NCBI GenBank assembly: GCA_964496415.1
Contig: CAZBZN010000005.1
Span: forward strand, 1-35,772
Reading direction: 5' to 3'
Origin: Candidatus Micrarchaeota archaeon
Lineage (GTDB): Archaea > B1Sed10-29 > JAJRYS01
Length of the DNA stretch: 35,772 bases
Part shown: positions 1 to 35,772 of the stretch, in pieces
Layout of the letters: the number at the start of each line of letters is the position of its first letter
Numbering within the stretch: the first letter of the stretch is position 1
Position numbers and translations under genes: made by a program
Notes under the pieces: generated by a model
Told to the model about the DNA's origin: nothing
The model's database searches: none
The model's input: only the letters and a program-made list of their open reading frames with translations

Positions 1-1
1 A

Positions 2-532
2 TTGCTTGAAAAAGAAGTTTTAAACTTGCATGTTCTCGAGAATGCGCTTGCAAGATTACAAAATGAACTTAGGCAAGAATTCACTGACACGACAAACATT
101 GCTTTAACTGACTTATGGAAAAGAATATACCCATACGAAGACTATTTAGACCTAAGGCTTGGCATTGACGATTCAGGGGACTACCTCCTACAAGTAAAAA
201 CAAGAAACGGGAAATGGGTTAACGTTGAAGGCATAACAAGTGGCGGGGAAAGAAGCATAGCATGTTTGGCATTAAGAATAGCATTCTCGTTAGTATTAAC
301 ACAGAACCTCTCATGGCTTGTTTTAGACGAGCCAACACACAACCTTGACCAGCAGGCAGTAAAAGATTTAGCTGAAATGCTAAGAGACCATCTTCCAAAA
401 ATAGTTGACCAAGTATTTATAATAACCCATGACCCTCTCTTGGAAGAAGCAGCTTCAGCTTATCTTTACTTGTTTGAAAGAGACAAAGCAAAAGACGAGC
501 CAACCAAAGTGACTTGCCAGAAAATAAGTTAA
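2..532 (+). CDS. rad50: Rad50/SbcC-type SMC ATPase, C-terminal part (truncated by window edge)
   Basis: ABC signature SGGE, Walker B LVLDEPTHNLD, H-loop IITHD. Confidence 0.85.
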   Translation: MLEKEVLNLHVLENALARLQNELRQEFTDTTNIALTDLWKRIYPYEDYLDLRLGIDDSGDYLLQVKTRNGKWVNVEGITSGGERSIACLALRIAFSLVLTQNLSWLVLDEPTHNLDQQAVKDLAEMLRDHLPKIVDQVFIITHDPLLEEAASAYLYLFERDKAKDEPTKVTCQKIS

Positions 533-720
533 AGCTCAGGCTTCTTAGCAAGATTAGTTATTATACCTGCAACTACGTTCCTCATTCTCTTGCTTTGAAA
601 TATCCCAAGCTCTGTAAGTACTTTCTTATTATTCTCAAAATCCTCATTAAATTTCTCCTTATAAGCTTCATAGATCTGCTGAGCTTGCTTCCGAGCAATC
701 TTATTACTTCTCTTACCCAT
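529..720 (-). CDS. rps17e: 30S ribosomal protein S17e
   Basis: MGK...FNEDFENNKK...SKRMRNVVAG matches S17e; start moved to ATG at 720. Confidence 0.9.
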   Translation of the reverse strand: MGKRSNKIARKQAQQIYEAYKEKFNEDFENNKKVLTELGIFQSKRMRNVVAGIITNLAKKPEL

Positions 721-729
721 AAGAATCAC

Positions 730-948
730 TTAAACGCTAACCAATTCACCCTTGGAATTTAATAAAACTTCATCACCGTTAGGAAGTCTCCTGACCACGG
801 TAATTGGAAGCACTCCTTTCTCAAACTCTTTCTCAGCTATCTGAATACTTGAATCGCCTCCAGCTGACTTTATCAACAAAGGCGCTCCAAGGTCTATTTG
901 AAGAGCTCTTGCACTTATTATCCTTGCTCTTTCAAAACGAGTAAGCAA
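730..948 (-). CDS. rpoK: DNA-directed RNA polymerase subunit Rpo6/K
   Basis: [17 protein letters not shown]...GAP...[10 protein letters not shown] signature; GGGTGA SD-like motif upstream. Confidence 0.95.
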
Positions 949-1063
949 CTTATCACCCTAAAAAACTAATCCTTTTCAATTTTACAAAAACAAGTTTTTA
1001 AACTTTACTAATGCATCTGACAATCACGGTATCCCAGCAATAACACTAAAACCAATTAATATC

Positions 1064-1975
1064 TTATTTATATAATAAATATAAGTAAAGTAGATACAAG
1101 CAAAAAGCAACTAATGCTTCTTTCTTATGAAAACTGCCTTTGATAGCCCAAAAAGCTAGCAAAACACTAGCCACAAGCATAAAAACAAAACTCAAAACCA
1201 CTTCATTAAAATTAAAAACTAATGGAGAAGCCAATGATGAAAAACCAACAACGACCAGAATGTTAAAAACATTACTACCAATGATATTACCTAGACTAAT
1301 TTTAAGCTTTCTTTTCCTTAAAGCAACTAAAGAAGTCACAGTCTCAGGAAAACCAGTACCAGCACCAATTAAAGAAGCTGAAATAGCCCACTTAGTAAAG
1401 CCAAAAGCATCAGCCAGCAAAATAGCATTCTCTACAGTCAACTTAGCTCCGAAATAAATCAAAATAATACTAAACAAAAACAAAAAATAAGTTTTCAAGG
1501 TTACAGCAGCTTCCTTCACCACCTTTTTTTCTTTATTTTGATTATATAAAAAAATCAAATAAACCAAATAAGAGCTAATAAAGAGCACTCCAACATCAGC
1601 ACCAATATAACCATCTAAAGCAGTCAAGGTAAGCCAAATAGAAGTAATTAGCATCCAAAAAATATCCCTATTCAAAATTTCACTTGACTTAAAATGATAC
1701 CTTGTAATAAAACCAATCAAACCAGTGATAACCAAGATGTTATAAATATTACTACCAACAATGTTGCCTAAAGAAACATCAGCATGACCACAAAAAGAAG
1801 CTACAATACTAACACCAAATTCAGGCATAGAAGTTCCTAAACTAACCAAAGTCAGACCAATCACAAGCTCACTAATACCAAAATGCCTAGCAATATCAGA
1901 ACTTGACTCTACCAGATAATCAGAACCTTTAACCAGCAAATATAATCCAATAAACAACAAAACCACAAAAAACAT
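1064..1975 (-). CDS. Ca2+/Na+ antiporter (YrbG/CaCA family)
   Basis: Two alpha repeats GTSMPE and GTGFPE, GNIVGSN/GNIIGSN, about 10 hydrophobic segments; start taken at ATG 1975 to avoid overlap with the divergent gene. Confidence 0.9.
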   Translation of the reverse strand: MFFVVLLFIGLYLLVKGSDYLVESSSDIARHFGISELVIGLTLVSLGTSMPEFGVSIVASFCGHADVSLGNIVGSNIYNILVITGLIGFITRYHFKSSEILNRDIFWMLITSIWLTLTALDGYIGADVGVLFISSYLVYLIFLYNQNKEKKVVKEAAVTLKTYFLFLFSIILIYFGAKLTVENAILLADAFGFTKWAISASLIGAGTGFPETVTSLVALRKRKLKISLGNIIGSNVFNILVVVGFSSLASPLVFNFNEVVLSFVFMLVASVLLAFWAIKGSFHKKEALVAFCLYLLYLYLLYK

Positions 1976-2012
1976 ACAATTAATAAAACTTAGAGCATAT
2001 AAAAATGATATC

Positions 2013-2702
2013 ATGGTAATAAAATTCTTAAAAAATGAGCCAGCAGCAGTAATAGGCAAAAAACTTTTAATAGCAGACCTTCACTTAGGAGTTGAACGGG
2101 AACTAAGACAAGCAGGGTACAATATAAAAAACCAAACAAAAAAACTGATTAAAAAGACCAAAAACCTTGCAGAGCAAAACAACTGTAGTAAGATAATAAT
2201 TTTGGGGGATTTAAAGCACTCAATAACTCTTGAAAAAGACGTCCAAGACGCAAAAACTTATTGCAAAAAACTTTCAGATCAATTTGAGGTAATCCTAATT
2301 CAAGGAAACCATGACGGCAAACTTGATGAAATTCTTGACATAAAAGTTTATGACTCAAAAGGACTTGAAGCAGGAAAATATTACCTCATCCACGGACACG
2401 CAGTACCTCCGAAAAAAGCCTTTAAAAAAACAATAATAATGAGCCACATTCACCCAATAGTTGAAATAAAAGACAAGCTGGGGTTGGTTTTCCAGGAAAA
2501 AGTATGGTTAAAAGGCAAAAACATAATCGTAATGCCTCACTTTAACCATTTGATAGGTGGAAAAGACATAAGAGTGACTGACTTAGGAGCGTTAACAAAA
2601 TACTTTGACAAAAAAGAATTAGATATTTATTTGCTTGACGGCTTATATTTAAGTAAAGTAAAAGAACTTGGTGAAAAAGATGAAACAAGTAATAGTGGTT
2701 AG
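2013..2702 (+). CDS. Metallophosphoesterase (calcineurin-like)
   Basis: DLHLG, GD, GNHD, HGH and SHIHP motifs. Confidence 0.9.
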   Translation: MVIKFLKNEPAAVIGKKLLIADLHLGVERELRQAGYNIKNQTKKLIKKTKNLAEQNNCSKIIILGDLKHSITLEKDVQDAKTYCKKLSDQFEVILIQGNHDGKLDEILDIKVYDSKGLEAGKYYLIHGHAVPPKKAFKKTIIMSHIHPIVEIKDKLGLVFQEKVWLKGKNIIVMPHFNHLIGGKDIRVTDLGALTKYFDKKELDIYLLDGLYLSKVKELGEKDETSNSG

Positions 2703-3027
2703 AAAAGACTTAAAACTAACTAAAGGTAAAATGAGTGTTCAAGTAGCTCATGCTTCATTAGAAGCCTATAGGATAGCTGAAAAAAAGTATCCTGACAAAG
2801 TTAAAAAATGGTTGAGGACAGGGGCTAAAAAAGTAGTTGTTGGAGTAAAAGACGAAGAAGAATTAATTAAAATACAGAAGAGTATACCCAGGAAAATACC
2901 AAGCAAGCTAATAATAGATGCTGGAAAGACTCACTTAGAACCTGGAACAAAAACCTGCATAGGGATAGGGCCCTTTGATGATGAAGAAATAGACAAGATA
3001 ACAGGAAATCTCAAATTAATCAATTAA
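2680..3027 (+). CDS. pth2: Peptidyl-tRNA hydrolase Pth2
   Basis: KQVIVVRKDL..KGK..QVAHA, DAGKT, GIGP motifs. Confidence 0.95.
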   Translation: MKQVIVVRKDLKLTKGKMSVQVAHASLEAYRIAEKKYPDKVKKWLRTGAKKVVVGVKDEEELIKIQKSIPRKIPSKLIIDAGKTHLEPGTKTCIGIGPFDDEEIDKITGNLKLIN

Positions 3028-3036
3028 GGTGAAAAA

Positions 3037-3450
3037 ATGAACAACTACAGGAAAGGCTATGAACTGGAAAGAAAATGTAAAAAAATACTTGAAGAAAAAG
3101 GATGGCTTAGTGTAAGAAGCCCTGCTTCAAAAAGTCCTCTTGACATTTTAGCAGTAAAAGGAAACCACAAGCTTCTGATTCAATGTAAAAAAACAGGAAA
3201 AGAAGAAGCATACATAAGTGGGCTAAGAGAACTTATGAAAACAGCTGAAAAGCACGGAGCAAAACCATTATTAGTTTACTCACTTAATAGGACAGGGGTG
3301 TTTGTAAAAGAAGTCAAGACAGACAGGGTAAAACTTAATAAAACAGGAAAACATCAAATGCTTGAGAAGTATTTAGACTCACTTGAATCAAAAGATGGTG
3401 GAATAATAATCGGAGTTGATGAAAATGGCGACTGGAGTGAAAGTATCTGA
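3037..3450 (+). CDS. hjc: Hjc-like Holliday junction resolvase / PD-(D/E)xK nuclease
   Basis: KG...ER....L...GW..VRS..S...DILA....IQCK pattern of the Hjc family. Confidence 0.75.
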   Translation: MNNYRKGYELERKCKKILEEKGWLSVRSPASKSPLDILAVKGNHKLLIQCKKTGKEEAYISGLRELMKTAEKHGAKPLLVYSLNRTGVFVKEVKTDRVKLNKTGKHQMLEKYLDSLESKDGGIIIGVDENGDWSESI

Positions 3451-3961
3451 AATAATGACAAAAGCAGTGATAACTGCAAAAGAAGATGATTCTATTTATA
3501 AAGCAGCGAAAATCATGAAAAAAGCAGACATTGGAGGATTAGTAGTAGCAAAAAAAGGAAAAGTTGTAGGAATAATCACTGAAGGAGACATAATAAAAGA
3601 CGTGTTAGCAGAAGGCCTTGACTACAAAAAAGTCTCAGTGAGAATGATAATGAAACATCCTGTAAGAACAATCCCCCCTGAAACAGACGTGGAAGAAGCA
3701 GCAAGAATAATGAGAGACCTTAACATTGAAAGACTTCCAGTAGTAAACAAAGAAGGTAACTTAATTGGAATAGTAACAGAAAGAGACCTGACACTAATAG
3801 AGCCAGCATTATTAGAAATAATGAAAGAAAAAGAAGCAATTCCAACTTTAAAAGAAGAAGTTGCTTATGAAGGAATCTGTGAAAACTGCGGTAATTACTC
3901 AGAAAACCTAAGATACAAGAATGGCATGTACGTCTGTGAGGACTGTTATTATTCAGAATAA
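3425..3961 (+). CDS. CBS-pair protein with C-terminal Zn ribbon
   Basis: GIITEGD and GIVTERD CBS motifs; CENC...CEDC. Confidence 0.9.
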   Translation: MATGVKVSEIMTKAVITAKEDDSIYKAAKIMKKADIGGLVVAKKGKVVGIITEGDIIKDVLAEGLDYKKVSVRMIMKHPVRTIPPETDVEEAARIMRDLNIERLPVVNKEGNLIGIVTERDLTLIEPALLEIMKEKEAIPTLKEEVAYEGICENCGNYSENLRYKNGMYVCEDCYYSE

Positions 3962-3977
3962 AAATGGAGGTTAGTTC

Positions 3978-4796
3978 ATGATTGAAAACATAATTGAATT
4001 CTTAGAACCAATAGTTCTTGTAAAACCAGAAGACCCAATAGCTCATATTAGAAAAATACTATTAAGAACACATGGGGACAGAGTAATAGTCTTTAAAGAA
4101 AAACCTTTGGGAATAATCACTGAAAAAGACCTGGTAGAAGCACTTAGAAATGAAAAAAGACCAATCGATGAAATAACAGCAAAAGAGATAATGAAAAAAC
4201 AACTCATCACCATAACCCCAGACACTCCTATAAAAGAAGCTGCAAAAATAATGCTTGAAAAAGGAATATCAGGAATACCAGTGGAAAAAGAGAAAGACCT
4301 GATAGGAATGGTTACAAAAAGAAGTCTTCTCAAATACTTCAGCAGAACAGCAGACCCTGGAATAAAAGTAGAAGAACTAATGACCAAAGGAGTAAAAACA
4401 GTTAAAGAATTCCACTCAATCTTTCATGCTATAAAAGAGATGAAAAAACACAAAATAGGGCGGTTGGTAGTAGTAAGAGACAACAAACCAGTAGGAATAA
4501 TAACAGAACATGACCTAAGCCTTGCCTCCTTCAAACCAGAACCAAGCAAAATAATCTTTATAAGAAAAAGCACAAAAGGACCCATCAGCAAACAAGTGAG
4601 GATACTTCCAATAGTAGTAGCAGATGTAATGCAAGAAAATATCAAAACAGTAAAACCTGAAGAAAGTGCTGTAAAAGCAGCTGAAAAACTCCTAAAGCAT
4701 AAAATTGGCTCATTAATAGTGGTAGATAAAAAAGGAAGCCCTTCAGGAATAATCACAAAAACAGACTTTATTAAGAAGATAGTCAGAGGCCTGTAA
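3978..4796 (+). CDS. Four-CBS-domain protein
   Basis: Four G(I/M)(I/V)T motifs. Confidence 0.9.
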   Translation: MIENIIEFLEPIVLVKPEDPIAHIRKILLRTHGDRVIVFKEKPLGIITEKDLVEALRNEKRPIDEITAKEIMKKQLITITPDTPIKEAAKIMLEKGISGIPVEKEKDLIGMVTKRSLLKYFSRTADPGIKVEELMTKGVKTVKEFHSIFHAIKEMKKHKIGRLVVVRDNKPVGIITEHDLSLASFKPEPSKIIFIRKSTKGPISKQVRILPIVVADVMQENIKTVKPEESAVKAAEKLLKHKIGSLIVVDKKGSPSGIITKTDFIKKIVRGL

Positions 4797-4799
4797 AGG

Positions 4800-4807
4800 T
4801 ATTTAAA
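4800..4807 (+). promoter_or_regulatory. TATA box for the downstream small RNA
   Basis: TATTTAAA ending about 22 nt before the GC-rich hairpin at 4830. Confidence 0.5.
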
Positions 4808-4827
4808 CCTCATAGTGCATAAATTAT

Positions 4828-4887
4828 TCGGCGTGGGGGTGAAACACGCTGACTTATGAAGCGTGTACAACACCACGCCAAACAGCC
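4828..4887 (+). ncRNA. Probable single-hairpin H/ACA box guide sRNA with K-loop
   Basis: Lower stem GGCGTGG(4830-4836)/CCACGCC(4873-4879), internal pocket, upper stem ACACGCT/AGCGTGT capped by CTGA-ctt-ATGAAG K-loop, ACA at 4882-4884, 15 nt from the upper stem. Confidence 0.7.
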
Positions 4888-4988
4888 CTTACCTAATCAA
4901 AAATAATCACGCTCATTAATTCCTTACCAATGAACTTTATTAAAAAGAACAATGCACTGCAGTAAAAGCTATTTTTGATTAGGTAGGG
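4886..4988. repeat. Element of about 100 bp bounded by a 16-bp perfect inverted repeat
   Basis: TACCTAATCAAAAATA (4890-4905) / TATTTTTGATTAGGTA (4970-4985), extendable by CCT/GGG. Confidence 0.8.
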
Positions 4989-5263
4989 TGAAAAAGAAGA
5001 GTATTATGAAAAAAGCCTTAACAGTGAAAGTAAAAACAAAAGCTAACTCGTTTAAAATACTCTCATATGACAAAAAACAAGGGATTTTGAGAGTAGCAGT
5101 GAAAGCAGAACCTGTCAAAAATAAAGCAAACAAAGAACTAGTAAAAGAACTCAGTAAAATAATCGGAGATGTTCAGATCATCAAAGGAATGACAAGCAAT
5201 ACTAAAACAATCCTTGTTGACCAAGAACAACTGAAAAAACTTGAGGCTTATGAACAAGTTTGA
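4988..5263 (+). CDS. DUF167/YggU family protein (start may be ATG 5006)
   Basis: VKVK...LRVAVKAEPVKNKANKEL...IIKGMTSNTK pattern. Confidence 0.8.
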   Translation: MKKKSIMKKALTVKVKTKANSFKILSYDKKQGILRVAVKAEPVKNKANKELVKELSKIIGDVQIIKGMTSNTKTILVDQEQLKKLEAYEQV

Positions 5264-5615
5264 AAAACTTCAAAGACTACTCACTGAACTAAAGGAAGAA
5301 AAAGCAGTGAAAATAGTAGAAGGAAACAAAGACAAAAAGGCATTAGAAAGGCTTGGAATCAAGAACATAATAACACTGCAAGGAAAACCAGTGCAAGACA
5401 AGATAAAAGAACTTAAACATAAGGCAATAATCTTAACAGACTACGACAGGAAAGGCAGAGAACTTGAAAAAAGACTAAAAGAAGCACTAATCTCACAAGG
5501 AATAATCCCTAACCTTGAATATAAAAAAGAACTGAAAAAACTAACTGGAATAACTCAAATTGAAGAATTATTTCAAAAATATGAAAAAATGAAAGAAGAA
5601 GCGCAGAGGTGTTGA
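5250..5615 (+). CDS. Small Toprim-domain protein (RNase M5/UPF0292-like)
   Basis: IVEGNKD and ILTDYDRKG Toprim motifs. Confidence 0.85.
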   Translation: MNKFEKLQRLLTELKEEKAVKIVEGNKDKKALERLGIKNIITLQGKPVQDKIKELKHKAIILTDYDRKGRELEKRLKEALISQGIIPNLEYKKELKKLTGITQIEELFQKYEKMKEEAQRC

Positions 5616-5617
5616 AA

Positions 5618-6787
5618 ATGGGAAAAACCTATATTGATACTGTAAAATACGTTGTTCATGCTGAAATAGAAACTGATGGCATAGTTGAAAAGCCAGACGT
5701 AGTAGGAGCAATCTTTGGACAAACAGAAGGATTGCTTGGAGATGAGCTTGACTTAAGAGAACTTCAAAAATCAGGGAGAATAGGAAGAATAGAAGTAAAC
5801 CTAAAAACAAAGGCAGGAAAATCAGTGGGTGAAATAATACTGCCATCATCACTGGATAGAATAGAGACAGCAATCTTAGCAGCAGCCTTAGAAACTGTTG
5901 ACAGAGTAGGCCCATGCGAGGCAAAAATAAGAGTAACAAAAATAGAAGACACCAGGACAATGAAAAGAGAAAGAGTAGTACAAAGAGCAAAAGAACTTAT
6001 AAAAGGCATGATGAGTGAAATAATGCCTGAAAGAAAAGAAATCTCAGAATTAGTAAGAGAACAAGTCAAACTTGCAGACGTACAGCAGTATGGGCCTGAA
6101 AAATTAGCTGCAGGGCCAAATATTGATGAAGCAGACCACATAATAGTCGTAGAAGGAAGAGCTGATGTGCTGAACCTCTTAAAAGCAGACATAAGAAATG
6201 TCATTGCATTACAGGGAAAAGTAATTCCAAAAACAGTAATAGAACTTTCAAAAAAGAAAACAGTGACAGCATTTGTTGACGGGGACCGTGGAGGAGACTT
6301 AATAATAAAACAACTGGCAGACTGTGCTGAAATAGACTTTGTGGCAAAAGCACCTGATGGAAAAGAAGTAGAAGAACTGACAAAAAAAGAAATAATTAAA
6401 TGCTTAAGAAACAAGATACCTTTTGAGCAATTCATGAGCAGAAAATTCAAAGAATATGCAAACGAGCATCAAGCTCATAATCAAAACCACCATCATAAGC
6501 ACTACCATCATGAAAAAGAATATCTGAAGGAATTAAAAGAATTAGAAGGCAGTTTAAAAGGAAGAATTTACGACGCTAACAAAAACTTAATAGCAGAAGC
6601 AGATGTCAAGGACATAACAAAGGAAATAGAAAAAACCGAAGGAGGACAAGTCCTAGTAATAGATGGAGTGGTAACTCAAAGACTGATAGATGTTGCAAGC
6701 AAAGCAGGCATAAGAAAGATCATAGGCGTCAGGTCAAGTAGGATACAGGATTATAAAGGAGTACAAGTAATAACTAAAAACAACTAA
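5618..6787 (+). CDS. dnaG: Archaeal DnaG (exosome-associated, primase-like)
   Basis: VEKPDVVGAIFGQTEGLLG, VVEGRADV, DGDRGG. Confidence 0.97.
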   Translation: MGKTYIDTVKYVVHAEIETDGIVEKPDVVGAIFGQTEGLLGDELDLRELQKSGRIGRIEVNLKTKAGKSVGEIILPSSLDRIETAILAAALETVDRVGPCEAKIRVTKIEDTRTMKRERVVQRAKELIKGMMSEIMPERKEISELVREQVKLADVQQYGPEKLAAGPNIDEADHIIVVEGRADVLNLLKADIRNVIALQGKVIPKTVIELSKKKTVTAFVDGDRGGDLIIKQLADCAEIDFVAKAPDGKEVEELTKKEIIKCLRNKIPFEQFMSRKFKEYANEHQAHNQNHHHKHYHHEKEYLKELKELEGSLKGRIYDANKNLIAEADVKDITKEIEKTEGGQVLVIDGVVTQRLIDVASKAGIRKIIGVRSSRIQDYKGVQVITKNN

Positions 6788-6789
6788 GT

Positions 6790-6909
6790 GGGTCCGTGGT
6801 CCAGCGGTTAAGACGCCACCCTTACAAGGTGGAGATCCCCAGTTCGAAAAGGAAAGCTGCGCTAGAGCCAAACTATGCGCAGCTTTTCACGGAAGTCTGG
6901 GCGGACCCA
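6790..6909 (+). tRNA. tRNA-Val(TAC) with 47-nt intron in T-loop (59/60)
   Basis: Acceptor GGGTCCG/CGGACCC, anticodon arm CCACC-CT-TAC-AA-GGTGG, T-arm CCCAG-TTCGAA[6849-6895]T-CTGGG; BHB central helix TTCG/CGGA, 12-bp intron stem. Confidence 0.93.
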
Positions 6910-6923
6910 CTCTACATTCTAAT

Positions 6924-7085
6924 AGCCCCGTAGTCTAGTGGCCAAGGATGCTGGCCTTTGGAGCCAGCGACGGCGGTTCGAAAGAGGAGTTGTACCTCTC
7001 CTAACTCCTCAGGCAACATACGCTAATGCTTAATTGTCTAGTGCTGGGGCAAGTGCAACTCCTCATGAAAATCCGCCCGGGGCTA
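6924..7085 (+). tRNA. tRNA-Gln(TTG) with 89-nt intron in T-loop (59/60)
   Basis: Acceptor AGCCCCG/CGGGGCT (archaeal A1-U72), CTGGC-CT-TTG-GA-GCCAG, GGCGG-TTCGAA[6983-7071]T-CCGCC; central helix TTCG/TGAA, stem GAGGAGTTGTAC/GTGCAACTCCTC. Confidence 0.93.
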
Positions 7086-7106
7086 TTAATAGAAATGTTG
7101 GTTAAA

Positions 7107-7415
7107 ATGAAAAGAAGACCAAAACCAAGATGGGTAAAAAATCTTGCATTAAAAAGAATAATTACTTTGTTCAAGCTTGCTGAAGAAAATAAGTACTCTC
7201 ATCCTGAAAGAGCAAGAAGGTATATTGAACTTGCAAGGAAAATCTCAAAAAAATACACTGTAAAAATACCATCAAAGTTAAAGAAAAAATTTTGCAAAAA
7301 TTGTAATACTTTCTTCACAGCTGAAAACGTAAAAATCAGAAAAATAAGACGAAAGAACGCATTGTTAATAGTTTGTCTTACTTGCAATAAAAAAACATTG
7401 AGGAGAGCAAATTGA
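7107..7415 (+). CDS. rnp4: RNase P protein component 4 (Rpp21)
   Basis: A..RI..LF..A...ARRYIELARKI, CKNC...CLTC Zn ribbon; the track start 7026 lies inside the tRNA, so the true start is 7095 or 7107. Confidence 0.9.
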   Translation: MKRRPKPRWVKNLALKRIITLFKLAEENKYSHPERARRYIELARKISKKYTVKIPSKLKKKFCKNCNTFFTAENVKIRKIRRKNALLIVCLTCNKKTLRRAN

Positions 7416-7648
7416 AAGAAATGAATGTATTAAAACCAACAGTCCAAATTGGGAAAAATAAAGTAAATGAAGGAGTAATAAAAGAAATAAAAGCACAGCT
7501 TAAAACAAAAGAGTATATAAAGGTGAAGTTTCTAAAAAGTATTAAAAAAGAGGTTGATCAACTAATAAATCAAATTCTAAAACATACTAATGCTCAACTC
7601 GTTGAGAGACGGGGTTCTACCATAATACTAAAAAAGGAGGATAAATAG
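7412..7648 (+). CDS. yhbY: YhbY/CRM RNA-binding protein
   Basis: LKPTVQIGKN...EYIKVKFLKS; conserved position between rnp4 and rps19e. Confidence 0.9.
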   Translation: MKEMNVLKPTVQIGKNKVNEGVIKEIKAQLKTKEYIKVKFLKSIKKEVDQLINQILKHTNAQLVERRGSTIILKKEDK

Positions 7649-8209
7649 ATGGTTTCAGCAAAAGACGTGCCTGCAGATGCATTAATAAAAAGCCTAACTG
7701 AAGAATTAAAAAAGATACCTGAAATAAACCCGCCTGAATGGGCTTTATTTGTGAAAACAGGACCACATGCTGAAAGAAGGCCTGTAAATGACGACTGGTG
7801 GTATGTTAGATGCGCTTCAATTCTCAGAAAGATAAGCATTGAAGGAAAAGTAGGAGTAGGCAGGCTTAGAACATGGTATGGTGGAAGGAAAAACTTTGGC
7901 TCTGCTCCAGAACATCATGTTGACGCTGGAGGAAAAATAATCAGAACCGCGTTACAGCAGCTTGAAAAAGCAGGACTTGTCAAAAAAGAAAAAGTTGGAA
8001 GAAGCCTCACTCCAAAAGGAAGCTCATTAGTAAATAAAACAGCAACAAAAATAAAGGAGGCAAAAGATGGAAGACGAGCTGGAAAAGATAAGAATGGAGA
8101 AACTGAAAAAACTTCAGCAGCAACAGGAAGAACTGAAAAAACAAGCAGAAGAGGAGGAAATAAGAAGAGCTCAAGTAAAAGCAATAATAAACAAAATTCT
8201 AAGTCCTGA
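7649..8209 (+). CDS. rps19e: 30S ribosomal protein S19e with C-terminal extension overlapping the next gene
   Basis: [32 protein letters not shown]. Confidence 0.95.
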
Positions 8210-8390
8210 AGCAAGACAAAGGCTTACAAATATTAAGCTTGCCGATGAAGAAAGAGCAGAAAAAATCCAACAAATGCTCATATATTTATATCAACTTGGA
8301 AGAATCCAAAGCCAACTAACTGATGATGAGTTTAAAAAATTACTGTTAACTTTGAGTAAAAAAAGAGAAACCAAGATCATAAGAAAATGA
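8067..8390 (+). CDS. PDCD5-like DNA-binding protein (TFAR19)
   Basis: [30 protein letters not shown]; AGGAGG SD upstream. Confidence 0.93.
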
Positions 8391-8400
8391 GGTGCTTTTA

Positions 8401-8637
8401 ATGGCTACTGCAAAGACAAAATTGAAAAAAGAACATCTTTCACATGCAATAAGAGTCAATGAAAGAGCCCCATTATGGGTTTATTTGAAAACAAAAGCAA
8501 GAGACCTTATTAATGTTAGAAAGAGACATTGGAGAAGCGGAAAACTGGGAAAAAAGATAAAACATATGGATAAAAAATCATCTACTTACATAAAACCATA
8601 CATAAAAAAGAAGAAAAAAATGAAAAAATCATGGTGA
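8401..8637 (+). CDS. rpl39e: 50S ribosomal protein L39e (divergent, basic C-terminal extension)
   Basis: KK..L...N.RAPLWVYLKT...KRHWRS; canonical position before rpl31e. Confidence 0.8.
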   Translation: MATAKTKLKKEHLSHAIRVNERAPLWVYLKTKARDLINVRKRHWRSGKLGKKIKHMDKKSSTYIKPYIKKKKKMKKSW

Positions 8638-8643
8638 TGTTAA

Positions 8644-9069
8644 ATGCCTAAAAAAAGCGAGGAAACAAAAAAAGCAAAAGCAATAATAAAGGAAAAAGAA
8701 AAAGAAGTGAAAAAAATTGAAAAAACAGAAGAAAAAACGGTTGAAGAGAAAAAAGAAGTGAAGGAAACAGAAGAAAAGAAAACTGAAGAGAAAAAGATAG
8801 AAAAACCGAAAAAGAAAGAAAAAACAGAAGAAAAGATAATGACTTTCTCATTAAAAGATGCTTGGAAATCACCAAGAACAAGAAGAACAAGAACAGCAGT
8901 AAAAGTATTAAGAGACCAAATAAAAAGACATGTTAAAAAGCAAGAGGTAAAAATAGACAAAACATTAAACGAAGTGCTTTGGAGCAGGGGAATTCAAAAA
9001 CCACCAAGAAAAATAAAAGTAAAACTTGTCATCAGCGAAACAAAAGTTACTGCTTACCCAGTGAAATAA
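8644..9069 (+). CDS. rpl31e: 50S ribosomal protein L31e with Lys/Glu-rich N-terminal extension
   Basis: PRTRRT..AV..LR, LNEVLWSRGIQKPPRKIKV. Confidence 0.92.
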   Translation: MPKKSEETKKAKAIIKEKEKEVKKIEKTEEKTVEEKKEVKETEEKKTEEKKIEKPKKKEKTEEKIMTFSLKDAWKSPRTRRTRTAVKVLRDQIKRHVKKQEVKIDKTLNEVLWSRGIQKPPRKIKVKLVISETKVTAYPVK

Positions 9070-9070
9070 A

Positions 9071-9706
9071 ATGATAACAAAAATAAACTACATGAGTTCT
9101 CCTTACTTAGGAATCTTCTGCAGCGTTAATGAAGAATATGCTTTAATCCCAACAAATTCTCCTACAGAATTCAAAGAAGTGATTAAAAAGGAACTAGATG
9201 TAGACCCAGTAGAAACAACGATGGCTGGAACAAACCTGATAGGAGTCTTTTCTGCAATGAATTCAGAAAAGATAATAGTCCCAGACATTCTTGAAAAAGA
9301 AGAAATGAATGTTTTAAAAGAAATCTTTTCAGAAGTTATAGTTCTTGAAGAAAAATTCACTGCCCTTGGAAACATGATAACCATGAACGACCATGGGATA
9401 GTGTGCTCTGAACCATTAAAAGAAATATTAAAAGAAGCTGAAATAACAAAAGTAGCTGGCTCAGATTTCGTTGGCTCCTGCGTGTTCTCAACAAACACTG
9501 GGTTCATGACTCATCCTGATGCCTTAGAAAAAGAAATAAAAGTAATAGAAAAAGCATTAAAAGTAAAAGGTGGTATAGGAACAGTAAACTTCGGAGACCC
9601 TTATGTGAAAACAGGAATGATTGGAAACAGTAAAGGCATACTTGTTGGAAAAAGAACAAGTGGTCCTGAATTAAAAAGAATTGATGAAATCTTCATATTG
9701 AGGTGA
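9071..9706 (+). CDS. eif6: Translation initiation factor 6
   Basis: GTVNFGDPYV..G...N..G.LVG..TSGPEL.RI. Confidence 0.95.
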   Translation: MITKINYMSSPYLGIFCSVNEEYALIPTNSPTEFKEVIKKELDVDPVETTMAGTNLIGVFSAMNSEKIIVPDILEKEEMNVLKEIFSEVIVLEEKFTALGNMITMNDHGIVCSEPLKEILKEAEITKVAGSDFVGSCVFSTNTGFMTHPDALEKEIKVIEKALKVKGGIGTVNFGDPYVKTGMIGNSKGILVGKRTSGPELKRIDEIFILR

Positions 9707-9710
9707 GCTG

Positions 9711-10133
9711 ATGAATGAAAAAGAAATCCAAGAAACAGTATTAAGGGCAAGACAAATAGAAGAACAACTTAACGCATTAACACAGGAAATGAACTTGTTG
9801 AATAATTCACTAACAGAAACCCTGCTGACCAAAAGAGCGTTAGAAGAAATAAAAAAAGTTGCTGCTGGAAAAGAAACATTAATTCCAATAGGAAGCGGAG
9901 TACTGATAAAAGCAAAAAGTGAAAAAAATGATAAAGTAATAATGGGTGCTGGTGAAGGGGTTTATTTAGAAAAACCAGTAGAAGAAGTGATAAAAGACCT
10001 TGAAAAAAGAGAAACCACTATAAAACACAACATTCAAGAATTTTCAAAAGCAGTTGATGCTCTTAGAAAAGAATACACGCAACTTGTCTTAAAAATAGAA
10101 GAATATAGGAAAAAACTTAACAAAGTGAGTTGA
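9711..10133 (+). CDS. pfdA: Prefoldin subunit alpha
   Basis: Coiled coils flanking ETLIPIGSG and GAGEGVYLEK hairpins. Confidence 0.92.
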   Translation: MNEKEIQETVLRARQIEEQLNALTQEMNLLNNSLTETLLTKRALEEIKKVAAGKETLIPIGSGVLIKAKSEKNDKVIMGAGEGVYLEKPVEEVIKDLEKRETTIKHNIQEFSKAVDALRKEYTQLVLKIEEYRKKLNKVS

Positions 10134-11203
10134 TGTTTGAAGGATTAAAAAACAAATTAAAGAGTTTCATAAAAAAGGAAAAAAAAGAAGTAGAAAAACT
10201 TTCCGAACTTGAAGGAAAAACAGAAGAGACAAAAATAAAAGTAAAAGAAGTAGAAAAGACCGAAAAAGCAAAACAAGAAAAAGAAACAGCAAAAGAAAAA
10301 AAACCTGTTCATGAAAAAGAAGCAAAGCTAACAATAAAAACAAAACTAAAAAAAGCAATAACTGGAAAAATAAAACTTACTGAAAAAGACCTTGAACCAA
10401 TCTTATGGGACTTCCAACTTGAACTGCTTGAAGCAGATGTTTCAATTAACACAGCTGAAAAACTTTGTTCAAAAATAAAAGAAGAATTAATAGATAAAGA
10501 AATTCCAAAAGATGAATTTGAAGAAAAAATAAAACAAAGTCTGAAGAAAGCAGTTGAGGAAGCAATAATAGAACCTGACTTTGACATTTTGGAAGAAGCA
10601 AAAAAGAAAAAGCCTTTTGTAATTCTTCTTCTTGGGCCAAACGGTCATGGGAAAACAACCACAATAGGAAAATTAGCCGCATATTTTCTTAAAAATGGGC
10701 TAACATGCGTTATAGCAGCTTCAGATACTTTTAGGGCAGCTGCAATAGAACAACTAGAAAAAATAGCTTCAAAAGCAGGCGTGAAAGTAATAAAACACAA
10801 CTATGGAGCAGACCCTGCAGCAGTAGCATTTGACGCAGTAAAACACGCAAAAAGCAAAGGAATTAACGTGGTCTTAATAGATACTGCTGGTAGGAGTGAG
10901 CTAAACAAAAACCTGATGGAACAAATGAAAAAAATAGCAAGAGTAGTCAGCCCTGACCTAGTAGTGTATATAGGGGAAGCAGTAGCAGGAAACGCAGCAG
11001 TAGAAGAAGCTAAAAAATTCAACGAAGCAGTAAACATTGATGGCGTGATAATGACAAAAGCAGACTGCGATGCCAAAGGAGGAAGCATCCTCTCCATATC
11101 AAACGAACTAAAAAAGCCAATACTCTTCATTGGAACAGGGCAAGAACTAAAAGACCTACTGCCCTTTAAAAAGGAATGGTTAATTAATAAGTTATTTGAT
11201 TAA
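10133..11203 (+). CDS. ftsY: SRP receptor FtsY
   Basis: GPNGHGKTTT, DTFRAAAIEQL, DTAGR, TKADCDAKGG. Confidence 0.96.
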   Translation: MFEGLKNKLKSFIKKEKKEVEKLSELEGKTEETKIKVKEVEKTEKAKQEKETAKEKKPVHEKEAKLTIKTKLKKAITGKIKLTEKDLEPILWDFQLELLEADVSINTAEKLCSKIKEELIDKEIPKDEFEEKIKQSLKKAVEEAIIEPDFDILEEAKKKKPFVILLLGPNGHGKTTTIGKLAAYFLKNGLTCVIAASDTFRAAAIEQLEKIASKAGVKVIKHNYGADPAAVAFDAVKHAKSKGINVVLIDTAGRSELNKNLMEQMKKIARVVSPDLVVYIGEAVAGNAAVEEAKKFNEAVNIDGVIMTKADCDAKGGSILSISNELKKPILFIGTGQELKDLLPFKKEWLINKLFD

Positions 11204-11211
11204 ATAAAAGC

Positions 11212-12519
11212 ATGCTGAAAAAAGTAAAAGAAGTATTCTCAAGAATAACCAAAGCAAGCATAGTAGATGAAAAACTAATCGAGGAAGTGATAAGGGAAAT
11301 TCAAAGAATTCTGATAACTTCTGATGTGAATATAAGATTAGTTCAAGAGCTTTCAAAAAAAATAAGAGAAAGAGCGTTAAAAGAGGAACTTCCTCCAGGG
11401 CTTTCAAGAAAAGAGCACTTAATAAGAATACTTTACGATGAGTTAGTAGAGATTCTTGGAGGAGAAAGATACAACCCAAAACTTGAGCCTCATAAGATTC
11501 TCCTTGTTGGTCTTTATGGTTCTGGAAAAACAACCACTGCAGCAAAATTAGCAAAGTTTTATTCTAAAAGAGGGCTGAAGACCTGCATTTTAACTACTGA
11601 CACTTGGAGGCCTGCTGCTTATGAACAGTTAAAGCAGCTTGGAGAGGAAATAAAAATACCTGTTTTTGGGGCTCCTGAAGAAAAAAATGCTTTGGATATA
11701 ATAAAGAAAATACAACCAGAGCTCAAAAAATATGAAGTGGTAATAATAGACTCTGCTGGAAGAGATTCTCTTAATGAAGAATTAATCGAGGAAATAAAAT
11801 CAATAGCAGCAGAATTAAAGCCTGAAGAAATATTTTTAGTCATTTCAGCTGACATTGGGCAAACAGCGTTAAAACAAGCTGAAAAATTCAAGGAAAGCAT
11901 TGGATTGACAGGAGTAATAGTAACAAAGGCAGATGCAAGTGGAAAAGCAGGAGGCGCTTTGACAGCATGCCATGTTGCTGGAGTGCCTGTTGCTTTCATA
12001 GGTACTGGAGAAAAGCTTGACGAGTTTGAGGTTTTTAATGCTGAAAAGTTTGTTGCAAGGATTCTTGGATTCCCTGACTTAGGGGCATTACTTAAAAAAG
12101 CACAAGAAGTGGTTGAAGAAACTGAATTTAATCCTGAAGACCTGCTAAAAGAGAAGTACACTTTGAAAACTTTCTATAAGCAGCTTGAAGCTACTAGGAA
12201 AATGGGTCCTTTGAAGAAAGTGCTTGAAATGCTTGGAGTTCAAAGCATGCCGCAAGACCTGATTGAAACGAGTGAAGAAAAGCTCAAAAAATTCAAGTAC
12301 ATAATGGACTCGATGACAAAAGAAGAACTAGAAAATCCTGAGATAATAAAAGCAAGTAGGATCAAAAGAATAGCAAAAGGAAGCGGGACTACCGAGAGTG
12401 AAGTGAAAGAGTTATTAAAACAATATGAAATGAGTAAAAAAATGCTTAACAAAATAAAGAAAGGAAAAATGAAAAACATGAAAGCTTTAATGAAAAGATT
12501 TCAATTAAGCGGGTTTTAG
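11212..12519 (+). CDS. srp54: Signal recognition particle protein Srp54
   Basis: GLYGSGKTTT, DTWRPAAYEQL, M domain IMDSMT..EL, SRIKRIAKGSG. Confidence 0.97.
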   Translation: MLKKVKEVFSRITKASIVDEKLIEEVIREIQRILITSDVNIRLVQELSKKIRERALKEELPPGLSRKEHLIRILYDELVEILGGERYNPKLEPHKILLVGLYGSGKTTTAAKLAKFYSKRGLKTCILTTDTWRPAAYEQLKQLGEEIKIPVFGAPEEKNALDIIKKIQPELKKYEVVIIDSAGRDSLNEELIEEIKSIAAELKPEEIFLVISADIGQTALKQAEKFKESIGLTGVIVTKADASGKAGGALTACHVAGVPVAFIGTGEKLDEFEVFNAEKFVARILGFPDLGALLKKAQEVVEETEFNPEDLLKEKYTLKTFYKQLEATRKMGPLKKVLEMLGVQSMPQDLIETSEEKLKKFKYIMDSMTKEELENPEIIKASRIKRIAKGSGTTESEVKELLKQYEMSKKMLNKIKKGKMKNMKALMKRFQLSGF

Positions 12520-12527
12520 GTGGGAAA

Positions 12528-13058
12528 ATGAGGTTTTTCTTAGTAAAACTAAACCATGAGCTTGAAGACTTTAACCTTAACAATCTTACCTCTCAAAGAA
12601 TAGACTTAGTTGCAAGATGCATTAATGCAGCACTATGGCTTGATAAGAACATAAGAAGAGACGTAAAAATCATCTTTCATTTTAAAAATAATAAAGTGAT
12701 AGAAGTTGATGGAAAAATAAAAGGAATGCGTCCTGATGAAAGAAGTATTGCTGGGTTCATTAAACACTTACTTGAAGGAAAAAAATATCCTGGAATAAAA
12801 CTCTACGAAAGCTCGTTCGAAGAGCTTGTTGAAAACCAAGAACATAAAAAAGTATTCTTATTAGATTTAAAAGGAAAACCAATAGAAGAAGAAAAAGAAT
12901 TAAAAGACTCATTATTTATCTTAGGAGATGATAAAGGAATAAACTTAAACTTTGGCGCTGAAAAGTTAAGTCTTGGGCCAAAAAGTTATCTTACTTCCCA
13001 CTGCATTGTGGTCATAAATAATTACCTTGACAAGTTAGAGGTTGGCAAAAATGCTTGA
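12528..13058 (+). CDS. trmY: tRNA (pseudouridine54-N1)-methyltransferase TrmY
   Basis: RIDLVARCINAAL, RPDERS, FILGD, LSLGP SPOUT knot. Confidence 0.9.
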   Translation: MRFFLVKLNHELEDFNLNNLTSQRIDLVARCINAALWLDKNIRRDVKIIFHFKNNKVIEVDGKIKGMRPDERSIAGFIKHLLEGKKYPGIKLYESSFEELVENQEHKKVFLLDLKGKPIEEEKELKDSLFILGDDKGINLNFGAEKLSLGPKSYLTSHCIVVINNYLDKLEVGKNA

Positions 13059-14283
13059 AGAATTAAAAAAAGAAATAAACATTGATGAAATTTGTGATCA
13101 TTGTCTTGGAAGATTGTTTTACTTAAAATTTAAAGGGTATCCTATTGAAAAAATAGGAGCATGCCTGCGAATAGCGAAAAATGAAAAAGAATTAGAAAAA
13201 CTGTTAAAAGAAGAGAAAGTAAAACCTAATGATGAAATAAACTGCATGATTTGTAAGAATATCTTCAATGAAAACAAAAAGTATGAAAAAGAATTGCTTG
13301 AAAAAGCAGCTGAACAAGAATTTAACACTTTCCTGATAGGATGCCATGTTCCTGAAGAAATTTTAAGTGCTGAGGAAAAACTCTGGGAAAAAACAGGAAT
13401 AGAATACTGCATTCCAATAAAAAAAGAAATAGACATGCGCTTCGGAAAATTTCTTGCTAAAAAACTTGGGAAAAAAGTAAGCATAGAAAATCCCGATGTC
13501 TTGTTTATAATAGATTACACGAAAGGGAAAATAAGCAAAAAGATAAATCCGTTGTTCATAAAAGGAAGATACAGGAAACTGGTAAGAGGAATACCTCAAA
13601 CTAAATGGCCATGCAGAAACTGTCATGGCAAAGGCTGTGAAAAATGCAATTTTACAGGAAAACAATATCAAGAGTCAGTGGAAGAACTAATAGCTGCTAA
13701 GTTAATTGAAATGACCAAAGCAATTGGTTCAAAATTTCATGGTGAAGGAAGGGAAGACATAGACGCTTTAATGCTTGGCAGTGGAAGACCATTCATAATT
13801 GAATTAATAGAACCAAAAATCAGAAACATTGACCTGAAGAAAGCTGAAGAAAAAATAAACTCTTATGCTAAAGGAAAAATTGAAGTAAGCGACCTTGAAT
13901 TTTCTAATAAGAAAGAAGTAAGAATACTGAAAAGCACTGACAGAACAAAGACTTACGAATGCATTATAGAATGCGATGAAAAAGTTACAGAGGAAAAACT
14001 TAGAACTCTTGAAAAACAGTTTGACAATAAAATTATTAGTCAAAGAACCCCTAAAAGAGTAGCTCACCGCAGGGCGGATAAAATAAGAAAAAAGAAAATA
14101 TTCTCTGTAAAAACCGAAAAACTTACAGACAACAAATTCAAAGCAATAATAAAAACACAATCAGGAACTTATGTAAAAGAACTAATCTCAGGGGATGATG
14201 GAAGAACAAAACCAAGCTTTTCAGACTTTATTAAAAACTGTAAGTGCGTTGAACTTAACGTAATCAAAGTAGGTGACGAATAA
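13051..14283 (+). CDS. pus10: tRNA pseudouridine(54/55) synthase Pus10
   Basis: CDHCLGR, GRYRKLVRGIPQT, FHGEGREDID, GTYVKELISGD. Confidence 0.95.
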   Translation: MLEELKKEINIDEICDHCLGRLFYLKFKGYPIEKIGACLRIAKNEKELEKLLKEEKVKPNDEINCMICKNIFNENKKYEKELLEKAAEQEFNTFLIGCHVPEEILSAEEKLWEKTGIEYCIPIKKEIDMRFGKFLAKKLGKKVSIENPDVLFIIDYTKGKISKKINPLFIKGRYRKLVRGIPQTKWPCRNCHGKGCEKCNFTGKQYQESVEELIAAKLIEMTKAIGSKFHGEGREDIDALMLGSGRPFIIELIEPKIRNIDLKKAEEKINSYAKGKIEVSDLEFSNKKEVRILKSTDRTKTYECIIECDEKVTEEKLRTLEKQFDNKIISQRTPKRVAHRRADKIRKKKIFSVKTEKLTDNKFKAIIKTQSGTYVKELISGDDGRTKPSFSDFIKNCKCVELNVIKVGDE

Positions 14284-15137
14284 TGCTTGAAATAATAAGA
14301 CTAATAATTGCTCTTCTATTCACAGGAGTTTGCGCATATACTGATTATAAGACAAGGTATATCCCTGAAAAAGCTGCTTGGGTGCTTTTAATCCTCTCAA
14401 TCCTCTTAGCATTACTGCTAAAAGAATTCCAAAACCTTTTGATAGCTAGTGTCATTTTTTCAATAGGTTTCTTAGCTTACCTCACTGGAAGAATTGGTGC
14501 TGGAGACGTGTTCGTAATAACAATAATAACCCTACTTGTTCCAAAAACCCCTTCAAGTATTCCCAGTTATTTTGGAATAAAAACAATCCCAACTCCTTTT
14601 CCTTTTATATTTTCAACTTTCATACTAGCAGCATTAATAGGCCCAATGCTTATCCAGCCAATAAAAATGTTCATACGCCTTAACAAGAACAAACACAAGA
14701 TAAAAAAATACAAAGAAAAACTAATAACAGGACTGCTTACAGCAGCATTATTTGGATTCACTTTAATAGTAATAAGCCAGTTCAACAAGTTATTCCTCTT
14801 GCTAACACCATCAATCACAATCTCAACATTAATTTTACCATTCAAAGAAGACCTTCTAAAACAATTTGCTATCAAAAAGAAGATCTCAGAACTTGACGAA
14901 GATGACGTAATAGCAACTGAATTCATAAAGTCAGAGGTCTTGAAAAAACTTGGAATAAAAAGAAAAACATTACTAAAAAGAGAATTAAAAAAAGTGAAAC
15001 AAAAAGCTAAAAAGCAAAGAATAAAAACTATCTTAGTTTATGACAATCTCCCGCCTTTTCTCCCTTACTTGCTCTTAGCAATGATAATAAACTTAATAAC
15101 AGGAGACTTCTTTACGTATTTTTTACTTAACTCTTGA
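14283..15137 (+). CDS. A24 prepilin/preflagellin peptidase
   Basis: YTD aspartate, GAGD motif, C-terminal PFLPYL, multiple TM helices. Confidence 0.85.
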   Translation: MLEIIRLIIALLFTGVCAYTDYKTRYIPEKAAWVLLILSILLALLLKEFQNLLIASVIFSIGFLAYLTGRIGAGDVFVITIITLLVPKTPSSIPSYFGIKTIPTPFPFIFSTFILAALIGPMLIQPIKMFIRLNKNKHKIKKYKEKLITGLLTAALFGFTLIVISQFNKLFLLLTPSITISTLILPFKEDLLKQFAIKKKISELDEDDVIATEFIKSEVLKKLGIKRKTLLKRELKKVKQKAKKQRIKTILVYDNLPPFLPYLLLAMIINLITGDFFTYFLLNS

Positions 15138-16124
15138 AATCACTTTTCCTTTAACTACTTCAAACTCTACATTATCAAAAAATTTTTGAGAAATAATCAT
15201 GTTTGTATGACAATGGTTTGAAACTTTGCTCGTGGCAAAAGAACAACTTTCTTTAGTAGCTGAAGTTATCATTGCCATATATGGGATCAAATTATCTGCT
15301 AAGTGGCTGTCAACAACAGCCTGTGATTCTTCTAAAAACTTAACAGCAGCTTCTCTTCCAACTTCTTCAGCAGGCTTGCCTTTTTCACCTAAAGCATCAG
15401 CGCCAACAAAACCCTGCCACAAAGTACAAGAAGAACCCTTGTTTCCATCGCCAACAAAATACCTTATATTAAGCTCGTAACCACTTTCTCTTAATAACTG
15501 TTCAGCTGCTTTAGCCTGTCTTTCAGCAACTGAATAAGGAAGAGAACAACACACTGAAACTCCTTGAACTTCTCTTGAATCATCCTTTTCTAAAAAATCA
15601 AAAGGAGAGAAAACAGAGCCTTCCAAGTTTACAATAACTTTACCTCCTCCTTCAGGATAATATCCTCTTCTGAGTATTCTTAAGTCAAACCTGAAACCAA
15701 AAGACTCAAAAGCAGGCCTTATCACATTATCAAAATAATCAATAGTAGGACTCCATCTCACCTCAGTCCCACCTAAAAGCGTGAGTCTTAAGTTATGTTC
15801 ATGCAAAGCAAGAAGCAAAGCCTGAAGAATCAAAGTAACACTTCCAGCGGTTCCAACGTTAACTTCATAATCATCAATCCCTGAAAACTTTTCTGGTGAG
15901 AAATAAAGTTCTTTAGAACCAACAAAATTTCCCTTAACTTCAGCATTAAATAACTCTGCCAAAGCATTCACTACTGAAAAATGCTGAGGTCTTAGCCCAG
16001 GTTGCTTTCTCTTAGCCCTAATATTAATTATTTTAACAGGAGTGCCTGTAAAACATGATAATGCAAGCGAAGTTCTAATTATCTGCCCCCCACCTTCTCC
16101 GATACTACCATCAATCACTATCAT
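15123..16124 (-). CDS. rtcA: RNA 3'-terminal phosphate cyclase
   Basis: [30 protein letters not shown] with catalytic His. Confidence 0.95.
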
Positions 16125-17338
16125 AAGACACTCACTGACAATGTCACCAATAGCAAAAGCAGAATAGAAGCAGCGGTCAACTCTTTTAAAGAACTCTTAA
16201 CTACTTCTTTGCGTTTGTAGAAGTAAGCAACAATAAGAGTACTTAGAAAACTTCCAACTTGAGCTAGAGCAAGGCTAAAAGCAGCAATCTGCGGGGAAAT
16301 CTGAGAAGCTGACATCAAAGAAACTAAAGAAATGACAACTGCTGAAGTGCTGATTATGCCTCCGAAAAATGAAAGCAGGCCAACAGCTCCTGAAAAGCCC
16401 TTAAACAGATCAAGTAAAGTAAACAAAACCAAAACATATACTCCAAGTTTTATTCCTGAAGAAACATTGAAAGGGGAATCAACCTTAAACCTCTTAACTC
16501 TTACTTTTTCAAGCTTCCTAACCCCTAACAATAAAAGAAAAACTACTGAGACAAAACAAGGAATAAACAAATAAGTTATGGTGGTTGGTTCAAAAACCAT
16601 CATAAGAAAAGCGTTTCTGAACAAAGAAGCAGCATTCGCTATTAAAAAGCCAGCAAGAACCACAGGCATGAAAGTCTTGCTTTTAAGATTCTCAAACAAA
16701 GAAATAACAGTAGCAACAGAAGAGACAACTCCACCGAAAAAACCCACTGCCTCAACTTCATGAGCAGCACTCATAAACCTTGAACTAAGAAAAGCAGCAA
16801 AATTAATCAAAGAAACCAGAACAATCAACATCCAAATCATCATCAGGGGAAAAGTGATACCATAAATAGTTACAGAATCAGGGATAATAGGGTATATTAT
16901 TCCAAGAAGTATTAAAAACTCAAGTAAGTCCCCTACTTCTCTTTCAGTAAGATGTTCAACCAACTTATGAAGCCTTTCTTTTGAAAACAAAACAACTGAA
17001 ACGATTATGCTTAAAGAAATTGATTCAGTAAAATAACCCAAACCAACAAAAGCTCCTAAGAAGTAAGTTATTGCTATGGACATGTGAGTGGTAAATCCCC
17101 TTCCTTTCTTTTGCTTTATACCTGAAAAATAAAGAAGTAAAGAAACAGCAGCTACAAACAAAAAACCAGCAAGAATCAAAGCATCGCTAATCATTGAAGT
17201 TAAAGCCCCGAACAAAGAGATTAAAGAAAAAGTCCTTAAACCAACAACTAATTGCTTCTTTGAATACTCTCTTTCTAATCCAATAAGTGCTCCAACAAAA
17301 ATTGCTAAAAGAACCTTTTCTAAGAAAAGAGGAGTCAT
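16121..17338 (-). CDS. MgtC/SapB family membrane protein with DUF4010-like region
   Basis: GALIGLERE...GLRTF, GG(V/I)(V/I)SS repeats, hydrophobic throughout. Confidence 0.85.
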
Positions 17339-18099
17339 AAAAGCTTCTCCTTCCCAGCCTTCTTAACTCCTTCAACTATTTCCCTGACTTTAGCTTCAAC
17401 ATCAATTGTATCTTCAATAACCGTGCCAGTTACTATCATATCTGCTCCTGCTTTCACTTTTTCATATGCTGTATTACCATCTCTTATTCCACCGCCAACC
17501 ACCAATGGAATAGTAAGCACTTTCTTTGCAATTGAAATCATCTCATTTGGAACAGGTTCTTTAGCTCCACTGCCTCCTTCAAAATAAACAAACTTCATAC
17601 CCATGTACTCTGCTGCTAAGGCAAAAGCAGAAGCTATCTTTGGCTTGTTTCTTGGAATACTATTAGCATCCCCATAGAACTCAACAGAAGTTTTTCTGCC
17701 TGACTCTATAACAATATACCCCATTGGAATTGGTTCAAGTCCAAGTTTCTTTACAGCTACTGCTCCAAAAGCTTGAGCTTGAGCAAGCCAATACCTTGAC
17801 CTTGAATTAAGAAGAGTCATGAAAAAAATAGCATCAGCATGAGCTGAAATATCATTGATATTTCCTGGGAAAAGAATCACTGGAAGTTTTGAATTTGCTT
17901 TTATTGACTGAATGCAGTCATCAAGCATTGTCCTATCTCCACCTGAACCCCCGACCATTATTGCATCAGAGCCTGCTTTCTCGACTAATGCTGCTATTTC
18001 ACCAGCTTTTTCAGGTGACTGGTTTTCAGGATCAATTAAGGACAAATGCACTGCTCCTTCTTTTTTAATTTTATCAAGCAAGTAATCATAAACCTTCAT
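17335..18099 (-). CDS. Geranylgeranylglyceryl phosphate synthase
   Basis: LIDP, DAIMVGGS, YFEGGSGA, VGGGIR. Confidence 0.95.
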   Translation of the reverse strand: MKVYDYLLDKIKKEGAVHLSLIDPENQSPEKAGEIAALVEKAGSDAIMVGGSGGDRTMLDDCIQSIKANSKLPVILFPGNINDISAHADAIFFMTLLNSRSRYWLAQAQAFGAVAVKKLGLEPIPMGYIVIESGRKTSVEFYGDANSIPRNKPKIASAFALAAEYMGMKFVYFEGGSGAKEPVPNEMISIAKKVLTIPLVVGGGIRDGNTAYEKVKAGADMIVTGTVIEDTIDVEAKVREIVEGVKKAGKEKLL

Positions 18100-18136
18100 T
18101 CTCTTTCCACCTCACTATTGATTACATCATAAAGGT

Positions 18137-18988
18137 TTAAAATAATACTCCTAAAAGAAAACCTAACAAAGCAGTAAATTGCCCGAGCATTGTAATTCTT
18201 CTAACAGATTCAAGATTTGATAACCTTACAGCTTTAACCACAGCGTAAACCCAAAGCAAGTCAGTAATGACTATGAAAGAAAGATAAACATAATCCATTA
18301 AGAATTCTTTAATCGCAAAAAATGGATAAAATGATAAAATAACTGCTGATAAAACAAAAGGAACAGCAAGACAAACAGCCTTTGTCTTTCCAAAGACTAT
18401 TGCAAAAGTCTTTCTTCCAGTAAGTTTATCTCCTTCGTAATCCTGAACTCCTTTTATTAGTTCTCTTCCAGTTCCTGCCAGAAAAGCCATCGCAGACAGA
18501 ACTATCACAGAAGAAGGTATTTTTCCATGAACAATACCTCCAAAAATGAAAGGAACAGCCATAGAAGCTGCTGTAAAAAAATTACCTAACAAAGGAGTAT
18601 TCTTAAAATAAAAGCCATAAGAAAAACCAATTAACGCAAAAACAGATGCTATTAAAAAAGCAGGAAAGTTAATTGAATAAGCAAGGGTTAAACCAACTGC
18701 AAAAAACAACAATGAAAGCAACACTGCTGTTTTTTCATTTACTGTTCCTCTTGCAAGAGGCCTGTCATATCTTTTATTGAGCATGTCTGTTTTTCTATCA
18801 AAATAATCACCTATCATAAAAGAAGCTGCTTGAATAAACAATCCAGTCAAGCCAGCTTTTAAAAACAAGTAAAAAGGCGGGAAAGACTTTAACGTGATTA
18901 TCTCGCCAACTAAAATTGCTATTACCACTAATATGCCATGATCAAATCTTGCAAGATCATAAAAATCCTTAAAATTCATGGCAACCAC
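18137..18988 (-). CDS. UbiA-family prenyltransferase, probable DGGGP synthase
   Basis: DYFDRKTD..N..RPLARG, RELIKGVQDYEGD; adjacent to GGGP synthase. Confidence 0.88.
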   Translation of the reverse strand: MVAMNFKDFYDLARFDHGILVVIAILVGEIITLKSFPPFYLFLKAGLTGLFIQAASFMIGDYFDRKTDMLNKRYDRPLARGTVNEKTAVLLSLLFFAVGLTLAYSINFPAFLIASVFALIGFSYGFYFKNTPLLGNFFTAASMAVPFIFGGIVHGKIPSSVIVLSAMAFLAGTGRELIKGVQDYEGDKLTGRKTFAIVFGKTKAVCLAVPFVLSAVILSFYPFFAIKEFLMDYVYLSFIVITDLLWVYAVVKAVRLSNLESVRRITMLGQFTALLGFLLGVLF

Positions 18989-18989
18989 A

Positions 18990-20057
18990 TCAAATTACTC
19001 CAGTTGATTCAAGAGCTTTCAAAGCAGTATGCCTGTCAAGTTTCAGATGTTCTATTATCGTGTATCTTTCTGGTTTTATTTCCTTTGCTTTAAGCATTGC
19101 TTCAAGCACCTGTGAGCTTGTCACACCAAGTTTTTTAGCAGTAGTTGGACACTTCGCAACTTCTAATGCATTCCTCACTTTTTCCCAATTGTTCCCCTGT
19201 AAGTAACTCATGACTATTGTGCCAAGCCCAACCTGAAGCCCGTGAAGATTTGGCTTTTTAAGAATCAAATCGAGAGCATGAGAAAACTTATGCTCTGAAC
19301 CTGACGCTGGTCTTGAAGACCCTGCAATACCCATTGCTGCTCCTGAAGAAATTAAAGCTTCAAGTAAAACATTAAGCCCTCTTTCTGTTCTTTTCCTGAT
19401 TTCATAAGCATTATTCATAACCATCTTTGCAACCATTAAAGAAAGTGAAGAAGCATAATCCCCATAATACTCTCCTTTAATGACATGGCCTAAGCTCCAG
19501 TCTCTTACTGCACTGTACTTTGCAATCGCGTCACCAAAACCAGAAGCAATAAACCTGTAAGGGGATTTTTTTATGATTTTAATATCAGCAATCACTCCTA
19601 TTGGCGGCTTTGCAACTAAAGATTGCCTGTGACCATTAAAATAAAGAGAAGCAATAGGTGAGGAAATTCCATCATTAGAACAATTAGTTGGAATGCTTAC
19701 AAAATCTATTCCTGCCTGGAAAGCAGCTAACTTTGAGACGTCAATTATTTTTCCACCACCGCAAGCAAAAATCAAGTCAACTTCCTGAGCTTTCACTTCA
19801 CTTATTAATTTTTTAACCTCTGAATACCTTGGCTCTGTAATGATGAACCTTTCAGAATCAACTACTTTTGACACTTTTTTTCCAGCTATTTTTTCAGTCT
19901 TTTTACCTGTAACAACAAGAATACCATTATACCCTTCGATAAACTCTGATGCTTTTTCAAGCACTTTTTTTCCTATTATTACTTTTGAAGGAAGATTTAT
20001 TCTTTTGTAAGGTTGCTTCTTTCTTTTAAGCATGCTATTAAATATCCTCTTCGGCAT
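18990..20057 (-). CDS. egsA: sn-glycerol-1-phosphate dehydrogenase
   Basis: GGGKIIDVSK, PT..SNDGISSP, SSRPASGSEHKFSHALD. Confidence 0.95.
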   Translation of the reverse strand: MPKRIFNSMLKRKKQPYKRINLPSKVIIGKKVLEKASEFIEGYNGILVVTGKKTEKIAGKKVSKVVDSERFIITEPRYSEVKKLISEVKAQEVDLIFACGGGKIIDVSKLAAFQAGIDFVSIPTNCSNDGISSPIASLYFNGHRQSLVAKPPIGVIADIKIIKKSPYRFIASGFGDAIAKYSAVRDWSLGHVIKGEYYGDYASSLSLMVAKMVMNNAYEIRKRTERGLNVLLEALISSGAAMGIAGSSRPASGSEHKFSHALDLILKKPNLHGLQVGLGTIVMSYLQGNNWEKVRNALEVAKCPTTAKKLGVTSSQVLEAMLKAKEIKPERYTIIEHLKLDRHTALKALESTGVI

Positions 20058-20075
20058 TTATAAAACCTATGTTCG

Positions 20076-20681
20076 TCAATCCCCCAGAAGCCAGTTTATG
20101 TTAGAAAAAGCCTGTTCCTTAGTTCCTAAAAAACCATGACCCGGAAGCAAATGCTCAAACTCAAGCTCTTTTATTTTCTTAAGGCTCTCAACTAACTGTG
20201 CTTCATTGCCGCCAAGTAAATCAGTCCTGCCAACCCCATCAGCAAACAAAGTATCACCACTTATCAAAATTCTAAGATTTTTTTCAAACAAACAAATACT
20301 ACCAGGAGTATGACCTGGAGTATGAATAACCTTAAACACGACATCACCAAGCCTTATTTCATTAGGAATAGGAAGAGGGTTGACTCTTACAAAGTTTTTT
20401 GAAAAACTTTCATAACAAGAACCAATCCCTGTCTTAATCATGGGAATATCAAAAGCATGCGTGAAAATTTTTGCTTTACTAAAAAGATAATCATTTCCCC
20501 AATGGTCAAAATGACCATGAGTATTAATAACTAAATCAACTTCATCAAAACTAATACCATAATCCTTATCACCAAAGCCAGGGTCAACAATGCAAACTAA
20601 TTCATCTTCAATGACATAAGAGTTTGAAGAAAAATCATTGCTAAGTAACACTTTTACTTTTCCAAACTTCATGTAACTCAC
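20076..20681 (-). CDS. MBL-fold metallo-hydrolase (glyoxalase II-like)
   Basis: THGHFDH, HTPGHTPG, SGDTLF, PGHG. Confidence 0.92.
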   Translation of the reverse strand: MSYMKFGKVKVLLSNDFSSNSYVIEDELVCIVDPGFGDKDYGISFDEVDLVINTHGHFDHWGNDYLFSKAKIFTHAFDIPMIKTGIGSCYESFSKNFVRVNPLPIPNEIRLGDVVFKVIHTPGHTPGSICLFEKNLRILISGDTLFADGVGRTDLLGGNEAQLVESLKKIKELEFEHLLPGHGFLGTKEQAFSNINWLLGD

Positions 20682-20770
20682 AAGTTAGAACTAACTGGTT
20701 TTTCAATAATATTAAATAGTTGAACCACTTAAAATAATTAGTTAAGATTTAACTGGGAGTTGCGCGAGCC

Positions 20771-22054
20771 ATGGTCGTTGAATTCTTGGACAACTTTGAT
20801 GAAATAAAACAAAAAATTCTTGAACACACTGGCTGGAGTGAAGAGGAACTAAATGAAAAACTCTCAAAAAAACAAGAAGAATATGGTGGGCTTTTAACTG
20901 TTTCTGGAGCAGCTTACTCCATAGCAAAAGACTTAGGAGTTGATCTTAATGAAGGCAATGAAACAAAAATAAAAGACTTAGCAGACGGAATGACATTCAT
21001 AACAATAATTGGAAGGATAAAAGCAGTCGGGCCAACAAGAAGCTTTTTCACAAAAACAAGAAAAGGAAAAGTAACTAATCTTGAAATAAGTGATGAGACT
21101 GGGGAAACAAGACTTGTGGTCTGGGGTAAAGAAGAACAAATTAAAAAACTTTCAAAAAACGACTTGATAAAAGTAACAAATGCTTATACTAAAAACAACA
21201 ATGGGAGAATAGAAATTCATGCAGGGACAAGAGCAGAAATAAAAGTAATCAACGATGACAATTCAAGCATAAAAAAACACGAAGAAAAAATCCTAAAACT
21301 ATCAGAAGTAAATGATGAAATAACAGACTTTGACTTTTACGCAAGAGTTGAAAGAATAAACCCATGCTATGAGTTTAACAAAAATGGAAAAATAAGCAAG
21401 GTATCAAGCATTGTAGTAAATGATGGGACAGCAGCAAAGAGACTTGTATTATGGGAGCCTCATGCTGAACTAGTTAATGAACTTGCAATAAACGACCTAA
21501 TCAAAGTAGAAAATGCTTATTCAAGAAAAAACCAAGAACTTGAAATCCACTTAGGATGGAAAGGAAGAATAATAAAAAACCCAGAAGGAATAGAAATACC
21601 TGAAGTAAAAATTAACAGAAAAAAAATAAGTAAATTAGACGGCACAGAAGAATACGTTCAAGTAAAAGCAGACGTAGTTGAAGTATTTCAACCAACAATA
21701 ATAAAAATATGCCTGAAATGCGGAGCAACAGTACTAAACCAATCATGCACCTGCGGGTCAAACGAATTCATGAAAACACTAATAATAAACGCAATAATTG
21801 ACGATGGCACTGGAAACCTTAGAACTACTTTTTACAGAAGACTTGCTGAAAGATTTATTGGAATGAATGCTGGCGAATATGAAGCAAACCAAGAAATCTT
21901 CAATAAAAAAAGGAAAGAACTGCTTGGGCAAGAATTAATATTTTCAGGCACAATGAAAAAAGTTCCTGAGTTTGATAGAATTGAACTAATCGTGAAAAAC
22001 TTCTCAAAACCAAATTATGCTAATGAATTAAAAATGCTTGAGGGGATGATATGA
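20771..22054 (+). CDS. rpa: Replication protein A (multi-OB fold, Zn finger)
   Basis: Three DETG/DGT OB-fold motifs, CLKC..CTCG; precedes radA. Confidence 0.88.
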
Positions 22055-22995
22055 GTAAAAAAATAGTGAGCTTAGAAGACCTACCAGGAGTAGGAACCAC
22101 AACAGCTGAAAAACTAAGGGAAGCTGGCTTTACTAGCTTAGAAGCAATAGCAGTAGCAAGCCCAGGAGAACTAATGGACGCAGCAGGGCTGGGTGAAACA
22201 ACTGCTGGGAAAATAATAGCAGCAGCAAGAGACGCGTTAGAAATTGGTTACGAGACAGCTGATAAAATCCTTGAAAGAAGAAGTAAAGTAAACAGGCTTA
22301 CAACAGGTTCAAAAGCTTTAGATGATCTATTAGGAGGGGGTGTTGAAACCCAAGCAATAACAGAAGCTTACGGTGCTTTTGGGTCTGGAAAAACACAACT
22401 AGCTTTACAACTTGCAGTAAACGTGCAACTTCCAAAAGAACAAGGCGGGCTTGAAGGCGCATGCTTGTTCATTGATACTGAAAACACATTCAGGCCTGAA
22501 AGAGTAAAACAAATGGCTGAAGCAAAAGGACTTGACCCAATCGAAGCCTTAAAAAAAATAGTGGTGGCAAGAGCATTTAATGCAGACCATCAAATGATAA
22601 TAGTTGAAAAAGCAAACAAAATAATCGACGAACACAACGTAAAACTAATAGTAGTTGACTCTTTAACATCAAGATTCAGATCAGATTTTACTGGAAGAGG
22701 AACACTTGCAGACAGACAACAACGTCTCAATAGGCATCTTCATACCCTGCAAAAATGGGCAGACATATATAACTTAGCAGTATTTGTTACAAACCAAGTA
22801 ATGGCGAATCCTGGAATGCTTTTCGGAGACCCCACAACACCAATAGGAGGTCATATTGTAGGACATCAAAGCACCTACAGATTGTACTTAAGAAGGTCAA
22901 AAGAAAGCAAAAGAATAGCAAGACTCGTTGACTCGCCATGCATGCCTGAAGGAGAAGCAGTATTCAGGGTAACTTCAAGAGGAATAGAAGACTGA
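22051..22995 (+). CDS. radA: DNA repair and recombination protein RadA
   Basis: Hh[29 protein letters not shown]; no intein. Confidence 0.98.
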
Positions 22996-23001
22996 TGAAG
23001 T

Positions 23002-23538
23002 ATGAAACTTAAAAGCACTCTAATGCTAGTAATAGTGAGTATTGTTCTTACAAGCGCGTACTACGAGTTGACAGAAGCAAATGAAATATGTGCTGAAGGA
23101 GAAGTGAAAGTGTTCTTTTGTCCAGAAGATGCTTGTGCTGATGCAGTAATTTCACTAATTGACTCAGCAAATGAATCAGTACACGTCGCTGTTTATTCTT
23201 TCACTCTTGACAGCATTGCAGATGCTTTGATAAGAGCAAAACAAAGAGGTGTTGACGTAAAAGTAGTACTTGAATCACAGCAAGTAAGCCAATACTCTGT
23301 CTATGAAAAGTTAAAAGACGCTGGGATTGACGTACTCCTTGACAGCAATCCTGCTTACATGCATGACAAGATAGCAGTAATTGACGGTAGGATAGTGATT
23401 ACTGGAAGCTATAATTGGACCAAAAGAGCTACAAACCAGAACAACGAGAACTTGGTAGTAATTTATTCTAAAAAATTAAGTGAAGAATTTGAGGCAGAGC
23501 TTGAAAAAATCTACAGCTCTGCCAAAGCATTGGCTTAA
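23002..23538 (+). CDS. Single-HKD phospholipase D family nuclease (Nuc-like) with N-terminal signal/TM segment
   Basis: MHDKIAVID..TGSYNWT..NNEN; hydrophobic N-terminus. Confidence 0.88.
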   Translation: MKLKSTLMLVIVSIVLTSAYYELTEANEICAEGEVKVFFCPEDACADAVISLIDSANESVHVAVYSFTLDSIADALIRAKQRGVDVKVVLESQQVSQYSVYEKLKDAGIDVLLDSNPAYMHDKIAVIDGRIVITGSYNWTKRATNQNNENLVVIYSKKLSEEFEAELEKIYSSAKALA

Positions 23539-23708
23539 CTTATTGCTCCTACAGGACAAGTGTTTTTTGCTTGTTCAACGCACGGCAGGGATTCGTTAGC
23601 TCCTTGTTTTACCTGTGACTTTCCATCACTTCCCATTTCAAAAACATCAGGGCATATTGCAACGCATGCTCCACAGCCAATGCATTTTGACTTGTCAACT
23701 TGAACCAT
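23535..23708 (-). CDS. Single-cluster ferredoxin, 57 aa (absent from the ORF track)
   Basis: Hand translation MVQVDKSKCIGCGACVAICPDVFEMGSDGKSQVKQGANESLPCVEQAKNTCPVGAIS; AGGAGGTG SD. Confidence 0.93.
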   Translation of the reverse strand: MVQVDKSKCIGCGACVAICPDVFEMGSDGKSQVKQGANESLPCVEQAKNTCPVGAIS

Positions 23709-23775
23709 TAACACACCTCCTAATGATTAGAAAATAAAAATCATATTTATAATAATTGTTGCTTCAAATACTATC

Positions 23776-24159
23776 ATGGCAATATTTGTTGTCCACGAGC
23801 ATCATGCCAGAAAGCTTCACTGGGACCTTAGGCTTGAAATGCAAGGAGTGCTTAAAAGCTGGGCTGTTCCAAAAGAACCTCCGCTTGATGAAAAAACTAA
23901 AAGGCTTGCAGTACAAACAGAAGACCATCCTCTTGAGTATGCTTCTTTTGAAGGGGAAATAAAAGAAGGTTATGGCAAGGGAATTGTTAAAATCTGGGAC
24001 AACGGAAACTATGAGCTGTTGAAAAAAACAGATAAAGAGATAAAAGTAAAATTTGAAGGTAAAAAACTTAAAGGAACGTACGTGTTGCTTCGTTTTCCAA
24101 AAGCAGATAAAGGTGAGCAAAAAGCATGGTTGTTCTTCAAAGCAAAAAAACAGGAATAG
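23776..24159 (+). CDS. Stand-alone LigD-type DNA 3'-phosphoesterase domain
   Basis: FVVHEHHARKLHWDLRLE, LKSWAVPK, RLAVQTEDHPLEY. Confidence 0.93.
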   Translation: MAIFVVHEHHARKLHWDLRLEMQGVLKSWAVPKEPPLDEKTKRLAVQTEDHPLEYASFEGEIKEGYGKGIVKIWDNGNYELLKKTDKEIKVKFEGKKLKGTYVLLRFPKADKGEQKAWLFFKAKKQE

Positions 24160-25172
24160 CTGACCTTCCTCTTCATTATGGCTCAGCTCCAAGATGGCTT
24201 TTTGAAAGAATGGTAAAACTTTCAAAACCAATAGCAACTCTAATAATCGAAGATTATGGGTCAAAAGAATTTCTTAAAAGACTCTCTGATCCTTACTGGT
24301 TTCAGGCTTTTGGTTGTGTATTGGGGTTTGACTGGCATTCATCAGGACTAACTACAACTGTGTGTGGCGCTTTAAAACAAGCAGGCTTAGAAGAACAGGG
24401 AATTAAAATTTGTGGTGGGAAAGGAAAAGCCAGCCTAAAGACTGTTGAAGAAATTAAAAAAAGCGAACTAGGAGAAAAAAAGACTGAAGAACTAATAAAA
24501 GCAAGCAGGCTTAGTGCAAAAGTTGACAATTCATGCATTCAGGATGGTTATGAGTTATACCATCATGTGTTTGTCTTTGATGAAAAAGGATGCTGGAGCG
24601 TAGTACAACAAGGGATGAATGAAAAAAATGGATACGCTCGTAGGTATCATTGGTTTTCAGGAGAAGTTAAAAGTTTTGTTGAAGAACCTGAAAAAATAGC
24701 CTGCGATAAGAAAGAAGAAAAAGTACTTGACTTGGTATCAAAAAAGAGTAAAAAAGCTCAAAAAGCAAGCTTGGATGCTTTAAAAGAAAAAGATTTCCTA
24801 AAACTTGAAAAACTAAGGCTTCCAAGACAGCATTCAATAATGCTTACTGCTGCTGAAAAAAAGTTCTTAGAGAAGATAAGTGAACTTGACTTAAAAGATT
24901 ACGAAGAACTCGTGAGTTTGAAAGGAATTGGAAAGAAAAAGCTAAGAGCATTAGCATTAACAGCAGAACTGGTTTACGGTGAAAAAGCCAGTTGGGAAGA
25001 CCCTGTAAAATATTCTTTTGCACATGGTGGAAAAGACGGCATCCCGTACCCTGTTGACAGAGCATTATACGATGACACTGTCAAATTCTTAGAAGAAGCA
25101 GTAGAGGGAAGCGAAATTGAAAGAAAAGAAAAAAGACTTGCCTTAAAAAGGCTTAGAGAGTTTATAAAATAA
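24126..25172 (+). CDS. DUF763 family protein
   Basis: ADLPLHYG.APRWLF, DWHSSG.TT, DPVKYSFAHGGKDG.PYPV. Confidence 0.9.
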   Translation: MVVLQSKKTGIADLPLHYGSAPRWLFERMVKLSKPIATLIIEDYGSKEFLKRLSDPYWFQAFGCVLGFDWHSSGLTTTVCGALKQAGLEEQGIKICGGKGKASLKTVEEIKKSELGEKKTEELIKASRLSAKVDNSCIQDGYELYHHVFVFDEKGCWSVVQQGMNEKNGYARRYHWFSGEVKSFVEEPEKIACDKKEEKVLDLVSKKSKKAQKASLDALKEKDFLKLEKLRLPRQHSIMLTAAEKKFLEKISELDLKDYEELVSLKGIGKKKLRALALTAELVYGEKASWEDPVKYSFAHGGKDGIPYPVDRALYDDTVKFLEEAVEGSEIERKEKRLALKRLREFIK

Positions 25173-25174
25173 AA

Positions 25175-26464
25175 TCAAAGCACTTCTGAAGGCTTGTAAG
25201 GAATACCAAACATTTCAGCTGCTTCCTTGCTCAAGGCAAACAAGTTTGACTTCTTGTTCCTTATTCCACTGAGTTCTCTTTGTTTCAAGATGGTAGCGAC
25301 CATCTTCAACTCTGTCTTTAAAGCATTGACAAAATTAACCACTCCTTCTTCTTTCATAGAGCCTGCTGCTATTAAGAAAGCCCTGCCCATACTGACTCCA
25401 CTTGCTCCAAGCATCATTGCTTTTGCAGCATCAAGCCCGTTGTTTATTCCTCCAGCAATCAAAACATCAAAACTTAACTCTTTTTCAAGAGCAGCTAAGA
25501 AAGCTATTGATGGAATACTTGTCTCATTCATTATTAACCAAGGACTCATTCCAGTTCCACCGCCCAAACCATCAACTGTGAAGCAAGCAATGTTTACTCC
25601 TTGTTCTTGTTTTATGGTTTCAAGCGTGTTTGCAAGTCTTATTACTCCTCTGCCAATTCCTGTTTTAACCCAAATCGGCAGGTCAAGTTCAGAGTACTTT
25701 AAAAGAACATTTCTTAACTGGTCGTCTGAAAGAGAACCTGGGCTAGCATGCCTTTGAAAAGAACCATCAGGATTCTTTTCAATATGATAACCTAACTCCT
25801 CATACTTTTTTGCCTGCTCTTCTCCTTCAAACCTTATTTCTCCGCCAAGCCCTTGTTTTGCTCCTTGGCCAATCTTCACTTCTATTCCATGTGCTCCGTA
25901 CTCTTTAGCTAGTTCAAAGGCATTCATAGCCATGTCATGCTTGTTAGCTTGGACAATTACAGCACCCTTTCCAGAATAATTATCAAGATAAGGCTGAATC
26001 CTTTCTTTTAATCCTTCTTTTCCATAAGTAGCGATCACATTTTCTCCAATCACCATTGGAATTCCAGCCCTTGCAGCACCAACTGCTAAAGCTTCTCCTT
26101 TAGTATGAGCCACTTTAGTAGAACCCATTGCTGCTATTGCTATTGGAACGCTAACTTCAAAACCCCCTAAAACAGTTTCAGTCTTCACAGTGTTGAAGAA
26201 AATTTCATCTCCATAAAGTTCAGGGATTATCTGAATGTCTTCTAATCCAGGAGCTCTTTTTTCAGCTCCAAACTGCCCTGCTCCAAAAGGCTGCGGGAAT
26301 AAAGTCTGACCGGTCTTTGATTTTAAACCAACTTCACATTGGCCGCATTGAGTACAAGTAGCACAAAGACCTGACTGAGTAACATGCTCTGGAAACAATA
26401 ATTTAGTTCCAGTAGCTTGGCTTGCGTTAAGATGTCTTCTCGTTCCTCTTACAGAATAATCCAT
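25175..26464 (-). CDS. FMN-binding glutamate-synthase-family protein with N-terminal CxxCxxCxxC
   Basis: AMGS, EVKIGQGAKQGLGGE, DGLGGGTGMSP, AGG..MGR; start at ATG 26464 after GGAGGGG. Confidence 0.85.
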   Translation of the reverse strand: MDYSVRGTRRHLNASQATGTKLLFPEHVTQSGLCATCTQCGQCEVGLKSKTGQTLFPQPFGAGQFGAEKRAPGLEDIQIIPELYGDEIFFNTVKTETVLGGFEVSVPIAIAAMGSTKVAHTKGEALAVGAARAGIPMVIGENVIATYGKEGLKERIQPYLDNYSGKGAVIVQANKHDMAMNAFELAKEYGAHGIEVKIGQGAKQGLGGEIRFEGEEQAKKYEELGYHIEKNPDGSFQRHASPGSLSDDQLRNVLLKYSELDLPIWVKTGIGRGVIRLANTLETIKQEQGVNIACFTVDGLGGGTGMSPWLIMNETSIPSIAFLAALEKELSFDVLIAGGINNGLDAAKAMMLGASGVSMGRAFLIAAGSMKEEGVVNFVNALKTELKMVATILKQRELSGIRNKKSNLFALSKEAAEMFGIPYKPSEVL

Positions 26465-26592
26465 AACCACCCCTCCTAACAAAAATAAGTTCAAGTTATT
26501 TTATCATTGATCAATTAATAAACCCTTTGTCAGGTAAAAAACTACTCAGAAAATTGAAAAGTTTTTTAAACAAAAGCAGTGTAATCAAACTC

Positions 26593-27342
26593 ATGGAAAG
26601 AGTAAAAACAGGAATCTACGGCTTAGATGAACTAATAGAAGGTGGATTTCCAAGAGGAAGGACAATCTTAGTAAGCGGAGGATGTGGTACTGGTAAGTCA
26701 ATTTTTGGAATGCAATACGCTTATCTTGGAGCAACTGAATTCAACGAACCATCCATTTTTGTTACTCTTGATGAAAGACCAAAAATGCTAAGGGAAGACA
26801 TGCTTAGATTCGGGTGGGATATTTCAAAAGCAGAAAAAAAAGGAAACTTCATACTAATAGACGGTTCCTCAGCAAAAATAGGCTATCCGTCAGATGAGAA
26901 ATACTCCCTGCCTCAAACAGGAGTAAACATTGACAGGCTGCTGCTTAAACTAACCCAAGCAATAGACCAGATAGAAGCAAAAAGAGTAGTAATCGACTCA
27001 ATAGCAGGAATAGGACTCCAAGCAGAAAAAGAACAGGAAATAAGAAAAGCAATACTAAAAGTAAACTACTTGCTAATGAAAACAGACGTGACAACAGTAA
27101 TAACCTCTGAAATCCCAGAACAAATAGACCACGGACCATTAACCTTTTCAAAATATGGTGTTGAAGAATACGTTGCTGACGGAGTGATAATCTTAAGTTA
27201 CTCTCATTCTCATGAAGAATACAACAGGACAATGTTCATCAGAAAAATGAGAGGCACTAAACACTCAGAAGACATACTCCCAATGCAGATAACAAGTAAA
27301 GGAATAGTAGTAAGAACTCCTGAAGAAGCTTTCAACCTATAA
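26593..27342 (+). CDS. KaiC/RAD55-like ATPase 1
   Basis: TGIYGLDELIEGGFP, GGCGTGKS, VVIDS, EEYVADG, KMRGTKH. Confidence 0.92.
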   Translation: MERVKTGIYGLDELIEGGFPRGRTILVSGGCGTGKSIFGMQYAYLGATEFNEPSIFVTLDERPKMLREDMLRFGWDISKAEKKGNFILIDGSSAKIGYPSDEKYSLPQTGVNIDRLLLKLTQAIDQIEAKRVVIDSIAGIGLQAEKEQEIRKAILKVNYLLMKTDVTTVITSEIPEQIDHGPLTFSKYGVEEYVADGVIILSYSHSHEEYNRTMFIRKMRGTKHSEDILPMQITSKGIVVRTPEEAFNL

Positions 27343-27375
27343 GATTTATAAGCTGAGCCTGATTTTTAATCAAAC

Positions 27376-28137
27376 ATGGTTGAAAGAGAACCAACAGGAA
27401 TAACAGGGCTTGATGAATTAATAGAAGGTGGGTTTCCAAAAAACTCAGTCATACTGGTAAGCGGAAGCCCTGGAACAGGGAAAAGCATCTTCGCACAACA
27501 ATTCTTATACACTGGAGCAAATGAGTTCAAAGAAAAAGGATTGTACATCTCCTTTGAGCAAAGAATCCCTGAAATATTCGAGCAAGCAGCAAGGTTTGGA
27601 TGGAATTTTCCTTCATTAGAAAGACAAGACCTCTTAAAATTCTTCTTCATAGACATGACTCAAAGAAAACTAGACCCAGAACAAACACACATAGACTTAA
27701 TAAAAAGCATTATAAGAGAACACAGGCCAAAAAGAATAGTAATCGATAGCATAACCCCTCTAGCTAACATTCCAGTCCCAATAGAAGAACTAGCAAACTA
27801 CGGAATAATCTCAGAACTTTCTTCCTTCATGCCGAACATATCACAAGAACTAATAACAAGATTCCAAGTACACAGGCTAATAATGACTTTAAAAGACTTC
27901 AAAGCAACAAGCGTCATCACCAGTCAAATCCCAAAAGACTCAAAATGGCTTTCCTCTGATAAAGCATCAGAATTCCTAAGCGACGGACTAATACTCCTCA
28001 ACTTTAACACTGGAAGTGAGTTTACAAGAACACTGACCATTGAAAAAATGAGAAACACCAAACACTGCGAAGAAACCCTTGCAATGCAAATAACAAACAA
28101 AGGAATAGTTGTTAAAAAACCAGAAGAATTACTATAA
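27376..28137 (+). CDS. KaiC/RAD55-like ATPase 2
   Basis: TGITGLDELIEGGFP, GSPGTGKS, IVIDS, KMRNTKH. Confidence 0.92.
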   Translation: MVEREPTGITGLDELIEGGFPKNSVILVSGSPGTGKSIFAQQFLYTGANEFKEKGLYISFEQRIPEIFEQAARFGWNFPSLERQDLLKFFFIDMTQRKLDPEQTHIDLIKSIIREHRPKRIVIDSITPLANIPVPIEELANYGIISELSSFMPNISQELITRFQVHRLIMTLKDFKATSVITSQIPKDSKWLSSDKASEFLSDGLILLNFNTGSEFTRTLTIEKMRNTKHCEETLAMQITNKGIVVKKPEELL

Positions 28138-29082
28138 CTCAACTAATGTTCCTTGTTTAAGCATAATCGTCTTGTATCCTTTTTTCCTTTTTCTTATCAC
28201 TGATTTATCAACAGTTCCAGACATTATCTCATGAGGCAAACAATATAATACGTCAAAATGAGATATTCCAAAGCGTTTTCCTATTTCTTCCCTTAGTTTT
28301 CTTGACTTCGCTCTGCTTAAAAGAACTGGTTTATGAGCGTAACATGATAAGTAATTCCACTCACGAAGATTTTCAATAAACAATTCAGCTTCTTCACTTT
28401 TGAAAGGATAACTCTTTATGAACTCTTCTTTTTCCTGTTTCAAACGCAACATTCTTTCAACATCAAAACTTGAAAGTATTTCTCTTAATCTTCTGCCAGC
28501 TACTGCTGCTCCATTTGATAAATATTCTTTTAACACGAGCCAGGAATATTTCTTACCAAGCTCTTCATCAGACAAATCATCTGCTTCTCTTACAGCTCTT
28601 ATTTTTTCTTCAGTTGCAAGAGTGATTGGCGGATTGCTTAATTGTAAAAAATCATTAATTGGGATGTTAAAAAAACTTCTATTACTGATTTCTCTTTCAA
28701 CGCAATCTGTTACAAGATTTATAAAAGTTGAGGCTTTCTCAGCAAGATAACAACAATCAAGAAACTCATCATAATCTTTTTGCAGAGTATTGCTTTTTTT
28801 AAGATCACTCATTACTTCAGAAGAAAGCTTCTTAACTCCTTGTTTTTTATAAAAAAAACTCAATACTGTCGAAAAAAAGCCATCATAAAACTCCAAAGTA
28901 TTATTAGAAAAGTAATAATTTGATACGTCAGAACCAAGAGGATACGGGTCTCGCAAAGAGTACTTTAAAGCAAAATCTCCAAAAGAACATAGAATAGCAT
29001 AATTACATATCGTTGTCTTGATTGGAGAACGTGGTTTTTGAACTGCTCTGTCAAAGAACCCTAATGATCCCTGCACCTGCAT
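28132..29082 (-). CDS. Hypothetical helical protein resembling the region that usually precedes a PEP-utilizer swivel domain; start uncertain
   Basis: 316-codon ORF; C-terminal EIGKRFG...DVLYCLPHEI...IRKRKKGY pattern. Confidence 0.55.
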   Translation of the reverse strand: MQVQGSLGFFDRAVQKPRSPIKTTICNYAILCSFGDFALKYSLRDPYPLGSDVSNYYFSNNTLEFYDGFFSTVLSFFYKKQGVKKLSSEVMSDLKKSNTLQKDYDEFLDCCYLAEKASTFINLVTDCVEREISNRSFFNIPINDFLQLSNPPITLATEEKIRAVREADDLSDEELGKKYSWLVLKEYLSNGAAVAGRRLREILSSFDVERMLRLKQEKEEFIKSYPFKSEEAELFIENLREWNYLSCYAHKPVLLSRAKSRKLREEIGKRFGISHFDVLYCLPHEIMSGTVDKSVIRKRKKGYKTIMLKQGTLVEL

Positions 29083-29335
29083 CTAATTCTACCTTTTTCC
29101 CTTTTAAGTCAGGGACATTTGCTTTTACAACACAAGGAACATTAAACTCTCTTGCGATTATTGCCCCATGACTTAACAAACCGCTTCTTTTAAGTATCAT
29201 TCCTTTAGTTTTCTTAGGATCTATTATTTCATAAGGCTTCAAAGTATCAGCTAAATAAATACCTTCTTCATCAAGAGAATCAACTATTATCCCAACTACT
29301 CTCCCAGGATTAGCACAAACCCCTTTAAACTCCAT
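29051..29335 (-). CDS. Stand-alone PEP-utilizer mobile (phosphohistidine swivel) domain
   Basis: KG..ANPG...G, SGLLSHGAIIAREFNVPCVV, VELDAGAG. Confidence 0.88.
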   Translation of the reverse strand: MEFKGVCANPGRVVGIIVDSLDEEGIYLADTLKPYEIIDPKKTKGMILKRSGLLSHGAIIAREFNVPCVVKANVPDLKGKKVELDAGAGIIRVL

Positions 29336-29464
29336 ATCTTATTCCTTCCAAAAAGCAAACATATTCTACGCTTACCAACCCCAATCATCACCCATCAACA
29401 ATCGCCTCAGCTTATAATTATCATATGGCAATATAAAAGCCTTCTCACGTCAATAAACGAAAAA

Positions 29465-30565
29465 TCAGTATTCTCTGTTTACCATGTAATCTGCTATACC
29501 TACCAAGAAATCCTTAGAATCAGGGTCAAGGTCAGCTTTATCTAATGCTTTCTTTCCTTTCTCAACAAGTTCAAGGCATAATTGTTTAGAGTAATCAAGC
29601 GCACCTGTCTCTTTTATTATGTTCCTTACTTCTTCAAGCTGTTCAGGGGTTAAATTCCTGTTACCCAACGCGTTCTTTATCTTTTGCTTTTGTTCATCAT
29701 CTGCTCTTTCAAAAGCTTTAAGGATGAGCAGTGTTCTTTTCCCTTCTTTTAAATCTGAGTCAGCTGGTTTTCCAAGCTTTTTCTCATCTCCGAACATTCC
29801 AAGAATATCATCAAACACTTGAAAAGCTATTCCTACGTTTTCGCCATACTCTTCCATTACTTTTAACTGGTCTTCATTCCCACCGGCAAGAATTACACCT
29901 ATTTGAAGAGGGCCAGTGACAGTGTACAAACTTGTCTTAAACTTATGAACAGTCATCACATGCTTTTCAGTAACCTGCTCAACAGGCAGTTTTTCAATTA
30001 TTAAATCAAGAACTTGCCCATAACCAGTATACCTTGCAATAGTAGAATATCTTTTAATAGCTTTTACCTTTAAAGCAGGATCAAACCTTGCTGTTGCAAG
30101 CAGCTCATAACCTAAAGTAAAAACAATATCCCCTGCATTAACGGCTATTGAATTTCCAAAGTGCTCTGCTTCTTCCAATGAAGAATCAATCCTTTCCAAA
30201 TACCAATCACGGTAAATGCTGTGAACAGTCCTTCCACCTCTCCTGACCTCGTCTCTGTCCATTACATCATCATGTATTAGTAAAAATCCTTCCATTGTTT
30301 CAGCTGCTAAAGCAGCGTCATAAATCGCATCAAGGTCTTTTCCTCCAACAGCTTTATAACCCTCTACTACAAAAGCAGGTCTTATCCTTTTACCACCCCT
30401 AAGGTTATAGTCCTTTATTCTTTCTGCAAGCTCTTTGACATACTCTATTGTCTCTGAAGCGGTCACAGCATGCTGTACTTTCTCATTAAAGTACTTGCTA
30501 AGCCTTCTGTCAATTTCCTCTTTATGAGCTAACAATCTTTCAACAGCAGGATTCATAACACTCAC
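29465..30565 (-). CDS. idsA: Polyprenyl (geranylgeranyl) diphosphate synthase
   Basis: GGKRIRP, LIHDDVMD..RRG, GQ.LD, KT, FQVFDDILG. Confidence 0.92.
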   Translation of the reverse strand: MSVMNPAVERLLAHKEEIDRRLSKYFNEKVQHAVTASETIEYVKELAERIKDYNLRGGKRIRPAFVVEGYKAVGGKDLDAIYDAALAAETMEGFLLIHDDVMDRDEVRRGGRTVHSIYRDWYLERIDSSLEEAEHFGNSIAVNAGDIVFTLGYELLATARFDPALKVKAIKRYSTIARYTGYGQVLDLIIEKLPVEQVTEKHVMTVHKFKTSLYTVTGPLQIGVILAGGNEDQLKVMEEYGENVGIAFQVFDDILGMFGDEKKLGKPADSDLKEGKRTLLILKAFERADDEQKQKIKNALGNRNLTPEQLEEVRNIIKETGALDYSKQLCLELVEKGKKALDKADLDPDSKDFLVGIADYMVNREY

Positions 30566-30635
30566 TTCAATGTAAGAACACTTATCAAGGCACTAATATA
30601 AAAAGCTTACCACGACTAATGACGATATCAAAAAA

Positions 30636-32171
30636 TCACGACTGCAGCTTAAGCCTTCTTAACACGAATTCTTTGTCAAGAGAAGCGAGGAAAGGGCCAA
30701 GCCTTGGGCCACGGCTTTTGCCTAAGAAGAGCTGGTAAAACACCATGAAAGCAGTATTTAAAGGAATCTGCTTCTGTTTTGCAGTGTTGTAAACAAACTG
30801 CTGGATTTCATCTCCAGTAGCTCCTTTCTCAATGAAGTCAGCTGTTTCAAAAAGCAGTTCTTTGATTTCAGGGCCCCACTCACTTATCATTACGTCAGGA
30901 ATTTCTTCTTTCACAGTGAACTTGAACTGTTCAGGAGCGTACTTCTGAACCCAGTTCCAAGCAAGTTTTAACCTTAAGTCAGCATTCTCATAAGGGTGAT
31001 TTATCTTCTTAAGAATCTGCTTTGCTTTTTCAATATCACCTAATGCTATCTGAACCGCGTTCACGCACACTGAAAACTGCGGTAGTTCAACATAACCATG
31101 CTCACCTATTCTTGAAAAAAAGTACCTTCTCTTCTCGTTGTCATCAGCTTCAGCCTTGCCGTAGAACGCTTTCCTTGCCTCGTCAAAGTAGTTGTAAACA
31201 TTCAAAACGTCAGCGTCAAATCCTACTTCAAAAGCCCTGCTTATCTTCGTAGTATACAAGTATCTTACTACTTCTGGTTCGTATACTTCAAGCAAGTCGC
31301 TTATAGTGACAATGTTTCCTTTTGAAGAACTCATTTTCTCTTTCTGTCCTTTGAAGTAAACAAACTCGTACATTGGGCCTATTGGCGGCTCATGATTAAA
31401 CACTTCCTTACAGATTAACACTCCTGTATCCCATGATCCTCCTGAAGCCTTGTGGTCCTTGCCGCTGCTTTCAAAGTCAACGTCATAGAAAGCCCAACGC
31501 ATAGGCCAGTCAACTCTCCAAACAAGCTTCACTGCGCTAGGATTCTTTCTAAAATCAATGACGTTTTCATTACCGCACTCGCAAGAGTACTTTATTTCAT
31601 AACCTCCAAGATAAACAGCCTTGGTAGTGTCCTTCCCGCACTTCTCACAGTAAACCCTGACAGGAAGCCATCCTTCTTCTAAAGGCTCTGCCCTGAACCT
31701 GTCAAGGATGCTTTTGATTTTTCCAGTGTTCTCCAAGGCTTTTTTCACGTACTCAACAAAAGTTCCTTTGTTATATTCCTCTGAAGCAAAGAAGAAATCA
31801 ACTTCAACACCACATGCTTTCATTTCATTAACAACAGGCTCTTCAAAATGTTCAGCATAAGAAGAATGACATCCCCAAGGATCAGGAGTCTTGTTCACTG
31901 GCAGTCCAATGTACTGCTCCCATTCAGAAGAAACACCAGCAGGAACTTTCCTAAACCTGTCATAGTCATCCCAAAAATACTGGTACTTAGCTTTTACTCC
32001 TTTGTCAATTAATGCTTTGAAAACAAAATCCTGGGTTAGTATTTCGCGGAAGTTGCCAGCATGAACCACTCCTGAAGGAGTAATGCCACTCTCTACAACA
32101 TACTCTTCTTTCTCAGGCTTCCTCTTAACAATCTCATCAGCGTACTGGTCTGCCCAGTGTTTTGACTCCAT
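30636..32171 (-). CDS. lysS: Class I lysyl-tRNA synthetase
   Basis: SGITPSG.VHAGN, WRVDWPMRW, GKDH, KMSSSKG, GPRLG. Confidence 0.97.
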   Translation of the reverse strand: MESKHWADQYADEIVKRKPEKEEYVVESGITPSGVVHAGNFREILTQDFVFKALIDKGVKAKYQYFWDDYDRFRKVPAGVSSEWEQYIGLPVNKTPDPWGCHSSYAEHFEEPVVNEMKACGVEVDFFFASEEYNKGTFVEYVKKALENTGKIKSILDRFRAEPLEEGWLPVRVYCEKCGKDTTKAVYLGGYEIKYSCECGNENVIDFRKNPSAVKLVWRVDWPMRWAFYDVDFESSGKDHKASGGSWDTGVLICKEVFNHEPPIGPMYEFVYFKGQKEKMSSSKGNIVTISDLLEVYEPEVVRYLYTTKISRAFEVGFDADVLNVYNYFDEARKAFYGKAEADDNEKRRYFFSRIGEHGYVELPQFSVCVNAVQIALGDIEKAKQILKKINHPYENADLRLKLAWNWVQKYAPEQFKFTVKEEIPDVMISEWGPEIKELLFETADFIEKGATGDEIQQFVYNTAKQKQIPLNTAFMVFYQLFLGKSRGPRLGPFLASLDKEFVLRRLKLQS

Positions 32172-32193
32172 GCTTTCAATCTCCTTTCAAAAA

Positions 32194-32361
32194 CGGGCCC
32201 AGGGGGATTTTCTCCTGCAGGAGAAAAGCTCAGAGAGCTTAGCTCTCTGCAGATTTGAACCCCCGACACCCAGGTTAAGAGCCTGGTGCTCTAACCATTT
32301 CAGCTGCAAGAGCTGAAAGCTCAGGAGCGAAAAGCTCCTGCAGAGACTGAGCTATGGGCCC
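32194..32361 (-). tRNA. tRNA-Lys(CTT) with two introns: D-loop (32298-32344, 47 nt) and T-loop 59/60 (32208-32253, 46 nt)
   Basis: Spliced sequence GGGCCCATAGCTCAGTC^TGGTTAGAGCACCAGGCTCTTAACCTGGGTGTCGGGGGTTCAAA^TCCCCCTGGGCCCG folds as a complete cloverleaf. Confidence 0.92.
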
Positions 32362-32374
32362 GTGAACAGTTAAG

Positions 32375-33637
32375 TTATTTTTTTCCAATTACTTTTACTC
32401 CATTCATGTAAGGTATTAAAACTTCTGGAACTGTTATTGTTCCGTCCTCGTTCTGGTAGTTTTCAAGAATAGCAACTATAGCCCTGCTGGTTGCTAGTCC
32501 CGTAGCATTAAGCGTGTGAACGTATTCTTTTTCACCGCCACGTTTTCCGTATTTTATGTTAAGTCCTCTTGATTGGAAGTCAGTGCAGTTTGAAGTGCTT
32601 CCAACCTCAGCATATTTTCCTTGCCTTGGGAACCATGCTTCAATATCATACTGCCTGTAATTTTTTATTGACAAGTCCCCAGAGCATATCTCTACTGTCC
32701 TAAAAGGAATCCCTAACTTCTTATAAATTTCTTCAATGTTAGCATGCATTTCTTCAAAGTGTTTTTCAGAGTCCTCTGGCTTGCATATGATTATTTGTTC
32801 TACTTTGTTAAACTGATGCATTCTGAAAAGGCCTCTCGTGTCAACGCCATGAGCGCCGATTTCTTTCCTGAAAGCAGTACTAAGCCCAACCATTCTCACC
32901 GGCAGGTCTTCTTCTGGTATGACTTCATCAGCGTAAAGCGCTATCAGGGGATGCTCTGAAGTTGGTATAAGGTAAAGGTCTTCTTCCTCAATCTTATACA
33001 TTACTTTTTCAAAGTCATCCAAATCAATTATTCCTTCGTAAGCTTTTCTTCTAAGCATGTATGGTGGTAATACGAGCCTGTAGCCTTTGTTTATAAGAAA
33101 GTCTAACGCAAACCTCTGTAATGCAAGGTCAAGTAAAGCAAGCTCACTGAACAGGTAATTGAATCCTCTTCCAGCTACTTTTGCTGCTTTTTCAAAGTCC
33201 CCTAATCCAAGAGCTTCTATGAGCTCGCCGTGTGGTTTTAACTCAAAGCTTTTTTTAACTGGCTCGCCCCACCTTCTTATTTCAATGTTGTCTTTTTCAT
33301 CTTTTCCTTCAGGAACGTCTGGGTGAAGCATGTTCGGGCATTTCATCAAAAGTGAATTAACTTCTCTTTCCAAAGAGGCTGTTTCTTCTTCAAGGCGTTT
33401 TATTTCCTGCTTAAGCTGTTTCATTCTATTGATTTTATCCTCGTTCCTTTCATTTGCTAGTTCTTCACTTACCTTGTTTCTCTCATGTCTTAATTGCTGG
33501 AGTTCGTAAAGTTTTTTCCTCCATTCTTCATCTTTTTTTATTAACTCATCTAATGGGAAAGAAGAATGTCTTTTTTCCAGCATTTTTCTTACTTCTTCTG
33601 GATTCTCACGGATCAACTTTACATCAAACACTGCCAT
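32375..33637 (-). CDS. serS: Seryl-tRNA synthetase
   Basis: N-terminal coiled coil, YLIPTSEH, FRKEIG, RMHQFNKVEQ, HTLNAT; start moved to ATG 33637 because the track start is within tRNA-Asn. Confidence 0.97.
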   Translation of the reverse strand: MAVFDVKLIRENPEEVRKMLEKRHSSFPLDELIKKDEEWRKKLYELQQLRHERNKVSEELANERNEDKINRMKQLKQEIKRLEEETASLEREVNSLLMKCPNMLHPDVPEGKDEKDNIEIRRWGEPVKKSFELKPHGELIEALGLGDFEKAAKVAGRGFNYLFSELALLDLALQRFALDFLINKGYRLVLPPYMLRRKAYEGIIDLDDFEKVMYKIEEEDLYLIPTSEHPLIALYADEVIPEEDLPVRMVGLSTAFRKEIGAHGVDTRGLFRMHQFNKVEQIIICKPEDSEKHFEEMHANIEEIYKKLGIPFRTVEICSGDLSIKNYRQYDIEAWFPRQGKYAEVGSTSNCTDFQSRGLNIKYGKRGGEKEYVHTLNATGLATSRAIVAILENYQNEDGTITVPEVLIPYMNGVKVIGKK

Positions 33638-33667
33638 CACTTCACATAACTTAGCTGAACAATAAAG

Positions 33668-33741
33668 CGCCCCGGGCCGGATTTGAACCGGCGCTCTCAC
33701 GGTTAACAGCCGTGCGCTTTTCCGGACTAAGCTACCAGGGC
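33668..33741 (-). tRNA. tRNA-Asn(GTT), intronless
   Basis: GCCCTGG/CCGGGGC acceptor, CACGG-CT-GTT-AA-CCGTG, GCCGG-TTCAAAT-CCGGC. Confidence 0.95.
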
Positions 33742-33793
33742 AACTGCTTTTGGTTTTTTAACTAAGCATGATTTCAAACCAATAACTATTACA

Positions 33794-33920
33794 TACTGGA
33801 CTGAGCGTAAGCGAACGTCCTGTAAATGCCAGCTTTTTGAAGCTGCCGCAAGCAGCACGCGGTTTTAGGGGATTGAAGCGTCAGCGGAAATCCCCTGTCC
33901 GCCAGCCGTACGCGGCTGTA
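33794..33920. repeat. Five-hairpin GC-rich element at the 3' end of tRNA-Gly(GCC); 33866-33920 is homologous to 35492-35543
   Basis: Stems GGAC/GTCC, CAGCTT/AAGCTG, CCGC/GCGG, AGGGGATT/AATCCCCT, CAGCCG/CGGCTG. Confidence 0.75.
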
Positions 33921-34044
33921 TGCGCCCGCCGGGAGTTTCAAACCGCATGCTTATTATGAAAAAACTGTTTTTTAAGGCATGCAGTTAATCGAACCCGGGC
34001 CTCGGCCGTGGCAGGGCCGTGTCATACCACTAGACTACGGGCGC
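33921..34044 (-). tRNA. tRNA-Gly(GCC) with 53-nt intron in T-loop (59/60; 33935-33987)
   Basis: GCGCCCG/CGGGCGC acceptor, CGGCC-CT-GCC-AC-GGCCG; strict BHB CCGGG-TTCG-AT^T-AACTGCATGC...GCATGCGGTT-TGAA-AC^T-CCCGG. Confidence 0.94.
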
Positions 34045-34051
34045 ATAATGT

Positions 34052-35389
34052 TTAGTCTTCTTTTGATAAGGCTTGTAGGGATTTTTTAATTTTTCTTTCA
34101 GTCAAATGTTTTTCATAAGTGTTTTTAATCTTCTGGTTTTTATTCCTTGCTGCAAACAACAAGACTGCTATTATGAGAACCACTACAACGTATTTCATTA
34201 TTTCAGAGTAATTTATTCGGACTTTAGCCTCTGGGTGTTCATAATTTATTTCATTTACTTGCGTTACTTGAATTCCTTTAACTGAATAGTATGGGTAATC
34301 ATCACTTGCTTGAAGAGTTATTTTTTGCTGAGAGTCTATTGTAACAACCACTATCGGGAAGGAGTAAACGTACTCTGGTGAGAGAGCTGAAGATAAGTTA
34401 AAGTCAAAAGTGATCGTTCTTGAAGAATATGGTGGCACAACTAATGTCTTTATTTTTTCTTTAAGATTAATGTCTTCATCAGTGAATACTCTCACTAAAG
34501 AGGCTACTGTGAAAGGATTATCGTTTTTCACTGTCACCATCAACTGGTTGTATGAGCCTGGTGCTGTTTTTTCATGAGCAAGAAGTAGGTGTGTGTTGAA
34601 TAGCTTTGAAGATGACTCAGTTATTTTTGTAATGAATATTTTTCTTTCAAGAACTGGGTTTACTCCCACTATCTTATCGCTTCCTTTTGAAGGGTCTTCT
34701 GCTTCAACTAATTTTATCTTGTCTGCTTTTGTAAAAAACTCTCCGTTTGTTGGGTCTGCTGGAATCCACTTTCCATTAATGTATACTTCAATCCATGCAT
34801 GTGGGACGTAACTTTCATCTTCAACAAGAAAGCCTTCAACGTATTTGGTTGGGATTCCTATTGCTCTAAGTAACGCTGCTGAGAGGATAGAGTAATCGCC
34901 GCATACGCCGTTCATTTCTCTAAGGATCTCTGAAGCTTTTCTCCGAGTTCCTGTCTTTGAAATGTTATATTTCATGTTCTCAAAAACCCATTTTATTATC
35001 TCAGCTGTTTTTTCATAATCATCTTCTGCTGATGCTGTAATTTCTTCTGCTTTTTCAATAACTTCTGGTGTTACGTCAACATATTTCGTGCTTTCTAAAA
35101 ATTTTCCAATGTCACCAGAAGCTGTTGAAAACCTTAAGGGACTAGCATTCACTTCCACTATTGCTTTGTATTCAAATTCTCCGGATAGTTTTACATAGTC
35201 ACCGTATTCATCTGAAAAAACTTCGTGTGGAGTGATTTGAATTACTTTTTGGGAGGACGTGTTAAAAGGAACTCTTAAAATCAAATACCCATTAGTAACG
35301 TTGCCTGTTACTTTATACTCGTAAACAGCTGACTCTTCAAAACCATGTGCTGCAAAAAGAACAAGTAACAGAAAAAGAATCCTCTTCAT
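34052..35389 (-). CDS. Secreted/membrane-anchored transglutaminase-like protein
   Basis: Signal peptide, GVCGDYS..LLRAIGIP, HAWIEV..W...DPT triad, C-terminal TM helix. Confidence 0.9.
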   Translation of the reverse strand: MKRILFLLLVLFAAHGFEESAVYEYKVTGNVTNGYLILRVPFNTSSQKVIQITPHEVFSDEYGDYVKLSGEFEYKAIVEVNASPLRFSTASGDIGKFLESTKYVDVTPEVIEKAEEITASAEDDYEKTAEIIKWVFENMKYNISKTGTRRKASEILREMNGVCGDYSILSAALLRAIGIPTKYVEGFLVEDESYVPHAWIEVYINGKWIPADPTNGEFFTKADKIKLVEAEDPSKGSDKIVGVNPVLERKIFITKITESSSKLFNTHLLLAHEKTAPGSYNQLMVTVKNDNPFTVASLVRVFTDEDINLKEKIKTLVVPPYSSRTITFDFNLSSALSPEYVYSFPIVVVTIDSQQKITLQASDDYPYYSVKGIQVTQVNEINYEHPEAKVRINYSEIMKYVVVVLIIAVLLFAARNKNQKIKNTYEKHLTERKIKKSLQALSKED

Positions 35390-35426
35390 AAAAAACACTT
35401 AACCTTTGAGAATATAAAAACTAATT

Positions 35427-35543
35427 GGGTTGAAGGCTGCAGGCCTGAAGTCTTGTATCTGCGAGCCGCATGCGGCTCTTTGAAGTTTGTCTAGGGGATT
35501 GAGCAAAGCGAAATCCCCTGCCCGCAAGCCGCGCGCGGCTTAA
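35427..35543. repeat. Four-hairpin GC-rich element at the 3' end of tRNA-Gly(TCC); second copy of the module
   Basis: Stems AGGC/GCCT, GAGCCG/CGGCTC, AGGGGATT/AATCCCCT, AAGCCG/CGGCTT. Confidence 0.75.
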
Positions 35544-35650
35544 TGCGCCGGCCGGGATTTGAACCCGGGCCGTTGGCTTGGAAGGCCAAAGTCCTACCAT
35601 TCCAGGCATCCAGCCAGTGAGTGACTGGAAGCAGGCTAGACTACCGGCGC
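35544..35650 (-). tRNA. tRNA-Gly(TCC) with 34-nt D-loop intron (35600-35633)
   Basis: GCGCCGG/CCGGCGC acceptor, TTGGC-CT-TCC-AA-GCCAA; CTAG-CC^T-GC..TCCAGTCA/TGGCTGGA..GC-CTGG-AA^T. Confidence 0.92.
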
Positions 35651-35672
35651 AGTTAATTCTTGTTTTCCAGCA

Positions 35673-35772
35673 CGGGCCCGAGGGGATTTGAACCCCCGAC
35701 ACCCAGGTTAAAAGCCTGGTGCTCTGCCACTTCAGGAAACTTCCTTCTTAATTTTTAAAGAAAGGTTCTGAC
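35673..35772 (-). tRNA. tRNA-Lys(TTT), 5' end outside the window, with 40-nt D-loop intron (35730-35769)
   Basis: 3' exon TGGCAGAGCACCAGGCTTTTAACCTGGGTGTCGGGGGTTCAAATCCCCTCGGGCCCG; the intron ends CTGAAG and is preceded by GTC, as in tRNA-Lys(CTT). Confidence 0.85.

Follow-up and report, generated by a model that had tools for sequence, protein, structure and literature searches.

In the 35,772-nt stretch of DNA analysed here (the window), which derives from a Candidatus Micrarchaeota archaeon, the tRNA-Lys(CTT) gene carries an intron in its D-loop and another in its T-loop. These are probably paralogous members of a lineage-restricted family of BHB introns that has spread or been homogenised, each of them predicted to be able to fold, besides the BHB structure, into two separate hairpins. 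The family counts 22 copies (20 distinct) of 42-50 nt in five related genomes, and we lean towards the view that its two-hairpin state is selected. Such a family bears on the question of how archaeal tRNA introns arise and move. It is also unusually tractable, being short, represented by about 20 natural variants, restricted to two sites, and provided with a retargeted tail and two predicted exclusive folds that show compensatory change. It thereby offers a small natural system in which to ask whether intron structure beyond the BHB affects splicing, tRNA folding, circle stability or spread.

The gene spans 168 nt (32194..32361, minus strand) and was delineated by in-silico splicing and by a regex scan for Lys anticodon arms. 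Read along the minus strand, it is composed of GGGCCCATAGCTCAGTC, a 47-nt insert, TGGTTAGAGC...GGGGGTTCAAA, a 46-nt insert and TCCCCCTGGGCCCG. The 5' exon (32345..32361) covers tRNA positions 1-17, and its TCAG (32347-32350) forms the exon side of H, the 4-bp central helix in the BHB of the D intron. It is followed by the 47-nt D-loop intron (32298..32344), located one base ahead of G18G19, and by the middle exon (32254..32297), which holds the 3' part of the D-loop, the anticodon arm with CTT, the variable loop, the 5' strand of the T-stem and the T-loop to A59, and in which TTCA (32256-32259) takes the exon side of H in the BHB of the second intron. This T-loop intron (32208..32253, 46 nt) lies at 59/60, and the 3' exon (32194..32207) supplies U60, the 3' strands of the T-stem and acceptor stem, and the discriminator G. 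Joined by coordinate, with both introns removed in silico, the three exons give a canonical 75-nt tRNA-Lys(ctt) cloverleaf in ARAGORN. The two intron sequences quoted in an earlier reading of this DNA from its letters alone (the sequence-only reading) are exact on the minus strand, from 32344 to 32298 (47 nt) and from 32253 to 32208 (46 nt).

A chimeric joining of repeats during assembly might be suspected at such a locus, the T intron being a repeat with two copies at which short contigs end, and the sequence-only reading had itself allowed for a local misassembly. This explanation is exceedingly improbable, however, as judged from the data sets listed as containing the locus, all three of them hydrothermal-vent DNA metagenomes, which were compared at the level of Logan contigs. 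One contig (X3; record 17, from a third, separate study) runs across both introns and matches 32200-32352 with 0 differences; those of two other runs (X1 and X2) tile 32100-32460 (361 nt) with 0 other letters. The twin arrangement also recurs in relatives: the tRNA-Arg(CCT) of genome G002 carries family introns in both loops. The twin-intron locus is not a misassembly.

The relatedness of the two introns, noticed in the sequence-only reading, is borne out by their global alignment, in which 36 of 49 columns are identical and the score is 19. Shuffled controls average -7.8 (sd 3.6, maximum 6; 0 of 2000 reach 19), and three unrelated T-loop introns of the same genome score between -11 and -3 in the same alignment test. 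A crude genome-wide regex for T-loop introns returns mostly noise, and only matches with matching acceptor ends were used. On this evidence the D and T introns are homologous and, more precisely, paralogous. The T intron is furthermore identical over 46 of 46 positions to an intron at the same T-loop site of the tRNA-Arg(CCT) gene of this genome (G000:C4:19683-19728), the flanking exons of the two genes matching at only about 29 of 40 bases (BLAST alignment, 87% over 86 nt). That second gene additionally has an unrelated D-arm intron. The earlier idea that one element had been copied thus gained support, from this identity and from the presence of the family in both loops of the tRNAs of relatives. 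A nearest-neighbour test of whether twin introns are each other's closest kin is weak by score (0.32 for the D to the T intron of G000), and the hairpin-1 stems of the G002 tRNA-Arg(CCT) twins differ, by eye, by one compensated pair.

The distribution of the family was scrutinized in related genomes. A search of 40 of them with the precursor gave intron-bearing matches in genomes of the same taxonomic family and, outside it, in a single genome from another family of the order. A covariance model (R1), built on the two-hairpin fold from 13 seeds, found 21 matches at E <= 3.6e-6 among 18 genomes of the order (three in G000, one in G001, eight in G002, six in G004 and three in G011), and at E <= 0.001 six of the 31 genomes of the class have a match. 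The R1 matches, together with one D-type copy added by inspection, make up an alignment (A3) of 22 rows, 20 of them distinct. All 22 aligned copies lie inside tRNA genes, seven in the D-loop (D-type, directly ahead of the GG at 18-19) and 15 in the T-loop (T-type, after TTCRAW), so that the further copies sought with a covariance model do exist, and always in one of these two loops. Anticodon loops read by eye place them in tRNAs that include Lys, Arg, Met, Phe, Val, Gly, Thr and long-arm tRNAs. Wider pattern scans, which may exclude records of this genome itself or of near relatives, point the same way. A T-type IUPAC pattern hit 101 stretches in genome contigs; among the 80 listed, nearly all are bacterial chance matches and the family occurs only at two loci of one archaeal MAG, identical to G004. 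A stricter pattern gave two matches in metagenome contigs, one identical to G002 and the other a near-identical Arg(CCT) copy in which, through a C-to-T change, the pair at the apex of hairpin 1 is G.U instead of G-C. Among the matches listed in these scans, the family appears restricted to this lineage.

There are signs of turnover among the related genomes. The T intron of tRNA-Met(CAT) is present in G001 and G004 and absent in G002 (identities by eye), the tRNA-Lys(CTT) of G003 lacks a T intron and carries, at the same D site, a plain intron of 32 nt with one hairpin, and that of G004 has different introns at both the D and T sites. The family copies are built to one plan, which opens with 5' UCUGC and continues with hairpin 1, which is hypervariable, the linker GAGCUUU(U)C and a 3' tail whose end reads (CU)GAAA(A); the 5' UCUGC and the linker GAGCUUU are conserved across the family. 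The 3' halves are identical among four copies in G004 or three in G002, and hairpin 1 differs among them. Taken together, these patterns indicate that the family has spread, or been homogenised, from one tRNA gene to another and across both loops, its tail being retargeted to the local exon.

Identical intron copies in different genes, and a hairpin 1 that looks modular next to such invariant 3' halves, would also be expected of a palindromic mobile module at the DNA level (REP- or MITE-like), whose hairpins act on DNA through a recombinase or replication slippage and whose surviving copies are those that happen to be spliceable. A review likewise supposes, in the part drawn on here, that archaeal introns are gained at the DNA level (PMC4090602). 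This origin is kept alive because G011 has three R1-like hairpin modules (TCTGCAAGGAAC...GTTCCTTGAGA) in multi-hairpin arrays outside exons, just past the 3' ends of tRNA genes and on the opposite strand. Against it, all 22 strong copies lie inside tRNAs, at two BHB-compatible sites, in one orientation and with tails complementary to the local exon, and neither sequence comparison nor the R1 search found a stand-alone copy outside tRNAs in this genome. Nor do the D-type flanks share a target word (TCAGTC, TCAGCC, GCAGAG, GCACAG, GCATAG). Miniature palindromic elements of the IS200/IS605 type insert 3' of a fixed tetra- or pentanucleotide, with a TnpA gene acting in trans; here D-type flanks have no fixed word, and T-type copies always follow TTCRAW, which is the universal T-loop. 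We regard this DNA-level origin as unlikely, without dismissing it.

Whether the copies are introns of the usual archaeal kind can be judged from the BHB rule, under which 3-nt bulges on opposite strands enclose a 4-bp helix and cleavage falls after the second bulge base. A corresponding 3-4-3 hBHBh' layout is stated for archaeal introns in the portion consulted of PMC3239211. The BHB helices named in the sequence-only reading are present in both tRNA-Lys(CTT) introns (coordinates on the minus strand). In the D intron the bulges are TC|T and AA|T, H pairs the exon TCAG with the intron CTGA (32300-32303) over 4 of 4 bp, and the inner helix h' (CTGCAGGAGCT/AGCTCTTGCAG) joins 32333-32343 with 32304-32314 over 11 bp including one G.U; there is no outer helix, which is the HBh' form. 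In the T intron the T-stem serves as outer helix, both bulges read AA|T, H pairs T54-T55-C56 with G-A-A next to an A57.A mismatch (intron 32210-32213), and h' pairs CTGCAG with CTGCAG. This BHB is relaxed, since H has 3 bp beside the A.A mismatch and the 3' strand of h' carries an additional G.

In each of the 22 family copies the exon bases at -6..-3 find their partners in intron bases n-5..n-2 (4/4 pairs in 10, 3/4 in 12), with NN|N bulges at both splice sites. The central helix tracks the exon in D-type copies (TCAG:CTGA, GCAG:CTGC, GCAC:GTGC, GCAT:GTGC), and in T-type copies the exon TTCA faces TGAA, AGAA or CGAA. The inner helix begins at intron base 2, where CUGCR pairs with YGCAG; it directly adjoins the central helix in D-type copies, with 5-12 bp, and is offset by one extra 3'-strand base in T-type copies. 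Pairing reaches 92% in its 5-bp core, where two of the five pairs are changed on both sides (C-G in 15 copies vs U-A in 3, and A-U in 9 vs G-C in 4). By layout and by a helix that follows the exon, all 22 members would therefore count as true BHB introns, with splicing predicted, and the label "non-BHB" attached to the fold in the sequence-only reading is misleading.

The genome encodes one EndA catalytic-domain gene (PF01974, 113 bits, C18:3655-3912, in a 188-aa open frame) and an RtcB (PF01139, 576 bits, C1:58132-59424); a reverse transcriptase was not found in the 91%-complete assembly, a result in line with movement of the copies as DNA. The sole EndA found resembles a single-unit enzyme, a type classically considered strict, which, like the relaxed BHB of the T intron, weighs against the main reading. 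According to the parts of the two reports used here, disrupted tRNAs go along with single-unit (alpha4) EndAs bearing an extra loop in several DPANN lineages (Kaneta 2018; PMC5829648), and Micrarchaeota have 59/60 introns, which a Micrarchaeota EndA cleaves in vitro (PMC3239211). Two other classes of intron were considered and ruled out: an intron bearing a box C/D sRNA, as neither the D nor the T intron has a C box (RUGAUGA), and a self-splicing group I or II intron, the introns being only 46-47 nt long and giving no Rfam intron match at gathering thresholds.

Besides the BHB, both introns can be folded into the arrangement described in the sequence-only reading, with TCTG, hairpin 1, AGC and hairpin 2 in this order. 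On the minus strand, hairpin 1 of the D intron pairs 32334-32340 with 32322-32328 and hairpin 2 pairs 32311-32318 with 32298-32305; in the T intron the corresponding strands are 32242-32249 with 32231-32238 and 32220-32227 with 32208-32215. The compensatory changes reported between the twins extend over the 20 distinct family members. In A3, 10 of 15 two-hairpin pairs show changes on both sides (62 such cells), and the covariation score of 0.507 is reached by 0 of 500 shuffles, a comparison that overstates independence because the copies are kin, forming subfamilies within genomes. The structure pairs 88.4% of cells vs 70.5% in shuffles, a percentage inflated because A3 was fitted by the model to the two-hairpin structure, with the D-type hairpin 2 one column out of register. 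Slid controls, in which partners are moved by 1-3 columns, pair 22-61% of cells and score 0.026-0.123. In hairpin 1, seven of eight pairs are changed on both sides and the stems of different copies are wholly different words (CAGAGAGC, GGTGAAA, CGTTGAAA, CAACGAAC, CAAGAAAC).

Hairpin 2 consists of the exon-binding tail paired with a U-rich segment that follows the GAGC linker and that resembles the exon (TTTCAGC vs exon TCAG). Where the tail is retargeted, the 5' arm of hairpin 2 follows it, as CCACC/GGTGC with exon GCAC and as CTGCACC/GGTGCAG with exon GCAT. This three-way covariation of exon, tail and mimic appears to go back to essentially one subfamily event, and in one copy of G011 (C1:9338) the exon mimic did not follow the tail.

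The two folds compete for the same bases. Comparison of the folds, and the cost of keeping hairpin 1 within the BHB, agree with the earlier proposal that the two-hairpin fold hides the 3' strand of the splice helix and excludes the BHB, and in these models the two are mutually exclusive. Hairpin 1 kept inside the BHB fold costs from 0 to 12.1 kcal/mol across the family, with +2.4 kcal/mol for the D intron and +8.0 kcal/mol for the T intron of tRNA-Lys(CTT). Coexistence of hairpin 1 and the BHB as a three-way junction was rejected as a general solution: its cost is 0 only in the T-type copies of G011 and +3.5 to +12.1 kcal/mol elsewhere, the tRNA-Lys(CTT) D intron (+2.4 kcal/mol) being marginal.

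Predicted energies were calculated with standard parameters at 37-75 C, temperatures that may not be the growth temperature of the host. The MFE of the 168-nt precursor, -82.1 kcal/mol at 37 C, combines the BHB fold of the D intron with a near-BHB fold of the T intron. With both BHBs forced the precursor reaches -80.4 at 37 C and -28.4 at 75 C, and with both introns forced into two hairpins it reaches -77.3 and -28.6, respectively. The suggestion that the BHB is the weaker fold therefore does not hold for the precursor as a whole at 37 C, the two states being about equal at 75 C. In the 37 C ensemble the D-intron tail is paired with the exon at about 25% and in hairpin 2 at about 50%. For introns alone, the two-hairpin energy was taken from an explicit two-domain fold, since the MFE is a rod in many copies. 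This two-domain fold is the linear MFE in eight of the 22 copies, including the tRNA-Lys(CTT) D intron at -20.3, and comes within 1.6 kcal/mol in 12 of the 22, including the T intron, whose rod (-22.0) beats its two hairpins (-20.4). When circular, 16 of 22 copies have the two-hairpin dumbbell as MFE, both tRNA-Lys(CTT) introns among them (-19.0 and -18.9), as had been anticipated for the circles in the sequence-only reading. Elements of the family are thus predicted to be bistable, and this two-hairpin state is not universal, as the models make it weak or lost in some copies: in three of 22, which keep the BHB and are nearly without the alternative, the rod is favoured by 7 kcal/mol or more.

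These losses, the place of the BHB in the precursor MFE and the rod of the T intron all fit a plainer explanation, namely that the copies are ordinary BHB introns whose two-hairpin fold has no function and arises incidentally, from palindromic words (CTGCAG, AGCT, GAGCTC) and because the 3' strand of the inner helix was duplicated in tandem within the intron. In line with this, the two partners of the 5' arm, proximal and distal, resemble tandem copies. A one-off duplication is nevertheless insufficient, because the divergent hairpin-1 stems remain paired. The contribution of the rod itself was assessed with a structure-preserving null, in which the rod fold of each intron is kept and its pairs and loops are permuted. 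For 19 of 20 distinct introns the two-domain energy is lower than the null mean; eight of the 20 reach z <= -2, and 12 of the 20 fall within 2 sd of the null. For the tRNA-Lys(CTT) introns z is -6.1 (D; 0 of 150 as low) and -2.8 (T; 1 of 150). By this result the alternative fold is, in many copies, more than a consequence of the rod, and in tRNA-Lys(CTT) this is evident. A decayed D-type copy (G004 C36) in addition keeps hairpin 2 after the loss of hairpin 1. We consider the by-product explanation distinctly less probable than selection, while granting it real weight.

If the two-hairpin state is selected, its role may tentatively be sought in providing a self-contained ground state for the nascent or excised intron, the latter as a circular dumbbell, which would protect tRNA folding and make excision effectively irreversible; we put this forward as one possible reading, with less confidence than selection as such. 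During transcription the two local hairpins would form first, leaving the D-stem and T-stem free. Such early hairpins would spare the D-stem because the D-type central helix uses D-stem bases 12-13. In this two-hairpin state the internal U-rich exon mimic would capture the tail, and the 5' arm would pair with its proximal partner. In the alternative state the tail would pair with four exon bases ending two bases short of the 5' splice site, and the 5' CUGC(R) with the (Y)GCAG just upstream of the tail, pairings that together would build the substrate for EndA, with a 3-nt bulge, a 4-bp helix and a second 3-nt bulge. EndA would cut in this BHB state, and RtcB would join the exons and probably circularise the intron. 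Once the intron is cut out, its tail and 5' arm would be taken up by the hairpins, and the resulting closed dumbbell would no longer pair with the exons.

Circles formed from archaeal tRNA introns are established, and the dumbbell predicted for most family members raises the question of whether the excised intron might itself be a functional small circular RNA (a guide, a decoy or a protein-binding dumbbell), the tRNA being merely its expression host. The conserved 5' UCUGC and GAGCUUU linker could be taken in this sense, and stable circular tRNA introns are known in animals (PMC4536317, in the part drawn on here). The BHB (5' CUGC and tail) or the capture of the tail accounts, however, for every conserved base, the stems of the hairpins vary in sequence where a guide would need conservation, and at Rfam gathering thresholds the window gives only tRNA matches, with no RUGAUGA box by eye. 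A function of this kind strikes us as very unlikely.

A further possibility goes back to the suggestion of a minimal mobile intron, here read as a non-coding mobile RNA element whose two-state design is adapted for spread between tRNA loops, with the dumbbell as its transfer or persistent form. The retargetable tail would then select the site (CUGA for the TCAG of the D-arm, UGAA or AGAA for the UUCA of the T-loop), the exon mimic would close the excised intron into a nuclease-resistant circular dumbbell, and insertion would be carried out by the EndA and RtcB of the host on a BHB formed in trans, or would later be fixed in DNA. We hold this to be improbable, and somewhat more so than the DNA-level origin.

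When compared with known systems, the competition between folds recalls the self-splicing intron of Tetrahymena, in which an alternative pairing competes for the 5' exon (P(-1)/P1). In both cases a splice-site helix stands against a local hairpin that sequesters one of its strands, but in Tetrahymena the catalyst is a ribozyme and the competing hairpin lies in the exon, whereas in the present case a protein does the cutting and the decoy belongs to the intron. The animal tricRNAs (PMC4536317, same part) offer a parallel for the product: BHB cleavage and RtcB ligation would give a 46-47-nt circle, predicted here to be a dumbbell. Closest in setting is the ARMAN-2 system (PMC3239211), which, in the parts of the account consulted, shares an ultrasmall archaeal host, the 59/60 site, several introns per tRNA, BHB or relaxed BHB junctions, and splicing by EndA and ligase. 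The 59/60 intron tested there is 13 nt long with a relaxed hBH motif, vs 46 nt in tRNA-Lys(CTT), and its EndA is of the three-unit epsilon2 type, in contrast to the single catalytic-domain gene with a 188-aa frame found here (PMC3239211); those same parts describe no conserved intron family, D/T-loop paralogy or alternative fold.

The "intron transposition" described for Thermoproteales (2010, Mol Biol Evol; as reported in the portion used of PMC4090602) resembles the present case in its near-identical introns in different isoacceptors and positions, and in permissible sites that are set by the BHB requirement. What defines a transposed intron family is found here as well, with 46/46 identity between tRNA-Lys(CTT) and tRNA-Arg(CCT), 36/49 between the D and T introns, and 22 copies in five genomes at two positions. 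By comparison with Thermoproteales (PMC4090602, same portion), this family belongs to a different phylum, a DPANN lineage of hydrothermal vents, is compact, occupies two loops, and has a retargeted tail and a covarying second fold. Non-canonical BHB introns, multiple introns per tRNA, the 59/60 site and transposed intron families are already known. In the titles and abstracts listed by the literature searches, no bistable or alternative-fold BHB intron was found, and that literature, at the depth to which it was available, held no precedent for a compact D/T-loop family of DPANN with a retargeted exon-pairing tail and a covarying fold with an exon mimic.

The intron-interrupted tRNA-Lys(CTT) is finally an example of why standard tRNA finders overlook genes in such genomes. 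At the unspliced locus ARAGORN calls no gene, and the Rfam tRNA match (32241-32313, 31.4 bits) is mis-registered, with intron bases taken as acceptor stem. In the assembly (687 kb in 41 contigs, 36% G+C, 91% complete), the regex scan for Lys anticodon arms in a tRNA context identified this locus as the sole CTT arm, and one further Lys arm, TTT, at a contig end.

The window alone holds four tRNA genes interrupted in the T-loop, those for Lys(CTT), Gly(GCC), Val(TAC) and Gln(TTG), the last two being identified by reading. The tRNA-Gly(GCC) gene (33921-34044, minus strand) appears truncated after TTCGAT, and its Rfam match is limited to the 5' part of the gene, but it is in fact interrupted by a 53-nt T-loop intron at about 33935-33987, downstream of which the 3' strands of the T-stem and acceptor were found. 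This intron, with the 3' end ...TGAAAC followed by T, belongs to a sequence family unrelated to that of the Lys(CTT) introns. Introns of other sequence families also occupy the 59/60 T-loop site of tRNA-Val(TAC) (6790-6912, plus strand; 47 nt) and tRNA-Gln(TTG) (6924-7090, plus strand; 89 nt), the latter having a near-copy on contig C26 of the same genome.

Two further tRNA genes of the window, both on the minus strand, contain D-loop introns: tRNA-Gly(TCC) (35545-35651), with an intron of roughly 29 nt, and tRNA-Lys(TTT) (35680-35772), which is truncated by the contig end. The site of the Lys(TTT) intron is identical to the D-loop site of Lys(CTT), but its sequence, with the 3' end CCTGAAG followed by TGG, is unrelated.

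Contig C26 also carries, on its minus strand and within a T-arm GTGGG/CCCAC, a 28-nt 59/60 intron with one hairpin, AAAAGAGC-TGCAAAA-GCTCTTT-TGAAAA, the stem of which is reminiscent of hairpin 1, the hypervariable 5' hairpin of the two-hairpin family. This intron could represent a simple ancestral form that gave rise to the two-hairpin type. In the related genome G011, a multi-hairpin array is present in three copies (L054, 164-217; L055, 160-212; L056, 166-219), each located just past the 3' end of a tRNA gene that lies on the opposite strand, and none within an exon. The first module of the arrays, TCTGCAAGGAAC-GAA-GTTCCTTGAGA, is similar to hairpin 1, and the arrays may be REP-like hairpin modules.

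At metagenome locus L165 (1032-1086, minus strand), the T intron of Arg(CCT) occurs as a variant at the strain level; its single C-to-T difference leaves a G.U in place of the G-C pair at the apex of hairpin 1, with pairing preserved. In a second related genome, G002, the last ~15 tRNA bases are repeated about 100-150 nt downstream of the intron-bearing tRNA at loci L017 and L042 (Val and Met, identified by reading), and these repeated 3' ends look like attachment-site scars left by integrated elements.

Follow-up and report, generated by a model that had tools for sequence, protein, structure and literature searches.

The window, by which we mean the whole 35,772-nt stretch of Candidatus Micrarchaeota archaeon DNA analyzed here, contains two tRNA-Gly genes on its minus strand, and an array of GC-rich hairpins adjoins the 3' end of each (Table 1). 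The limits of both genes and of their introns were read by eye. A sequence-only reading of this region had pointed to a shared structured module at 33866-33920 and 35492-35543, and both sequences are indeed found at these positions on the plus strand. The window holds exactly two matches to the composite pattern AGGGGATT-N9-14-AATCCCCT-GYCCGC-N-AGCCG-N4-CGGCT (33867-33917 and 35493-35540), and none of 100 dinucleotide-preserving shuffles gave any. As had been proposed, both copies keep a distance of 3 nt to the tRNA, with CGGCT ending at 33917 and 35540 and the discriminators at 33921 and 35544, and the pair closing the AGCCG/CGGCT hairpin changes in a compensatory manner (C-G in copy 1, A-T in copy 2); over nine copies this pair is A-U in five and C-G in four. 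The two DNA runs covering the region present the same arrangement of both arrays, and no structural variants of either array were found among the DNA contigs of four runs, which break at repeats.

Table 1. Features of the two tRNA-Gly loci and their arrays in the window.
Feature	Position	Strand	Basis or remark
tRNA-Gly(GCC), T-loop intron, discriminator A 33921, acceptor GCGCCCG/CGGGCGC	33921..34044	-	Rfam tRNA match 33990-34044; rest read
Spacer UAC, 3 nt, from discriminator to first hairpin (copy 1)	33918..33920	-	spacer C pairs with G33903
Small hairpin b of cassette E_A, AGCCG-CGUA-CGGCU	33904..33917	-	
Linker GGCGGAC, repeating the 3' arm of b	33897..33903	-	predicted pairing with CCGC beyond hairpin c
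Large hairpin c, outer stem AGGGGAUU/AAUCCCCU, inner GC-loop-GC	33867..33896	-	
Conserved internal loop of c, UUC/UCA (UGA/GAA on the plus strand)	within 33867..33896	-	
Degenerate b-like segment closing a helix around c	33845..33866	-	MFE fold
Sister cassette E_B, whole	33798..33845	-	E_A models also match: 21.9 bits; 50.1 bits in second model scan
E_B small hairpin a, CAGCUU-CAAA-AAGCUG	33830-33845	-	
E_B linker GCAUUUAC	33822-33829	-	
E_B large hairpin d	33798-33821	-	
tRNA-Asn(GUU), AT-rich stretch before gene, no cassette after 3' end	33668..33741	-	
tRNA-Gly(UCC), D-loop intron, discriminator A 35544	35544..35650	-	
Spacer UUA, 3 nt (copy 2)	35541..35543	-	spacer A pairs with U35526
Cassette E_A copy 2	35493..35540	-	
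b of copy 2	35527-35540	-	
Linker UGCGGGC of copy 2	35520-35526	-	
c of copy 2	35493-35519	-	
Rest of array 2	35427..35492	-	covariance model match 35437-35480, 20.7 bits
Truncated a	35478-35492	-	
Second b	35464-35477	-	
Linker	35455-35463	-	
d-like hairpin	35427-35454	-	
T5 run directly after array 2	35416..35420	-	likely terminator of the tRNA-Lys / tRNA-Gly / array transcription unit

The module is one type, E_A, of a lineage-restricted family of GC-rich palindromic double-hairpin cassettes. E_A consists of a small hairpin of 5-6 bp, a linker of 6-7 nt and a large hairpin with a conserved UUC/UCA internal loop, and the units follow a fixed order (small b then large c, small a then large d), with the small-hairpin end of the cassette always directed toward the RNA gene. 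Units lie head to tail, in a single orientation per array, and form mosaics whose number and order of units vary between loci, with junctions reading UA(N), UUUAC or AA/AG; E_B copies are matched by E_A models too. The 68 small hairpins found in 20 arrays are near-perfect palindromes of 14-16 bp. In an alignment of nine copies, 96.8% of cells are paired and 4 of 14 pairs have changed on both sides, and in an alignment of 31 copies fitted to the model the corresponding values are 93.8% and 12 of 14; none of 500 shuffles scored as high in either case. The description of the module as a repeated, structured, non-coding element is borne out, and its stems are kept by compensatory changes. While the stems co-vary, the UUC/UCA loop letters and the b-plus-linker sequence are conserved across families, and the loop motif is enriched versus control in this genome (G000, 12 vs 0) and in three others (G001, 11 vs 1; G011, 11 vs 2; G007, 7 vs 1).

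The two strands of the arrays are close to equivalent, with summed MFE values of -962 vs -980 kcal/mol, G-U pairs numbering 82/1031 vs 78/1015, and loops that are flipped in some copies (e.g. CGTA vs TACG), a symmetry to be expected of DNA palindromes. The antisense RNA that had been offered as one interpretation is conceivable, but nothing supports it; both strands fold and use G-U pairs equally. Homopolymer runs are distributed differently: on the tRNA strand there are 22 runs of A5 or longer vs four of T5 or longer, and in all but one of the 20 arrays the small a hairpins, without exception, have their A5 on this strand and T5 on the opposite one. One of the four T5+ runs lies in an inverted a unit beside tRNA-Asp, the only T5 inside an array on the tRNA strand, and the other three are found where arrays end or further out. 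Behind hairpin b there is just a T3, not the T-run that follows the hairpin of an intrinsic terminator.

The genome-wide distribution was determined by BLAST searches from array seeds, used instead of GC-island and 13-mer censuses that proved too noisy. In this 91%-complete assembly the searches converge on 23 regions totaling 2,594 nt, and about 20 loci remain because several contig ends are joined by metagenome contigs. Positions were assigned by reading the surroundings of each region. Sixteen arrays begin 0-3 nt past a tRNA discriminator, belonging to tRNAs for Gly (three), Ile, Pro (two), Ala (two), Leu (four), Phe and Val, to an unnamed tRNA and to a tRNA 3' fragment. One array lies directly behind the SRP RNA gene, three are inverted against tRNA 5' ends with no spacer (tRNA-Asp, tRNA-Val(GAC) and one further tRNA), one cassette resides inside the T-loop intron of a tRNA, and two regions run off contig ends; among the 23 regions, none was found away from stable-RNA genes. 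Of some 39 tRNA genes, about 23 lack an array on the 3' side. Multi-unit blocks that are nearly identical stand behind one tRNA-Ile, one tRNA-Val and two tRNA-Pro genes, and many of the genome's contig ends fall within arrays. A scan of metagenomes returned 11 loci, six of which are this organism and five of which do not match it. Seven single matches in a pattern scan of genome contigs came from unrelated bacteria and were taken as chance, and a viral-contig scan gave one unrelated GC-rich match without a tRNA. Two side observations concern individual loci: a possible 5-nt repeat, CGGCT, around a 66-nt a-d block of the tRNA-Phe trailer, known from a comparison of two alternative contig paths between which the block differs, and a possible permuted or split tRNA-Pro, the other tRNA genes being complete.

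The sequence-only reading had found the module at none of the other tRNA genes, which holds within the window, where the covariance model matches only the two arrays, but not genome-wide. Its proposal of an element or trailer specific to tRNA-Gly draws some support from the third glycine tRNA (CCC), which also carries a cassette, so that all three glycine isoacceptor genes bear E_A with a short c hairpin. The same short-c form, however, is found behind tRNA-Ala(GGC), tRNA-Leu(CAG) and SRP RNA, and before tRNA-Val(GAC) and one further tRNA. Specificity for tRNA-Gly is refuted by such copies of the cassette at other stable-RNA genes, an outcome that the reading itself had set against its proposal: they follow tRNA-Ile, Pro, Ala, Leu, Phe and Val as well as SRP RNA, and precede, inverted, tRNA-Asp, tRNA-Val(GAC) and one further tRNA. 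We regard this version as hardly tenable, and the cassette on tRNA-Gly(CCC) conforms to the general rule and does not argue for specificity.

Related cassettes were then sought in other archaea. A DNA search of 40 relatives returned no real match outside this genome, the one match being 21 nt long (E = 0.004). Covariance model R2, run on 31 genomes of the class, matched five of them (this genome, 34 matches; G002, five; G004, four; G007, two; G022, one), such that the cassette is found in four of the 30 other genomes, and no match was obtained in 26 of the 31. In two sister genera (G002 and G004) all nine matches lie inside tRNA T-loop introns, where they begin directly after GGTTCGAA or GGTTCAA within the tRNA gene and make up the 5' part of the intron. 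In a third genus (G022) the match fills the anticodon-loop intron of tRNA-Ser, and in a fourth (G007) both matches lie behind tRNA-Gln. For tRNA-Leu(CAG), matched across genomes by anticodon alone, cassettes lie in the trailer in this genome, lie in the T-loop intron in G002 and are absent in G004. In four sister genera the majority of tRNAs have a plain T-tract at their end; several intact tRNAs in the sister genera also present a second copy of their own 3' end about 100-150 nt downstream.

The arrays were compared with known families of RNA and mobile elements. As had been suspected, they match no RNA family in Rfam: a scan of the arrays gave no match, with only tRNA and SRP RNA passing and U7 and miRNA noise below threshold, and the tRNA model did not match the arrays even at E up to 10. 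The suggested search for HUH/RAYT or tyrosine-integrase genes found none in the 91%-complete genome. A Y1 transposase (PF01797) was not matched there, with the control giving matches in 6 of 14 genomes, and no TnpB over the cut-off, tyrosine recombinase or reverse transcriptase was found. Mobile genes are often missing from assemblies. RNase Z and RNase P RNA are present in the genome, and no RNase III was found. No terminal inverted repeat (TIR) spans the cassette or the array, and none of 13 tRNAs with arrays has a duplicated 3' end downstream, as searched up to 500 nt (49-100 nt for four tRNAs at contig ends), where only the T-loops of the next tRNAs repeat. The label REP/MITE-like applies in the broad sense of short repeated palindromes; no RAYT gene was found in the 91%-complete genome, and neither a TIR nor a target-site duplication was seen, apart from the possible CGGCT repeat noted above.

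Several structural candidates were dropped by eye, namely a K-turn (there is no 3-nt bulge, and the G-A pairs lie in a symmetric loop), a box C/D or H/ACA guide RNA (no UGAUGA and no consistent ACA), and hammerhead and T-arm-mimic readings of the large hairpin. GTCCAGTGAAAGGGAAGGGG may resemble archaeal origin-recognition boxes, although such a role is unlikely given about 20 dispersed loci. The inverted linker GTAAAT was at first considered as a promoter motif, but it sits too near +1 for this. With regard to the bulge-helix-bulge (BHB) motif, the two 3-nt stretches of the large hairpin, read by eye, face each other and are not staggered by 4 bp, and attempts to draw a BHB where the discriminator meets the cassette gave none. 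The window copies follow the discriminator of complete tRNAs and, unlike a BHB intron, do not interrupt the mature tRNA, which is interrupted by cassette homologs in G002, G004, G022 and one tRNA of this genome.

Judging from the copies, their grammar, covariation and positions, and the relatives, the reading that we favor, with a confidence about evenly balanced between belief and doubt, is that the arrays are intron-related palindromic cassettes that are co-transcribed and then discarded, that have spread by recombination, and that resemble REP/BIME elements without being members of them. The same cassette occurs in sister-genus introns, and the cassettes appear to be related to tRNA intron sequences; in this genome the arrays occupy every part of the stable-RNA transcription unit that is cut away in maturation, i.e. 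3' trailers, 5' leaders and introns. Arrays would be transcribed together with the adjoining tRNA or SRP RNA, from which RNase Z, RNase P and the splicing endonuclease would then cut them. Their spread and homogenization would proceed via DNA recombination between hairpins and tRNA flanks, through gene conversion and template switching, and would require no transposase of the cassette's own. Cassettes would persist only where the mature RNA discards them, which would make them largely selfish or neutral. Against this reading, the conservation of loop letters and of the b-plus-linker sequence exceeds the needs of a neutral element, and these conserved letters point to a trans-acting factor that recognizes them. 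The strict confinement to the ends of stable-RNA genes at a fixed distance is also not explained by recombination and selection alone.

A trans-acting factor features in the doubtful, though possible, alternative that the cassettes are processing or stability elements of stable-RNA precursors recognized by a conserved protein. They might clamp the precursor, keep exonucleases off its 3' end at high temperature, or bring RNase Z, RNase P or the splicing endonuclease into place. The fixed distance to the discriminator, the same hairpin directly bordering T-loop introns on their 5' side in sister genera, the conserved loop and b-plus-linker letters on co-varying stems, the enrichment of the loop motif in several genomes of the order, and the lack of T5 inside arrays on the tRNA strand apart from the inverted unit beside tRNA-Asp are all consistent with such a function. 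However, some 23 of 39 tRNA genes do without a trailing array, sister-genus tRNAs mostly end in a T-tract, unit number and order vary by locus, 26 of 31 genomes of the class have no match, and neither strand is favored by folding energy or by G-U use; moreover, a strand-specific RNA motif would be lost in 5' leaders, where the cassette is inverted. The small-hairpin end facing the gene from either side, and the near-perfect palindromes, would suit DNA-level protein-binding sites or insulators that halt RNA polymerase entering stable-RNA genes from outside, as would the T5 that a units place opposite the tRNA strand in 19 of 20 arrays (A5+ 22 vs T5+ 4) and the many loops that, on one strand, fit the GCGNAGC / GCGNNAGC mini-hairpin DNA consensus in the available part of PMC13037366. 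We deem this improbable: the T5 beside tRNA-Asp is in sense orientation immediately upstream of the gene, whose own transcript it would terminate as well, T5 is missing from cassettes that lack an a unit, and those inside introns of relatives cannot serve as insulators.

Integration at tRNA genes offers another explanation of the positions, with the arrays as scars of integrase-mediated insertion or att-site remnants of viruses or plasmids. According to the consulted portions of PMC4033280 and PMC3239211, tRNA 3' ends are classical integration sites, and the second 3' ends downstream of intact sister-genus tRNAs are compatible with such events. The absence of a duplicated 3' end in the downstream sequence available for all 13 array-bearing tRNAs, the failure to find a tyrosine recombinase in the 91%-complete genome, the single unrelated match among viral contigs and the copies at SRP RNA and in introns, which do not fit, render it very improbable. 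We would give equally little credence to independent small RNA genes on the plus strand, antisense to the tRNAs. On that strand the large hairpins read UGA...GAA with tandem G-A pairs, loops are of the GNRA type or similar (GUAA, GAAA, GUUA), and c/d-rich arrays are slightly more stable; yet in introns of this genome and its relatives the strand known to be transcribed is the other one, UUCG loops occur on the tRNA strand of other units, the strands show no bias overall, arrays lack an internal AT-rich promoter, and the 3-nt bulge of K-turn geometry is absent by eye.

We also consider it possible, if unlikely, that these archaea gained their non-canonical tRNA introns through a mobile unit and that this unit is the double-hairpin cassette. 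Its insertion sites would be those left exposed when stable-RNA genes or transcripts fold (T-loop, anticodon loop, D-loop, just after the discriminator or just before +1), again with no need for a transposase of its own, and insertion on either DNA strand would explain the mirror-image copies at 5' ends. Intron and terminal copies would interconvert, the sister-genus intact tRNAs with a second 3' end would be one case of this interconversion, and this genome would show the cassette in all these states at once.

Among known systems, the REP, BIME and REPIN elements of bacteria are short, GC-rich, imperfect palindromes, non-coding and extragenic, present in many copies and in mosaic clusters; REPINs are REP units in inverted pairs, BIMEs alternate in orientation, and a GTAG/CGTC tag is conserved. 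The cassettes are likewise short, GC-rich, many-copy, non-coding and extragenic mosaics of a few unit types with compensatory stems, but they lie head to tail rather than in inverted pairs, carry no GTAG or CGTC tag, have an archaeal host in whose genome no RAYT (Y1) gene was found, and are located at stable-RNA gene ends and in introns, whereas REP elements lie at the 3' ends of protein operons. A second likeness is to the 'transposed' non-canonical tRNA introns of Thermoproteales, for which the consulted portions of PMC4033280 and PMC3239211 describe similar introns across specificities, insertion points including the T-loop (59/60) and the anticodon loop, and an 'intron transposition' with no known mechanism. 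These introns and the disrupted tRNA genes of ARMAN-2 share with the cassettes the similarity among introns, the T-loop and anticodon-loop sites and heavily interrupted host tRNAs; as far as these accounts extend, the cassette differs in also lying after the discriminator, before +1 and behind SRP RNA and in being multiplied into arrays, and the same portions of PMC4033280 and PMC3239211 make no mention of terminal or arrayed copies. Mitochondrial GC clusters, double-hairpin elements and repetitive hairpin-forming elements, which are regarded as mobile although they carry no gene for it, are comparable as GC-rich hairpins in intergenic regions and introns of a small AT-rich genome (PMC4478555 and PMC2800124, in the parts available). 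On the same partial accounts, they are organellar and unrelated to the cassettes in sequence. To our knowledge, they are not bound to exact tRNA gene ends. The split tRNA genes of Nanoarchaeum equitans have complementary leader and trailer sequences, with GC-rich sequence attached to the tRNA ends (PMC4033280, in part), and in the genome studied here leaders with inverted cassettes are likewise complementary to trailers at other loci; here, by comparison with that partial account, the tRNA genes are complete, with the possible exception of tRNA-Pro, and each hairpin is self-complementary. In a limited search of partially available open-access literature, no description of such arrays in DPANN archaea was found.

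In practical terms, the arrays cause assemblies to break at tRNA loci and standard gene finders to miss tRNA genes. The wider question on which they bear is how archaeal tRNA genes gain introns at non-canonical positions. One recognizable cassette is found inside T-loop and anticodon-loop introns in some genera and at exact 3' or 5' tRNA ends and behind SRP RNA in others. No recognizable transposase, integrase or reverse transcriptase was found in this 91%-complete genome, and the cassette provides a concrete sequence to follow.

In the window, which is contig C5 of the host genome G000 (687 kb, 41 contigs, 36% G+C), all features near the right end lie on the minus strand. The tRNA genes of this genome are of the archaeal type, many with introns in non-canonical places, and the two DNA runs covering most of the region are labelled as hydrothermal vent metagenome, one of the two being a possible origin of the assembly. 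The two modules behind the tRNA-Gly genes were confirmed at 33866-33920 and 35492-35543, and their composite pattern, absent from all of 100 shuffles, was found at two places in the window. On the tRNA strand, each consists of the discriminator A, UAC or UUA as a 3-nt spacer, small hairpin b (AGCCG-N4-CGGCU in both), a 7-nt linker (GGCGGAC or UGCGGGC) and large hairpin c (AGGGGAUU ... AAUCCCCU in both). The two tRNA bodies are indeed unlike, with anticodons GCC and UCC and introns in the T-loop and D-loop, respectively. At 35741-35772, GTCAGAACCTTTCTT(T)AAAAAT... stands before the 3' part of tRNA-Lys(UUU), whose 5' exon lies beyond the contig end, and it recurs inside or before tRNA-Arg(UCU) (C9:14100-14177); it is an intron or leader sequence common to both genes. 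The tRNA-Lys(CUU) gene at 32191-32370 (minus strand) has at least two introns (D-loop, T-loop), flanked by repeated CTGCAGGAG / CTCCTGCAG-like hairpins.

Genes and cassette arrays in the rightmost part of the window, in order from the contig end, and the SRP RNA locus of the same genome
Feature	Position	Strand	Placement
tRNA-Lys(UUU)	right contig end, which cuts the gene	-	first in order
tRNA-Gly(UCC)	35544-35650	-	followed by array 2
Array 2		-	between tRNA-Gly(UCC) and the transglutaminase-like gene
Transglutaminase-like gene	34052-35389	-	between array 2 and tRNA-Gly(GCC)
tRNA-Gly(GCC)	33921-34044	-	followed by array 1
Array 1		-	between tRNA-Gly(GCC) and tRNA-Asn
tRNA-Asn	33668-33741	-	between array 1 and the seryl-tRNA synthetase gene
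Seryl-tRNA synthetase gene		-	beyond tRNA-Asn, last in order
SRP RNA	C23:11373-11647		one array directly after

Exact and BLAST searches recovered the same units on many G000 contigs, often at contig ends, and the BLAST census converged on 23 regions with a total of 2,594 nt. Several contig ends could be bridged with metagenome contigs from this same organism (99-100% identity): these join C3 to C31 (L065) and C27 to C26 (L067), reduce the C32 and C2 copies to one tRNA gene (L068) and extend C23 (L071). The flanks of every recognisable tRNA were read (approximately 39 tRNA genes). At 16 tRNA 3' ends an array begins 0-3 nt past the discriminator: behind tRNAs for Gly (GCC, UCC, CCC), Ile (one), Phe (one), Val (CAC), Pro (UGG, GGG), Ala (GGC, CGC) and Leu (UAA, GAG, UAG, CAG), an unnamed tRNA at C1:40157 and a 3' fragment on C32. 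Three further arrays, inverted and without a spacer, abut the 5' ends of tRNA-Asp, tRNA-Val(GAC) and of a tRNA at C26:~830; a T-loop intron holds one cassette, two arrays reach past contig ends (C15, C19), and the census found no array away from stable-RNA genes. Since it places cassettes behind or before many other tRNAs, and behind SRP RNA, the tRNA-Gly specificity proposed by the sequence-only reading does not hold genome-wide.

Two of these loci have peculiarities of their own. Two contig paths through the tRNA-Phe trailer (C14:1-88 vs C17:14881-14947) differ by a CGGCT-flanked 66-nt a-d block, which is either a population polymorphism (filled/empty site) or an assembly collapse. On C32 (4901-5200, L094), a tRNA-Pro 3' fragment (...CTCGG CGGCCCC A) stands upstream of a 5' part (GGGGCCG...CCGAG TTCAAA) with a cassette of the window type between them, and AACATGAGAAGACGTG after the 5' part is complementary to CACGTCTTCCATG before the 3' fragment. 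A permuted or split tRNA-Pro(GGG) is possible; Rfam and ARAGORN pair the 5' part with a Pro-type 3' end further downstream, at the cost of a mismatch in the acceptor stem.

Folding of 20 arrays resolved two bipartite cassettes, set head to tail in variable number and order: E_A, composed of b, a linker (ACGGAC or GGCGGAC) and c, and E_B, composed of a (CAGCUU-CAAA-AAGCUG), GCAUUUAC and d (AGGAC...GUCC AGUG). A third kind of hairpin, type F, reads GGGGAAACC-loop-GGUGUCCCC. In every case the small-hairpin end points toward the RNA gene, whichever side of the gene the array occupies. Hairpins c and d have variable outer and inner stems around an internal loop that is conserved (tRNA strand, UUC/UCA; opposite strand, UGA/GAA), and the linker repeats, and co-varies with, the 3' arm of b. 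The E_A model also matches E_B copies, and both cassettes therefore have one architecture. Stem covariation is clear. Across nine short E_A copies, 96.8% of cells are paired and 4 of 14 pairs have changed on both sides, a level reached in none of 500 shuffles, and sliding the 3' partners lowers pairing to 26-57%; in the model-fitted alignment of 31 copies from five genomes the values are 93.8% and 12 of 14.

The two strands are closely matched in summed MFE (-962 vs -980 kcal/mol) and G-U pairs (82/1031 vs 78/1015). In c and d, GNRA-type loops and tandem G-A pairs occur on the tRNA-antisense strand, many of these loops agreeing with the mini-hairpin DNA consensus given in PMC13037366; other units have UUCG loops on the tRNA strand, and some loops are flipped from copy to copy. 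Equal strands and flipped loops are the look of DNA-level palindromes. The single clear strand asymmetry lies in T-runs: no T5 run was found within arrays on the tRNA strand, which carries 22 A5+ runs (T5 on the opposite strand), many in 'a' loops, and a T5 run directly follows array 2. Nor was an AT-rich promoter found between array and next gene in SRP RNA - array - tRNA-Gly(CCC) or tRNA-Val - array - tRNA-Glu. The lack of internal T5 runs and of promoters behind some arrays suggests that an array and its neighbouring stable RNA share one transcript.

RNase Z and RNase P RNA are both present in G000, so ordinary removal of leaders and trailers is possible. The RNase P RNA gene (3879-4123 within C36:3700-4552, minus strand) ends in a T-tract and lies a few tens of bases past the 23S rRNA 3' end, with which it may be co-transcribed. 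As for mobilising genes of the HUH/RAYT or tyrosine-integrase kind, this genome (91% complete) yielded no match to Y1 transposase and no Xer-type tyrosine recombinase (control positive in 14/14 reference genomes), nor to reverse transcriptase or RNase III, and no TnpB beyond two sub-threshold zinc-ribbon matches.

A DNA search of 40 relatives, all from other genera, found no DNA-level homologues, and a sequence-pattern scan of genome contigs gave chance matches only. The covariance model R1 matched in 4 of these 40, and a second model, R2, in 5 of 31 class genomes (G000, 34; G002, 5; G004, 4; G007, 2; G022, 1). In G002 (5/5) and G004 (4/4), of the same family, the cassette directly follows GGTTCGAA or GGTTCAA within tRNA genes, where it makes up the 5' portion of T-loop introns in differing tRNAs; in G022 the match takes up the anticodon-loop intron of tRNA-Ser(GCU), and the G007 matches belong to arrays behind tRNA-Gln, arranged as in G000. 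G000 itself has E_B in one T-loop intron and F-like hairpins at the start of two others. For tRNA-Leu(CAG), matched by anticodon only, cassettes occupy the trailer in G000 and the T-loop intron in G002, and are absent in G004. The loop motif TGAGC-N3-4-GCGAA exceeds its control in G000 (12 vs 0), G001 (11 vs 1), G011 (11 vs 2) and G007 (7 vs 1), with most of the order's remaining genomes showing no enrichment.

At four loci (L019, L015 and L035 in G002; L016 in G004) an intact tRNA has its own 3' end repeated ~100-150 nt downstream, in one case with flank copied along; these look like att-type duplications or former T-loop introns turned trailer. G001 has an ~80-nt element family (L045-L049), at least one behind tRNA-Ile, with a co-varying outer stem (e.g. 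GGATTTTGC/GCAAAATCC) around an TGAGCGAAGCGAA mini-hairpin.

The REP/MITE-like label of the sequence-only reading survives in part: cassettes behave like REP/BIME repeats, and like mitochondrial GC clusters, but belong neither to REP/REPIN nor to MITEs by membership tests. Its remark that the module matches no family it recognised was upheld for every Rfam family, the window copies are not BHB introns by the same kind of test, and the portion of the open-access literature searched held no description of such arrays. The main alternative, in which the hairpins serve the host in processing or stabilising the precursor, is favoured by internal-loop letters and a b-plus-linker sequence that are conserved across families, and by an unvarying placement at gene ends and intron borders; we consider this alternative rather unlikely. 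To about an even degree of belief, we favour a lineage-restricted, intron-related family of palindromic double hairpins. Such cassettes would sit in those parts of stable-RNA transcription units that maturation cuts away, travelling in the precursor and then being discarded, and would be spread and homogenised by recombination, without an enzyme of their own.
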